Assembly: GCF_963921235.1 (NCBI RefSeq)
Contig: NC_086097.1
Location: forward strand, 39,310,001-39,374,000
Origin: Mobula hypostoma
Lineage: Eukaryota
DNA length: 64,000 nucleotides
Reading direction: 5' to 3'
Shown here piece by piece: positions 1 to 64,000 of the stretch. A model generated the notes under the pieces. That model was not told the origin of the DNA. It did no database searches and saw nothing but the letters and a program-made list of their open reading frames with translations. How positions within the stretch are numbered: the stretch's first letter is position 1; every line of letters begins with the position of its first letter. Both the position numbers and the translations under genes were made by a program.

Positions 1-273
1 AACAGACCAGGTTGTAGAGCAATGAGAGATCACAAATCTATTATTTTTATTTATTCCCAAACAAGGTTTGAAATGTCCTCCTGTGCAGTTGTAATGATAT
101 GAAATCTAAGAACTGCACCACTTCCTTTAATTTTTAGCTCATGACAACTCATCAACGGCAACCATGGTTTATGGGTGGCCCGCAGATCCAATGCCCAGTA
201 CGTTGTAATAAAATAAAAACAAAAATCTTGCTTTAAGAGCTATTTGTCATCTGATGCTGGGAAAGATATTTAC

Positions 274-462
274 CAGAAGCAAAGAGTATTGTGAGACCAC
301 GGACACCAGCCTTCATAAACTCGACGTTGATTCTCTTTAAATACGCCACCGACAGACTGTCCTCATCATCTCCATAACTGATGGTGTGGACCCACGGAAT
401 GGATGACATATTACTCAGTAAAGTAATCCAGTTCAGAAAGGGTTCCTGCAATTCGTGCCTTC
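274..462 (-). CDS. TPP1: TPP1 exon 8 ([64 protein letters not shown])
   Basis: Acceptor TTTACAG| and donor |GTAAAT; 189 bp; SYGDDE and FASG(D) sedolisin motifs. Confidence 0.96.
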
Positions 463-1314
463 CTGTAAAGGTCAAATTGTAGATCGTCATAGATTCAACA
501 TTGATTCCAGACAGAAAACAGAGTACGTCCTTTTTGGCACGGAAGGCAGTGAATGTTGAGATACCACAGAGAGCAGTGCTCGAACCCCATCTCTTTCATT
601 CACAACACCCAACTAACCATTCTCAATACAATTCAATGCTTTGGGTGAGTGAACCAAATGTAGTCTTTCTATGTCTGCAGATGTCACAAGTCTAGTAGGA
701 TTGTGAATTACAAGGAGGCTTCCGGGCAATTCAGAAAGTTCGAGTAAATGGGCAAATGCACTAAAGATTCAGTAGTAACAGAGATAGCATTAAGCATACC
801 ACTAAGGTAAGAAAAGGAAGAACGTTGGTTAAATGATGATAGTTTGTGAAATGTTGATATGCAAAAGGGATCTAAGAATCCAGTCACTGAAAGCAAATGC
901 GCAAGCTAGCAGGCAATCCATCTTACTACAATTATATCATTGGGTGCAGTTTCAGCCTTGTTACACAGGGAGGAGTATATCTGCCACAGAGGGAATGTAA
1001 AGAAAAGTTCAGCTGACTAAGTTTTGGAGATAGCTGGAGTATTGTCTGAGGAGAAGTTGGGCTGACAAGACCTCTATTCACTGGAGTTCAGAAGCCTAGG
1101 AAGCATACCCATCCAACAAAATACTGATGTGCGGAGAATGAGGCAACTAGAATGGGGCATTACAGTCTCAAGGTTAAGATATTTTGGCCTGAGAAGGGGA
1201 GAAATATCCACACTCAGAAGGTAGCGAAGGCCAAGTTACTGAATATTTTTTGAGGAATATGAGACAGAGAATGTCATAATCATATTGAATGGCACAGAGT
1301 TATGAAGGACCAAA

Positions 1315-1472
1315 TCATAAACACGAGGGATTCTACTGACGCTGGAAATCCAGAGTAACACATAATTCTGGATGAACTCAGCAGGTCAGGCAGCATCTAC
1401 GGAGAGGAATAAATAATTGACCCTTTGGGCCAAGACCTGCTGAGTTCCTCCAGAATTTTGAGTGTTTTGCTG
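1315..1472. mobile_element. Short fold-back of a Penelope-like 3' terminus (old)
   Basis: Inverted arms ACACATAATTCTGGATGAACTCAGCAGGTC / GACCTGCTGAGTTCCTCCAGAATTTTGAGTGT; same terminal motif as 28132-29333. Confidence 0.65.
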
Positions 1473-2304
1473 CGCGAACTGGCCCACTGCTTCTCCTATC
1501 TAAAAAAAAATCAAAATTTAAATCTTTCTTTGTAATAATTTTGATAATCTGCAAACTTCTTAAGCAAACTAAAAAATTATTGTTTAAATTAGAATGAATT
1601 AAATTAAAATAATGCACAGGCTCCTTATACAGATAGAATGAGCATAATTTCTTATTTCTGCACATTAAATCTTAAAACTGCAAAGGTAAGCAGAGGCCAA
1701 AAGCCAGAGTGACTTAGACCTTCTTGTATGCGACTCAGTCTGCTATCATGTGATTCCAGAGACTGTTAAATTGACTTGGGACTACCAATGGACTGAGTTG
1801 CTATTTTTAAATGCACATGCTGACTGGTGCTTCACATTAAAACTCAGCTGATGTGCAATTGCATAGACTTGCTCTCTGAAAAAGAGGAAGAAAAGCACAG
1901 GACTGACCATGTGAGAAGTTAAATAGTAAGAGTCAGTTGGTCAGCAATTATTTCTTCCTGAAGCTTATCTTTCAGAAATTTACTTTTAACTTAACCTATA
2001 ATAAAGGGGAAAATGGTCAAAGACTCAAAAAAAATTGTTGTACTGAATTCTGACTGCTTTGTAAGGTCACTATTACATTCATAGTATCAAATCATAAATG
2101 TTTCAAAGAAATTATCTTGTACAACTACATTTAGATCTGCCCTTGGTAATTACTCAGCAAATATACACAAACTTTAGACCACTGAACCTGAATGAGTAAC
2201 TGCATGCTGAATTATGTAATGGACAGGCATAAAAAGCATCTTTAAGTCTTCATTAGTTCCAAGCATTTTGCTTTGAATGAACTCACACAAGACACTGTTG
2301 AGGT

Positions 2305-2440
2305 TGGGATCTGGAACAAAGAACAAAATGCTGGGAGAACTCAGCAGGTCAGACAGCATCTGTGGAAGAAGAGCATCTGTAACCACAGATGCTGCCTACT
2401 CCACTGAATTCTACTACTGGTTTGTTTTGGTCCAGTTTGG
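2305..2440. mobile_element. Short fold-back of a Penelope-like 3' terminus (old)
   Basis: CAGCATCTGTGG ... CCACAGATGCTG inverted pair with degenerate outer arms. Confidence 0.55.
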
Positions 2441-2527
2441 AAATATTTGAATAAACAGTGGATTATAATATTTCAAGAAAAACACACTATAGTTTGACAA
2501 ATAGTCTGAAATTCAATAAGAACTTAC

Positions 2528-2726
2528 CTGCATTACTGAAGATCCAGGTAGATATGTTTGCACCAGAGCTCATAATATACTCCACATCTAGACTAGCTTC
2601 CAAGCCCGCCTTTATACCTCCTTGGTGTCCTATTATCTTATTTACTCTGGTGTGGTGGACAAAGTTTCCACCAAATAATCGCATGAACTCTACAAGGTCC
2701 AACTGGTGAAAATACTGCTCCAGAAA
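2528..2726 (-). CDS. TPP1: TPP1 exon 7 ([22 protein letters not shown]...[26 protein letters not shown])
   Basis: TTCAG| and |GTAAGT; 199 bp; contains the catalytic ExxxD motif EASLD. Confidence 0.96.
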
Positions 2727-3873
2727 CTGAAGGATAAATCAGTTAAAATCCAGTTAATTTTCAGAAATAGTCAATGATCAACTTAACTGAATTCTACAAT
2801 TTCTATTACGGATCACCATCATTATTTCATAGTAAAATAAATGCATCATGACTGAAAAATATGAAATGTGAAAACAAAATTAAGTTCAGAGAAAATAAAA
2901 TTAAGAAAACTAATTGCAAAATGATCCCTGCCATAACTTACTCAACAGTCACTGGGACACTGCACTGAGGTGGATGGAAATTGCAGCAAAACACCAATAA
3001 TTCATCATCCAGCTATCCAGAAATGCCGATGGTTCAGCATGTGGGTCAACAGCTGATACCCTTTGTACTCCCTTTCCTGTTCTCCCTTTCAACTCGTTGA
3101 GCTCTCTCTTGCTGCACTCTTTCTAAACTGATAGACACATTTTAAAAAACATTTGGATTCACTGGAACATTTATTATAGTACTGCGTAACATCTTAGATG
3201 ACTGGAGTTTTGCTGCATTTGGTTCCGGGTTCTTTTTTACCATTGACCCACTCCGCATGGAAAACATCTAGACCCACGGGTTCCCAACATCCACGGTTCC
3301 TCGGTTATTGGTAGGGGACAAAGGCAGGAAAACAGTTGGGAACTCCTGATCCAGCCCCATGTCCACCAACAGCCGCGCTCCGTAACTGAGGAAATCATAC
3401 TGCCTCCACCGTCATCACGAATAGCTCCGCACAGTTCCAGCTCAGGCCATACAGTCGTAAGGCATGCTGACAAGTCCTACAGCCCCACAAGTTCATATGG
3501 ATCCAATTACACGAATCCTACATTATTCTCCCCCAAATCACCATCAACTACCTTCAGATTCATCCCCTCACCTACATATCAGGGGCAATTGAGAATGGAC
3601 AATTAACCTACTAACCCACTGGGATGTGGTAGAAAACCTGAGCAGATAGAGAACTCCCACTGGAGAAATGCATGTAGCAGGTATACCATAACATCGCCCC
3701 ATCCACATCTTTGGTCTCCCTCCCCCAATACATTGTTTTGCTTTCTGTCAGTATCTTCTTCTTTTTGAATGCTGCAAGCTTTTGTACAGAACCTGATATT
3801 TGAGACTCAGCGGCAGCCAGTTTCCTTGCAAAGCATTTGGGTTACCTCTTTGAGTGATGATTTTACATCCTAC

Positions 3874-4052
3874 CTGAGCCACTGCTTGGCTGTTATTCTC
3901 ATGAGACCCAACATCACTTGCACTGAGGTTATAACGTTTTCTCACAACAGAAGGTGTCACGCCCAAGTGAAAGTTTGCTTCGCTGTGCTGGCCAACTTTC
4001 CTTGTCTTGCTTATCACAGATTTTTGAGGAGGGAATCGATGCACACCTCCAA
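3874..4052 (-). CDS. TPP1: TPP1 exon 6 (VGGVHRFPP...[32 protein letters not shown])
   Basis: TTGCAG| and |GTAGGA; 179 bp; pro-peptide linker, mature N-terminus LGVTP, NLS and NNS glycosylation sequons. Confidence 0.96.
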
Positions 4053-5429
4053 CTGCAATGAATAAATATTTTTCTTCAAAAAATTGTACAATATACACTC
4101 TGAAAAGCAAGTCTTGTTATCTCCCTTCTACACATTGCTGTGTTTTACTCTAAAGGGGAAATACAAATGAAATATATTGCTGTTGCGACAGATCTGTTGG
4201 AAAAGACAATAGTGAACACAATGCCAAGCAGGCAAGAGAGTACTCAGGAGAATGTGGCCAGGCTTGTGCAAGATGGTTTTTAGTAGAGGCCAAATGAAGT
4301 AAATTGTCTTGGCCTCTAGTTCACACCAGAGGCAGATTGCCCACTGGATGTTGATGAGCATGTTTGGACAATATATATTAAACTAAGATGCTGGATAAAT
4401 AAATTAAGTTAGGTTGATGATGGAGAAATGAGACAAGGTTAAAAAAACAATGAGTAATATTCTCTTTTTGATTGGTAGACAAATGGGACGATGGAAAATG
4501 GAATTCTTTAAATGTGCACAAGCAGACTTTCAAAGAGTTAAGAAAGGCAGAGACACTACTCTTTTTGATTATAGTTGTGAGAAAAAGCAACAAAAAAAAT
4601 TGAAGATTTGTTTAAATGGACAAGCAGTGCCAAGATAAAATGTAAGAATAAAGTAGAAAGGGGAGAAAGGTAGAAACCGGAATGCAAGATTGGACTAGGT
4701 TAGCTTGACGAGCTAAGAGTGCACCAAAGCAAGTTCGAAGAAGTTATCACTGCCCAAAAACACAACAAACGTTCTGAATAACTACATTCAATTGAAAAAA
4801 AATTCTGGAAGTTGACTGATGATTTGTAGAAAGTGATTTTAAAAATGGTTGAGGAACCAGTTTTCATTCAAAAATATTTGAATTCATCAACGCCATTGTG
4901 GGAGAACGCTGAGAGAGAATTACACTGTAAATGGGTAACTGGAAGAGTTTTAGAGTGGCTCTCCTATACAAAGCGGATGAGTATGCAATATAATGAAAAA
5001 AAAGCTGAGGTTTCTCAGTAGCTTAGTTTTAAAACTCCTAAATATCAATGAGCAGCACATTCACACACAAACACGATCAGTCAGTAGTCTGCATCTATAT
5101 TTTGAAATCCAGTATGGCATTTACAGAGCAAAATGAATGAAAACATAAATTCTACACGATTGACATTTACTGCCAGCTAGGTTTAATTTATCTTTTGCCA
5201 ATATTTTCAGTGAGCTTTTGTTTTGGTTTGAGTTTGAATGGAAAAATCTAAGCTCTATCTATATGTTAATTATCAAAAGAAATTATTGGATGCCCTTCTT
5301 CACAACCTCCCTTCACATTCATCAGCTACTGCAAGATTCAATCGATCTTTCCATCAAAGTAGCAGACAGCCAACTAACCAAAACAACCAGCTGTTCAACT
5401 AAAACAATTACTCAGAGAAAGAATGATAG

Positions 5430-7487
5430 ACAGGAGTACAGGAAGGGGTAATACTTCACTTGCAGGAGGCAGGTGAGTGTGTGGAGAGGAAAAGGGAGTA
5501 GGCAGACGGACGGACAGTCCAAAGTACCTCAGTGGCCAGTCCCCTCAAGAACAATTATACTTGGGTACTGCTGGGGAGATCGTCCAGCAGGGAAAGCTGC
5601 AGCAACCAGGTCTCTGGCACTGAGTATGACTCAGTGGATCAGGAGCGAAGGGGGAAGAAGAGGGGAGTGGTAGTGATGGGTGATTCAGTGGGGGAGGCAT
5701 ACAGATCTCTTAGGAGAGCTAGAAAGGGGCATGAGAATGCCTCGTTGAGCAGGATTAAGGAAAACCTTAAAGCTTTCAAAACATACGTAAAGATCAGAAG
5801 GTTTACTGGAGTGAGGCTGGGCCCTGTCAGGAATAAAAGAGGAACGTGCCTGGAATCAGAGGAGGCAAGGGAGATCCTTAAGGAATTCTTTGCTTCAGTA
5901 TTCACCAATGAGAGGGACTCGAATGAACATGAGGACAGTGTAGAACAGGCCAATATGCTGAAACGTGTTAACAAAGAGGATGTGTTGGAACACTTGGGAA
6001 ACATTAGGATATACAAGTCTCCAGGGTCAGACAGGAAGTACCCCAGGTGACCACAGGAAGAGATTGCTGTGGCTTTGACAATGATCTCTGTGTTCTCATT
6101 GGCAACAGGAGTAGTGCTATTGGATTGGAAGGTGCCAGGAAAGGTTACAGGAACAATAGACCAGTGAGTCTTACATCAATGGTGGGCAAACTATTGGAGA
6201 GGATTCTTAAGAGACAGAATTTACCAGCATTTGGAGAAGCATAGCCTGATTAGGTATGGTTTTGGGAGGGACATGTTGTGTCCCATAAGTCAGATTGAAT
6301 GCTTTGAGGAAGTGACGGAACAAATAGTTGAAGGTGGAGCAGTGGATCTGATGTATATGGATTTTATTAAAGCATTTGATAAGGTTCCCAAAGGTAGACT
6401 CATTCAGGAAGTCAGTATGTCTGGGATTCAGGGAAACCTGGCTGCCTGGATTCAGAATTGTCTTTCCCACAGATGGCAGAGGGTGGTAGCAGATGGAGCA
6501 TATTTTTCCTGGAGATCGGTGACCAGTGGTGTTCCTCAGGGATCTGCTCTGGGCCCCCAGCTCTTTGTGATTTTTATAAATGACTTGATGAAGAAGTGGA
6601 AGAGTGGGTTACTAAGTTTGCATCCGACACGAAGGTTGATGGTGTTGTGGATGGTGCAGAAGGTTGTTGAAGGTTACAATGGGACACTGATAGGATGCAG
6701 AGCTGGTCTGTCAAGTGGTATTAGGAGTTTAATCTGGAAAAATATGGACTGATACACTTTGGAAGGTCGAACTTGAAGGCAGAGAACAGGGTTAATGGTA
6801 AGATTCTTAGCAGTGTGGAAGAACAGAAGGATCTTGTGGTCCACACCCACAGAAACCCCGAAGTTGCCACACATGTTGATAGGGTTGTTAAGAAGGCCTA
6901 TGGTGAGTTGGCCTCGTTAGTTGACGGATTGAGTTCAAGAGCTGCAAGTTAACGTTGCAGCTTTATAAACCCTGGTTAGACCACACTTGGAGTATTGTGT
7001 TCAGTTTTGGTTGCTTCATCATAGGAAGGAGGTGGAAGCTTTACAGAGAGCGCAGAGGAGATTTACCAGGTGCTTCCTGGATTAGAAGCATATCTTATGA
7101 GGAAAGCTTTAGTGATCTAGGGCTTTTTTCTTTGGAATGAAAGAGATAAAAGTGACTTGAAAGCATTGTATAAGATGATAAGCATAAACAGAGTGGACAG
7201 CCAGTTCCTTTTCCCCAGGTCAGGAATAGCTCATATGAGATTACATAATGGAAGAAATTATAGGGGAAAATCTGAGCTAGGTGTTTCATTTTACAGAGAG
7301 TGGTGGGTACGTGGAATGTGCCGTCAGGGGTGGTGCTGCTCTAGAGCCGTTTAAGAGACTCTTGGATCGGCACATGGACGAAAGAAAAATGAAGGAAAGC
7401 TTTAGACTGATCTTGGAGTAAGTCAACAGTCTGGTGCAATATCGTGGGCACAAGGGACTTTACTGTGCAGTACTGTTCTGTGTTCTA
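5430..7487 (+). mobile_element. CR1 LINE, internally deleted and degenerate
   Basis: Frameshifted ORF2 pieces [34 protein letters not shown] and [14 protein letters not shown]; typical CR1 3' end. Confidence 0.9.
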
Positions 7488-7528
7488 ACACTAACGGTGT
7501 CCATGAGGATATTGTTATAATTGCTCAC

Positions 7529-7650
7529 CAAAATCAATATGTTTTGCCACTCCATCAGGGACTTCATATCTAGAATTAGATCGTATCAGGGTCTGATGGC
7601 CATTTGTGTAACGATTAAACTTTGATCCCGTCAACAGATTTTCAGCAGTG
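7529..7650 (-). CDS. TPP1: TPP1 exon 5 (TAENLLTGSKFNRYTNGHQTLIRSNSRYEVPDGVAKHIDF)
   Basis: Not in the ORF track. TTTCAG| and |GTGAGC; 122 bp, phase 2 to 1; aligns to human QAELLLPGAEFHHY...APHVDF. Confidence 0.93.
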
Positions 7651-7814
7651 CTGAAATAGAGGATAAAAGACAATGCTGTCACAATTCATACAGTAACAAT
7701 CCATGAATGTGAGACCAATGTTTCCTACCACCTACTGTTAAATAAAGGGAAAACCAACATCATATCTTTAGGTTGTTGGCAGCAACTAGGCTCATTAAAC
7801 ACCCTGATTGCCCC

Positions 7815-7977
7815 CTCAAAATGAACCAAATGAGAGTCAAGCACAGAAGCCTTTTTGGATGCAAACTGATCTTCTTGCCTGATATTCACAAAATGCTCAA
7901 AATGAACCAGACCATACCCAAGCAAAGCAGCCTGCTCGGATGCAAGCTGATCTTCCTGCCTCACATTCACAAAGTGA
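7815..7977. repeat. Diverged 81-bp tandem duplication (2 copies) in TPP1 intron 4
   Basis: CTCAAAATGAACCA...GGATGCAA(A/G)CTGATCTTC(T/C)TGCCT...ATTCACAAA units start at 7815 and 7896. Confidence 0.85.
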
Positions 7978-8119
7978 GCACAACTACATATACTCATTTT
8001 CCTGCTGTACCTGTGATTATTCTAATGCAAAACCCCTATTTTCCTGGGCAGGGTCTTCAATTTTTTAAATTTTTATTTTTATTTCAGCCGAGGGAATTTT
8101 TTCATCTCAAAGGCTCTCC

Positions 8120-9046
8120 ACAGGGCTTTAGACCACCTGGACAACACAAACACCTATGTCAGGATGCTGTTCATCGACTATAGCTCAGCATTTAATACCA
8201 TCATTCCCACAATCATTCCAACTAGTGGAATGGTGTCACAGTAACAACTTGACACTCAATGTCAGCAAGATGAAAGAGCTGATTGTGGACTTCAGGATGG
8301 GTAAGACGAAGGAACACATACCAATCCTCATAGAGGGATCAGAAGTGGAGAGAGTGAGCAGTTTCAAGTTCCTAGGTGTCAAGATCTCTGAGGATCTAAC
8401 CTGGTCCTAACATATCGATGTAGTTATAAAGAAGGCAAGGCAGCGGCTATACTTTATTAGGAGTTTGAAGCGATTTGGCATGTCAACAAATACACTCAAA
8501 AACTTCTGTAGTTGTACCATGGAGAGCATTCTGACAGGCTGCATCACTGTCTGGTATGGAGGGGCTACTGCACAGGACTGAAAGAAGCTGCAGAGGGTTG
8601 TAAATCTAGTCAGTTCCATCTTGGGTACTAGCCTACAAAGTACCCAGGACATCTTCAGGGAGCGGTGTCTCAGAAAGGCAACGTCCATTATTAAGGACCT
8701 CCAGCACCCAGGGCATGCCCTTTTCTCACTGTTACCATCAGGTAGGAGATACAGAAGCCTGAAGGCACACACTCAGCGATTCAGGAACAGCTTCTTTCTC
8801 TCTGCCATCTGATTCCTAAATGGACAATGAATCCTTGGATACTACCTCACTTTTTTTAATATACAGTATTTCTGTTTTTTGCATGATTTTTTAAAAACTC
8901 TATTCAATAGATGTATACTGTAATTGATTTACTTGTTTATTATTATTATTATTTCTCTGCTAGATTATGATGTGCATTGAACTGCTGCTGCTAAGTTAAC
9001 GAACTTCATATCACGTGCCGGTGCTAATAAACCTGATTCTGATTCT
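8120..9046 (+). mobile_element. Rex1/Babar-type LINE 3' fragment
   Basis: [28 protein letters not shown] and HPGHALFSLLPSGRRYR; tail AATAAACCTGATTCTGATTCT. Confidence 0.85.
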
Positions 9047-9737
9047 AAAGTATTTTTATGATGTTCAAAATAATTGAGTAGTTGTGATTATTTTAAAAAG
9101 TCTTTGGACAAGTATCAATTTTGTCTTTTCGAAACACCAAATTGAAATTAAATAATAAAATATGTACTTTCAAAATCATATTAACTTATTAAAGCTACCA
9201 CTGTCTACCAGGTTACCACTATTATATTATTGACCAGCACATCCCACAAACAAACTGGACTGGTCGCCAGTCTGCATCCTTATTTTGAGAGCCAGCTGTG
9301 GCATTTTCAAAGCAAAGTATGTATCACACGGTTGACTTTTCCTGTCAGGTAGGAACTAAGAAAAATCTTTTTCAGGTGATCTGCCAAAGTAATGTGTATT
9401 TTTTTGTTCAAACCAAAAATACTTAGCTCCATCTTTACTTTAGTTGCCAATACAGTTACTCCAATGCCAATCTTGACAGCCACGCTTCACAAATAAAAGC
9501 TAATCCATGGTCTAGTTTCTCTATTCATCATTGCCATGCTTTGTTGGCCAACTGAACAAATTTAAGATCCTGACCTTGCATTATCTTGAAGGATCACCCA
9601 TACAGTGGCCTGCAGCCTCTATTCCTCTCATTCCGGATCAGAGTTTATGCTTCACTTTCTCTTCATGTTCATCGTTTCAATACTTGATTTTACTTTTCAT
9701 ATGTTCAGTCAGAACATTATAAAAACTTAGCACAGTC

Positions 9738-9980
9738 ACTTTACAGCGCAACTGTAAGATCCAAGGTCAAGTCCCACTGCTGTCTGTAAGGGGTTTGTAT
9801 GGTCTCCCCTGTGGGTTTCCTCCGGGTGCTCCTGTTTTCTTCCACATTCCAAGGACATACACTTAGGGTTACTGAGTTGTGGGCCTGCTTTGATAGTGCC
9901 AGAAGCGTGATGACACTTGCTTGTAAAATCAAATCCTTTAACAGTACCTTTCGATGCTTGTGTGACAAATTAATCTTTAA
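9738..9980 (+). mobile_element. tRNA-derived V-SINE/HE1-like SINE
   Basis: V-domain-like GTGGGTTTCCTCCGGGTGCTCCTGTTTTCTTCCACATTCCAA. Confidence 0.7.
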
Positions 9981-10299
9981 TCACAAACGCTTGGTCCTGT
10001 TGTGTGCAATCCTTTCAACTCTAATAAAATCCTAAAATCCGTAAACTACCCTTTATAATTTTTCTTATGACCATGATCAGCATTGCCATGTAAAAATCAG
10101 AGAACTGATGGAATACGGGAGGCAGTTCATAGTCCAGTAAAAACGTCCACGTATTTTGCAAGGGTATTTCTATTTCTCTCTTCCTCTAGCATTCTAAAAC
10201 TGATCTTCTAAATCCTTTCTGCAAACGAAATTACTTGCTCCACTCTTCAAGAGTGCAAGTTCAAGTTGACAATGATTTGTCACCTGAGGGTGTGACCAA

Positions 10300-11150
10300 A
10301 GTCACAGAGCCATACAGGATGGAAACCGGCCATTCAGACCACCATGCCCATGCTGATTCATAAGTAATCCCATCTTCCAGCACTTGGCCCAAACGCAAGT
10401 CTGGACACTCCTTAAATGCTGCCACCACTCTCCCCAGCAACACATTCCAGGTACTTATCACTCCCTGGGAGTTAAAGGACCCCTCAGATCCCCTCTGACC
10501 TCCCCTTACCCTAAACCTATATCCTCTAATGAGATGACCCGCTGATATGGCTCATAGTTTCTTGCAAACTACCCATTTATATTCTGTAATTTTCCACATC
10601 TCAATTGTGACCAGTGTTAACCTTCCAGTGAAAACAAATCCTCATTAATAAAATGCACCATCCTGGGCAACATCCTGGTAAATCTCCTCTGCAGCCTTTC
10701 CAACACTATCACCTCTTTCCTCTGGTGCTGTGTCCAGAATGCTCGTGGACTCCAGCTGCGGTCAGACCAGAGGTTTATAAAGTTGGGACATGCTTTTGCA
10801 TTCAATGCCCCAACTAATGAAGGAGAGCAATCCTTTAAGCTCCTTAACCATGTTACCTACCCGCGCCGTCACCTTCAAGGTCCCTCCCTCAACCTAATAA
10901 TTGTGCCTCCTGCATCCTTCAGATCAATCATATACTGTACATTACAAACCGCAAAGGTCCCTGTACCAGTCCTTGTGGAACCCTCCCAGCCACAGACACC
11001 CAATCACAAAAACAACCCTCCACCATTTCCTTCTGTTTCCTATAGCCATTAACTCTGGATCTAATTTACGAACTCCTGAATCCCATGGGCCCTAACCTTA
11101 CAATTCCAGTCTCCCACATGGGACCCTGTGAAAGGTCCCACTGAAGAACG
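10300..11150 (-). mobile_element. CR1 LINE 3' fragment (old)
   Basis: LERLQRRFTRMLP and ISTWNVL translations on the minus strand. Confidence 0.75.
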
Positions 11151-11465
11151 TTAAATCTTTGCGATTAGATGCAGTACTGCAAAACTCAATGAAGGAAAGC
11201 CCAGTGTTAATCTCTAAAGAGATGCACGGGACTTGATCAGGTGGAACAAACTTAAATGTTGTAACAAAAGGGAATGGAATTCACTAAAATGTAAAAAGAT
11301 CTCACCATGTTGCATTCGATATTCTTGGATGTATTACAAAATTCTACATCCTAAAATACATTTGCCCTAACTCTCAATTAGTTGCAGAACCCTTAACATC
11401 ATTTACAACTTACAACTTAACACTCAGAAGACAATGAACATTCCACGGTGCAGTTTTGTTGTTAC

Positions 11466-11616
11466 CTGGAAGACATGAAACAATTCAAGAAATCTAAGGT
11501 CTGGACAATGGAGCAGTTTCGCACGCCAAAGCTTCCCAGCCACGTCCAAACAGTTTGCAGAGTCTCTTCCGAAGGTTGAACCATTCTGGATAACTGGTCC
11601 AGGGAGAGATATTTGC
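11466..11616 (-). CDS. TPP1: TPP1 exon 4 (GKYLSLDQLSRMVQPSEETLQTVWTWLGSFGVRNCSIVQTLDFLNCFMSS)
   Basis: Not in the ORF track. TTTTCAG| and |GTAACA; 151 bp; aligns to human GKYLTLENVADLVRPS...QDFLTCW. Confidence 0.94.
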
Positions 11617-12908
11617 CTGAAAACAAGGCAGTGAATTCGTCTAAAGAATTATTTTACAAAAAAAAACACCGAAAGGCATAGTAATTGTCACTAAATATTT
11701 TAAAAATCTACTCTGAGGAAATATAACCAGATGAGTTACATTTTTCTAAACAGGTTTGTTGGATTTGGCACAACTAAAGCCATAGAGCAAATGTTGGAAA
11801 TCTGAAATATAAAAAGAATCCTAGAAACAACATTGAAGAGAAGTTTGATAAGTAGGTGAACAGGAGTCGTATGGGGCTGTAGCCCAGGTGTGGGACAATG
11901 GAACTAGGCAGAACTAGAACTTTGCCATGGACTAGATGGGCTAAAGACCCTGTTTCTGAGCTGTAGTGCTCTATGACTATAAATATACACAAATTATAAA
12001 TTATACGCTGCTGTCAATTCCTAATTCACCCATTCAAAATGGGTTCATCTCCTCTGTCTAGAACGTCCCCGGCAGGCATCCTATTGTTTCTGAAATTATT
12101 CTATAAGTTTTGCCTCTGCTCCCTAGAGTGAAACTTATTCCACATGATGAATACAGAGTGATGAACTGTTTCCAAATAATTTGGTCCTGTACTCACTAGC
12201 CCTTCATTACAAGACAAATCTCTAACCCCGAGGATTGAATGGCAGTTTTTCTCCACTGCTATGAACACCGAATCCTTGGTGATCAGAGCCAGATACTGTA
12301 CCACATTACATAATATGTCTCACTAAAGCACGATGCCTAGAATTTATTGCACCATTTTGGTTATGTAATTCACTATCCCTCATTTCTGTTGATTGTTGTA
12401 TTTGTTCTACATAGAAAGCACAATCTCTACCAGGACTCCCAAGTCTTTGTTAACCATCTCAGCTGCATTCCTGAAGCATTTACATCAACTATTTCTTTTC
12501 TTTGTGAAGCCACTGAGTGGATTAATCTCCACCTTTTATTTTAATGCATATTGATAAGTTTTATCCAACCTAGGCAGCAATTTCTTAATTATTTTAGAAT
12601 CAGTTATTACAGCAGAGGTTCAGAGTTTGTGCTAACTTTTTTATTAGGGCAATAGTCAGTCCTTTAACCTACTTTTTCCCATGTCTCTGTAAATATTATC
12701 TTCAAAAAATTATTCAATGTCCTGTTGAAAACCATAAATGAATCTCCATCTGCCATACTTTCAGACAGATCTCTGCCTGAAAAGTTTTACCTCATGTAAC
12801 CACTGGATTTTATGCCAAGCACTTAAATTGATTAAATACCTGCTGAATAAAATCACCAAACCATTCAGCAATGCTAATGCAAAAATCAAGAAATGAACAA
12901 CAAATTAC

Positions 12909-13048
12909 CATACTGGGAAGAATCTGGGTTGGATAATTGCTCCAGCTTTTCCTCCAGCTTATTGACATTCTGCTGTTTCAATGCAAATGTGAGGAGGATT
13001 TGGTCCGTGGCTGAAACCCGCTCCACGTATTTCCACCCAGCAGGAAGA
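12909..13048 (-). CDS. TPP1: TPP1 exon 3 (LPAGWKYVERVSATDQILLTFALKQQNVNKLEEKLEQLSNPDSSQY)
   Basis: GTGCAG| and |GTAATT; 140 bp; pro-domain motifs LTFALKQQN and NPDSSQYG. Confidence 0.95.
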
Positions 13049-14904
13049 CTGCACAAAATCAGCAAGTATATTAGAAAAGGCCTCCGCAACACTTTAAACT
13101 CAGGAATTTCCTAAGTTTACTATTTACACCCCCAAAATACTGATCTATTAATAGAAAGCACATTGTCAAATAAAATAATTAAGTAATCCAAAATTAGTTG
13201 TAAATTGGCTCAAGTGAAGTGGGAAAGTGACACTTGAATTTAATTCCTCACAATACCTACACTGCGATCCATTTGTGCAATTACCCGTTCAGCTTTGATG
13301 GTTTGCTACCCGGTAACACCCTTGGTACATACCATTATGGTAATTCGTCTGTTATGTTTTCTATTGCTGTCTTTTGTAACGTTACCTGATGCATGCTCGG
13401 TTCACAACAAATTTACCATCCATTACATTGACTGCTGTTAGGTCTCACGATTGATGCTACCCACTATCCCTGGAACGTTCTGTAAGGTCACAACTTTTTT
13501 TTGCTGATGTTGATTGTTATTTGTTCTCTCTAACCTTCCCTCTTGAAGCATTCCCCTTACTAAGTTGCTGCTATCATAAACGGGTCCTCTTCCTCAGGTA
13601 CACCTCCTTCCCGCCTCTACGAGCCCCACCTCTTTAATTGCTGGCATCAATATTCCCCACTTGATTCTCTGTCACTGCAAACTCCCTCTATCGATTGCTC
13701 CCAATCCCATTGAATGAGCTTGTACCTCCCAAATATTTATCTTTCTTATGCTCCTTACCTCAGTCTCTCCAATAAGTTTCCTGTAACTGCACCAAAACAG
13801 TAATATTCTCTATGGGCATAATGCATTTCCACCTCCCCTACCCTTCTCCGGCCTCTAAGTACGATGAGTCACACACTCTTCTCTTGTCTGCAGTGCAGCT
13901 CAGTGTGAAATCGTCTAACTATCCAAATGTAGCCCACTATCCAGCTTACTCCTCATCTCCACTCCTCCTTTGGTTATATAACACGCTAGCTCTGCGGAGC
14001 CAGTTCCAAGCTTCCAGCTTGTCATACAATCTGCTTGATAAAGCCATGATTTCATCCAATTGATTAGTTACAATACTAAAAAAAAAGTTGGTCTCTATTA
14101 CATACATTTGCCACCAATTCTACCTTCCTTAGTCTGAATCAATGAGTTTTGCAATCAAGTGTCCTTTGTGACTCATTGCAAGCACAAACATTCTGGCATC
14201 ATGACATTAACTTCCTTTGTCCATACCTCAGCTCATCCATGACTAAAACCCTCATCTATGCCATTACCATTTCTTAATTTGACTACTCCAAAATTGGCAG
14301 AGTCAGTTTCCAATTCTCTATACTCAGTAAACTTCAGCTTGAATAAAACACTGCTCCTATCTTCTCACCACTGGATCCTGTGCTGACTTGTATTGACACC
14401 TGGTCACCTATACTAAGTTGGCAGGGGGATGGGGACCAGAGCAATGGGCCAGTTGGTATACAAGTAGATACAGTGTGTCGTGAGACTGAGGAAGGATAGA
14501 GCAAAATTGCAGTCAGTGGGATGAGTTGAAGTATAACTTGGGGGCAAAATCAAAAATGGTGATGAATACAGGGTGGAAGGTGTTATATTTGAATGCATGC
14601 AGTATATGGAATAAGGTAGATGATCTTGTAGCGCAGTTAAAGATTGGCAGGTATGATGTTGTGGGCATACTGCTGAGTTGTGGCTGAAAGAAGATTATAG
14701 TTAGGAGCTTCACATCCAAGCATACACATTGTACCAAAAGGACAAGTAGGTAGGCAGAGGGCTGGGGTAGCTCTGTTGGTAAAAAATGGAATCAAATCCT
14801 TGAAAAGAGGTGACATAGGATTGGAAGATGTCGAATCCTTAAGAAACTGCAAGGGTAAAAAGACCCTAATGGGAGTTACAGACTGACCTTCAAACAGTAG
14901 CTAG

Positions 14905-15736
14905 TGTGACAAAAAACCAAGTTATCAGAAGATTGATGCTAATGAGAGAGAGATAAGTGAGACAATAGAGAAACATTCAAAATGCTAACAAGAGAGAAGA
15001 GAGAGATTAACGAGAAAGAAACACATTTCAGAATATTGACAGACCGGTTGCTTTGAACCTGAACTGTTTGAAGTTTGATGGACAGGCGATAGCCCAGCAG
15101 GGGGATAAAAAGAACAGGTTCGCTAAGGCACGACACACCACGAGATCACGAGATAACGAGACCCTGGAAGAGCGGTGTGCCCCCACAAGTTGGTGAGAGT
15201 TGGAGGTCTGGTTCGAGGGAACCGACCATAGACTGACAGGGTGAAAAGGGACGATCGGCGGGAACCTGGTGTGTGTGTGTCCGCCCTTGCCTGGGTGCCG
15301 GGTTCACCGTGGAAGAACGGTCGTATCCGGAACAGAGGGGTCACAGTCGGTGACCACAGAAGACATAAAAGGGTTTGCCCGAAAGCTAACTGTGAAGAAC
15401 ATCAAAGGTCTGTTTGAATCAAAATTTGCATTCTCTCTCTCTCTCCAATGGCACAACAGTGATTACTGCGAACTGTACTAAGCTGAACTGAACTCTGCGT
15501 CACGTGAGACTGATCATTTTACCCCTAGACTGCGATAGAGATTGGTTGATTCCTATTACCCTAGTTCTGTGTACATGTGTCTTTTATCATTGCTAACCTG
15601 TTGCGTTTATACCCTTACGATTAGAGTACTTATTTACTTATTTCTTTAATAAAACTTTATTAGTTTCCAGTATCCAGACTCCAACTAAGTGGTCCATTTC
15701 TGCTGGTTTGGCAACCCAGTTACAGGGTACGTAACA
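14905..15736 (+). mobile_element. Solo LTR (family A), 4-bp TSD CTAG
   Basis: TGT...ACA termini; CTAG at 14901-14904 and 15737-15740; AATAAA near the 3' end; homologous to 44166-45076. Confidence 0.9.
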
Positions 15737-18133
15737 CTAGGGTGTGGGATATAAATTACAATGGGAAATACAAAAGGCATGTGAAAAGGGTAATGTTACA
15801 ATAGTCATGGGAGATTTCAAAATGCAGACGGATTGGGAAAATCAGTTTGGTGCTGGGTCACAAGAGACTGAATTTGTGGAGAAGGCGTTTTAGAGCAGTT
15901 TGAGGTTGAGCCTACTGGGGGAAAGATAATTCTGCATTGAATGATGTTGAATGAACCAGATTTCATAAGGCAGATTAAGTTAAAGAAACCTTAGAAGGCA
16001 GTGTTCATAATATGACAGAATTCACTCTGCAACTTGAAAGGGAAAAGCTAAAGTTAGATGTATAAGTATATGGTTTCATTGCACATCTGTATTTTGTGCT
16101 ATTTTTAATGCATATTTGTATTTTAAAGTATGTATTTCTGACTGAGCAACCTTGCACAATAACGTCCTTTGGAATAAATAAAGTTGTATCTTATCGTATC
16201 AGTATTATAGTGGAGCAAATGGAATTACAGAGGCACGAGAGAGGAGTTAGCTAAAGCTGGTTGGAAGGGGCACTAGCAGAGATGACAGCAGAAAAACAAT
16301 GGCTGGAGTTTCTGGGGGTAGTTCAGAAGGCACAGAATAGATGCATCTCAAAGATGAAGAAATATTATAAAGGGAGATTGAGAAAACCGTTGCTGACGAG
16401 GGAAGTCAAGTAGAGCATAAAAGCCTTAGAGAAGGCATATAATATAGTAAAAATCAGTGGGAAGTTAGAAGATCGGGAAGCTTTAAAAAACCAACAAAAG
16501 GCCACTAAAAAGTTATCAGGAGAGACAAGGTTAAATATAAAGGTAAGCTAGCCAATAATATAAAAGAGGATACCAAAAGTTTTTTTCAGATATACAGTAT
16601 AAAGAGTAAAAGAGAGGTGAGAGTGGATATTAGAACCCTGGAAAATTACGCTGGAGAGGTGGATAATGGGGGACAAAGAAATGGCAGGAACTTTGATAAA
16701 TATTTTGCGTCAGTCTTCACTGTGGAGGACACTAGCGATATGCCAGAAGTTCAAGAGTGCTGGGGCAGAAGTGAGCAGTTGCTATTACTAAGAAGAATGT
16801 GCTTGGGAAGCTGAAAGTGCTGAAGGTAGATAAGTCACCTGGATAAGGTGGCCTATACCCCAGGGTCCTGAAAAAGTTAGCTGAAGAGATTGCAAAGGCA
16901 TTAGTAATGATCTTCCAAGAATCATGAGATTCCAGAATGGTTCCAGAGGACTGGAAAATTGCAACTGTCACTGAACTATTTAAGCAGGAAGGGAGGCAGA
17001 AGAAAGGAAATTATAGACCAGTTACCCTGACCTCAGTGGTTGGGAAGATATTGGAGTCCATTATTAAGGATGAGGTTACAGGGTACTTGGAGGCTCATGA
17101 TAAAATAGGCCGTAGTCAGTGTGGTTTCCTTAAGGGGAAATCTGTTGGAATTCTTTCAGGCAAGACAGACAAAGGGAGTCAGTGGATTCTGTTTACTTCA
17201 ATTTTCAGAAGGCCTTTGACATAAGACCACTTAACAAGATAAGAGGCCACGCTATTACAGGAAAGATACTAGCATGGATAGAAAATTGGCCGACGGGTAG
17301 GAGGCAAAGAGTGGGAATAAAGGGAGCCTTTTCTGGTTGGGCTGTGCTGACTAGTGGTGTTCCACAGGGGCTGGTGTTGGGGCTGCTTCCTTTCACACTG
17401 TACGCCATTGACTTGGATGATGGAACTGATGGCTTTGTGGCAAAGTTTGCAGATGATACAAAAGAGCAGCTAGTGTTGAGGTAGTGTCTAAGTCTGCAGA
17501 AAGACCTAGACAAATTGTGAGAATGGGCAAAGAAGAAGCAGATAGAATGGAAGAAGTAAAGGCCTAGACTATTTTCTAAACAGGGAGAAAATTCAAAAAT
17601 CGGAGGTGCAAAAGGAGTCCTTGTGCAGGATTTCCTGCAGGTTAATGTGGAGGTTGAGTTGGTGGTAAGGAAGGCAAATGCAATGTTAGCATTCATTTCA
17701 AGAGGACTAGAACACAAGAACAAGGATGTAATGCTAAGGCTTTATAAGGCAATAGCCAGACTGCATTTGGAGTATTATGAGCCCTATATCTAAGAACAGA
17801 TGTGCTTTCATTGGAGAGGGTGCAAGAGATTCATGAGAATGATTCCGGTAACAAAGGGTTAATGTATGGCTCTGGGCCTGTCCTCACTGGAGTTTAGAAG
17901 AATGGGCGGGGATCTCACTGAAACCTATCAAACATTGAAAGGCTGAGATAGAGTGCATTTGGAGAAAATTTTATCTTCATGTGGGTGAGTCTAGGACCAG
18001 AGGGCACAGCCTCAGAATAGAAGAGCATCCATTTAGAACGGAGACGAGGAGGAATTTCTTCAGCCAGCCAGTACTGAACCTGTGGAATTCATTGCCACAG
18101 ACAGCTGTGGAGGCCAAGTCAATGAGTATATTT

Positions 18134-18216
18134 TGTGAGGGGGGGGTCCTGAAGTACTCCTATTAACTGTGCTGTTGAAAAAAGAGAGAGAGTTATTTAC
18201 CACCGATAGCTTGTTT

Positions 18217-18253
<37 letters not shown>

Positions 18254-19079
18254 GAAGACTAACGGTTGGACTGTCACTTTAAGGCACTGGAAGTAACTTT
18301 GGATTTCTACTGAGCTGGAGTTGGAGACAGCACCGAGCAGCTCAAAAGTTGCTATGGTGACTGAAAGCAGGTTGTTGATACTTTTTCAAGGACTTTTGCC
18401 TGCTTGCATTTTTTCACAGACAAAGGAAGGAGGGATTATTTGAATGACAATTGATGGTCAGTACGGGAAGATAAAATAGGAGGTCAGATGATACAGACCT
18501 CAGACACATGATTTGGACACTGAATGAGCATTGTTGTGCCCGCAGATAAAGTGGGCTTTGGAGGATCGATCAGGTGGATCGATCCATCGCTCTTGCAGTG
18601 GAAAGAAGGAAAAGGGGTTGACTGGTGGGGAGTTGTCCATGTGTCCACCCTCGCCTGGGGGATAGCTCCACCACAGAAAACCGGTCCCCTTTGTTAAAGT
18701 CACAGTCAGTGACTTTTAAAGGATTTCGAAGGACAACAAGAAGATCGACGGCGTCAGCTCACCTGAAGACTCAAATCTCTCCCTCTCTCTCTCCATCACT
18801 ACTCAACTCAATACCACGAACTGAACTGAACTTTACTCATCATCGTAAGACTGTACCTTTTTACCCCTAGACTGAAAGAAGCTTGGTTTTCCATACATAT
18901 ATTTCCACACTTACTGATATACTTACATATATAATCATTGCTAACCTGTTTGATTTATCTACATTTATATTACTGTATTGCATAGTTACTAATAAATATT
19001 ATTAGTTTATAGCAATACTGGACTCCAAAGTGTTTTCCATCTCTGCTGGTTCTTTATTCCTGTCACGGGGTACGTGACA
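18134..19079 (+). mobile_element. Solo LTR (related family B), 4-bp TSD ATTT
   Basis: TGT...ACA termini; ATTT at 18130-18133 and 19080-19083; 3' part (TTACCCCTAGACTG, CATTGCTAACCTGTT, GGGGTACGT) shared with family A; internal (GA)n tract. Confidence 0.88.
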
Positions 19080-19121
19080 ATTTAAAGCAGAGATTGACAA
19101 GTTCTTGATTGGTCAAGGCAT

Positions 19122-19481
19122 TAGTCATAGTCATACTTTATTGATCCCGGGGGAAATTGGTTTTCGTTACAGTTGCACCATAAATAGTAATAACACCATA
19201 AATAGTTAAATAGTAATATGTAAATTATGCCAGGAAATAAGTCCAGGACCAGCCTATTAGCTCAGGGTGTCTGACCCTCCAGGGGAGGAGATGTAAAGTT
19301 TGATGGCCACAGGCAGGAATGACTTCCTATGATGCTCAGTGTTGCATCTTGGTGGAATGAGTCTCTGGCTGAATGTACTCCTGTGCCCACCCAGTACATT
19401 ATGTAGTGGATGGGAGACATTGTCCAAGATGGCATGCAACTTGGAAAGCATCCTCTTTTCAGACACCACCGTCAGAGAGTC
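19122..19481 (-). mobile_element. Rex1/Babar-type LINE 3' end
   Basis: ILDNVSHPLH...RKSFLPVAIKLY; tail AATAAAGTATGACTATGACT. Confidence 0.75.
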
Positions 19482-19941
19482 AAGAGGATGGGATTGAGAG
19501 GGAGAATAAATCAGCCATGATGGAATTGTGGAACAGACTCTTCTGTCTTATAGTCTAAAACTTGCACACTATAGCGATTCACACAAAGTGCTCAGCACCC
19601 ATGGGGAGGAATGAACAGTTGATATTTTGGGCCAAGACCCTTCATCAGAACTGGAAAGAAAAACTGCAGCAGCCAGATTAACACGGTAGGGGGAAGGGAA
19701 GGTGTACAAGCTGGCTGGTGAAAGGTGAGACCAGGTGTCGAGGAATTAAGTAAACTGGGAGGTGGAAGAGGTAATGGGATGAAGAAATAATCCAATAGGA
19801 GACAGTGAACCATAGAAGAAAGGGAAGGAGAAGGGGCACCAGAGGGAGCTGATGGACATGGGAGGAGAAGGGGTGAGAGTGGAACTAGAATGGGGAATGG
19901 AAAGGAGAGAAGGGAAGTGAGAACAACTGATGTTCTTGCCA

Positions 19942-20172
19942 CACACATCAAAGTTGCTGGTGAACGCAGCAGGCCAGGCAGCATCTGTAGGAAGAGGTGC
20001 AGTCGACGTTTCAGGCCGAAACCCTTCGTCAGGACTGCAGTCGACGTTTCAGGGTCTCGGCCTGAAAAGTCGACTGCACCTCTTCCTACAGATGCTGCCT
20101 GGCCTGCTGCGTTCACCAGCAACTTTGATGTGTGTTGCTTGAATTTCCAGCATCTGCAGAATTCCTGTTGTT
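19942..20172. mobile_element. Young Penelope-like fold-back insertion with a 14-bp TSD
   Basis: TGATGTTC(T/A)TGCCA at 19928-19941 and 20173-20186; near-perfect arms at about 19942-20025 and 20051-20134. Confidence 0.85.
20006..20047 (-). ncRNA. Hammerhead ribozyme motif (type-III topology possible)
   Basis: Minus strand reads ACGUC-GAC(UGCA)GUC-CUGACGA-AGG(GUUUCGG)CCU-GAAA-CGU. All conserved core nucleotides and three helices are present. Activity is untested. Confidence 0.75.
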
Positions 20173-21040
20173 TGATGTTCATGCCATCAGGTTGGAAGCT
20201 ATGAGCTACTACTTCTCCAACCTTAACGTGGCCTCATCGTGGCAGAGGCAGTGGCTTTTCTTTGCTGGAATAGCTTCCACACATCTTGAAAACCTGTCCA
20301 CTATTAACAGTACTCCTGAGTATCCTTGACACTTTGGTAAAGAGTTCACTTGTAAGAGTAAAAATGGGCCAGGCAGTGCAGGAGCATTTCATTGTGGTAG
20401 CTCTTATACTGCTCCAGCGTTCATTTTCTGGCATGTCATGCACCTTTCAAACGTTTATCCAGCTTGTGTGCTAGACTTTGGATTCCACACCATTGGGAGA
20501 ATCTGTCAATCATCTTTTCCACTCCATTGTGTCCCAGAGTGTGTATTTGTCGTGCCAGATGAGGAAGCAACATAGTTGGGACTGCCAGTCTGTGACTATT
20601 GCCATATCTCCATACTCACTGAATCTCCCACCTCTCTCCATTCAGAACCTCTTTTTCTGTGGACAACATTGAGCACGCATCTCTTGGATATCTAGTATGT
20701 TTGTTTGTGATACAGAGTTCAAATTCATTTCCGTAATTCCAGTTGTCCGATTCACTGCATATGCCTTCGGTATTTCTTTGACTTGTTCCTATGCTACCTT
20801 TCCATTGTAGTCAGGTTGGAGTGGCTTTTACACCAACTTCTGACCGCAGCTGTATGACATCCGTAAGTTCTTGTACTAGTTGGTCAATCTTGATTGGGGT
20901 TCCTAAGGTTATAAGAAATCATCTCTGTCTCCATAAGTTTCCAAAGTCATGAATAACTCCAAAAGCGTATTGAGAATCAGTGTAGATATTAGCCCATCTT
21001 CCTTCTGCCAACTCACAGCCTTCACTAAATCTTTCAGTTT

Positions 21041-21661
21041 TTAGATTATGAAGACACGTAGTCCTCTTTTATTGTCATTTAGTAATGCATGCATTAAGAA
21101 ATGATACATTATTTCCTCCAGTGTGATATCACAAAACACAGGACAGACCAAGACTGAAAAAACTGACAGAACCACATAATTATAACATATAGTTACAAAC
21201 AGTGCAACAATACCATAACTTGAAGAAGTCCATGAGCACAGTAAAGTTCCAAGTTTCTGAAGTGTCCCACATCTCACGCAGGCGGGAGAAGGAAGAAAAA
21301 CTCTCCCTGCCATGCCGACCACAATCCGACTTTGAGTCATCCGAAAACTTCGAGCTCTGATCAGCTCCGCGACACCGAGTACTGAGCGCCATCTCTGCCC
21401 GAACGATTTGACCTCCTTCTCGGTCGCCAAAAGCAGGCAAAGTTGGGGATTTTGAGGCCTACCATCCGAAAGATTCCCGACCACACAGTAACGACAGCAG
21501 TGAACGGGCATTTCAGAAATTTCTCCAGATGTTCCTCTGTGCTTTAACGTCCATTCTCCATCAAATCAGAATTGTCCACGGCCCCTATTTAACAGATACA
21601 ATATCATTTTTCACCGGAGGGCTGCGCACATGCAGGCGCGTCGCCATCTTCTCCTCCCACC
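21041..21661 (-). mobile_element. Non-autonomous non-LTR element (LINE-like head + tail) inserted in the ERV RNase H region
   Basis: 5' head with AAGATGGCG, CpG-rich body, 3' AATAAAAGAGGACTACGTGTCTTCATAATCTAA; no credible ORF. Confidence 0.55.
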
Positions 21662-22649
21662 TATCGCACAGAGGCACCAGGAGCTCAGCTTCCTGATGCC
21701 AGCATTTCAGTTTGAGAAACAACTGCCCATCCAGCCATTCGAATTCCTCTCTCAATCACAGTATAGATCCAGGTTCAATAAAGGCATTTCTTTGTAATAA
21801 TTTGTCTTTTCACAGTCACGGTCATCATAGTCGTTCCTGTCCGATGATGACAGTGTAGCCGGACTTGCCCGTTGAGTGATGATATTAGGTGCCCCGAAGA
21901 ACGGTAGACCACTTGGATCACAGAGCAGCTGTTACCTGAGAGGTCCTGTTCATTGTGAGTAAAGTGTGTGCTGAGGGTGGACATCGAACGGTTAAAATTT
22001 GATGCAGCACAATGCTAGAAACAGCCATGACTGCCAGATGGGTTGCCTGCACTGCTTGCAAACATGGACCCCAGTTTAATGCTACATTATCTAACTTAGC
22101 AGACTGATAATCAGCAGGACGTTGTTGGTCTCTATGTTCCTGAGTTAAGACTGTCACCCATGTTAGCCATGTTTACTGTTGACAATTCAGGATAAATAGG
22201 CTATCTGTATCAATGATTCCTAATGCAGATGCAGTACACAATGTTGTACTTAAAGTCTGAAATGTTTTCAGTTGTTCTTCATTGAGTCACAGGGTTGTCT
22301 GAACATTTACAGCCCATCAGCAGGTTGTTGAGTGGTTGAGCAATTTCAGCATATAAATCGACCCATGCTCTGTTATAATTGCACAAACCCAGAAACGACC
22401 AAAGTTGCTGATACGTTGTAAGAGGCTTTGCTGATTCAATGGTTTTTGCGCCATCCTCATTGATTTCCTCTTTATCTTGGGAAATATTTTGTCCCAAGTA
22501 CATTACTTCCTCTTGTTGCAATTGGATCTTGCCCATATTTACTTTGTGGAGGATGGATAACCGAACAAATAAAGCAGATCGTGTTCACGCTGGCCAGCAG
22601 CTTCAGATATAATCAGGACAGCATCCACATATTGTATGACAGATTAGAA

Positions 22650-23055
22650 AGGAGGTGCATAGAAGGAAAGACTGTATAGGTTAGGACCGTATTCCTTGGA
22701 ACGTAGACAACTGAGAGGAGATTTAATAAAAGGGTTTAGGTAGGGTAAATGCAAGCAGTCTTTCTCCACTGCAACCAGAGGTCATGGATTAACAGTGAAA
22801 GGTGAAAAGTTTAAGGGGAACACGAGGGAAAACTTCTTCACTCAGATGATCGTGAGAGTGTGGAATGAGCTGCCAGTGCAAGTGCTACATGCAAGCTTGA
22901 TTTCAACGCTGAAGATTGGATAGGTACATGGATGGTTGTGGTAAGGAGTGCAATGGTCTTGGTGCAGGTTGATAGGAGTAGGCAGTTTGGTTTCAGCATG
23001 GACTAGATGGGCTGAAGGGCCTGTTTCTGTGATGTACTTCTCTATGACTCTATTA
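22650..23055 (+). mobile_element. CR1 3' fragment inside the ERV
   Basis: CR1 3' end GGACTAGATGGGCTGAAGGGCCTGTTTCTGTG...CTATGACTCTA. Confidence 0.8.
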
Positions 23056-23655
23056 ACTCTTTCAATTGCTCATACATTCAATCAAACCAACCATGCTGTC
23101 TTTATTTCTAAATCAGTAGTAGGCATTTTCTGGATCTTAACATAGGCCTTCTTATTCTTAATAAATTTAACTTTGTTGGTATTTTTAGTCTGGACTTTTT
23201 CACTAATTTTATCAGACTTCTGCAGGTAAGAGCTCTTAGTAAGTTTCACAACTTTGGCCATTGTTTGATTCGCTCTTAATTTATATGTACTTTGGATATG
23301 ATCCTGAAATATTAATAGATTGTAACTAAATAGATGGTTCCAGCAACCAAATAGGTTGATTCAACAACCAAATAGATCGCAGCCAAGTAGATACATACCC
23401 AATATTTTTACTAGGTACCAAAATAGATCGACTGGCAACCAAAATAAAGTGTGACCGAATAGATTGCAACCAGTATTTTCCCAACTGTTTTGCTTTTTAA
23501 GTAGGAACCCAGCAGGCCTCAGTCCTAATTTCCACCTGATATTCAAAACAAAAACCCTTTCTCTCTCAGACAACAGGGGAAGTTCTTACCCTTTTTGTTG
23601 TGCGCTAAAAATTCCTCCTTTGTCTTCAGTTGTTCCAAGTCCTAAACTCCATAAT

Positions 23656-23673
23656 ATTCTGCTGACTATGCCA
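23656..23673 (-). promoter_or_regulatory. ERV primer-binding site, tRNA-Ser
   Basis: TGGCATAGTCAGCAGAAT versus the tRNA-Ser complement TGGCGTAGTCGGCAGGAT (15/18; two of the differences are CpG decay). It lies 2 nt after an LTR-like ...CAACA end. Confidence 0.75.
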
Positions 23674-23976
23674 ATTGTTGGATTCTGATGGTTTTGATCC
23701 AAGATTCTTTAAGGACTCATGAAAGAGCTACAACGTTTGTTGCTTCATGATTGTTTTATTAAGAGTTGATAAAAGAGAGTACAGATCAACAGACAGAGAT
23801 AGGGGTCTACTAGTGAAGAGAAAGCTAAGATTAAAGATACTAGGAAGACTAAGATGTGCTGCTCTGTGTTTAGCAATTTGATACTCAAAGAGATAAAGAA
23901 ACATTTCATTCCAATTTACAGATAAGAATTAACCAATCAGAAAGCTATTATTTGAATATTGCAATACCAAGTTAAC

Positions 23977-26900
23977 CATAAGACGGTAAAACCTAGGAGC
24001 TGAATTAGGTCATTTGGCCCATCAAGCCTGCTCCATCATTTCATCATGGCTGATCCAATTTTCCTCTCAGACCCAGTCTCCTGCCTTCACCCTGTATCCC
24101 TTTGTGCCCTAATCAATCAAGAATCTTTTAATGTCTGCCTTAAATATACATAAAGACCTGGCTTCAACAGCTGCCTGTAGTGAAGAAATCCACAGATTCA
24201 CCACTCTCCAGCTAAAGACATTCCTCTCATCTCTGTTCTAAAAAGACACCCCTCCATTCTGAGGCTGTATCCTCTTAGACACTCACACCACAGGAAACAT
24301 CCTCTCCACATCCACTTTGTCAGGGCCTTTCATCATTTGATAGGTTTCAATGAGGTTAGCCCTCATTCTTCTGAATTCCAGTTAATACAGACCCAGAGCC
24401 ATCAAACGCTCTTCATATGACAAACCATTCAATGCTGGAATCATTTTCGTGAACCTCCATTGAACTGTCTCCAATTTCAGTGCATCCTTTCTAAGATAAG
24501 GGGCCCAAATCTGCTCATAATACTCCAAGTGAAGCCTCACCAGTGCTTTATAAAGTCTCAACATTACATCCTTGCTTTTATATTCTAGACCTTTTCACTC
24601 CATTTAGAAAATAGTTAACCCTTTCACTTCTTCTACCAAAGTGCATGACCACTTACCGACACTGTATTCCATCTGCCATTTCTTTGCCCATTCTCCAATC
24701 TAAGTCCTTCTGTAGCCTCTCTACTTCCTCAAAACTACCTGCCCCTCCACCTATCTTCATATTGTCTGCAAACTTTGCAATAATTCTATCATCCAAATCA
24801 TTAATATATAACATAAAAAAAAATTGGTCCCAACACAGACCTCTGTGGAACACCACAGAAAAGGCTCCCTTTATTCCCACTCTTTGCCCCCTGCCAATCA
24901 GCCACTGCTTTATCCATGCTAGAATCTTTCCTGTAATACCATGGTTTTGTAGTTTGTTAAGCAGCCCCATGTGTGGCACCTTGTCAAAGGCCTTCTGAAA
25001 ATCCAAGTACACAAGATTAACACACACTTCATGACCCGACACCTGGAACTTCCAGCATACTACCAGCATTTTCCAGTAATGCAAAATACTTATTCAGTTC
25101 ATCTGCCATTTCGTCATCCCCCATTACTACCTCTCCAGCACTGTTTTCCAATGGTCCAATATCCACTCTTGAATCTCTTTTACACTTTATGTATCTGAAG
25201 AAATTTTCAGTATTTTCTTTATTATTACTGGCTAGCTTATTCCATCTTTACCTTCTTAATGACATTTTAGTTGCCTTCTGTTGGTATTTGAAAGCTTCCT
25301 ACTAATTTTTGCTCTATTATATGCCCTCTCTCTTTGGCTTTTTATGATGGCTTTGACTTCCCTTGTTCGCCATAGTTGTGTCATCTTTCCTTTAGATCAC
25401 GTCTTCCTCTTTGGGATGTATATATATCTTGTGCCTTTGCTTCCAAAAATTCCAGCCACTGCTGCTCTGCCGTCATCCCTGCCAGTGTTCTTTTCCAATC
25501 ATTTCTGACCAATTCCTCTCTCATGCCTCTGCAATTCCCTTTCCTCTACTGTAATACTGATACATCTGACTTTAGCTTCTCCTTCTCAAATTTCAGGGTG
25601 AATTTCATCATATCATGATCACTCCCCCCCCCCCACCCCCACCACCCCCGGAAGGGTTCTTCTACCTTACAGTCTCTAAGCAATTCTGGAATTCTGGTTA
25701 CTGCACAACACCCAATCCAGAATAGCTGATGCTGTGGTAGGCTCAATCACGAGCTGCTCTACAAAGTCATCTTGCAGGCAATCTAGAAATTCCCCCTCCT
25801 GTAATCTAGCACCAACCTGATATTCCCAATCTACCTGCAAATTGAAATCCTCCATGATAATTGTAATATTGCCCTTTTGGCATGTGATTTCTATCTCCCA
25901 TTGTAATTTGTAGGCCACATCCTTACTACTGTTGGGGATCTGTATACAACTCCCATCAGGGTATTTTTACCCTTGCAGTTCCTTATCTCTATCCACAGTG
26001 ATTCAACACATTCTGACCCTATGTCACCTCTTTCTAATGATTTGATTTCATTTTTTACCAACAGAGCAACGCCACCCCCTCCACCTTCCTGCCTACCCTT
26101 TTGATACAATGTGCATCCTTGGACATTAAACTCCCAGCTATAATCTTCCAACTGTGATTCAGTAATTATACCTGCCAATCTGCAACTGTGCTGCAAGTTC
26201 TTCTACCTTATTCCGTGTACTGCACGCATTCAAATATAACACCTTCAGACCTGTACTCACCCTTTTCAAACTTCTCCTCCTGTTACATTGCAACTCATCC
26301 TGTTGACTGCAATTTTGCCTGATCAACAGCCTCTCCTCACTACACACTGCCTCTGATTGTAAACCAACTACCCTCATCTTCAGCACAGTTATCCACCTTT
26401 CCTACGATACTCCTTACATTGAAATATATGCAGCTCAGGTCACTAGTTCCACCATGCTCAACCTTAACTTTGGCTGAGGTCTTACCAACATCTGCCTCCA
26501 CAACCTCTCCATTAACTGTTCTGGCAATCTGGTTCCCATTCCCCTGCAACTCTAGTTTAAACCCCACCATGCAGCATTAACCAACCTTCCTGCTAGGATA
26601 TTAGTCCCCTCCAGTTCAGGTGCAAACCATCCGTTCTGTACAGGTTCCACCTTCCCTGGAAGAGAGCCCAAAGATCCAAAGATCTTATGCCCTCCCTCCT
26701 ACACCAACTCCTTAGCCACATATTAAACTGTATAATCTTCCTAGTTCAGGCCTCACTAGCACGTGGCATGGATAGCAATCCTGAGATCACAATCTTAGAG
26801 GACTTGCCATCTAACTTAGCACCTAACTGCCTATGCAGAACCTCGTCACTCATCCTACCCAGGTCATTGGTACCTTCATGGACCACGACTTCTGGCTGTT

Positions 26901-27670
26901 TACCTTCCCACTTAAGAATGTTGAGGACTTGATCTGAGATATCCCAGCCCTTGGCATCCAGGAGGCAACATGCCATCTGGGAATCTCGTTCTTGCCCACA
27001 GAACCTCCTGTCCATTCCCTTAACTAACAGATCCCCTATCACCACAGCGTGTTTCTTCTCCCCATTTCCCTTCTGAGTCACAGAGGCAGACTCAGTACCA
27101 GAGACCCGACCACTACGACTTTCCTCTGTTAGGTCATCCGCCCGGCAGTAACCGAAGTGATATACCTGTTGTTGAGGGGGATGGCACAGGGGTACTCTGC
27201 ACTGGCTCCTTAACTCCTTACCCAGTCCTGACTGTCAACCAGTTTCCTGAGTCCTGCACCTTGGGTGTAACTACCTCTCTACAAGTACTACCTATCACCC
27301 CCTCAGCTTCCTGAATGACCTAGAGTTCATCCAGTTCCAGCTCCAGCTCCTTAACTCAGTTTGTTAGAAGCTGTGGCTGGATACACATCTCGCAGTTGTA
27401 GTCAGCAGGGACACTGGAGGTCTCCTTGCCATCCCACATCCCGCAAGAGGAGCATTTCACTATCCTGCCTGGCATCTCAACTGTCCTAGCCGAGCAGATA
27501 AAAAGAAGAGAAGGGAAAAAAACTTGAGCTTTTCTTTCCTTTGCTTTCTCTGACTGAAGCCTCTCTTTGATGAAACCTTGAAGATCTAAAGCCTCAAGAT
27601 CACTACTCTATGTCTACTCCGACAAAGACCGGTGTGCTTGTCCGTCTTCCTTTAGTTTGCTCTTACTAAT
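23977..27670 (-). mobile_element. CR1 LINE with ORF1 (SGNH esterase), APE and deleted RT
   Basis: VVIGDLLVKG...VVVHEGTNDLG (ORF1), LKVLYLNACS, GGGVALLVK, YLDFQKAFDKVPH, KFADNMKIGG and LYKALVRLHLEY. Confidence 0.9.
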
Positions 27671-28230
27671 CAATCCCAAATGCCGATTGATTGCTGGTCA
27701 AAGTTCTTTTTCGTTGCCGTGACCCACTGCTGCCTTTTGGTCCTCGGACAGCGGACCTGATTGAAATCCCCTCCTCTCCAAACTGCATGTCTGGATTGGC
27801 CACTGGTCAAAGCACTTTTTCCAATGAGAAAACATTTATTCAAGTAATACAAATAAAGAAGCTTCCAGAGCTTTCCAGAATTATACTTTGCATCTCTGCT
27901 AGAGGCATAGTAAACTGTTATATGCATATAAGAGCTACTTAAAATACATGAGATAATTGTTAAACTGCAAAGGAAATAGCAACTAAACAGCTTAAACTAA
28001 GAATTAAACAGTCAGATCCAACAGTGCTGTATTGCTAAGCAAGAAAATAAATACATAATAATGCAGAATTCCAACAGGCTTATGCAAAGCTTTTCTGTAT
28101 CAACTTATAAAGCACTTCCAAACATTAGGACGCAAGCAACAGGAATTCTGCAGATGCTGGAAATTCAAGCAACACACATCAAAGTTGCTGGTGAATGCAG
28201 CAGGCCAGGCAGCATCTGCAGGAAGAGGTG

Positions 28231-28268
28231 CAGTCGACGTTTCAGGCCGAGACCCTTCGTCAGGACTA
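28231..28268 (-). ncRNA. Minimal type-I hammerhead ribozyme of the Penelope-like element
   Basis: UAGUC-CUGACGA-AGG(GUCUCGG)CCU-GAAA-CG-UC-GACUG; palindromic ACGU helix III as in dimer-cleaving PLE hammerheads. Confidence 0.8.
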
Positions 28269-29230
28269 ACTGAAGGAAGAGTGAGTAAGATTTGAAAGTG
28301 GGAGGGGGAGATCCAAAATGATAGGAGAAGACAGGAGGGGGAGGGATAGAGCCGAAAGCTGGACAGGTGATAGGCAAAAGGGGATACGAGAGGATCATGG
28401 GACAGGAGGTCCGGGGAGAAGGACAAGGAGGGCTGGGTGGGGGGGGGACCCAGAGGATGGGCAAGAGGTATATTCAGAGGGACAGAGGGAGAAAAAGGAG
28501 AGTGAGAGAAAGAATGTGTGCATAAAAATGAGTAACAGATGGGGTACGAGGGGGAGGTGGGGCCTTAGCGGAAGTTAGAGAAGTCGATGTTCATGCCATC
28601 AGGTTGGAGGCTACCCAGACGGAATATAAGGTGTTGTTCCTCCAACCTGAGTGTGGCTTCATCTTTACAGTAGAGGAGGCTGTGGATAGACATGTCAGAA
28701 TGGGAATGGGATGTGGAATTAAAATGTGTGGCCACTGGGAGATCCTGCTTTCTCTGGCAGGATCTCCCAGTGACCACACATTTTAATTCCACATCCCATT
28801 CCCATTCTGACATGTCTATCCACGGCCTCCTCTACTGTAAAGATGAAACCACACTCAGGTTGGAGGAACAACACCTTATATTCCATCTGGGTAGCCTCCA
28901 ACCTGACGGCATGAACATCGACTTCTCTAACTTCCGCTAAGGCCCCACCTCCCCCTCGTACCCCATCTGTTACTTATTTTTATGCACATTCTTTCTCTCA
29001 CTCTCCTTTTTCTCCCTCTGTCCCTCTGAATATACCTCTTGCCCATCCTCTGGGTTCCCCCCCCCCGTCTTTCTTCCCAGACCTCCTGTCCCATAATCCT
29101 CTCGTATCCCCTTTTGCCTATCACCTGTCCAGCTCTTGGCTCTATCCCTCCTCCTCCTGTCTTCTCCTATCATTTTGGATCTCCCCCTCCCCCTCCAACT
29201 TTCAAATCCCTTACTCACTCTTCCTTCAGT

Positions 29231-29268
29231 TAGTCCTGACGAAGGGTCTCGGCCTGAAACGTTGACTA
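29231..29268 (+). ncRNA. Minimal type-I hammerhead ribozyme, second arm (GUU cleavage triplet)
   Basis: UAGUC-CUGACGA-AGG(GUCUCGG)CCU-GAAA-CG-UU-GACUA. Confidence 0.75.
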
Positions 29269-29474
29269 CACCTCTTCCTACAGATGCTGCCTGGCCTGCT
29301 GCGTTCACCAGCAACTTTGATGTGTGTTGCTTGTCCAAACATTAGGACTTGCATTTTGAGTGACGATGACAAATGCCGGCAAGAGCCAGGGGACTGTTAT
29401 CCACCAATTGACATTAATCAGGGCTGTGTTTTTGAGAAACTTCTTCACAAATTCTATATGCAACCATTCATGCC

Positions 29475-29630
29475 AGCAACACACGAAGTGCTGGAGGAAC
29501 TCAGCAATTCATGCAGCATCCATGGAGAAACATGCATCATTTTGGATTAAGACCCTACATCTGGATTAAATTCCACCAGCATTTTGTGCACTGCTCCAGA
29601 TTCTAAAATCTGCAGTCTTTTGTGTCTCCT
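29475..29630. mobile_element. Short old Penelope-like fold-back
   Basis: CACACGAAGTGCTGGAGGAACT ... AATTCCACCAGCATTTTGTG inverted arms. Confidence 0.55.
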
Positions 29631-30099
29631 CTCTGTCATCATTTTTGCCAGGAAAGACAAACCACAAATCCCCTGCAATACAAGAAACCATTTTAAAGAA
29701 TTTAGCAGCACTAAGTCTAGAAGTTGCAGACAATGTACTGTATAATACTGGAACAACCGAAGTAGAAAAGTTAACTGGGAGATGAAAGAATTTCAAGATG
29801 ACTAAAGAACTAAATTATCTTGGATTTGTGCAGAAAGGTAGTGCTGGCATACAAGAACGATGGTGTTCTTCTACAATGGGGCTAAATGGCTTAAGCCTAT
29901 TTCCACTTCCTGTGTTCAAGGAAACTACAGAGCAGATTTCCTTCCCTTGGCAGAATGCACCAAAAAGGCAAAACTGCAGCTTTAGAGGTATCAGACAAAT
30001 TTATTTAATCAAATTTGATTATTTAGAAACAACTTTAGAATGAAAAAAAAGTGAGAACATGCCCTTGCATCTACAATTCATTTCTCAGTGAACAAAAAA

Positions 30100-30890
30100 A
30101 AAATCAGCAGAAGCTGAAAGTCTAAAATAAAACCAGAAAATGCAGAAAATCCCAAGCAAATGTTGATGGTTAACTTAAGGTAGAAATAGCCAGTTCTGAT
30201 ACAGACAGAGGGTTCGGGTAATCAGAAGTTGGAGAATTTAGTATTGAGCTGGAAGGCTGCTATGTGCAAATGGAAGATGAGGTGTTGTTGCTCTTCGCAT
30301 TGGGGCTCTTATACTGCTGCAGACCACAGACTGGAGTGAGAGCTGTACAGAGAATTAAAGTGGGAGGATGACCATGCATACTGAACATTGATGCTCAGCA
30401 AAGCAGTCACTCCATTTGCATTGGGTTTCTCCTTCACAGAGGAGACCACTTTCTGAACACAATGCTACAAGTTAGACTGGAAGTGTGTGTGGAGTATTGC
30501 TTCCTCTGGGGAGACTATTTGGTTCTCTGGATATGGCAAAGGGAAGTGGTTGAAAGCTTGGTGCTGTGGCTGCTTAAGAAAATGCCATAGCATGGGCGTG
30601 GTTGGTCGGGTCAAAGAATGGATTTCGGTGGATCAACAAACTGCAAGGCAAATGTTGCCTTGGAAATGCTTTAAGGTAAGAAGGAGAGGACATGCCTGTT
30701 TTAACTGGCAGAAATTGTAAGTGCTGATTGCATAGGCTGGTGGAATGGAAAGTGAGGACCAGAGCAACTCTACCCTTGCTGTCCAGGGGAAGAGGAGGCA
30801 AAACAGTGGTGAGGGAATTAGACTGGATGTGGTCAGGGTGTGTCCACTACGGCAGATGGGAAACTACAGTCCAGTACAAAAGACACTTGC
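30100..30890 (-). mobile_element. Old Penelope-like ORF remnant
   Basis: RVALVLTFHSTS resembles the PLE RVPLVLTYHP linker; degenerate endonuclease C-terminus at about 30220-30370. Confidence 0.55.
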
Positions 30891-31409
30891 TTACTTATAG
30901 GTTGTCAAAACAGCTTCCTTAAATTGGTTAGCTCACTCAATGCATAGTAATGCACAGTTGCTCCGTTTAGATTAATAGAGTATGACTAACTTTAAAAGAA
31001 ATGTGTTACTGCAGGAGAGATATCAACTCCTGACTGGAATGGAATCCCCTTCTCAACAGATTACACTGTTTACTATTAGAGACAAGAAATACTAAGAATT
31101 CACAAAAATTAACTAAAAGTAGAACATTGAAGACTAGTGAATGTTTCCCTAGTACTACAAGATGGACTCTTGATCTCATGATCTACCTGGTTGTGACCCT
31201 GCACTTTACTGCCTACCTAAAATGTACTTTCCCTGTTCTGTAACATTCTATTCTGTTCCCTGTTGTTTCTACTTTGCACTACCTCAATGTACCATTGTAA
31301 TGAATTTATCTGTGAGAACCTTATGCACTACAAGTTTATCACTGCACCTCAGTAGTTTGAAATGATAAACCAATTTATCAATTTATATTAAAGTATGCAT
31401 GGGCTAATT

Positions 31410-32240
31410 GCGTTTTCCACTTGTCAATTCCCAGCTTCTTACTTCACCCCCCCCCCACCCACCCGGTTTCACCTATCATCTTCGAACTTGTCCTCCACCC
31501 GTCCACACCCCACCCCACCAACCTTCTTATTCCTGTTTCCTCCCCTTTCTTTTCCAGTTCTGAAGAAGGGTCTCAGCCGAAATGTGGAATGCTTATTCAT
31601 TTCCACAGGAGCTGTCTGACAGAAGCCTGTCTGAGAGCATTCTGACAGTCTGTATCACTGTCTGGTATGGGGGTGGGGGGCTATTGCACAGGACCGAAAG
31701 TAGCCGCAGACAGAGCTGTAAATTTAGTCAGCTCCATCTTGGGCACTAGCCTACAAAGTACGCCTTTAGGTAGCGGTGTCTCAGAAAGGCAGTGTCCATT
31801 ATTAAGGACCCCCATCACCCAGGGCATGCCCTTTTCTCACTGTTACCGTCGGGTAGGAGGTACAGAAGCCTGAAGGCACACACTCAGTGATTCAGGAACA
31901 GTTTCTTCCCCTCTGCCATCTGATTCCTAAATGGACATTGAACTCTTAGACACCACCTTACTTTTTTAATATATATTATTTTGTTTTTTAATCTATTCAA
32001 TATACGTACAGTGTAATTTACTTCTTTCAGAATCAGAATCAGGTTTATTATCACTAGCATTTACTTATTATTATTATTTTTCTTCTATATTGTGTATTGC
32101 ATTGAACTGCTGCCGCTAAATTAACAAATTTACGACACATGCCGGTGACAATAAACCTGATTCTGATTCTGCCTGCTTAGTTCCACCAGTACTTTATGGG
32201 GGTTGCTCTAGGTTTCCAGCATCTGCAGGACCTCTTCTGT
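31410..32240 (+). mobile_element. Penelope-like 3' end split by a Rex1/Babar 3' fragment (~31620-32170)
   Basis: Degenerate hammerhead CTGAAGAAGGGTCTCAGCCGAAATGT at ~31560. The inserted part closely resembles 8520-9046 and has the same CTGATT tail. Confidence 0.75.
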
Positions 32241-32668
32241 TTATAATTGCATTTCTTTTTCAGGTTATGGTGAAAGTTTATTAAAAATGCCCCATGACTA
32301 TATTTGGAATAAAATTTAGTTCTGATAGACTAAAGGCTCCAAAGCGCGTGAAATGATTAGCTTGATGGAACAAAACTCGAAAAAGTTGAAGCATTTTGCA
32401 AAGCAGGTGGCACTTGTAAGAAAGGGAAAAAGTTAACATTCCCAATCTGAGACTCTTCTCAAAGAAAAATCTAATCAAATGTCTCGGACCTGGCAATTTT
32501 AACTATCCTACCACAGATTGTGTCTGATCTATCGCGATTTTCCAGCAAAATTGTTTTTTTTTCTGTCACGGGTTTTCAGCATTTGCAGTTCTCTTTATTT
32601 ACTTGGATTGTCTGACAGGGTTTACTTTTGACAGAAGGCGCTGCATCATAGTACAGTATCTGACTTAC

Positions 32669-32749
32669 CTAACATCCTGATCTGGTTCGAGGAAGGCACC
32701 ACGGATGGAAGAGATCGCCGAATAAAAGCAAAGCAGGCTCAGCAAACAC
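32669..32749 (-). CDS. TPP1: TPP1 exon 2 (signal peptide; CLLSLLCFYSAISSIRGAFLEPDQDV)
   Basis: GGCCAG| and |GTAAGT; 81 bp, phase 2 to 2; hydrophobic stretch plus the conserved EPDQ. Confidence 0.9.
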   Translation of the reverse strand: MFAEPALLLFGDLFHPWCLPRTRSGC

Positions 32750-33275
32750 CTGGCCAGATGAACATTGAGATTAATGAGAACTCTAGTATGCAACCTCAAA
32801 ATACCAAGACGAGCACAGGTTTTAGAAATCGCTTTGCAATCACGAGTTTGTTCGCGGCCGGTATCACTCACCCGGGTGCCATTGTCGGAGGTCAGGACAG
32901 CCAGAACCACCCCTCTGTTCGTGGCTTCACACCCAGCACAAGCACTGCTGTCAATCACCCTTCCCATCGACTCGGCCTGACGGCGAATCTGCAGAAATGC
33001 TTCCGGGACCGGGAGGACGGGCTAAACGCCTGCGCCACTCTGCGATCGTTCAACTCTGACTCACGGCGCACACGTTTAATCGCTAAACATTCTCAGCATG
33101 CATTTCCAGCCAAATATTTTACAATGAACACACTTTTGGAATCTCTGATTTAAAAAGATTTGCCAAATTATGCTGCTGTCGGTGAAACAAAAGCGGAGGC
33201 AGCCCAGCCATTGTTGGCATGGCCGTAAGTCCCGACCCATCGGAGGCGAGGAACGAGGTGCTTCATCGCACTCTC
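32690..33275 (-). promoter_or_regulatory. CpG-rich TPP1 promoter / 5' region
   Basis: Local CpG enrichment in an otherwise CpG-depleted window, surrounding exons 1-2; ETS-type CCGGAAG near 33000 on the minus strand. Confidence 0.6.
32872..32882 (-). CDS. TPP1: TPP1 exon 1 coding part (ATG GCA CCC GG; MAPG)
   Basis: Strong Kozak context GACAATGG followed by a consensus donor GG|GTGAGT in phase 2, matching exon 2. Human TPP1 also has a very short phase-2 first coding exon. Confidence 0.75.
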
Positions 33276-33379
33276 ATTCATTTGAAGTGACACTCAGGAT
33301 TTCATTTAAAAAAACTCTAATTAAAATTGTATTTGTAATTATTTTAAAATTAAATAACTTTTCAACAGTCTTTCTATAG

Positions 33380-34560
33380 CTAGATAGGTGTTTTATCGAT
33401 CCCAATGGAAACTACAGTGCCACAGTAGCGTTACAAGTGCACTGATGTACAAATATTAGGACAGATGTAAGAAAGAATAAAAAATTAGTTACCTCAAACA
33501 GTCTTAAGAGGAGGGTGTTATCACTTCCCCTGCTATAGGATGGCCTATTACAGACTTCGAATAGCGCTCTTTGGAGCAGCACTGTTGTCTCGATCTATTA
33601 CTATAAGTGCTCCTCTGTTCAGTCAAGGTGACAACCGGAGGGTGAGAAACATTGCCCAGAATTGCCAGGATTCTCTGTAGGGATCTTTGTGCTCTCACAG
33701 CCTTCAGTAGGCCCAGTTTGACTCCTATAACAGAGCCGGCCTTTCTGTTGGCATCACCCATGTTGGTGCCATTGCCCCAGCACACCACCGCAGAGAAGAT
33801 TGTACTGGTGACAACAGACTGGTAGAACATGTGAAGGAAAGGCCTGCATACTCTAAAGGACTTCAGTCTCCTCAGGAGGTCGAGGAGACTTTGGCCCTTC
33901 TTGTGTTGGTGTTCCATTCAAGGCTGTCATCCAGGTGCACTTGTGAGCCCACACCGCCAACAGTAACAGGGAGTAGACAATCACCATCTCCTTTGTCTCA
34001 CTAATGTTGAGCTGCAGATGATTCAGCTTGCACCATTTGACAGTCCTCCACCAGGGCCCTGTATCCATCCTCCCAACCTCCCTTTATACACCCAACTATT
34101 GCAGAGTCATCGGAGAATTTCTGCAGAAGACATGACTCAGTGTTGTATCTAAAGCCCAATGTATACAGGGTAAACAGGGAGCCAATACAGTCTCCTGTGG
34201 GGTCCCAGTGCTGCTTATAACCATGTCTGACACACAGCTCTGGAGCTGCATGAACTTACGGTCTGCCAGTCAGGTAGTCCATTATCCAGGATACAATGCA
34301 AGTGCAATCTGCATTGAATGGAGCTTTCCCCCCAGCAGTGAGGGCTGTATGGTATTGAAGGCACTTGAGAAATCAAAAACCATGATCCTCACAGTGCTGT
34401 CCTGCTTATCCAAATGGGAGTGTTCTTTGTTCAGCAGGTAGATGACAGCATCATCGACTCCAATGTGCTCCTGGTCGGCAAAGTGCAGGGGATCGAGGGC
34501 TGATCTGCCTCTGTAGGGTCTTCATGATCTGTGAGGTCAGGGCCACTGGACGGTAGTCAC
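33380..34560 (-). mobile_element. Rex1/Babar-type LINE 3' half, degenerate
   Basis: WCKLNHLQLNISETKEMVI, LRRLKSF and FYQSVVTSTIF. Confidence 0.8.
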
Positions 34561-34627
34561 TCAAGAATTTCGGTTGGCCTCTGTGAAATATTTGCAAACA
34601 ATGTTTGCTTGTTGCCTACCGACAACA

Positions 34628-34897
34628 GGTAGTGTAGTGGTTAGTGCAATGGTATTACAACTTGAGGCGTTCCCGACTTTGGAGTTTAATTCCAGCGTCA
34701 TTTGTACATTCTTCCCCTGAACCCCGTGGGTTTCCTCTGCGTGCTCGAGTTTCCTCCTGTATTCCAAAAACGTACCAGTCACTAGGCTAATTAGTCATTG
34801 TAACTTGTCCTGTGATTAGACTTAATAGGTGGGTTGCTGGATGATGAGGCTCATTGGGCTGGAATAGACTGTTCCGAGCCGTATTTCTAAGTAAATA
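34628..34897 (+). mobile_element. V-SINE/HE1-like SINE
   Basis: tRNA-like head GTAGTGTAGTGGTTAGTG plus a V-domain-like core. Confidence 0.7.
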
Positions 34898-35232
34898 CCG
34901 TTCTACAGCAGTGTAACTCCAGCAATCTTCCGATTGTACCCCGATGTACTAACATTTCAAATTTATCTATATGTTTTTTCCCTGTGCTTCAGCACACATG
35001 ACAATAACAAACCTATTGACCAGGAGGCAGGGCAGAGAGCATATGTTCCTGTAAGTATTAATGGTGTTTCGGTGAAGATGATTGAAAGCTTCAGGTACAG
35101 TACCTTGGTATAAACATCATTTGACACTATGTCTACAGAACTCAGTCTAATTGTGATGTCTCAGACTAAAGAAGCACACCAGCACCTCTACTTCATCAAA
35201 AACCTATGTCCCTGGTGACCCACATCAAAAGC

Positions 35233-35500
35233 ATGGTGGTGTAGTAGTTGGCACAACGCTTTACAGTTCAGGGGACCTGGGTTGAATTCCTGCTGCTGCC
35301 TGTACGGAGTTTGTACGTTCTCCCCGTAATCGTGTGGGTTTCCTCTGGGTGCTCTGGTTTCCTCCCACGATCCAAAGATGTACTGGTTGGTTATTGTAAA
35401 TTGTCCCGTGCTTAGGCCGGGTTTAAACTGGGGGACCGCAGAGCAGTGCAGCTCGAAGGACCAGAAGGGCCCACTCCACGCTATGTCTCAATAAATAAAA
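35233..35500 (+). mobile_element. V-SINE/HE1-like SINE
   Basis: B-box-like GGTTGAATTCC; GAGTTTGTACGTTCTCCCCG...GGGTTTCCTCTGGGTGCTCTGGTTTCCTCCCAC; A-rich tail. Confidence 0.78.
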
Positions 35501-37419
35501 AAAACTTCCTATCCTGATGCATCACAGCTGGATTTGGCAAATGCTCTGCCCTAAATCTCAAGAAACTGCAGTTATAGACATAGCTCAGTCCATTATGAAG
35601 AGCTATCTCCTCATGGATTCTTTCTGCATTGCCCACTGCCTCGGGTAAGCAGCCAATATAATCAGATCCCTCCCCCTCTGGACATTTTCCCTTCTCTTCC
35701 ATGGGTAGAAGATAAAAAAGCTCAAAGATTGCAACACCATCTCACAATTTACCTTGTCATGGCCCTTGCAGCTTATTTCCTACCTGCTTTGCATTTTCTC
35801 TATAACTGAGACACTATATTCTGCATTTTGTTACTTTTTCCTTTTGAACTACTTGATGAACTAACATTTTGAAATTATCTGTATGGTTTTCACTATACCT
35901 CAGTGCACATGACATCAATTATACTGTAAAACTTTTTTCTTACTCATGTCCAATGCAGGGTCTCAATCTGAAATATCATCTTTTCAAACAAAAGGTGTTT
36001 GAATAGCTGAGTTCTTCCAATGTTCTGTTTTCCCCTGCTCCAGATTTCAGTATATTAAGACTATTGACTTCAGTTCCTACAGGATGTGGCCAAATGTTTT
36101 CTCCCCTCAGTTTTAGGGCCATATTAGTTGGTTTTAGTGGCTGAGTCCAAATATAGCTGTACCAGACTAGCTGTGCTTAGATGTTAATGGCTTGCCTACT
36201 TGTTTATGTCAAATCCACAAGGATGGGGGCGGGGAAGCACATGTGGCTTTTATCAGCAAGTTACAGCTTGGCATCCTCTTCAATAGTGCTTAATCTCCCT
36301 TTCTGCAAACATTTCATAATGTCATCTTCAAAGCTCCCATTGTTACCAAGCTTCATTTCAGATTTCTATCATTTGTGCAAGTCCCACTTCCTTTTTGGCA
36401 CTCAAAGGTGTCATCTATGAGCATTGCATTTGTACAACTAGCACCCTGTTGCACCCCCAGGTATTTATGACTTTAAGAGCCAAAGCCTTTCTTAGATTGA
36501 TGTGCAAGCTATCAGAAGCTGTGTTTAGCTAATTGTCGACCCTTCAGAAACTGCACAGATGCAGCTTCAATGCACACATCCAGGTGCAAATAATACTGTT
36601 TCAAATGCGCTTTTGGCCATTTTCTTCAGGAGAAACAGAAATGAATGTTAGTGCTCAGGGTGGTGATAAGCTAGTGCACCTAAATAAGGTGAAACAACTT
36701 TTGGGAAATTAGCCAATTTGCATGGGGAGCAACCAACTCTGGGTATTAACAAAACAAGCAGGCAATTAGGTGACTTTTAAATTCCATCCTTGCCTTTGAT
36801 TGTTAAGGGTTTCCCAATATGGTACTGATCCCTCACCATCACCCACTTCTCCCTATCAATCAGATACCCTGATCTTCCAACTCCTGATCCCAGGCTGTGA
36901 TATCTCAATATTCTAATGTCACCATCCGGCTCCCAAATTCAAAGGCTCAACCACTCTCCACCCGTGATTATTTTCAGATGCCACTCACTACCCTAACTAC
37001 CATCATTTGGATGCACCAAAGTTTCCAGACATTGTTTATCCAAATAGTTTCATCTTCGTTCATTTATCTACCTGGTTGAACGTTCCTGGTCTATGACACA
37101 TTTAGCTTTCCAAAATCAGTTTCCCTTAGCATAATTAGTTTCAGTTTCTCACCAAAATTACTTGCATTTAGGATCAAGGATAGCAAAGTTCACTTCCAGT
37201 GTGAAGATTAAAAAAATGAAGCCGGATACATTCTTTAAAGATTGAGGAGGTCAGATGGCACTTGTGGAACAAGAAACTAACTTCATGTTAACCATTTCTC
37301 TTTCCACAAATGCTGCCTGAGCTGCTCAGTGTTTCCAACAATTTTTATTTCACTTCTGGCCATCCTTTACTCTTTTGATACTTCTCTATGATGATACAAT
37401 TGCCAATTAAGTAATAAAG

Positions 37420-38848
37420 TATTGTCACTTGAACTGAGATAGTGAAAAACTTGTCTTGCATACTGATCAATTCATTTAAACACTGTAGTGAGGCAGTACA
37501 AAGTAAAATGATAACAGAGGAGAGAATAAAGTGTTACAGTTACAAAGAAAGAGCAGTGCAGGTAGACAATAAGGTGCAGGATCATAACAAGGTAGATTGT
37601 AATGTCCAGAGTCCAGATCATCGTACTAGGAAACTATTCAGTAGTCTTATAAGAGCAGGATAGAAGCTATCCTTGAGCGTGATGGTACGTGCTTTTAGAT
37701 CTTCTGCCAGATGGTGGTGGGGGGTGGGGTGGGTAGTGAAGAGAAGATATCCAGAGTGGCTGGGGCCTTTAATTTTGCTGGCTGCTTTACCAAGGCAGTG
37801 GGAAGTGTATACAGTATACAGAGTCCATGGAAGAGAGGCTGGTTTCTGTGATAAGCTGATCTGTGCCCACATCTCTTTGCAGTTTTTTTGCAGTCAATTG
37901 TCATACCAAGCAGTGATGTATTTGGATAGGATGCTTTCTAGGACATATTGATTAAAAAATGGTGACAGTCAAAGGGTACATACCAAATTTCTTCAGTTCT
38001 CTGAGGAATAAGAGGCACCGGGGAGCTCTCTTGGCTGTTGCGTGAACAAAGTCAGACTAGAACAGGCTATTGGTGATGTTCACTCCTAGGAATTTGAAAC
38101 TTTCAACCCTAGCACCATCAATATAAACAGGAGCATGTGCACTGCCTCTCTTCCCCAAGTCAATGACCAGCTTACTTGTTCTGCTGACATGAAGGAAAGG
38201 TTGCCGTCGTTACACTCTTCAACCCCCTCATCGTTATTTGAGACATGGCCCACTATGGTGGTACCATCTGCAAACGAGTAGATGGAGTTCCAGCGGAATC
38301 TGGTCATGCAGATACAGGGAATGGAGTAGGGGGCTGAGGACATAGCTTGGTGGGGCACCAGTGGTGAAGATAGTCATACTGGAGGCGCTGCGGCTTATCC
38401 GCACTGAATACTGTTTGTTGATCAGGAAGTCTAAGATACAGTTGAAAAGGAAGTTGCTGAGCCCCAGGTCTAGAGCATGGGAATGAGTTTGCTTGGAATT
38501 ATAGTACTGAAGGTAGATTGGAGCTACCGTCAATAAATTATAGTCTAATGCAAGTGTCTTTACTGTCCAGATGCTCCAAGATTGAATGTAGAACCTGGGA
38601 GATGGCGTCTGCTGTGACAAATTGCAGTGTAGGTTGAGGTTGTCAGGGAGGCTGGAGTTAATGCTTGCCCTGACCAGCCTCTTAAAGCACTTCATCATAG
38701 TGGATGTCGCTGGGTGGGAGTCATTAAGGTACATTACCTTGTTTTATTAGGTAGCTGGATGACAGTGGTCTTAGATCCGGTAGGCTGCTCAGATTGAAGC
38801 AGGGAGAGGTTAAAAATGTCTGCAAGTACCCTTGTCAGTTGATCATTG
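37420..38848 (-). mobile_element. Rex1/Babar-type LINE RT-to-3' fragment
   Basis: TSTMMKCFKRLV, NCILDFL, GAPPSYVLSPLL, FADGTTIVG and KDSFYPALIRLLN. Confidence 0.8.
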
Positions 38849-38849
38849 A

Positions 38850-40160
38850 GTCATAGAACACAACAGCACAGAAATAAGTCCTGCTGCCTGCCTAGTCTGT
38901 GCTGAACTATTAATCTGCCTAGTCCTATTGACCTACACCTGGACAGCTCTCCATACCTCTCCCATCCATGTACTTATCCAAATTTTTCTTAAACATTGAA
39001 ATCAAACCCAAAGCCACCACTTTTGTTGGCAGCTCGTTCTACGCTGAGTGGAGGGTCCCCCTCATGTTCTCTTTTCACCGTTAACACATGACTTCTACTT
39101 TTGGTCTCAACCGCCCTCAGTGGTAGAAGCCCACTTGTATTTACCCTATCTATATCCTTCATAATCTTTATACTTCTATCAAATCTCCCCTCATTCTCCT
39201 ATGCTCTAGGAAATAAAACCATTCCTAAACTATCCAACCTTTCCCTATAACTTAGGTCCTCAGGTCCTGGAAACATCCTTGTAAATTTTCTCTACACTTT
39301 CAGACTTATTGATATCTTTTCTGTAGGTAGGTAACCAGAACTTTACACAATACTCCAACATCTTATACAAATTTGACATAACATCCCAACTCCTGTATGC
39401 AACACTTTGATTTACGAAGGCCAATGTGCCAAAAGATCTCTTTACGACCCTATCAACTTGTGACGTCATCTTCAATGAATTATGAATCTGTATTCCCAGA
39501 TTCCTCTGTTCTACTGAACTTCTGTGCTCTACCACTCACTGTGCAACTCCTCACACTTGTCTGCATTAAATTCCATTTGCCAATTTTTTTGAGATGGTCC
39601 AGATCCTGCTGCAAGCTTTGATCGTCTTCCTCGCTGTCCACTACACCACCAATCTTGGTGTCATCTGCAGATTTGCTGATCCAGTTTACCACATTATCAT
39701 CCAGATCATTGATATAGATGACAAAAAACAACGGACCCACCACCTGTCCCTGAGGCAAACCACTGTCACAAGCCTCCTCTCAGAGGCCTACCACTCCCAC
39801 GAAACCAACATCTGATTCAATTTACTACCTCACCCCAAGTGCGAAGTAAATGAACCTTTTGACCAACCTCCCTTGAGCGACCTTGCTGAAGTCCATGTCA
39901 ACAACATCTACCGCCTTGCCTTTATCAATTTCCCTGGTAATTTCCTTGAAAAACTATCAGATTGGTTAGACATGGCCTAGCACATTGACTATCCCCAACC
40001 AGTCCCTGAACATCCAAATACTTGTACATTTGATCCCTTAGAATATCTTCCAATACCCACTACTGATGTCAGGCTCACTGGCTTATAATTTCCTAGCATA
40101 ATTTTAAAGCCTTCCTTAAACCATTGCCAAGGATGTTTTAAATATCTCTGCCAGGGCCCC
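38850..40160 (-). mobile_element. CR1 LINE 3' fragment
   Basis: PQGQVVGPLFFVIYINDLD and KSADDTKIGG; CR1 tail. Confidence 0.85.
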
Positions 40161-43026
40161 TAAAAAAGTGCAGGATCTAAGACACAGAATGCCATGAAGA
40201 TTCGCCATTCAGAAGACTGATCTTCGAGTCACGTTATTTATTATATACTCTGACTGCATTCAAGAGGCCCTTATATTCTCTACAATGTTTGTAGCCCTTG
40301 ATCTAGTTAATCTCTTCTAATACCATCATCACAAGATGTAGAATTGTCTATATTAGTAAGGGTGGAAATATTTTTCCTGAGAATGGATGATTCAAAGTTT
40401 TAGCGCTGATTCCTTCAGATGACAATGGCTATCCACAGCAGCAGCTTAACTTCCCTCCTTGGTCATGTTCTGCCTATAACCACTCATTTTCCACCAAAAG
40501 TCTCATTCTCTGCTTTTTTAGTTCGCTACATATTTCCAATAGTGGTAATCAAAATCTCCCTGAATTGTATGTCAATGCATTTCTCTTAAAGAGCCAATTT
40601 AAACCCCTTTTCTTAAGTAATATGATCTCAATCCACATTGTTCTTTGTCTCCAAATGACTGGTAGCTGCTCTGCGTCTACCTGCACTACTCAGTGCTCTC
40701 TCTTTGCATAAAAAGGAATATAGATTGAGACCAGCTTCTGCTATATAACCAAGATTATGAACTGCATCCAGCATATTTATTGAATGGCTAGATTAACATT
40801 TAAACACAACCAAAGTTCTGATGTACAGGTAGAGTGTGCAATTAGACAACAGGAAAATATCACACTATTAAAATCGATTAAAAGAATATTGATTATTCTA
40901 CATTTATTGCAGAAGTACAAAAATATACAGAGAAACTACTGACAAACACAGTACTTATGAGGACTTATGAAAAACTGGCAGGATTCCTATACCTTAACAG
41001 AAGCACATGTTGTAAATAGGCTGCTTGAATGTACATAATAGTTCCTTTCCTCAAATTCAAGAATCTCTTTCAAAGATAAACCAAGCTTTTAGGATGAGCT
41101 GACGAAGATGAATAACCAAAAGTAGTCTTTATTTCAATGCCAAAATGGAAAAGAACAGCAATCAAACTACCACTTTTGCAATGATCAGGGTATTTTCTTC
41201 TGGGCTGAATGAAATTATTTCACATTCTGGTGGATAGGATCAGAGTACATATTTGCTTAGACCAATTCTCTACATTTCAATTCTGGAAATTACAAACATA
41301 TATTTGGCAAATATAAAAAATAGCTTGCAAAAGAAATTTTACAACCATGTACCTTACCTGGTGTATCCAAGCAAAGATTCCTAGTCCACCATTTGTATTT
41401 CAGTGTAGCATTACCTCCTTATGAAAACAAATAAATTGGAAACAAGTAAAAATATTTATATTCCAGTTTCTGAATCAAGCAGAGCCCAATTTGGATTAGT
41501 TAATTATAAGCTAGTTCCCACTTCTGATCTCTGCATTGAAATTATTTGGTTTTTACCCCTTTTACTTGAGAGGAAAAATAGAGCAGTTCTTCTCTTTCAA
41601 TAATCCTAAATCCCAATAAACAGATATCCATTCATTTACCCTCTAAAGACATAATTCCCAGATTCCTAACAAGCTTTTACAGTTAATGTTAGTGATTTGC
41701 CCAGATTCTACATGGATATAGCAGCGTTAAATTGGCTGAATTAATTCAGGGTGCCTTATATGAAAGAAGTTTAAGCACAATAGTTAAAGTGAAATGCATT
41801 TACTATTGCTGTGCTAATTTAAAGCCTATTTCTAACTATGTTGGCTAAATTATTTTGCGCTTTCTTGGAATAGTAGGACATTAAAAGAACAATCCTTAAA
41901 ACTAGTTTTAACTGTTTTGATAAGAGATGACCAGAATATCCTAAGGTAGTTTCTAACTTTATAGCGTCATTTGTTCAAAATTTGATATATATTTACATTT
42001 TCCACATAGTTATGCCTTATAGCATTTCTAGCAAAGAGAGGCTAAACGTGCTTTAATTCCCCTCAGGGAGTACTTTAGAGCAATTTTGTTAACTGAAAAT
42101 TGTTGCTTGGTATTTGATGGCAGCCTTCCAGTGACAGTAACATTCAGTAAATGGTGAAAAGTGTTGTACATTGTGAAGACATATGATGAATATTTCAGTC
42201 CTTTGTGCTATATGATAGCCTCTTGTGGGTGTGTCATTCATGTTTCACGTACCGCATTTTCCAGAAGTGCGTTAAGAAGCAAAACAGTAAATTATTTTAA
42301 TAATCGGTTGTTTCAAATTAATTTGAATAAAAAGCAAGGACTACCTTTTCATTAGAAACCTTCCTCTCAAATAACTAACTCCATTAAGTTTTTGCATACC
42401 AAACCATGAATAAAAAGAGCAATGAAAAGTATTTAAAACAACTAACTTCAATTTCTCTTGCACAATGAATGAAAACAAAAAATAACTTGAGAAGCTGTAC
42501 GTCCCTCTATTCAACTATCTGCATTCTGTTATTGTGGTAGAAATACTGCAGCTTGTTCCTATATGTTTCTTTACCTACATGTCATATATTTTCAGCACAC
42601 TCATATTCAGTCACGTTAACAAGTTAAACCTCCAGGCTGCAGTAACAGTTCATCAAATAATATATTACAAGAGTAGGCCACAAATTCTAATTAATGTAGA
42701 GTTATCCCAATAATTAGCACACTAATGGAATATTGAAACAAAAAAAAATAAAAGCAATCAAGATAGATAAATCAGAAACAGTACAAGCTTAGGAACAAGT
42801 GCTATATTGGAGAGAATATCATTCATCATTTATAACAAACATTACAAAACACTTAAAATTTGATGGTTGAGTTTATACATTTTATATACATTTTCACTAT
42901 TTAAAAACCATTAACAGAAGGAACCACAACTCAAATTCCAGTATTCAAATAACACTACATTTCAGAGTCCTATCAACAAAGTAGCTACTCTGAGTTCAGG
43001 TATTTTAACTTTCTATAAAATAAGAT

Positions 43027-43130
43027 CTATTCCGAATTTGAAAAGTAATAATCTTCATCCTCTTTGTCATCATCTGATTGAACGGTTTTTCTATCTTGGA
43101 ATAGCTTCGTTATATTGCCTTTCTGTTGGC
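43027..43130 (-). CDS. MIS18BP1: MIS18BP1 terminal coding exon (GQQKGNITKLFQDRKTVQSDDDKEDEDYYFSNSE*)
   Basis: TTTTTCAG| acceptor, TAG stop ending at 43027; matches the human end EEEKDYYFSNSDSA. Confidence 0.92.
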
Positions 43131-43461
43131 CTGAAAAATATAAAGCTTTAAGTTACATACAGCATATCACTGCAAATTGACTAAAAATTAGATGTGTAGG
43201 TTGGTGTACATTTTCCTTATTAGTTTAGATAGCATTTCAAGCAATGCCCAAGTTGTCATTGCTGTCCTTTCATGTTGCTGGGGATAAGAATCCTGATTTA
43301 CTATAAGATTGTATGAATCATAATGTTTTAAATAAAACCAGTAAGCCAACAAACATTTGGACCAAGACTGCAAACTCCAGGAGCGTCATTTTCAAATTAG
43401 AGCAGAAGACTAGACTGATGTCATTGATGGTATGCACAGTGATATTAAATAATGTTGTTCT

Positions 43462-43935
43462 CAGACATACCACCCTGCAAAAACTCATTTCAGGGAAGTA
43501 GCACCATCAATTTGCGGGAGACTCCCGGAACTTCCGGGAGAGGTGGGATGTCTGCAACAGGGTAGCTCCTGAGCAGCTGGCCAGCTAGTTTAAATAACAT
43601 TAGCTATGCTAATGAACGATTGACACCTGTTAAACTCACCCCAACATGTCTATTACAGTCTTAACCCACCATGGGCAATAGAAAAGTCACTGTTGCAAAC
43701 AGTGCAGCAAGGAACACTGTCATTATTTTTGACCCCTATTAGGCAGGGGTACACTTTAGTGTAGTCTGGGGTGATGTACATTTTATATTTTCTTTTTTTG
43801 GAACACTCTGCCATGGCGTGCTCTCGCTCTCAAAAAAATTGATTTCCAGGATATTGTATATAATTTGCGGGCATCAGGGAGCCACTATTAATATGCGGGA
43901 GACTCCCGGAACTTCCGGGAGAGGTGGGATGTCTG
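43462..43935. mobile_element. Non-autonomous DNA transposon (MITE, probably hAT-like) with a 6-bp TSD
   Basis: TIRs CAGACATACCACC / GGTGGGATGTCTG; TGTTCT at 43456-43461 and 43936-43941; exact 42-bp internal copy of the right end at 43513-43554. Confidence 0.75.
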
Positions 43936-44165
43936 TGTTCTGAAGAAGGATCAGCAGTTCAAAAACATTGAACTCTTTTCTTGTAGGTGCTGCTGACCCA
44001 TTGCAGATATTTTCTGGTTTTTAATGTTGCATTTGATGTTTGGTATGTTCAATGATGTTGACCAATATATAAGGTTACTTTGATACCACTTGGGCAAAAC
44101 ATGTATGCAAGGTCTACACTCCATCAGAACTGCTGCGGGAGTGCATCAAATGTTCATCTTCCTCC

Positions 44166-45076
44166 TGTGACGAAAGAGGGTGACAAAAGTACACATAGAC
44201 TAAGATGTAAACTGTCCTGTGCTATCACCAGTGGGATCAACAGTTGATCTGCCACCTGTCTTCAGGAGAGAGAGATAAGTAAGACAATGGAGCAGCATTT
44301 GGAAATGTTAATGAGGAGACGAGAGAGATTAATGGAAGGAAGACACCGGTCTGAGTATTGTCAAGACCGGCTCCTTAGAACCCTGAACTGTTTGAAGTGA
44401 TGGACAGGCGATACCCCAACAGGGGGGATGAAAAGGGACAGGTTCGCTAAGGCAACAGACACCACACAAGACACCACTCATGACACCACGAGGTAACGAG
44501 ACCCTGGAAGCGGTGCGCCCCCACAAGTCGGTGGGAGTTTTGGAGGGCTGGTCGCGGGACCAGCCATAGACGCACAGGATGGAAAGATACGGTCGGCGGG
44601 AACCTGGTGTGTGTGTCCACCCTTGCCTGGGTGCTGGGTTCACCGCAGAGGAACGATCGTATCTGGAACGGAGGGGTCACAGTCGGTGACCTCAGAAGAC
44701 ATTATAAAGGGCTCGCCTGAAAGCTAACTGCGAGGAATATCAAAGGTCTGTTGAATCCGATTCGAATATCAGCATTCGCTCTCTCTCTCTCTTCAACGGC
44801 ACAACAGCGATTACTGCGAACTGAACTAAACTGAACTCTGTCACTTGTGATTGAACATCTTACCCCTAGACTGCGATAGAGCTTGATTGATCCTATTATC
44901 CTAGTTCTGTGTACATGTGTGTTTATTCAGTGCTAACCTGTTGCATTTATATCCTTGCTATTAGAGTACTGTGTTGCTTATTTCTTTAATAAAACTTTCT
45001 TAGTTCCAGTAATCCAGACTCCAACTGAGTGATCCATTTCTGCTGGTTTGGCAACCCAGTTACGGGGTACGTAACA
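44166..45076 (+). mobile_element. Solo LTR (family A), 4-bp TSD CTCC, in the last MIS18BP1 intron
   Basis: TGT...ACA; CTCC at 44162-44165 and 45077-45080; homologous to 14905-15736. Confidence 0.9.
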
Positions 45077-45439
45077 CTCCAAGAAGGCATCTTCTGCATC
45101 TTGCCATTATTATTGATTGTACGATTTTGCATGTATTAGTGGCAAGGTTCCAAACACCATCAGCAGAATCTGCTCAGAGGTCCCCACCTGACTATCCAGT
45201 CATCTGTCTGACCAATCCCACCACACAAATTTCTGTCTGTGAAAAAAAGTGTTGCCCAGTCTCCTTACTATTAACAATGCTTCTCATGGGGTGTCACCTG
45301 CCAACCCACTCTACAATTACTTCCTGTGTGATGCTCTCTTTTGAAACATACAGTCCAGAAAATTAAGAGCAGGCCATTCAGTCTTACAAGACTGATCCAC
45401 CATTGAATAGGATCACAGCTGATCTTCTTTCAATGCTAT

Positions 45440-46225
45440 GTTCTTGATCAATAGGAAAAATAGTGCCGACTATTATCTAAATGGGGAGGAGGTTCAAGCA
45501 TCAGAGGTGCAGAAGGACTTAGGAGTCCTCATGCAAGACTCCCAGGAGGCTAATTTACAAGTTAAGTTTGTGGTAAAGAAGGCAAATGCAATGTTGGCAT
45601 TTATTTCAAGTGGAATAGAATATAAAAGCAAGGAGATAATACTGATTCTTTGTAAGACACTAGTCAGGCCTACTTGGAGTACCGTCAACAGTTTTGGGCC
45701 CCATATCTCAGAACCAATGTGTTGTCATTGGGGAGAGTCCAGAGCAGGTTCACGAGGATGATTCTGGGAATGAAGGGGGTTTACATATGAGGAGTGTTTG
45801 GCAGCTTTGGACCGGTACTCACTGGAATTTAGAAGAATGCAGGGGGAGGGGGTGGTGGGGGGGAATCTCATTGAAACTTACTCAATGTTGAAAGGACTGT
45901 TTCCTCTGGTGAAGGTATCCAGAACTAGAGGGCATAGCCTTAAAATTGAGGGATGACCCTTTAGAACAGAGGTAAGGAGGAATTTTTTTAGCCAGAGGGT
46001 AGTGAATCTGTGGAATGCTCTGATGGACTATGATGGAGGCCAAGTCTGTGGGTATATTAAAGGCAGAAGTTGATTGTTTCCTGATCGATCAGGGCATCAA
46101 AAGATATGGTGAGAAGGCAGGTGTTTGGGGTTGAGTGGGATCCGGGATTAGCCATGATGGAATGGCAGAGCAGACTCAATGGGCTGAATAGCCTAATTCT
46201 GCTCCAATGTCTTATGGTCTTATGC
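45440..46225 (+). mobile_element. CR1 3' fragment
   Basis: QKDLGVL and VKKANAMLAFI; tail TCTTATGGTCTTATG. Confidence 0.85.
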
Positions 46226-46473
46226 AGTTTGGTCTAAGTATAATTTCGGATCCACAGCAATGGTTTGCACTCAATTACCCAATGAAATAATTGAACCAGC
46301 TGCTTTGTTTAGATAGCAAAGAAGTCAATATTGGCCCTGCTGCCATTTTGGTATTCTACTAAAAATTCAAAACCACTTCTTGGTCCAAAGGCAAAATTTA
46401 CCTTTGCATTTAGTTTACTAACATGTGGGATAAAATTGAAATGATAAAATCTTTAAAAATGCAGTATTCTTAC

Positions 46474-46528
46474 CTTCTGTTACCCGTGATGATTTAAATC
46501 TGTATGGTGTCATTAAAAATGTTTGTTT
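46474..46528 (-). CDS. MIS18BP1: MIS18BP1 penultimate exon (KQTFLMTPYRFKSSRVTE)
   Basis: TTTCAG| and |GTAAGA; 55 bp, phase 0 to 1, bridging the neighbouring exons in frame. Confidence 0.8.
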
Positions 46529-46614
46529 CTGAAATAAGAATAATAAGAAATTGAGTTTTTGAGCTGTATGCATTTTAAACATTTACATGCAAAATTTAGT
46601 TATTTGCTTCCTAC

Positions 46615-46693
46615 CGATTTCTTCTTGACTTTGGACCAGTTCTTCGTTTTGGATTTTTTTTGTAATTGATACACATATTTGTCATTACTTGCA
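46615..46693 (-). CDS. MIS18BP1: MIS18BP1 exon (ASNDKYVYQLQKKSKTKNWSKVKKKS)
   Basis: GTTACAG| and |GTAGGA; 79 bp; aligns to human DCDKYVFRMQK...WGNIKKK. Confidence 0.9.
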
Positions 46694-47319
46694 CTGTAAC
46701 ATATAATAAACGTTATTCAAAATATGGTATATATCATACTTTGAAAGTATGCAGTTATCAAAACACGTGTTTATAATTCAAAATGATGAAAACTAATCTA
46801 TAGAATATGAATTTTTCACATTTTCATGACAATTTCTTGATTGCTTAAAATAATAAAATTAGCAAAGCCTCATGTGCTCATGTTAAAACCTACATATGAA
46901 CGAATATCAAAGTCAACAAAACTGGAGGAGAAATGAAAAAATGGTTGGCATAGGATAAAAAGATTAGAACATTGAAAAAATAAGAAATTGTCTCTTTTAA
47001 CTCCACCATTCAATTATTGTGGCTGATCATCCAAATTCCCGACCTTGTTAATTGTTTTCTCTCCATATCTTTTAATCTCCTCAGCCATTAGAACAACCTC
47101 TAACGACATCTTAACTGCATCCAATGGTTAAGAATTGTGTAGCTTTACCTTTCTTTGCCCGAAGAAATTAAATCCCTAAATTTCTTACTTCATAACTATA
47201 GACTGCAACCCCAAGTTCCCAACACAGGAATATACTTTCTAAATTTAGTCTATCCAGTCCATATATGTTTCAGTGAAATTCCCTCTCATTCTTCTAAGAT
47301 GCTGCAAATGCAGTGAAAG

Positions 47320-48045
47320 ACCACACCATAGACGACAACGATGAAGCTTAAAGGAGTGAGATAGATTGGCTGGTTGAGTGGTGTTGCAACCTCTCACTCA
47401 GTATCAGCAAGATCATTGTGCACAATTGTGCACTTTAGGAAGGGGAAGTCGGGAGAACACACACCTATCCTTGTTGAGGGGCAGCAGCAGAAAGAGTGTG
47501 CAGCTTCAAATTGCTGTGCATCAGCATTGCAGAGGACCTAATATGGCCTCCAGCAACTGTGCTTCATTAGGAGTTAGAAGAGATTTGGTATGTTACCAAA
47601 GACTTTAGCAAGTTGCTACTGATATACAGTGGACAGCATTCTGACTGGCTGCATCAGAGCCTGGTACGGAGTATCATTGCATAGGATTGCAACAGGCTGC
47701 AGATGGTTACACACACAGCCATTGCCATCACAGGCACAACCCTCCATCCTATCATGGACATCTTCAAGAGCTGGTGTCTCAAGAGGGTGACACTCATCAT
47801 TAAAGAGCCTCACCCTCTGTGTCATGGTACTATCATCGGGGAGGGGGTACAGGAGCCTGAAGACCTGCACTCAATGTTTTTAGGAACTGTTTCTTTCCTT
47901 CTGCCATCAGACTTCAGAACAATTCATGTACGAATGAACAATGATTTGTTATTCATCTTTTATGGTATTTATTTACTTTGGCAACTTACAGTAACTTTTA
48001 TGTCTTGTACTGTCCACATGTCAATGATAATAAACCTAATTCTAA
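47320..48045 (+). mobile_element. Rex1/Babar-type 3' fragment (old)
   Basis: AGCATTCTGACTGGCTGCATC motif shared with 8525-8545; AATAAACCTAATTCT tail. Confidence 0.7.
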
Positions 48046-48109
48046 GTCTCAGCACCTTGAGCTCAGTCTGCTGTTGAATATTATGGTTCCCTTAGCATTA
48101 TTGATATTA

Positions 48110-48368
48110 AGTAAGGTCGAGCCCCAGCCAAGGCAGCGTGTTGTGTCCTTGAGCAAGGCACTTAATCACACATTGCTCTGCGATGACACTGGTGCCAAGC
48201 TGTATCGGCCCTTGCCCTTCCCTTGGACAACATCGGTGTCGTGGAGAGGGGAGACTTGCAGCATGGGCAACTGCCGGTCTTCCATACAACCTTGCCCAGG
48301 CCTGCGCCCTGGAGAGTGAAGACTTTCCAGGCACAGATCCATGGTCTCGCAAGACTAACAGATGCCTT
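48110..48368 (+). mobile_element. Probable SINE
   Basis: GTGTCCTTGAGCAAGGCACTTAA core typical of vertebrate tRNA-SINEs; short and GC-rich. Confidence 0.5.
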
Positions 48369-48651
48369 ATTAAATAAGATGAATGGCTCAGAATCCAAAG
48401 TCTCAAGGCTGGGATTAAAAGAAATCTCCATTTTAAATGGTGAATTACAGAGACAATACCTCCTCGTTTTAGGTTCTCCTACTAAAAGAAACTGCAAATA
48501 GACATCTCATCCATCAATCCTTTTCTTGTATGTCTCCATCTGATTATCGCCTGTTTTATAAACACTCATGAACATAAAAAATATAGCACAAAAACAGGCC
48601 CATTGGCCCCAAAATGTCTGTGCTGACCCTAATGCTAAGTTAATCCACATA

Positions 48652-50291
<1,640 letters not shown>

Positions 50292-51452
50292 TATGTTGAC
50301 CCTGACTAATCAAATTAATGATGTTCTACTGTTAAGAGATATCCATGTAATTAAAAGCTTTTGTGTTTCTACATTTATTTACATGTCTAAACATAGGAAG
50401 AGAATGTGTACAAGGAAGACAAACATCAGAAATAATAAGCAATCTAATTATATTTCACAATGTAGTACTTATTCTATAGCACTGGAGGACCAAGAGGCTA
50501 TATATATATATATCAATCAGCATTCAGCAACATGGTGTCCAACAGTTTGAATACTTATAGCTATGTATTATCCATACTTTAAAATGACATGATGTTGTGC
50601 AGGTAACTTTCTAAGAATGCCTGCTTGTTGACTCCCCAAGCAAGGAAAAATGCTATGGCTCACCGTGGTGAGGCTGCCTGTGTGGGTTAGGTGTGTGGTG
50701 ATTTGAGACTCAGAGCACACGGAAATGAGAGCAGAACTGGACCACTCAGCACCGCAAGCCTGGCACGCCACTGAATTTGATCACAGCTGATCTATGCTGG
50801 CCTTAACTTATTTTCTGTATCAGTTCCCCATAATACCCTGGCTAGGATGGCGCGTATAGGAGTACTGCAGCAACTGTTTCAACTAGAAACGGGTTGCTCT
50901 GATTCTTTGGTCTGTCTTGGCATCGGTTGGATGCTGTCTCCCCCTTAATTCATTTGGCTGCACAGTCTTTTCTGGTACATGCTCAAGAGCCAGCAACCAC
51001 TACAGTCACCACGCTGGGAGAACTGTGCTACCACAGAGAAAGAGACAGCAGCTTTTGTAACATTTACCGGGAGGTGATGATGGAGAATGTAGAATCGAGC
51101 TAGTCAGTCAACACTTGCGGGTGCTGCTGATCTCTAACAGCGGCCTGCCTTCACTGGCTGGGGTGCAGCCCCAAGCCCCATCACTTAGTGCTAAGCAGAA
51201 GCACTGCTTGTTGCAGCAGCACACTCCGTGCCATCAATCACAGGCAGCCTCTTTGGACAGAGACATGGGGACAAATCCTCGACTGTATTAGGCTCTCTGA
51301 GCAAAATGGCTGTCATATTATGACCACTTTTCGCACAGGTTCGATCAGCATTTTCATTGCTGAGAAGGCAACTTGCATGCTAAGTAATGTACCACCTATG
51401 CTTATTTATAAAGACCCATGGTAGCAGTAATATGTACTGTTGTATTAATTAC

Positions 51453-51598
51453 CCATCAGTGGGAGCTAACATTCGAGGACTGATGTGATTCCACTGTGGT
51501 GTTTTTGCTATAGGAAAGATGATTGAAGATGGAGTAGTTGGATTTGCCTGAAGTTTGAAAAAATCATCGCCATCTTCTTGGCCTGAAAAACTTGGAAG
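51453..51598 (-). CDS. MIS18BP1: MIS18BP1 exon (LPSFSGQEDGDDFFKLQANPTTPSSIIFPIAKTPQWNHISPRMLAPTD)
   Basis: TTGCAG| and |GTAATT; 146 bp; aligns to human LPTFQDSEDDDD...NPTTPSSVIFPLVKTPQCQHVSPGML. Confidence 0.93.
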
Positions 51599-52329
51599 CT
51601 GCAATATAATTACAAAAAGGAGAAAAATATTTTGAAATTCTAAGTTTGTAGAAGAAATTTGTGATCTAAGCTTTTATTTGCATGCTGCAATTTTATTCAA
51701 AATTCAATAATTTGCATCATAATGATTGCCCTTCTGTTACTTTAATATTTCAATTTATCCCAATACAGTATATATAAAACTATAAACAATAATATGTTAA
51801 TCTAGACTGAATAAACTTGGTATAGGAGGTTGAGAAAACAAAAGAAGGTCTAAAAGATCAAAATGTCTAATACTAAACACACTGGAAATATTACTGTACA
51901 TCTGCTTTCTAGATGGAATTGTACATAGCTTACATTCAAAAAATTATTTCATTATTGTATAATTTTACTGATTGTTCGCCTGTGCACTGGCAAAACTGAG
52001 AGGCAGGTGACCAAAACCTGTAATAAATGGAAATGTCCAACCCACTACAATCAGTAAAAAGGTAACTTGGCATTACCAAATCCACCGTGATAGACACAAG
52101 ATGATTTCTGAATAATTTTAAAGAACCAAGTGCATTTTAATGTGGCATCTTTGGTGGATTGTGTCATTGTCACTTCCAATTAAAAATGCTCAGAAGTACC
52201 GTTAGCAGAAACGGTTTGCTGATGGTGCTCAAGCTACTATCCATTTCATATCTCCTTATGACATTAAAGGAGGCCATTGAGTCCATCAAGTCTACATCAT
52301 TTAACTGAACAATCCTAAACCCACTAATT

Positions 52330-52640
52330 ATTTCTTTAATCTATTTTCCTCAAATTGGCATCTACCTTTCCTAGATTTGATAACTCATTTACATACTGGA
52401 GGCAATTTATAGGAGCCAATTAACTAACCAACCTGCACATTATTGGGATGCAAGAGAAAAATGGAGCACCTAATGGAAATCTGAATACTTCAATTTCCTC
52501 CTGCATCCCAAAGAAATAGGTACAGGAAGAACAAGCAAATTGGATAGAGGCTGCATAAGAGATCAGGACTGAACCCAGGTCGATAGAACCACAAGGCAGC
52601 AACTCTACTAAGGTAGCAATTTGTGCTTCGTAGTTGCCCA
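52330..52640 (-). mobile_element. V-SINE/HE1-like SINE (old)
   Basis: B-box-like GGGTTCAGTCCTG and a degenerate V-domain on the minus strand. Confidence 0.55.
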
Positions 52641-52969
52641 TCTCATAGCTTGAAAGGCTGAACTAGAGGCTGAAATGTGTGGTGTAGAGATATGTATGTC
52701 TTCACTCTTTACCATCATAGCATTATCAGTGTTATGCTTGTGAAGAATATAATTCATAATCATTTTTAAATGTCCTGCAACATAAAGTGCACAGATATAA
52801 ATTTGTCTTTCCATTTTGTCCACAATTTTTCAGCTGTATATTCAATTGCAGAAGACATTTTACACTTATAATCCTGATCCAATAGAAACAGCAGTCGATT
52901 GGAAGAATTTAGTTAGAATATTTCAACATTTTACAATACTTAAATATTTTTTTTAATGAGTGTCCAAAC

Positions 52970-53106
52970 CTTTATTCTCTTATGTTGCAATTCTATGTCA
53001 TTGAAAAGATCTTCATGATCATCCTTAGGAATATGTTCTAGGAAAGACCTTACTTGCTGCTTTCTTTTCAGTGTTCCAGCCCGTGCAATAATTTTCTTGG
53101 GTTCCC
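52970..53106 (-). CDS. MIS18BP1: MIS18BP1 exon (GEPKKIIARAGTLKRKQQVRSFLEHIPKDDHEDLFNDIELQHKRIK)
   Basis: CCACAG| and |GTTTGG; 137 bp; conserved GTLKRKQQ...FLE..PKDDH.D.F motif. Confidence 0.93.
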
Positions 53107-53849
53107 CTGTGGAGGTAACATTCATTAAATAATTAGGGCACATTAATAAAGGCACATTTGGTTAACTTGCCTAATCATACAATCTTGTAGGAAGATTAAT
53201 TCTCATGACTATATGGTACTTGCATTTAAAAACCAATAGAAGTTCAAAATGTAAGAATGAATATACAACATACTGCTATACACAACCTAGTATTTTTAGA
53301 ATCAAATTTGCACTGAATGTTTTAGCTGAATTTTTAATTGTTTTCTTTACTGGAGAGTGGAATGGGTAAAATGCATTAAAATAGCACAAGAACAAGTAAT
53401 CCATCAGTCTAGAAGCACTGGTAGTATTTTTCCCAGTGTGTATTGGTGCAAGTTCTTTACCAAATACAGTGAACCATTTTCCTCAAATATATGTGTGTAA
53501 GTGATTGAGAGCGAGAGAGAGAGAGTAGAGAGCAAAATTATTTAGTGATTCCAATTTTAAAAACAGCAGGGAACTCTGATTGCAGTTGTCATCATTGTCT
53601 TAGAGTCTAAACCTAAGCTGAGCATGTCCTCCCTAGGTTACCATAGAGGTCCGTACCCTAGAACTGTTCAGAATCCAAACAGCTTGCAAGCTGAAAGTAC
53701 AAATGGCCACTGATATATTTAAAAATATGGGCCAAGCATAGGCAACGTTTAGTTAATCTCAACTACTCCGATGTGGCCACACAGCAGAAGATGCTTTAGT
53801 AGCCACAGTAGCCAGAATCCAATTTCCTACTTCATCCTGAATGTTAAGT

Positions 53850-54630
53850 GGATGAACCTTCTGGACCAGCTTCCCATGCAGGACTGTCCTTAAAGACAAG
53901 GCCTTGCTGAAGTCTATATAGACAACATCCACTGTCTATCCTTCATCAAATTTTCTGGTAACCTCCCTTGAAAAACTCTATAAGATGGTTAGACATAGAG
54001 CCATGTTTACTATCCCTAATCAGACCCTGTCTATCCAAATACCTTTATATCCTATCCTTTAGAATACCTTCCAATAATTTAATCCACTACTGATATCAGA
54101 CTCACTGGCCAATAATTTTCCAGCTTCTTCTTAGAGCCTTTCTTGAACAATGGAACAACAAATAGCTATTCTCCAGATCTCTGGCACCTCACACGAGGCC
54201 AAAGATGTTTTAAGTATCTCTGTCAAGGCCCCCAGCAATTTCTGCACCAGCTCCCACAAGGCTTGAAGGAAAACTTTGTCAGGCCCTGAGGACTTTTCCA
54301 CCCTAATTTGCCTCAACACAGCAAGCACCTCCTCTTCTGTTATCTGGATATAGTCCATGTTGTTATTACTGTTTGGCCTCAGTTCTATAAACTCCATGTC
54401 TGTCTCCCAAGTAAATATAGGTGCAAATAAAAGATCAATTTTAGATCTTTGGTTACACGCATAGATGACCAATTTTGTTTCCTGCTACCCTTTTGCTCTT
54501 AATACATCTGTAGAAGCCCCTGGGATTCTCCTTCACCTTGTCTGCCACAGCAACCTCATGCCTACTGATTTCCCTCTTAAATGTTCTCTTTCTTCTCTTA
54601 TATTCCTCAATTGCCTTATTTGTTAATTTT
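53850..54630 (-). mobile_element. CR1 RT fragment
   Basis: ITEEEVLAVL...KSSGPD...EVPEIWRIA. Confidence 0.8.
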
Positions 54631-54659
54631 TAAATTTAATTTTAAGGCACAATTTTTGA

Positions 54660-57600
54660 TTAGGGCACATGGATAACAGAGCCAGACACTGCTACAATAT
54701 AGAGATTGCCCAAAAACAAACCTTCATGAAGATCTGCTGGTTAAATTACACAACCTCGGCTTGCTGAGGGGATTGGACCTACAGTCCTCGGAGTCGTCTG
54801 ATGCCGGTGGCTGGAGGAGGAGACGTCATAAGCAGTGTGTGAGGAAGTGGAAGCAAGGCAAGTGGGCAGGAGTCCATGCCAGGCAAAAAGCAAACTCTAG
54901 CCGGCCAGCTCTCCCGTCCATTCTGCTCTCCAATGTCCGCTCTCTGGACAATAAATTGGACTACATCTGACTCCAATGAAATACTCGGTGGGAGTACAGA
55001 GTCTGCTGTGTGTATGTTTTCATGGAAACGTGGCTCACTGACGGAATCCCAGACACCGCCATTCATTCAGCTGAACGGGCTCGTCTTGTTTCGAGCGGAC
55101 AGAGATGCAGCTCTTTCTGGTAAGACTCGTGGTGGTGGCTTGTGTGTTTACATCAATACGGAATGGTGCAAGAAATCTGTGCTGGTTTCCAGATACTGCT
55201 CATCGCTAGTGGAGTTTGTGACTGTTAGATGCAGACCATTTTATCTGCCACGGGAATTCACCACTGCTCTTATAGTCGGTGTCTACATTCCCCCCAGTGC
55301 TAATGCTAAGGAGGCGCTCTGTGAACTGTATGGGGCTATTAACGAACTGCAGAACATACACCCTGATGGACTGTTTATTGTCGCCAGAGATTTTAACCAC
55401 GCGAACCTTAAATCAGTGCTCCCAAGATTCCATCAGAATGGGGACTTTGCAACAAGAGGGGAGAACGCGTTGGACCTTGTTTACACAAATATTCCTGACA
55501 CGTACCAGGCAGATCCCTGCCCCCCACCTCGGCTACTCAGACCACATCTCTGTTATGCTAATCCCAGCATACAGACCGCTCGTCAGATGCTCCAGATCAG
55601 TTCAGAAGCAGGTGAAAACCTGGCCAGCAGGAGCCATCTCTGCTCTTCAAGACTGCTTTGAGCACTCTGACTGGCTCATGTTCAGGGAGGCTGCAACCAA
55701 TGGCGACTCTACCAACTTAGAGAAGTACACGGCATCAGTGACTAGTTACATCAGCAAGTACATCGATGACGTCACTGTGGCCAGGACCATCACTACATGC
55801 GCTAACCAGAAGCCATGGATGACCGTGGAGGTGCGTGCGCTGCTGAGGACCCATGACTCCACCTTTAGAGCAGGTGACAAGGCAGCCCTAACAACAGTGA
55901 GGGCCAAACTGTCCCGGCCCATCAGAGAGGCAAAGTGTGCACACGCCCAGTGAATCCACAGCCACTTCCAGGACAGCAGCGACATGCTGTGCATGTGGAA
56001 GGGCATTCAGGACATCGCCAACTACAAGACAACACCACCTGCCTGTGCTGGTGATGCCTCCCTCCCAGATGCGTTGAATAACTTCTACGCTCGTTTTGAG
56101 GCGGAAAATGACATGGCAGTAAGGAAGACCATCCCTCCTCCAAACGACCAGGTGCTGTGTCTTACCGTGACCAATGTGAGGAGAACCCTGTGCAGGGTCA
56201 ACCCACGGAAGGCTGCTGCACCAGACAATATTCCTGGCAGAGTGCTTAGAAGATGTACAGACCAACTAACTGCGATTCTCATTGTCATCTTCAACATCTC
56301 CCTGAGCAGCGCCATCGTTCCTACGTGCTTCAAGGCTGCCACCATTGTCCCCGTGCTGAAGAAGTCTTCAGTGTCCTGCTTCAACGACTACCGTCCCGTT
56401 GCACTCACATCCATCATCATGAAGAGTTTCGAGAGGCTCATCATGAGGTACATCAAGACCCTGCTGCCCACCTCACTGGAACCCCTGAAGTTTGCATACC
56501 GTCCCGGCCGTTCTACGGACGATGCCATTGCCATCACCCTCCACCTGGCCCTAACCCACCTGGACAAAAAAGACATGTATATTCGAATGCTGTTCATAGA
56601 CTTGAGTTCAGCATTCAACACAATCATTCCTCAGAAACTGATTGGAAAGCTGAGCCTATTGGGCCTGAACACCTCGCTCTGCAACTGGATCCTAGACTTC
56701 CTGACTGGGAGACCTCAGTCAGTCCAGATCGGAAGCAGCATCTCCAACACCATCACACTGAGCATGGGGCCCCCCAGGGCTGTGTGCTCAGTTCACTGCT
56801 GTTCACTCTGCTGACCCACGACTGTGCTGCAACACACAGCTCCAACCACATCATCAAGTTCGCCGATGACACGATCGTGGTGGGTCTCATCAGCAAGAAC
56901 GATGAGTCAGCATACAGAGAGGAGGTGCAGCGGCTAATGGACTGGTGCAGAGCCAACAACCTGTCTCTGAATGTGAACAAAACTTCAGGAGGACACTGAA
57001 CGACCACTCTCCACTGAACATCGACGACTCCTCTGTAGAGATCATTAAGAGCACCAAATTTCTTGGTGTTCACCTGGTGGAGAATCTCACCTGGTCCCTC
57101 AACACCAGCTCCATACCAAAGAAAGCCAAGCAGCGTCTACAGAGGTTGTATTGAGAGCATCCTGAGCAGCTGCATCACTGGCTGGTTCGGGGATTGCACC
57201 GTCTCGGATCGCAAGACCCTGCAACGGATAGTGAGGTCAGCTGAGAAGATTATCGGGGTCTCTCTTCCCGCCATTACAGACATTTACACCACACGCTGCA
57301 TCTGTAAAGCAAACAGCATTATGAAGGACCCCACGCACCCCTCTTACAAACTCTTCTCCCTCCTGCCATCTGGCAAAAGGCACCGAAGCAATTGGGCTCT
57401 CACGACCAGACTATGTAACAGTTTCTTCCCCCAAGTCATCAGACTCCTCAATACCCAGAGCCTGGACTGACACCAACCTACTGCCTCTACTGTGCATACT
57501 GTCTTGTTTATTATTTATTGTAATGCCTGCACTGTTTTGTGCACTTTATACAGTCCTGGGTAGGTCTGTAGTCTAGTGTAGTTTTGTGTTGTTTTACATA

Positions 57601-57727
57601 GTTCAATGTAGTTTTTGTATTGTTCATGTAGCACCATGGTCCTGAAAAACGTTGTCTTGTTTTTACTGTGTACTGTACCAGCAGTTATGGTCGAAATGAC
57701 AATAAAAAGTGATTTGACTTGACTTGT
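54660..57727 (+). mobile_element. Rex1/Babar LINE, near full length (APE + RT) but frameshifted
   Basis: [69 protein letters not shown] and KFADD; tail AATAAAAAGTGATTTGACTTGACTTG. Confidence 0.9.
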
Positions 57728-57840
57728 TCCATGCTGCCTATGCCTGCAATGCATCTCCTTCTTTTTAACTAGAGCATCAATATTTCTTGAAAATCAAGGT
57801 TCCCTAACCCATTAGGCTTGCCTTTTTTAACCAGAACATA

Positions 57841-58334
57841 AACCCAGTGGCCATTTGTTAGGGACAACTGCTTGTTTGTACAAATATTTAAACAGCCAAT
57901 CATGTGGCAGTAACTTGAGAGGTTCAGTTGTTCAGACCAAACATCAGAATGGGGAAAAATATGACCCAAGTAAGTTGGATTGTGAAATGATTGTTGGTGC
58001 CAGATGGGGTGGTTTGAGTATCTCAAAAACTGTTGCTCTTAGTATTTTTATGCAAAACAGTCTGTAGGTCAAAGAGAATGGTGTGAAAAACAAAAAAAAA
58101 ATCCAGTGAGCGGCAGTTCTGTAGGTGAAAACACCTTATTACTGACAGAGGTCAGAGGGAGAATGGCCAGACTGATTTAAGTTGACAGGAAGGCAAAGGA
58201 AACACTTTACAACAGTAGTGTGTAGAAGAGCAGCTCTGAATGCATAACATGTTGAACCTTGAAGTGGATGGGCTAAAGCAGCAAAGTACCACATCAGGTT
58301 CTACTCCTGACCCTAACAAAGTGGCCACTGAGTG
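57841..58334. mobile_element. Non-autonomous Tc1-type element
   Basis: TA flanks; TIRs (AACC)CAGTGGCCATTTGTTAGGG / CCCTAACAAAGTGGCCACTGAGTG. Confidence 0.75.
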
Positions 58335-58429
58335 TACGCGATCAGTCCTCTCAATATTTCACTCTTGAAGGGCTCCCACTTACCAAGCATTCCTTTGTCG
58401 ATACAATTTAATAAGTTTAGTATTCTGAC

Positions 58430-58608
58430 CTTGCTTGTTTTCATTACTGGAACACTTTTTCTTCTTCTGTTTTTCAGATATTTTGCACAATTTAGGCTGT
58501 TGCTCAGATAGGTACTTTTGTTGGCACTCCTCAGCAGAATGTGTACCAACAGATGCTGCCACATCTTCCCAGAAACCATGTTTATGTTTTGGCAATGCTG
58601 CAACAGTT
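58430..58608 (-). CDS. MIS18BP1: MIS18BP1 SANT-domain exon ([32 protein letters not shown]...)
   Basis: CAATAG| and |GTCAGA; 179 bp; Myb/SANT motif. Confidence 0.94.
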
Positions 58609-59119
58609 CTATTGGGACAGACAAGCAAAATAAAACAAATGTATAAGAAGATTGTTAAAAAATGTCTATCTTCCACATATTGCTGGATTGAAGCAGTAAT
58701 CGATCAAAGGACAGAAGACTTAAACACCCATGTAAGATACATAAAGGTAATTTGTGTCTTGCTGATAACCAACAGTAATATAAAAGACTTGAGGCACCCA
58801 CGCTAAAGTGTCAATTTTTCAAAATATTTCCTTAAAGAAAGAGGATTATTTTGGGTTTTCCTGTCAGATTTAAAGTATGAAGACTTAAGAGCAATTTATG
58901 GAATTTGCTCCTTTCAACAATGAAGGCAATAGTAAACTCCAACACCCAGGACATGCCATCTTCTCATTGCCACCACCTGAAGGCACACACTCAGTGATTC
59001 AGTGACAGCTTCTTCCCCTCTGCCGTCCGATTTCTGAAGGGACTTTGAACCCATGAACACTACCTCACTACTTTTTTATTTCTAATTTTGCACTAATTAT
59101 ATATATATATAGGAAACCT

Positions 59120-59315
59120 TGAGCAAGATACACAAAATGCAGGAGGAACTCAGCAAGTCAGACAGCCTTCCCCCACCTTTTTTATCTGGCTTTTGGTCCT
59201 TCCTTTCCAGTCCTGATAAAAGGTGACAGCCCAAAATGTCAAATGTGTATTCTCCTCCATAGGTGTTGCCTGACTTCCAGTAAAGGCAATTATGCAGGTT
59301 TCTGTATTTTAACAA
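59120..59315. mobile_element. Old Penelope-like fold-back with a decayed hammerhead
   Basis: Inverted terminal motif followed by CAGTCCTGATAAAAGG...AAAATGTC. Confidence 0.55.
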
Positions 59316-60429
59316 CTTTCACTGTGCTTGCTGGCAAGTTTTACAGCTTAACAAAGAGGAAGGGATTTGATATGGATGTTTCAGATCAATGAATTCTGTT
59401 AAAAGTTTGTTAAACCTACTAGCATCATTCTTGCTTCATTAGTCAATCTATTACAACTCAGTGGGAAAGTGCAGGGTCAGTTCATTTGAAGGTCTGTTCA
59501 ATATTCTGAATGAATGTGCAGTGTAAACAATATCATATACATAATGCACCTACTGGCTATCAATAGATACCACCCTGTTGCTTCCAGAAATCATCCAGAA
59601 TCCCTAGGCTCTAATTCAGTGAGACTCACGGACATGTGCTCTGTTGAAGCTTGAAATATCGGAGATAGGTAAAACGATAATCAATTGCTCACAGATTTTC
59701 AGGAGTTGAAAAACACTCTGTAACTCCAATTGTAAAACGCGTTAAAGAATTTTATTATTTAATCAGGTAGTATTGGGTCAGTTCAAGGAGGTCGATGATC
59801 TTCTGATTTTATAATACCAATTTTTGACTAATGCAGAGATTGGTGATTTCAGGAAAATTGTCTGAAAAAGAAAAGAGGATCATCTCTGCAGGGAGATCAC
59901 TTAAGTTATGTGGTGAACTCTGATAGGGATTGGAGCATGAGTAGAGACAAATAGTTACATGGAAAAACAAAATCCGTTATGAGCTAGTCAGTATAGGAGA
60001 GGGTCAGATTAATATATGGCTAAAGGGATGCTGCAGGAGGAGAATTTTAGACTTCTGGATCACTGGTACCATTTGTGGGGAAGGTGGGATCTGTAAAAGC
60101 TGGGCAGGTTGCAACTGATTTGGCAGAGGAATGGAAACACATCTGGGGAAAAGAAGCCATTAAATACAGAAGGAAGTTAAGTTCCTCCAGTACACAGAGC
60201 AGACAAGGATAACATAAAATACATGGGAGGAGAGGAATGCTGACGAACCAAGAGCATTGATAAGCATGTGGGAATACGATATCGTTATTGCAGAGACACG
60301 ATTGAAAGAATAGGACTTTCTGCTCAACATTCTGGAACATAAAATCTTCACGTAGGACGAAGACAGAATTAACATCAAAGTAATAGAGGGTAGTAAAGTT
60401 GTTCAAACACAACTATCTTCAATCAATGA

Positions 60430-60805
60430 ACAGGGAATTATCGATTTCTCCTTCTGGTAAAACCCACCCCCATCTTCCTCTATTTTGAACTCTGACCTTT
60501 CACCTCTTCTCACTTGCCTATCACTTCCCCCTTGATCCCCTCCTCCTTCCCTTTCTCCTATGGTCCACTCTCCTCCTCTATCAGTTCTCTTCATCTCCAG
60601 GCCTTGATCTCCCCTCCCCAACCTGGTTTCACCATCACTTCCCAGCTAGCCTCCTTCCCCTCCCCCCACATTTTTATTCAGGTATCTTCCCCCTTCCTTC
60701 TCAGTCCTGAAGAAGAGGTCTTCGCCCAAAACGGTGACTATCTATTCATTTCCATTGATGCTGCCTGACCTGCTGAGTTCCTCCAGCATTTTGTGTGTGT
60801 TGCTG
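60430..60805 (+). mobile_element. Penelope-like 3' end with a decayed hammerhead
   Basis: Pyrimidine-rich UTR, CAGTCCTGAAGAAG...CCCAAAACGGTGACT, terminal GATGCTGCCTGACCTGCTGAGTTCCTCCAGCATTTTGTGTGTG. Confidence 0.75.
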
Positions 60806-61470
60806 TAGAGAATTCGCAAATCTTAATTGAAAAAGAAGAAAGAAATTATTTAACTGAGCAATTATGGCATTGGTACCTTGAAATCAAACATTATTATTGA
60901 ATTAGGAGGAATGAACTGATAACTCTGGTGCTATGTAGCTTGACAAGGGAGTAGAAACAGGAACATCAGAGGTCTTAATCAGGTGTTTTCAAAGTATATT
61001 GTAGCACTGCTTTGTTCTGGGCCACTTCAATATTGTCCAGAAGATACTATTTCTGAATTATTGGGCTAGATCTATATTTCTTTTCTAAAAGTTAACAAAC
61101 TAGATTATTTTCCTGTCTAAACCTGCCTCTCATTGATCAGGCAGAACTGTCTGCCTCTTGAATTGTAGTATGGCCCTCAATACTAATAATTCAGGCAGCA
61201 CCAGCCCACATTGGCATTACTGGCGTACAGCTACTAGAAACACATCCATGCCTAGTAATTCCCACACAGGTAACAGTCCTTGCTAAAGACATATCCAACA
61301 TCCAAGCTCAGTGGACAAAAGGATTTACCAAACACATTCCCAGCATCTGCAATTGTTTTGACTTGTATTAAATAGCAAAGGATACAAAGATAAATCACCA
61401 ATAAATTGGTTTGGAAAACACATGCAATAAAGGCTTTGAGCATAAAAGTAAGAGGAAATACAATCCTTAC

Positions 61471-62593
61471 TTGTGTAGACAGTGGAGTTCTTTCTTAGTC
61501 CAGTGTTCTGCTCCAGGATCATCAACAGCATGTAGGGACATGCTTAGTTTTTGTTGTACTTTCTGACCAGGCATGGAACATGATTCTGAGCTTGTATCTG
61601 CTGCTGCTCTATTTTTAGGTGCTGCCTTTTTTAAGGATATTGCCGAATGTTTTAGTTTTCTTTTTGCACTAACCTTGGCATGCTTTGTTTCAGTCAGTAA
61701 AACATCTGTAGTGGATGATAGAATCCTATTGAACTGATTTTTCTGTTTTCTTTTTGAAGATTGTTGATTGCACTTTGACACAGTGCTTCCACTATTATCA
61801 TCACTTAGTTCTGCTGCATCTATTTGAACGAAAGACTCTTCAAACTGTGACTCTGTGACTTGCTTATTTTGTTCTAAGTTTTGCTTATTGACAGACTGTT
61901 TGAGATTCATTTTTCTCGATTTTCTTTTAATATTAATCTTGGTATCTTTATTGGACCGAGAAGTCTCATCTTCTATTGGACTCAATGAAACAGTTTTGTC
62001 GATTGATTTTGAAGAACGATTTATCTGTGTGCGCCTTTCAGAAGTGTACCTTTCATTTATATCCTTCATTTTAGATGAATCGATCACTTTTGCAGGAGAT
62101 GGATTTCTTTTCTCATTCTGGCTTTTCTGGATGTTCTGTGATGACATGCTTGATTTTACAGTTCTATTTCTTAATTTGTAAGTATCTTGACATTTTGCTT
62201 TTGTGGATCTTAGCTCAGATTTGAATTCAAGGATGCCGTTCTCGCTTGTACCCTGCATTTCAGATGAATTAATTGTATTTACAGTGACCAATTTATTGCC
62301 TTTCTGGGCATTTTTCTGAACAGAGTGTACAAGTTCACCTAATTCTACTGTTTTGTTCATTAACGAATAAGGATTGTGAACTGGGCTCAAAACAACAGTT
62401 GGGTTTAAGTAATTATGCTTTTTGTTCTTTTTATTTTCAGTATTCAAAGTAATTCCATCTGTTCTTAAAGTGGTTTGACTTGGCAAGTGCTGCTGTGGCT
62501 GTTTCCTCAGGCTATATTTCACTGGCTGATTTTTCGATTTTTCTTTTGCACCCTTTGTCCCTTTGGCATTTCTTTCCATCTTTAAAACTTGAT
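61471..62593 (-). CDS. MIS18BP1: MIS18BP1 large K/S/N-rich exon ending in the start of SANT (EHWTKKELHCLH)
   Basis: Open 1123-bp exon inside the 420-aa ORF; CTCATAG| and |GTAAGG; splices in frame to the SANT exon. The acceptor position is less certain than the donor. Confidence 0.88.
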
Positions 62594-63632
62594 CTATGAG
62601 AAAATACATTACAAAATATACCTGTAAACCTGGTATCAAAATAAAGTGAACATCTACTGTAAAGGATGTTAGTCTTTGATATTCCATGAGAAATCTATTG
62701 TAATAATAAATGCAATGATATTTTTGCACATTTTCCCCCTAATAACGCACTAGTTTGTTGGTTTTGCTGAGGAAATTTGCAACATCTGGAATTGAGATAT
62801 CCCTCCATGGTTTTAACAAAATAAACCAATGTAGTGTACCATTCCAAAAATATGCAACTGAAATGCAGATTACTTTATGTATTTATTGAAGGGCAATACA
62901 AACAATATTTGTCTTTTCATTAGGTTAATAACATTTCAGGTAGGGCAAGAATGTTTAACAGCTCATTGAAACTTGACTTACTATTCTATCATTGTCACAA
63001 TGAACACAGAGGTCACTGAGGCAGAAGATTTCAAAATAACAATTTTATGCAGACCTTGCTTATACCACAGCAGGTAACAGATAATCAGCTATATACTGTC
63101 ATGGACTCTAAATTACAATTTCTGAATAAAACATGTACAATGTTTTAAACATCTAAAGCAAAGCATCATCACTTTGAAGGAAAATCAATTTGATTACTTT
63201 ACTGGTAAATGCTCTGATCTGACCAATTGTCTGATATTTGCTGTCCCCAAGTATCTATGGAGCCCTGGTTCATATCAGAAAGATCTTCAGATAGCTCGAA
63301 GAGCATCTATAGTATCTGTTGCCGTACTCTGGTGACGCAAAAGACTGCACTCAAAATAATTCTTAATGCTGAGGAAAAAACTATTATAAATAATACTTCA
63401 CAAAAAATTACTATAATGCAATTAACAAGAAATAATTTAAAAAAGTCAAACCAATTGTGTATTTAAATGGGATTACCTCAACATCATATATCAAAAGCAT
63501 GAAAAATTAGTGGAATTTCCACTAAGTTCTTAAACAGATACCCTGATGTGGTCTTCCATCTGAGTTAGCTCCAAGCTGCTCATTCACACACTGTGCTTTT
63601 CCAATCTGTTCTGAGTAGAGATGGAGGAGGTA

Positions 63633-64000
63633 CAGTGAAACTCCGTTATAACGCGATCGTTTGGGTCCATAAAATGTCATTGCAAAAAAAACGGGGTCGC
63701 GCTAAATCAGGGTTCAAGAACATCAGTGTTCAAACTGACCCAATGTTGACCTAAAACACCCCTATTTTCGCCTTATTTGACCTGTTTTATGCACGTTCAC
63801 CTTCTAGCAAGTAAATTACCTTTGAATTCAAGAATTCCATGAATAACTCGTGTTGTTATTGTAGAAATTAAAACACAAATTAATTTTTAGTAGAGCTTTT
63901 TAATACATAAAACAAATAAAAATATTCAAGAATATTAGCAATCATCATTTACAGTTTATTTCTTAAAAAAGTGATCGAGTATTCCTTACTTGAATGTATC
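63633..64000. mobile_element. Possible pogo/Tigger-type DNA transposon end
   Basis: TA followed by CAGTGAAACTCCGTTATAACGCG, a Tigger-like TIR; the partner TIR is not in the window. Confidence 0.45.

Follow-up and report, generated by a model that had tools for sequence, protein, structure and literature searches.

Does the inverted repeat at positions 19942–20173/4 of the window (the whole 64,000-nt stretch of Mobula hypostoma DNA analyzed here) hold a hammerhead ribozyme (HHR) that can cleave itself within one molecule? On its minus strand a self-complementary ACGU occurs twice, and with the additional copy a type-III hammerhead can be drawn in a single RNA within a TPP1-like gene. In the reading that we prefer, with a probability of about 0.85, the locus is an old insertion of an abundant endonuclease-positive Penelope-like element (PLE), the type-III hammerhead is a by-product of that insertion, and significant self-cleavage is unlikely.

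Read directly, the minus strand contains a CUGACGA box at 20032–20026 and GAAA at 20012–20009. One ACGU is found at 20009–20006 and the other at 20047–20044, while GAC (20042–20040) and GUC (20035–20033) enclose a UGCA loop. From 20050 to 19998 the order is GAAA-CGUC, the 10-nt palindrome GACUGCAGUC, CUGACGA, a short hairpin, again GAAA-CGUC, and GACUGCA. The conserved core is all present (C3-U4-G5-A6-N7-G8-A9, G12-A13-A14, A15.1-U16.1, and H17), with GAA at 20012–20010, A20009 pairing with U20044, and C20043 as C17. The repeat finder gives a perfect direct repeat of 18 nt (19998–20015 and 20036–20053, 100% identical) and a smaller inverted pair with a 7-nt loop (20036–20053 and 20061–20078). 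Helix I (3 bp), helix II (3–4 bp), and helix III (4 bp) can all be drawn in one molecule. The pattern CTGANGA-N(8-30)-GAAACGTC occurs twice in the window for 0.01 occurrences expected, so that the motif is not due to chance. The initial annotation gave the same minus-strand letters, with every position correct, and its principal points (a second ACGU supplied by a duplication, a drawable type-III hammerhead, and a cleavage site between 20043 and 20042) formally stand.

Two hammerhead units contribute to the drawing. A complete PLE minimal-HHR unit with a short-form 3′ tail, ending ...GATGTGTGT, occupies 19942..20037 on the minus strand and aligns with standard copies and with the second copy in the window. 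In this intact unit, the 5′ strand of helix I is at 20037–20033, an extra A at 20025, helix II at 20024–20013, C17 at 20005, and the 3′ strand of helix I at 20004–19998. It has the minimal-HHR trait of lacking helix III and loop 3: the 3′ strand of helix I begins immediately after GAAACGUC, and the ACGU is self-complementary. Its assignment to the minimal type-I hammerheads of PLEs, in which a palindromic ACGU replaces helix III, was already proposed in the initial annotation and agrees with both the sequence and the literature. The other unit is reduced to the 18-nt repeat at 20036..20053 (minus strand, CCUGAAACGUCGACUGCA), which is equal to the joint between complete tandem units elsewhere. 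That repeat provides the second ACGU (20047–20044), the second C17 (20043), and the GAC (20042–20040) of the hairpin helix I. What had been called a local duplication is the remnant of a second, tandem HHR unit.

Helix II can be drawn in two registers. Register B pairs GGGU with GCCU around a UUCG loop and leaves an A unpaired after A9 (four pairs, two of them wobble); A20025 is then the extra unpaired nucleotide of the minimal HHRs. The register chosen in the initial annotation, AGG/CCU with a 7-nt loop, can also be drawn, but its predicted energy is −3.9 kcal/mol versus −4.2 kcal/mol for register B, which on these energies is the more likely helix II. Among the 120 motif matches tabulated for helix II (a few of which are unrelated sequences), two variants dominate (57 and 31) and the rest are mixed. 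Variants with U11.1 changed to C, about a dozen of the 120, fit register B; the variation as a whole hints at register B, short of a test. The 10.1–11.1 pair is here G-U, not the conserved G-C of minimal HHRs, and the same holds for the two commonest family variants, with C in a minority. On the minus strand, sequence, repeats, and folding delimit a 25-nt apical loop of the long hairpin (20026..20050) that consists of GAAA, CGUC, the GAC-UGCA-GUC hairpin, and CUGACGA. This loop had been described as a type-II permutation, which is literally correct for its order; helix III is missing from this form, since a pair of A15.1 with U16.1 would enclose an impossible 2-nt loop.

The family to which the unit belongs is very large. 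With up to two mismatches, the 28-nt HHR core has 83,393 matches (41,673 + 41,720) in the 3.48-Gb genome, with none for the reversed control, and exact copies of the core of the intact unit occur elsewhere. The standard form, with CAGTTAGTC upstream, has 65,839 matches at ≤1 mismatch. Thirty instances of the exact core comprise 17 with the standard upstream sequence and one of another subfamily; an inverted copy is joined at the 5′ edge of the core, or within a few bases of it, in nine of the 30, and the 5′ end of the insert lies at the core edge in three. In one of the 17 standard copies (L029), the inverted copy is joined about 20 nt further upstream. Truncation points of standard copies range from 9 to >1359 nt upstream. 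The insertion at 19942–20173/4 is an old, decayed copy, one among roughly 10^5 family members.

The coding capacity points to the type of element. A 750-aa ORF matches RVT_1 (E = 3.2e-5, 24.2 bits, below the cut-off of 29.6), and there is a C-terminal GIY-YIG match (E = 6e-4, 20.5 bits, below the cut-off of 22.6); the order of the two domains, reverse transcriptase then GIY-YIG, is correct, and a YIDD motif can be seen. The 750-aa ORF is that of L071, where its stop codon is followed after 290 nt by the HHR core; the core is in the 3′ UTR, about 103 nt before the end of the element, and L004 has the same layout. No reverse transcriptase domain was found in L061, upstream of L004, because that copy is 5′-truncated. 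With its 428-aa ORF as query, copies with up to 97% identity and open frames of up to 1054 aa were found among the 98 scored of 276,235 candidates. The arrangement is that of an endonuclease-positive PLE that carries a putative minimal hammerhead of the dimer type close to its 3′ end. What PLE hammerheads do is described as unclear in the available text of PMC8557442.

A second, standard copy is present in the window at 28130..28450 (minus strand), identified by pattern match and alignment, with its core at 28236–28263, the usual upstream sequence (...cttccttcagttagtc), and the long 3′ end. A polypyrimidine tract with a terminal CAG (cttccttcag) precedes C3 by 6 nt in the standard element (L002–L030; 28270–28285 on the minus strand in the window) and resembles a 3′ splice acceptor. 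For Penelope of Drosophila virilis, the 3′ end of an intron is reported to map to the 5′ end of helix I (available text of PMC4209133).

How did a tandem remnant come to lie next to a fold-back? The block 19942–20173/4 is one 233-base retrotransposon insertion between target-site duplications that match at 11 of 12 positions, GATGTTCTTGCC on the left (19930..19941, directly adjoining the insert) and GATGTTCATGCC on the right (20174..20185, where the first G is alternatively the last base of the element). On the plus strand, the inverted repeats reveal an inverted 5′-truncated copy (20051..20173) that spans the part from helix II to the 3′ end of the long form and is identical to the minus copy at 83 of 85 positions. 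The repeat finder gives arms of 93 nt (19933–20025 and 20051–20143, 95% complementary, with 25 nt between them), of which the outer 8 nt are chance-matching flank; the true homologous arms are 85 nt long, in agreement with the approximately 84 bp stated in the initial annotation. Since one target-site duplication surrounds the whole structure, fold-back and duplication were made in a single integration event. The earlier suggestion of a local rearrangement within the gene does not hold, the duplicated target site flanking both together.

The arm on the minus strand ends at the short 3′ end of the family and the arm on the plus strand at the long one, about 38 nt further; both ends are also present in other insertions. 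According to the available text of PMC11167929, the enzyme of an anole PLE cuts and extends both target strands, and reverse transcription begins at two sites. An inverted 5′-truncated copy beside the insertion is given as a hallmark of PLEs, and an optional tail of 30–40 bp is also described, by Craig et al. (2021, PMC8557442), again as far as the available text goes. The two 3′ ends seen here correspond to the optional tail and to the two start sites of the anole element. The tail was also considered as a source of the 38-nt duplication and rejected: tails are placed at 3′ ends in PMC11167929 (available text), and the duplication is on the 5′ side.

Genome-wide, the parts of the junction recur. 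The 29-nt joint GAAACGUC-GACUGCA-GUC-CUGACGAAGGG is found 12 times exactly and 26 times at ≤1 mismatch, and the 38-nt tandem joint, with four loop letters free, 33 times. In the sample examined (30 tandem joints in 29 loci), most joints connect two complete hammerhead units at a distance of 38 nt. A pattern search finds a near-complete upstream unit in 25 of the 30 (with three units in L036) and an inverted arm within 260 nt upstream in 18, to which L052 and L058 are added by eye. In L044 and L052, the inverted arm cuts the upstream unit to little beyond GAAACG... onward, as it does here, and in L035, L039, L057, L058, and L060 the CUGANGA box of the upstream unit is partly missing. Flanks and target-site duplications vary among the 30 joints, and the loci are therefore independent insertions. 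For the turn of the fold-back within the loop of helix II, there are 100 matches at ≤2 mismatches, 45 of them exact. A genome search for the same junction, proposed in the initial annotation, thus has a divided outcome. The separate parts recur (33 tandem joints, 100 turns), and the combined 35-nt form has a single match at ≤3 mismatches, the present locus, so that only the combination is unique and the recurrence of the separate junction types is not directly informative on the exact form.

Other joints of the family fall at equally defined places. At 768 loci, two cores meet head to head in a palindrome that turns exactly at the core edge, with a spacer of 2 nt. The spacer is nearly always GA/TC (for example, at G000:C1:16832341-16832368). 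In tandem insertions without a fold-back, the 5′ end of the insert is within about 2 nt of C3 in nine of nine. Ends at the core edge suggest a discrete 5′ end of the RNA, or a stop of the reverse transcriptase, at that place. Among the neighbors within 3.3 kb of the first 100 standard matches, there are 12 head-to-head pairs versus one tail-to-tail pair. A tandem joint with a 31-nt period, in which GAAACGUC is followed directly by CUGACGA with a shared GUC, was predicted from GUC microhomology and has 21 matches, of which 10 are on small contigs (C148–C178) and represent one common variant. One case (L072, G000:C148:36350-36850) is in another subfamily and has its own fold-back and target-site duplication. 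As a type-III candidate the 31-nt joint was rejected, helix I being unable to form. Inverted head-to-head copies and 38-nt tandem repeats are often produced at the 5′ ends of insertions of this family, and the type-III arrangement is one outcome among many template-switch products at such ends.

In the preferred reading, a single integration accounts for the locus as follows. During integration, the reverse transcriptase made a head-to-head inverted copy at the 5′ end of the insertion and, in the same event, repeated the hammerhead unit in a short tandem with a period of 38 nt. The inverted copy joins inside helix II of the upstream tandem unit and leaves only its GAAACGUC-GACUGCA end, and this leftover end gives the intact downstream core a substrate strand, hence a type-III hammerhead that can be drawn. 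In this reading the drawn ribozyme is a by-product of template switching rather than the result of selection. By one route, cDNAs primed from each of the cut target strands would run toward the hammerhead, one of them switching template once GUC was copied and so gaining a second unit, and their 3′ ends would pair through GG/CC microhomology in helix II before fill-in. By the alternative route, the complement of the helix II hairpin would let a single cDNA snap back and copy itself. For the order of template switches at this locus, we infer that the data fit the joining of two cDNAs and the snap-back alike; hairpin snap-back cannot have produced the 768 palindromes with their 2-nt spacer, so that two-cDNA joining is favored for that class. 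A transcript, if made, would fold into the 85-bp hairpin or, in a short form, pair GUCGAC with GUCGAC or form the 7-bp helix I.

The ribozyme candidate itself matters little, and the junction record of the family is the more useful. The exact positions of breaking and rejoining within the hammerhead (768 at the core edge, 100 in the helix II loop, 33 + 21 in tandem) form a natural record of template switching and could help to test for a defined 5′ end or structure of the hammerhead RNA during retrotransposition. A further and much less probable reading is that the sharp hot spots record how the fold or the 5′ end of the RNA steers the PLE reverse transcriptase.

Three exons of a Pro-kuma_activ domain (the propeptide domain of the sedolisin/TPP1 type) are found on the minus strand of the window: 12898–13038 (E = 3.4e-7, profile positions 2–48), 11480–11617 (E = 0.043, positions 45–90), and 7524–7670 (E = 0.12, positions 89–138). 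They cover consecutive profile positions and identify the minus strand as the sense strand of a TPP1-like gene, as stated in the initial annotation. About 6.9 kb separate the insert from the exon at 12898–13038, which is downstream of it; no TPP1-like exons were located upstream of 13038, so that the placement in intron 2 by the initial annotation stays a proposal. That the insert and the second same-strand copy at 28 kb are tolerated fits a low cleavage activity, short of proof.

Folding predictions leave the type-III form a minute share of the ensemble. The minimum free energy (MFE) is −15.6 kcal/mol for the 56-nt construct of the initial annotation (20055–20000), −62.5 kcal/mol for 91 nt with the inner arms (20080–19990), and −187.3 kcal/mol for the whole 233-nt insert (20174–19942); the type-III fold is at −4.2 kcal/mol in all three, and helices I and III together have ensemble fractions of 2e-8, 4e-24, and 4e-24, respectively. 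In the MFE structure of the 56-nt construct, the two GUCGAC words are paired and C17 is buried. In a 55-nt construct (20050–19996), the 7-bp type-I helix I and the register-B helix II dominate, with pair probabilities of 0.87–0.96. The predicted energies thus confirm the competition from the long hairpin that the initial annotation foresaw and do not support its possibly monomeric fold. Given the predicted 85-bp hairpin or the competing short pairings, significant self-cleavage at the locus is unlikely. Nearest-neighbor energies omit the tertiary core and co-transcriptional folding (in which the 3′ arm is the last to emerge, after the 5′ arm, the loop, and the core), so that they lower the odds of cleavage without excluding it. 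Further weaknesses of the drawn ribozyme, besides the G-U pair at 10.1–11.1, are a helix I of 3 bp without loop–loop contacts and an open-ended helix III of 4 bp. Tabler and colleagues reportedly found in 1994 that a helix I of 3 bp can suffice in engineered hammerheads.

Covariance models, also proposed as a check, give no hammerhead match at the locus, yet they are blind to the standard and tandem units of the family. With Rfam at the gathering score, there are no matches in the whole 64-kb window. With E up to 10, there are eight matches in 19700–20400, none of them to a hammerhead (type I, II, III, HH9, and HH10 models). In a control on L036, L038, and L004, with standard and tandem units, none of 19 matches is to a hammerhead either, and the negative result therefore carries little weight.

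Among the alternatives, the one that survives best, though we hold it unlikely, is that the intact unit (20037–19998) is an ordinary type-I minimal hammerhead in which cleavage after C20005 requires a second ACGU as pairing partner, whether that of another transcript or the upstream one, whose own unit lacks a core. The intact unit matches the family core letter for letter, the predicted 7-bp helix I and register-B helix II dominate the 55-nt construct, and the published model has such motifs acting as dimers (PMC4209133, available text). In the same text, a single schistosome minimal motif does not cleave, and dimers, trimers, and a motif with an artificial helix III cleave weakly, mostly at non-physiological Mg2+. 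In the anole PLE, RNA-seq reads neither begin nor end at the HHR site, and insertion in vitro is independent of cleavage (PMC11167929, available text). At the present locus, moreover, the 85-bp hairpin would sequester helix II and the 3′ strand of helix I.

Rather less probable is that the functional part, if any, is the long hairpin, an intronic, near-perfect inverted repeat of 85 bp diced into anti-PLE small RNAs. The predicted MFE of the 233-nt hairpin (−187 kcal/mol) and the hundreds of similar fold-backs in the genome would suit such a role. Hairpin-type miRNA models are also the only Rfam matches at the locus, but their scores (21–42 bits) are far under the gathering thresholds (65–99 bits) and reflect a generic hairpin, for which they were rejected.

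A monomeric, possibly switchable type-III hammerhead, self-cleaving the TPP1-like pre-mRNA between 20043 and 20042, is very improbable. In its favor are the conserved core with A15.1-U16.1 and C17, three helices that can be drawn, and their position on the sense strand, together with some cleavage in vitro by a minimal HHR with an artificial helix III (PMC4209133, available text). Such engineered forms have low activity at mostly non-physiological Mg2+ in the same source, and the predicted fold, with its short helices I and III, is at −4.2 kcal/mol and faces competitors at −15.6 to −187 kcal/mol. The absence of a hammerhead match in Rfam even at E up to 10 adds a little, the control being weak, and recurring insertion by-products explain the arrangement. 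We consider it just as improbable that the 38-nt joint turns a dimer-only hammerhead into a cis-acting one, cleaving the TPP1-like pre-mRNA whenever the nascent RNA folds ahead of transcription of the 3′ hairpin arm; if it did, the 33 loci with the tandem joint would be natural "monomerised" PLE hammerheads.

That the fold-back is an assembly artefact is hardly credible: palindromes are prone to assembly errors and no short-read contig spans the central junction, but the structure lies between target-site duplications, run X1 has a 137-nt contig that crosses from the left flank into the insert without mismatch (19827–19963, in support of the left boundary only), and hundreds of loci with like junctions have their own flanks and target-site duplications. 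The contigs of runs X1, X5, X9, and X16 that reach the locus are all short and break at the repeat, and most of their depth comes from other family copies. Of the 24 sequencing runs listed, none is recorded as RNA. Directly left of the insert, 19804–19855 is repetitive, with a summed X1 contig depth of about 78,000–89,000 versus a few hundred in neighboring bins.

With the minimal HHRs of metazoan PLEs (Cervera and De la Pena 2014, PMC4209133, available text) the unit shares a type-I core without helix III and with a palindromic 15.2–16.2 (ACGU), an extra unpaired nucleotide between A9 and 10.1, the location in the 3′ region or pLTR of an element with reverse transcriptase and GIY-YIG, a massive copy number, and dual motifs close together on opposite strands. 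It differs in the G-U pair at 10.1–11.1, which is G-C in theirs. It differs also in the remnant of a second unit 38 nt upstream, which permits an intramolecular helix III, a 3-bp hairpin helix I, and formally a type III; an intramolecular helix III through a tandem remnant is not among the arrangements of minimal HHRs in the available text of PMC4209133. Nothing specific was found in the literature on hammerhead ribozymes of shark Penelope elements.

Avocado sunblotch viroid and newt satellite 2 are examples of double hammerheads. In the double hammerheads of tandem or dimeric transcripts (Forster et al. 1988, cited in PMC4209133, available text), as in the present drawing, two units share an extended helix III of palindromic 15.x/16.x and one core cleaves the site of the other. 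Unlike those, which are complete units a full monomer (hundreds of nucleotides) apart, the units here are 38 nt apart, the upstream core is lost, and the structure is drawn only.

Twin priming was reportedly described for L1 by Ostertag and Kazazian in 2001. The present locus resembles such products, and the complex PLE insertions of Craig et al. (2021, PMC8557442, available text), in its inverted 5′-truncated copy directly at the 5′ end, its target-site duplications, the optional tail of 30–40 bp, and the variable 5′ truncation. It is unlike both in that the two arms span the same short 3′ region, so that the insert is almost wholly hairpin, and in that the junctions lie at precise sites (the core edge, the helix II loop, and helix I position +7).

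Elsewhere in the window, the longest open frame, 61470–62738 (minus strand, 423 aa), has no Pfam match with E up to 0.01. Fragments of RVT_1 ORFs from other retroelements are found at 54843–57467 (+), 6168–6749 (+), and 24656–25093 (−); the RVT_1 matches of other retroelements have E values of 7.8e-13, 7.3e-12, and 1.5e-11, with one sub-threshold match at 2.9e-6. At 48860–49591 (−) there is a remnant of a transposase of the Tc1/mariner type (DDE_3, E = 2.5e-14; HTH_Tnp_Tc3_2, E = 1.3e-8).
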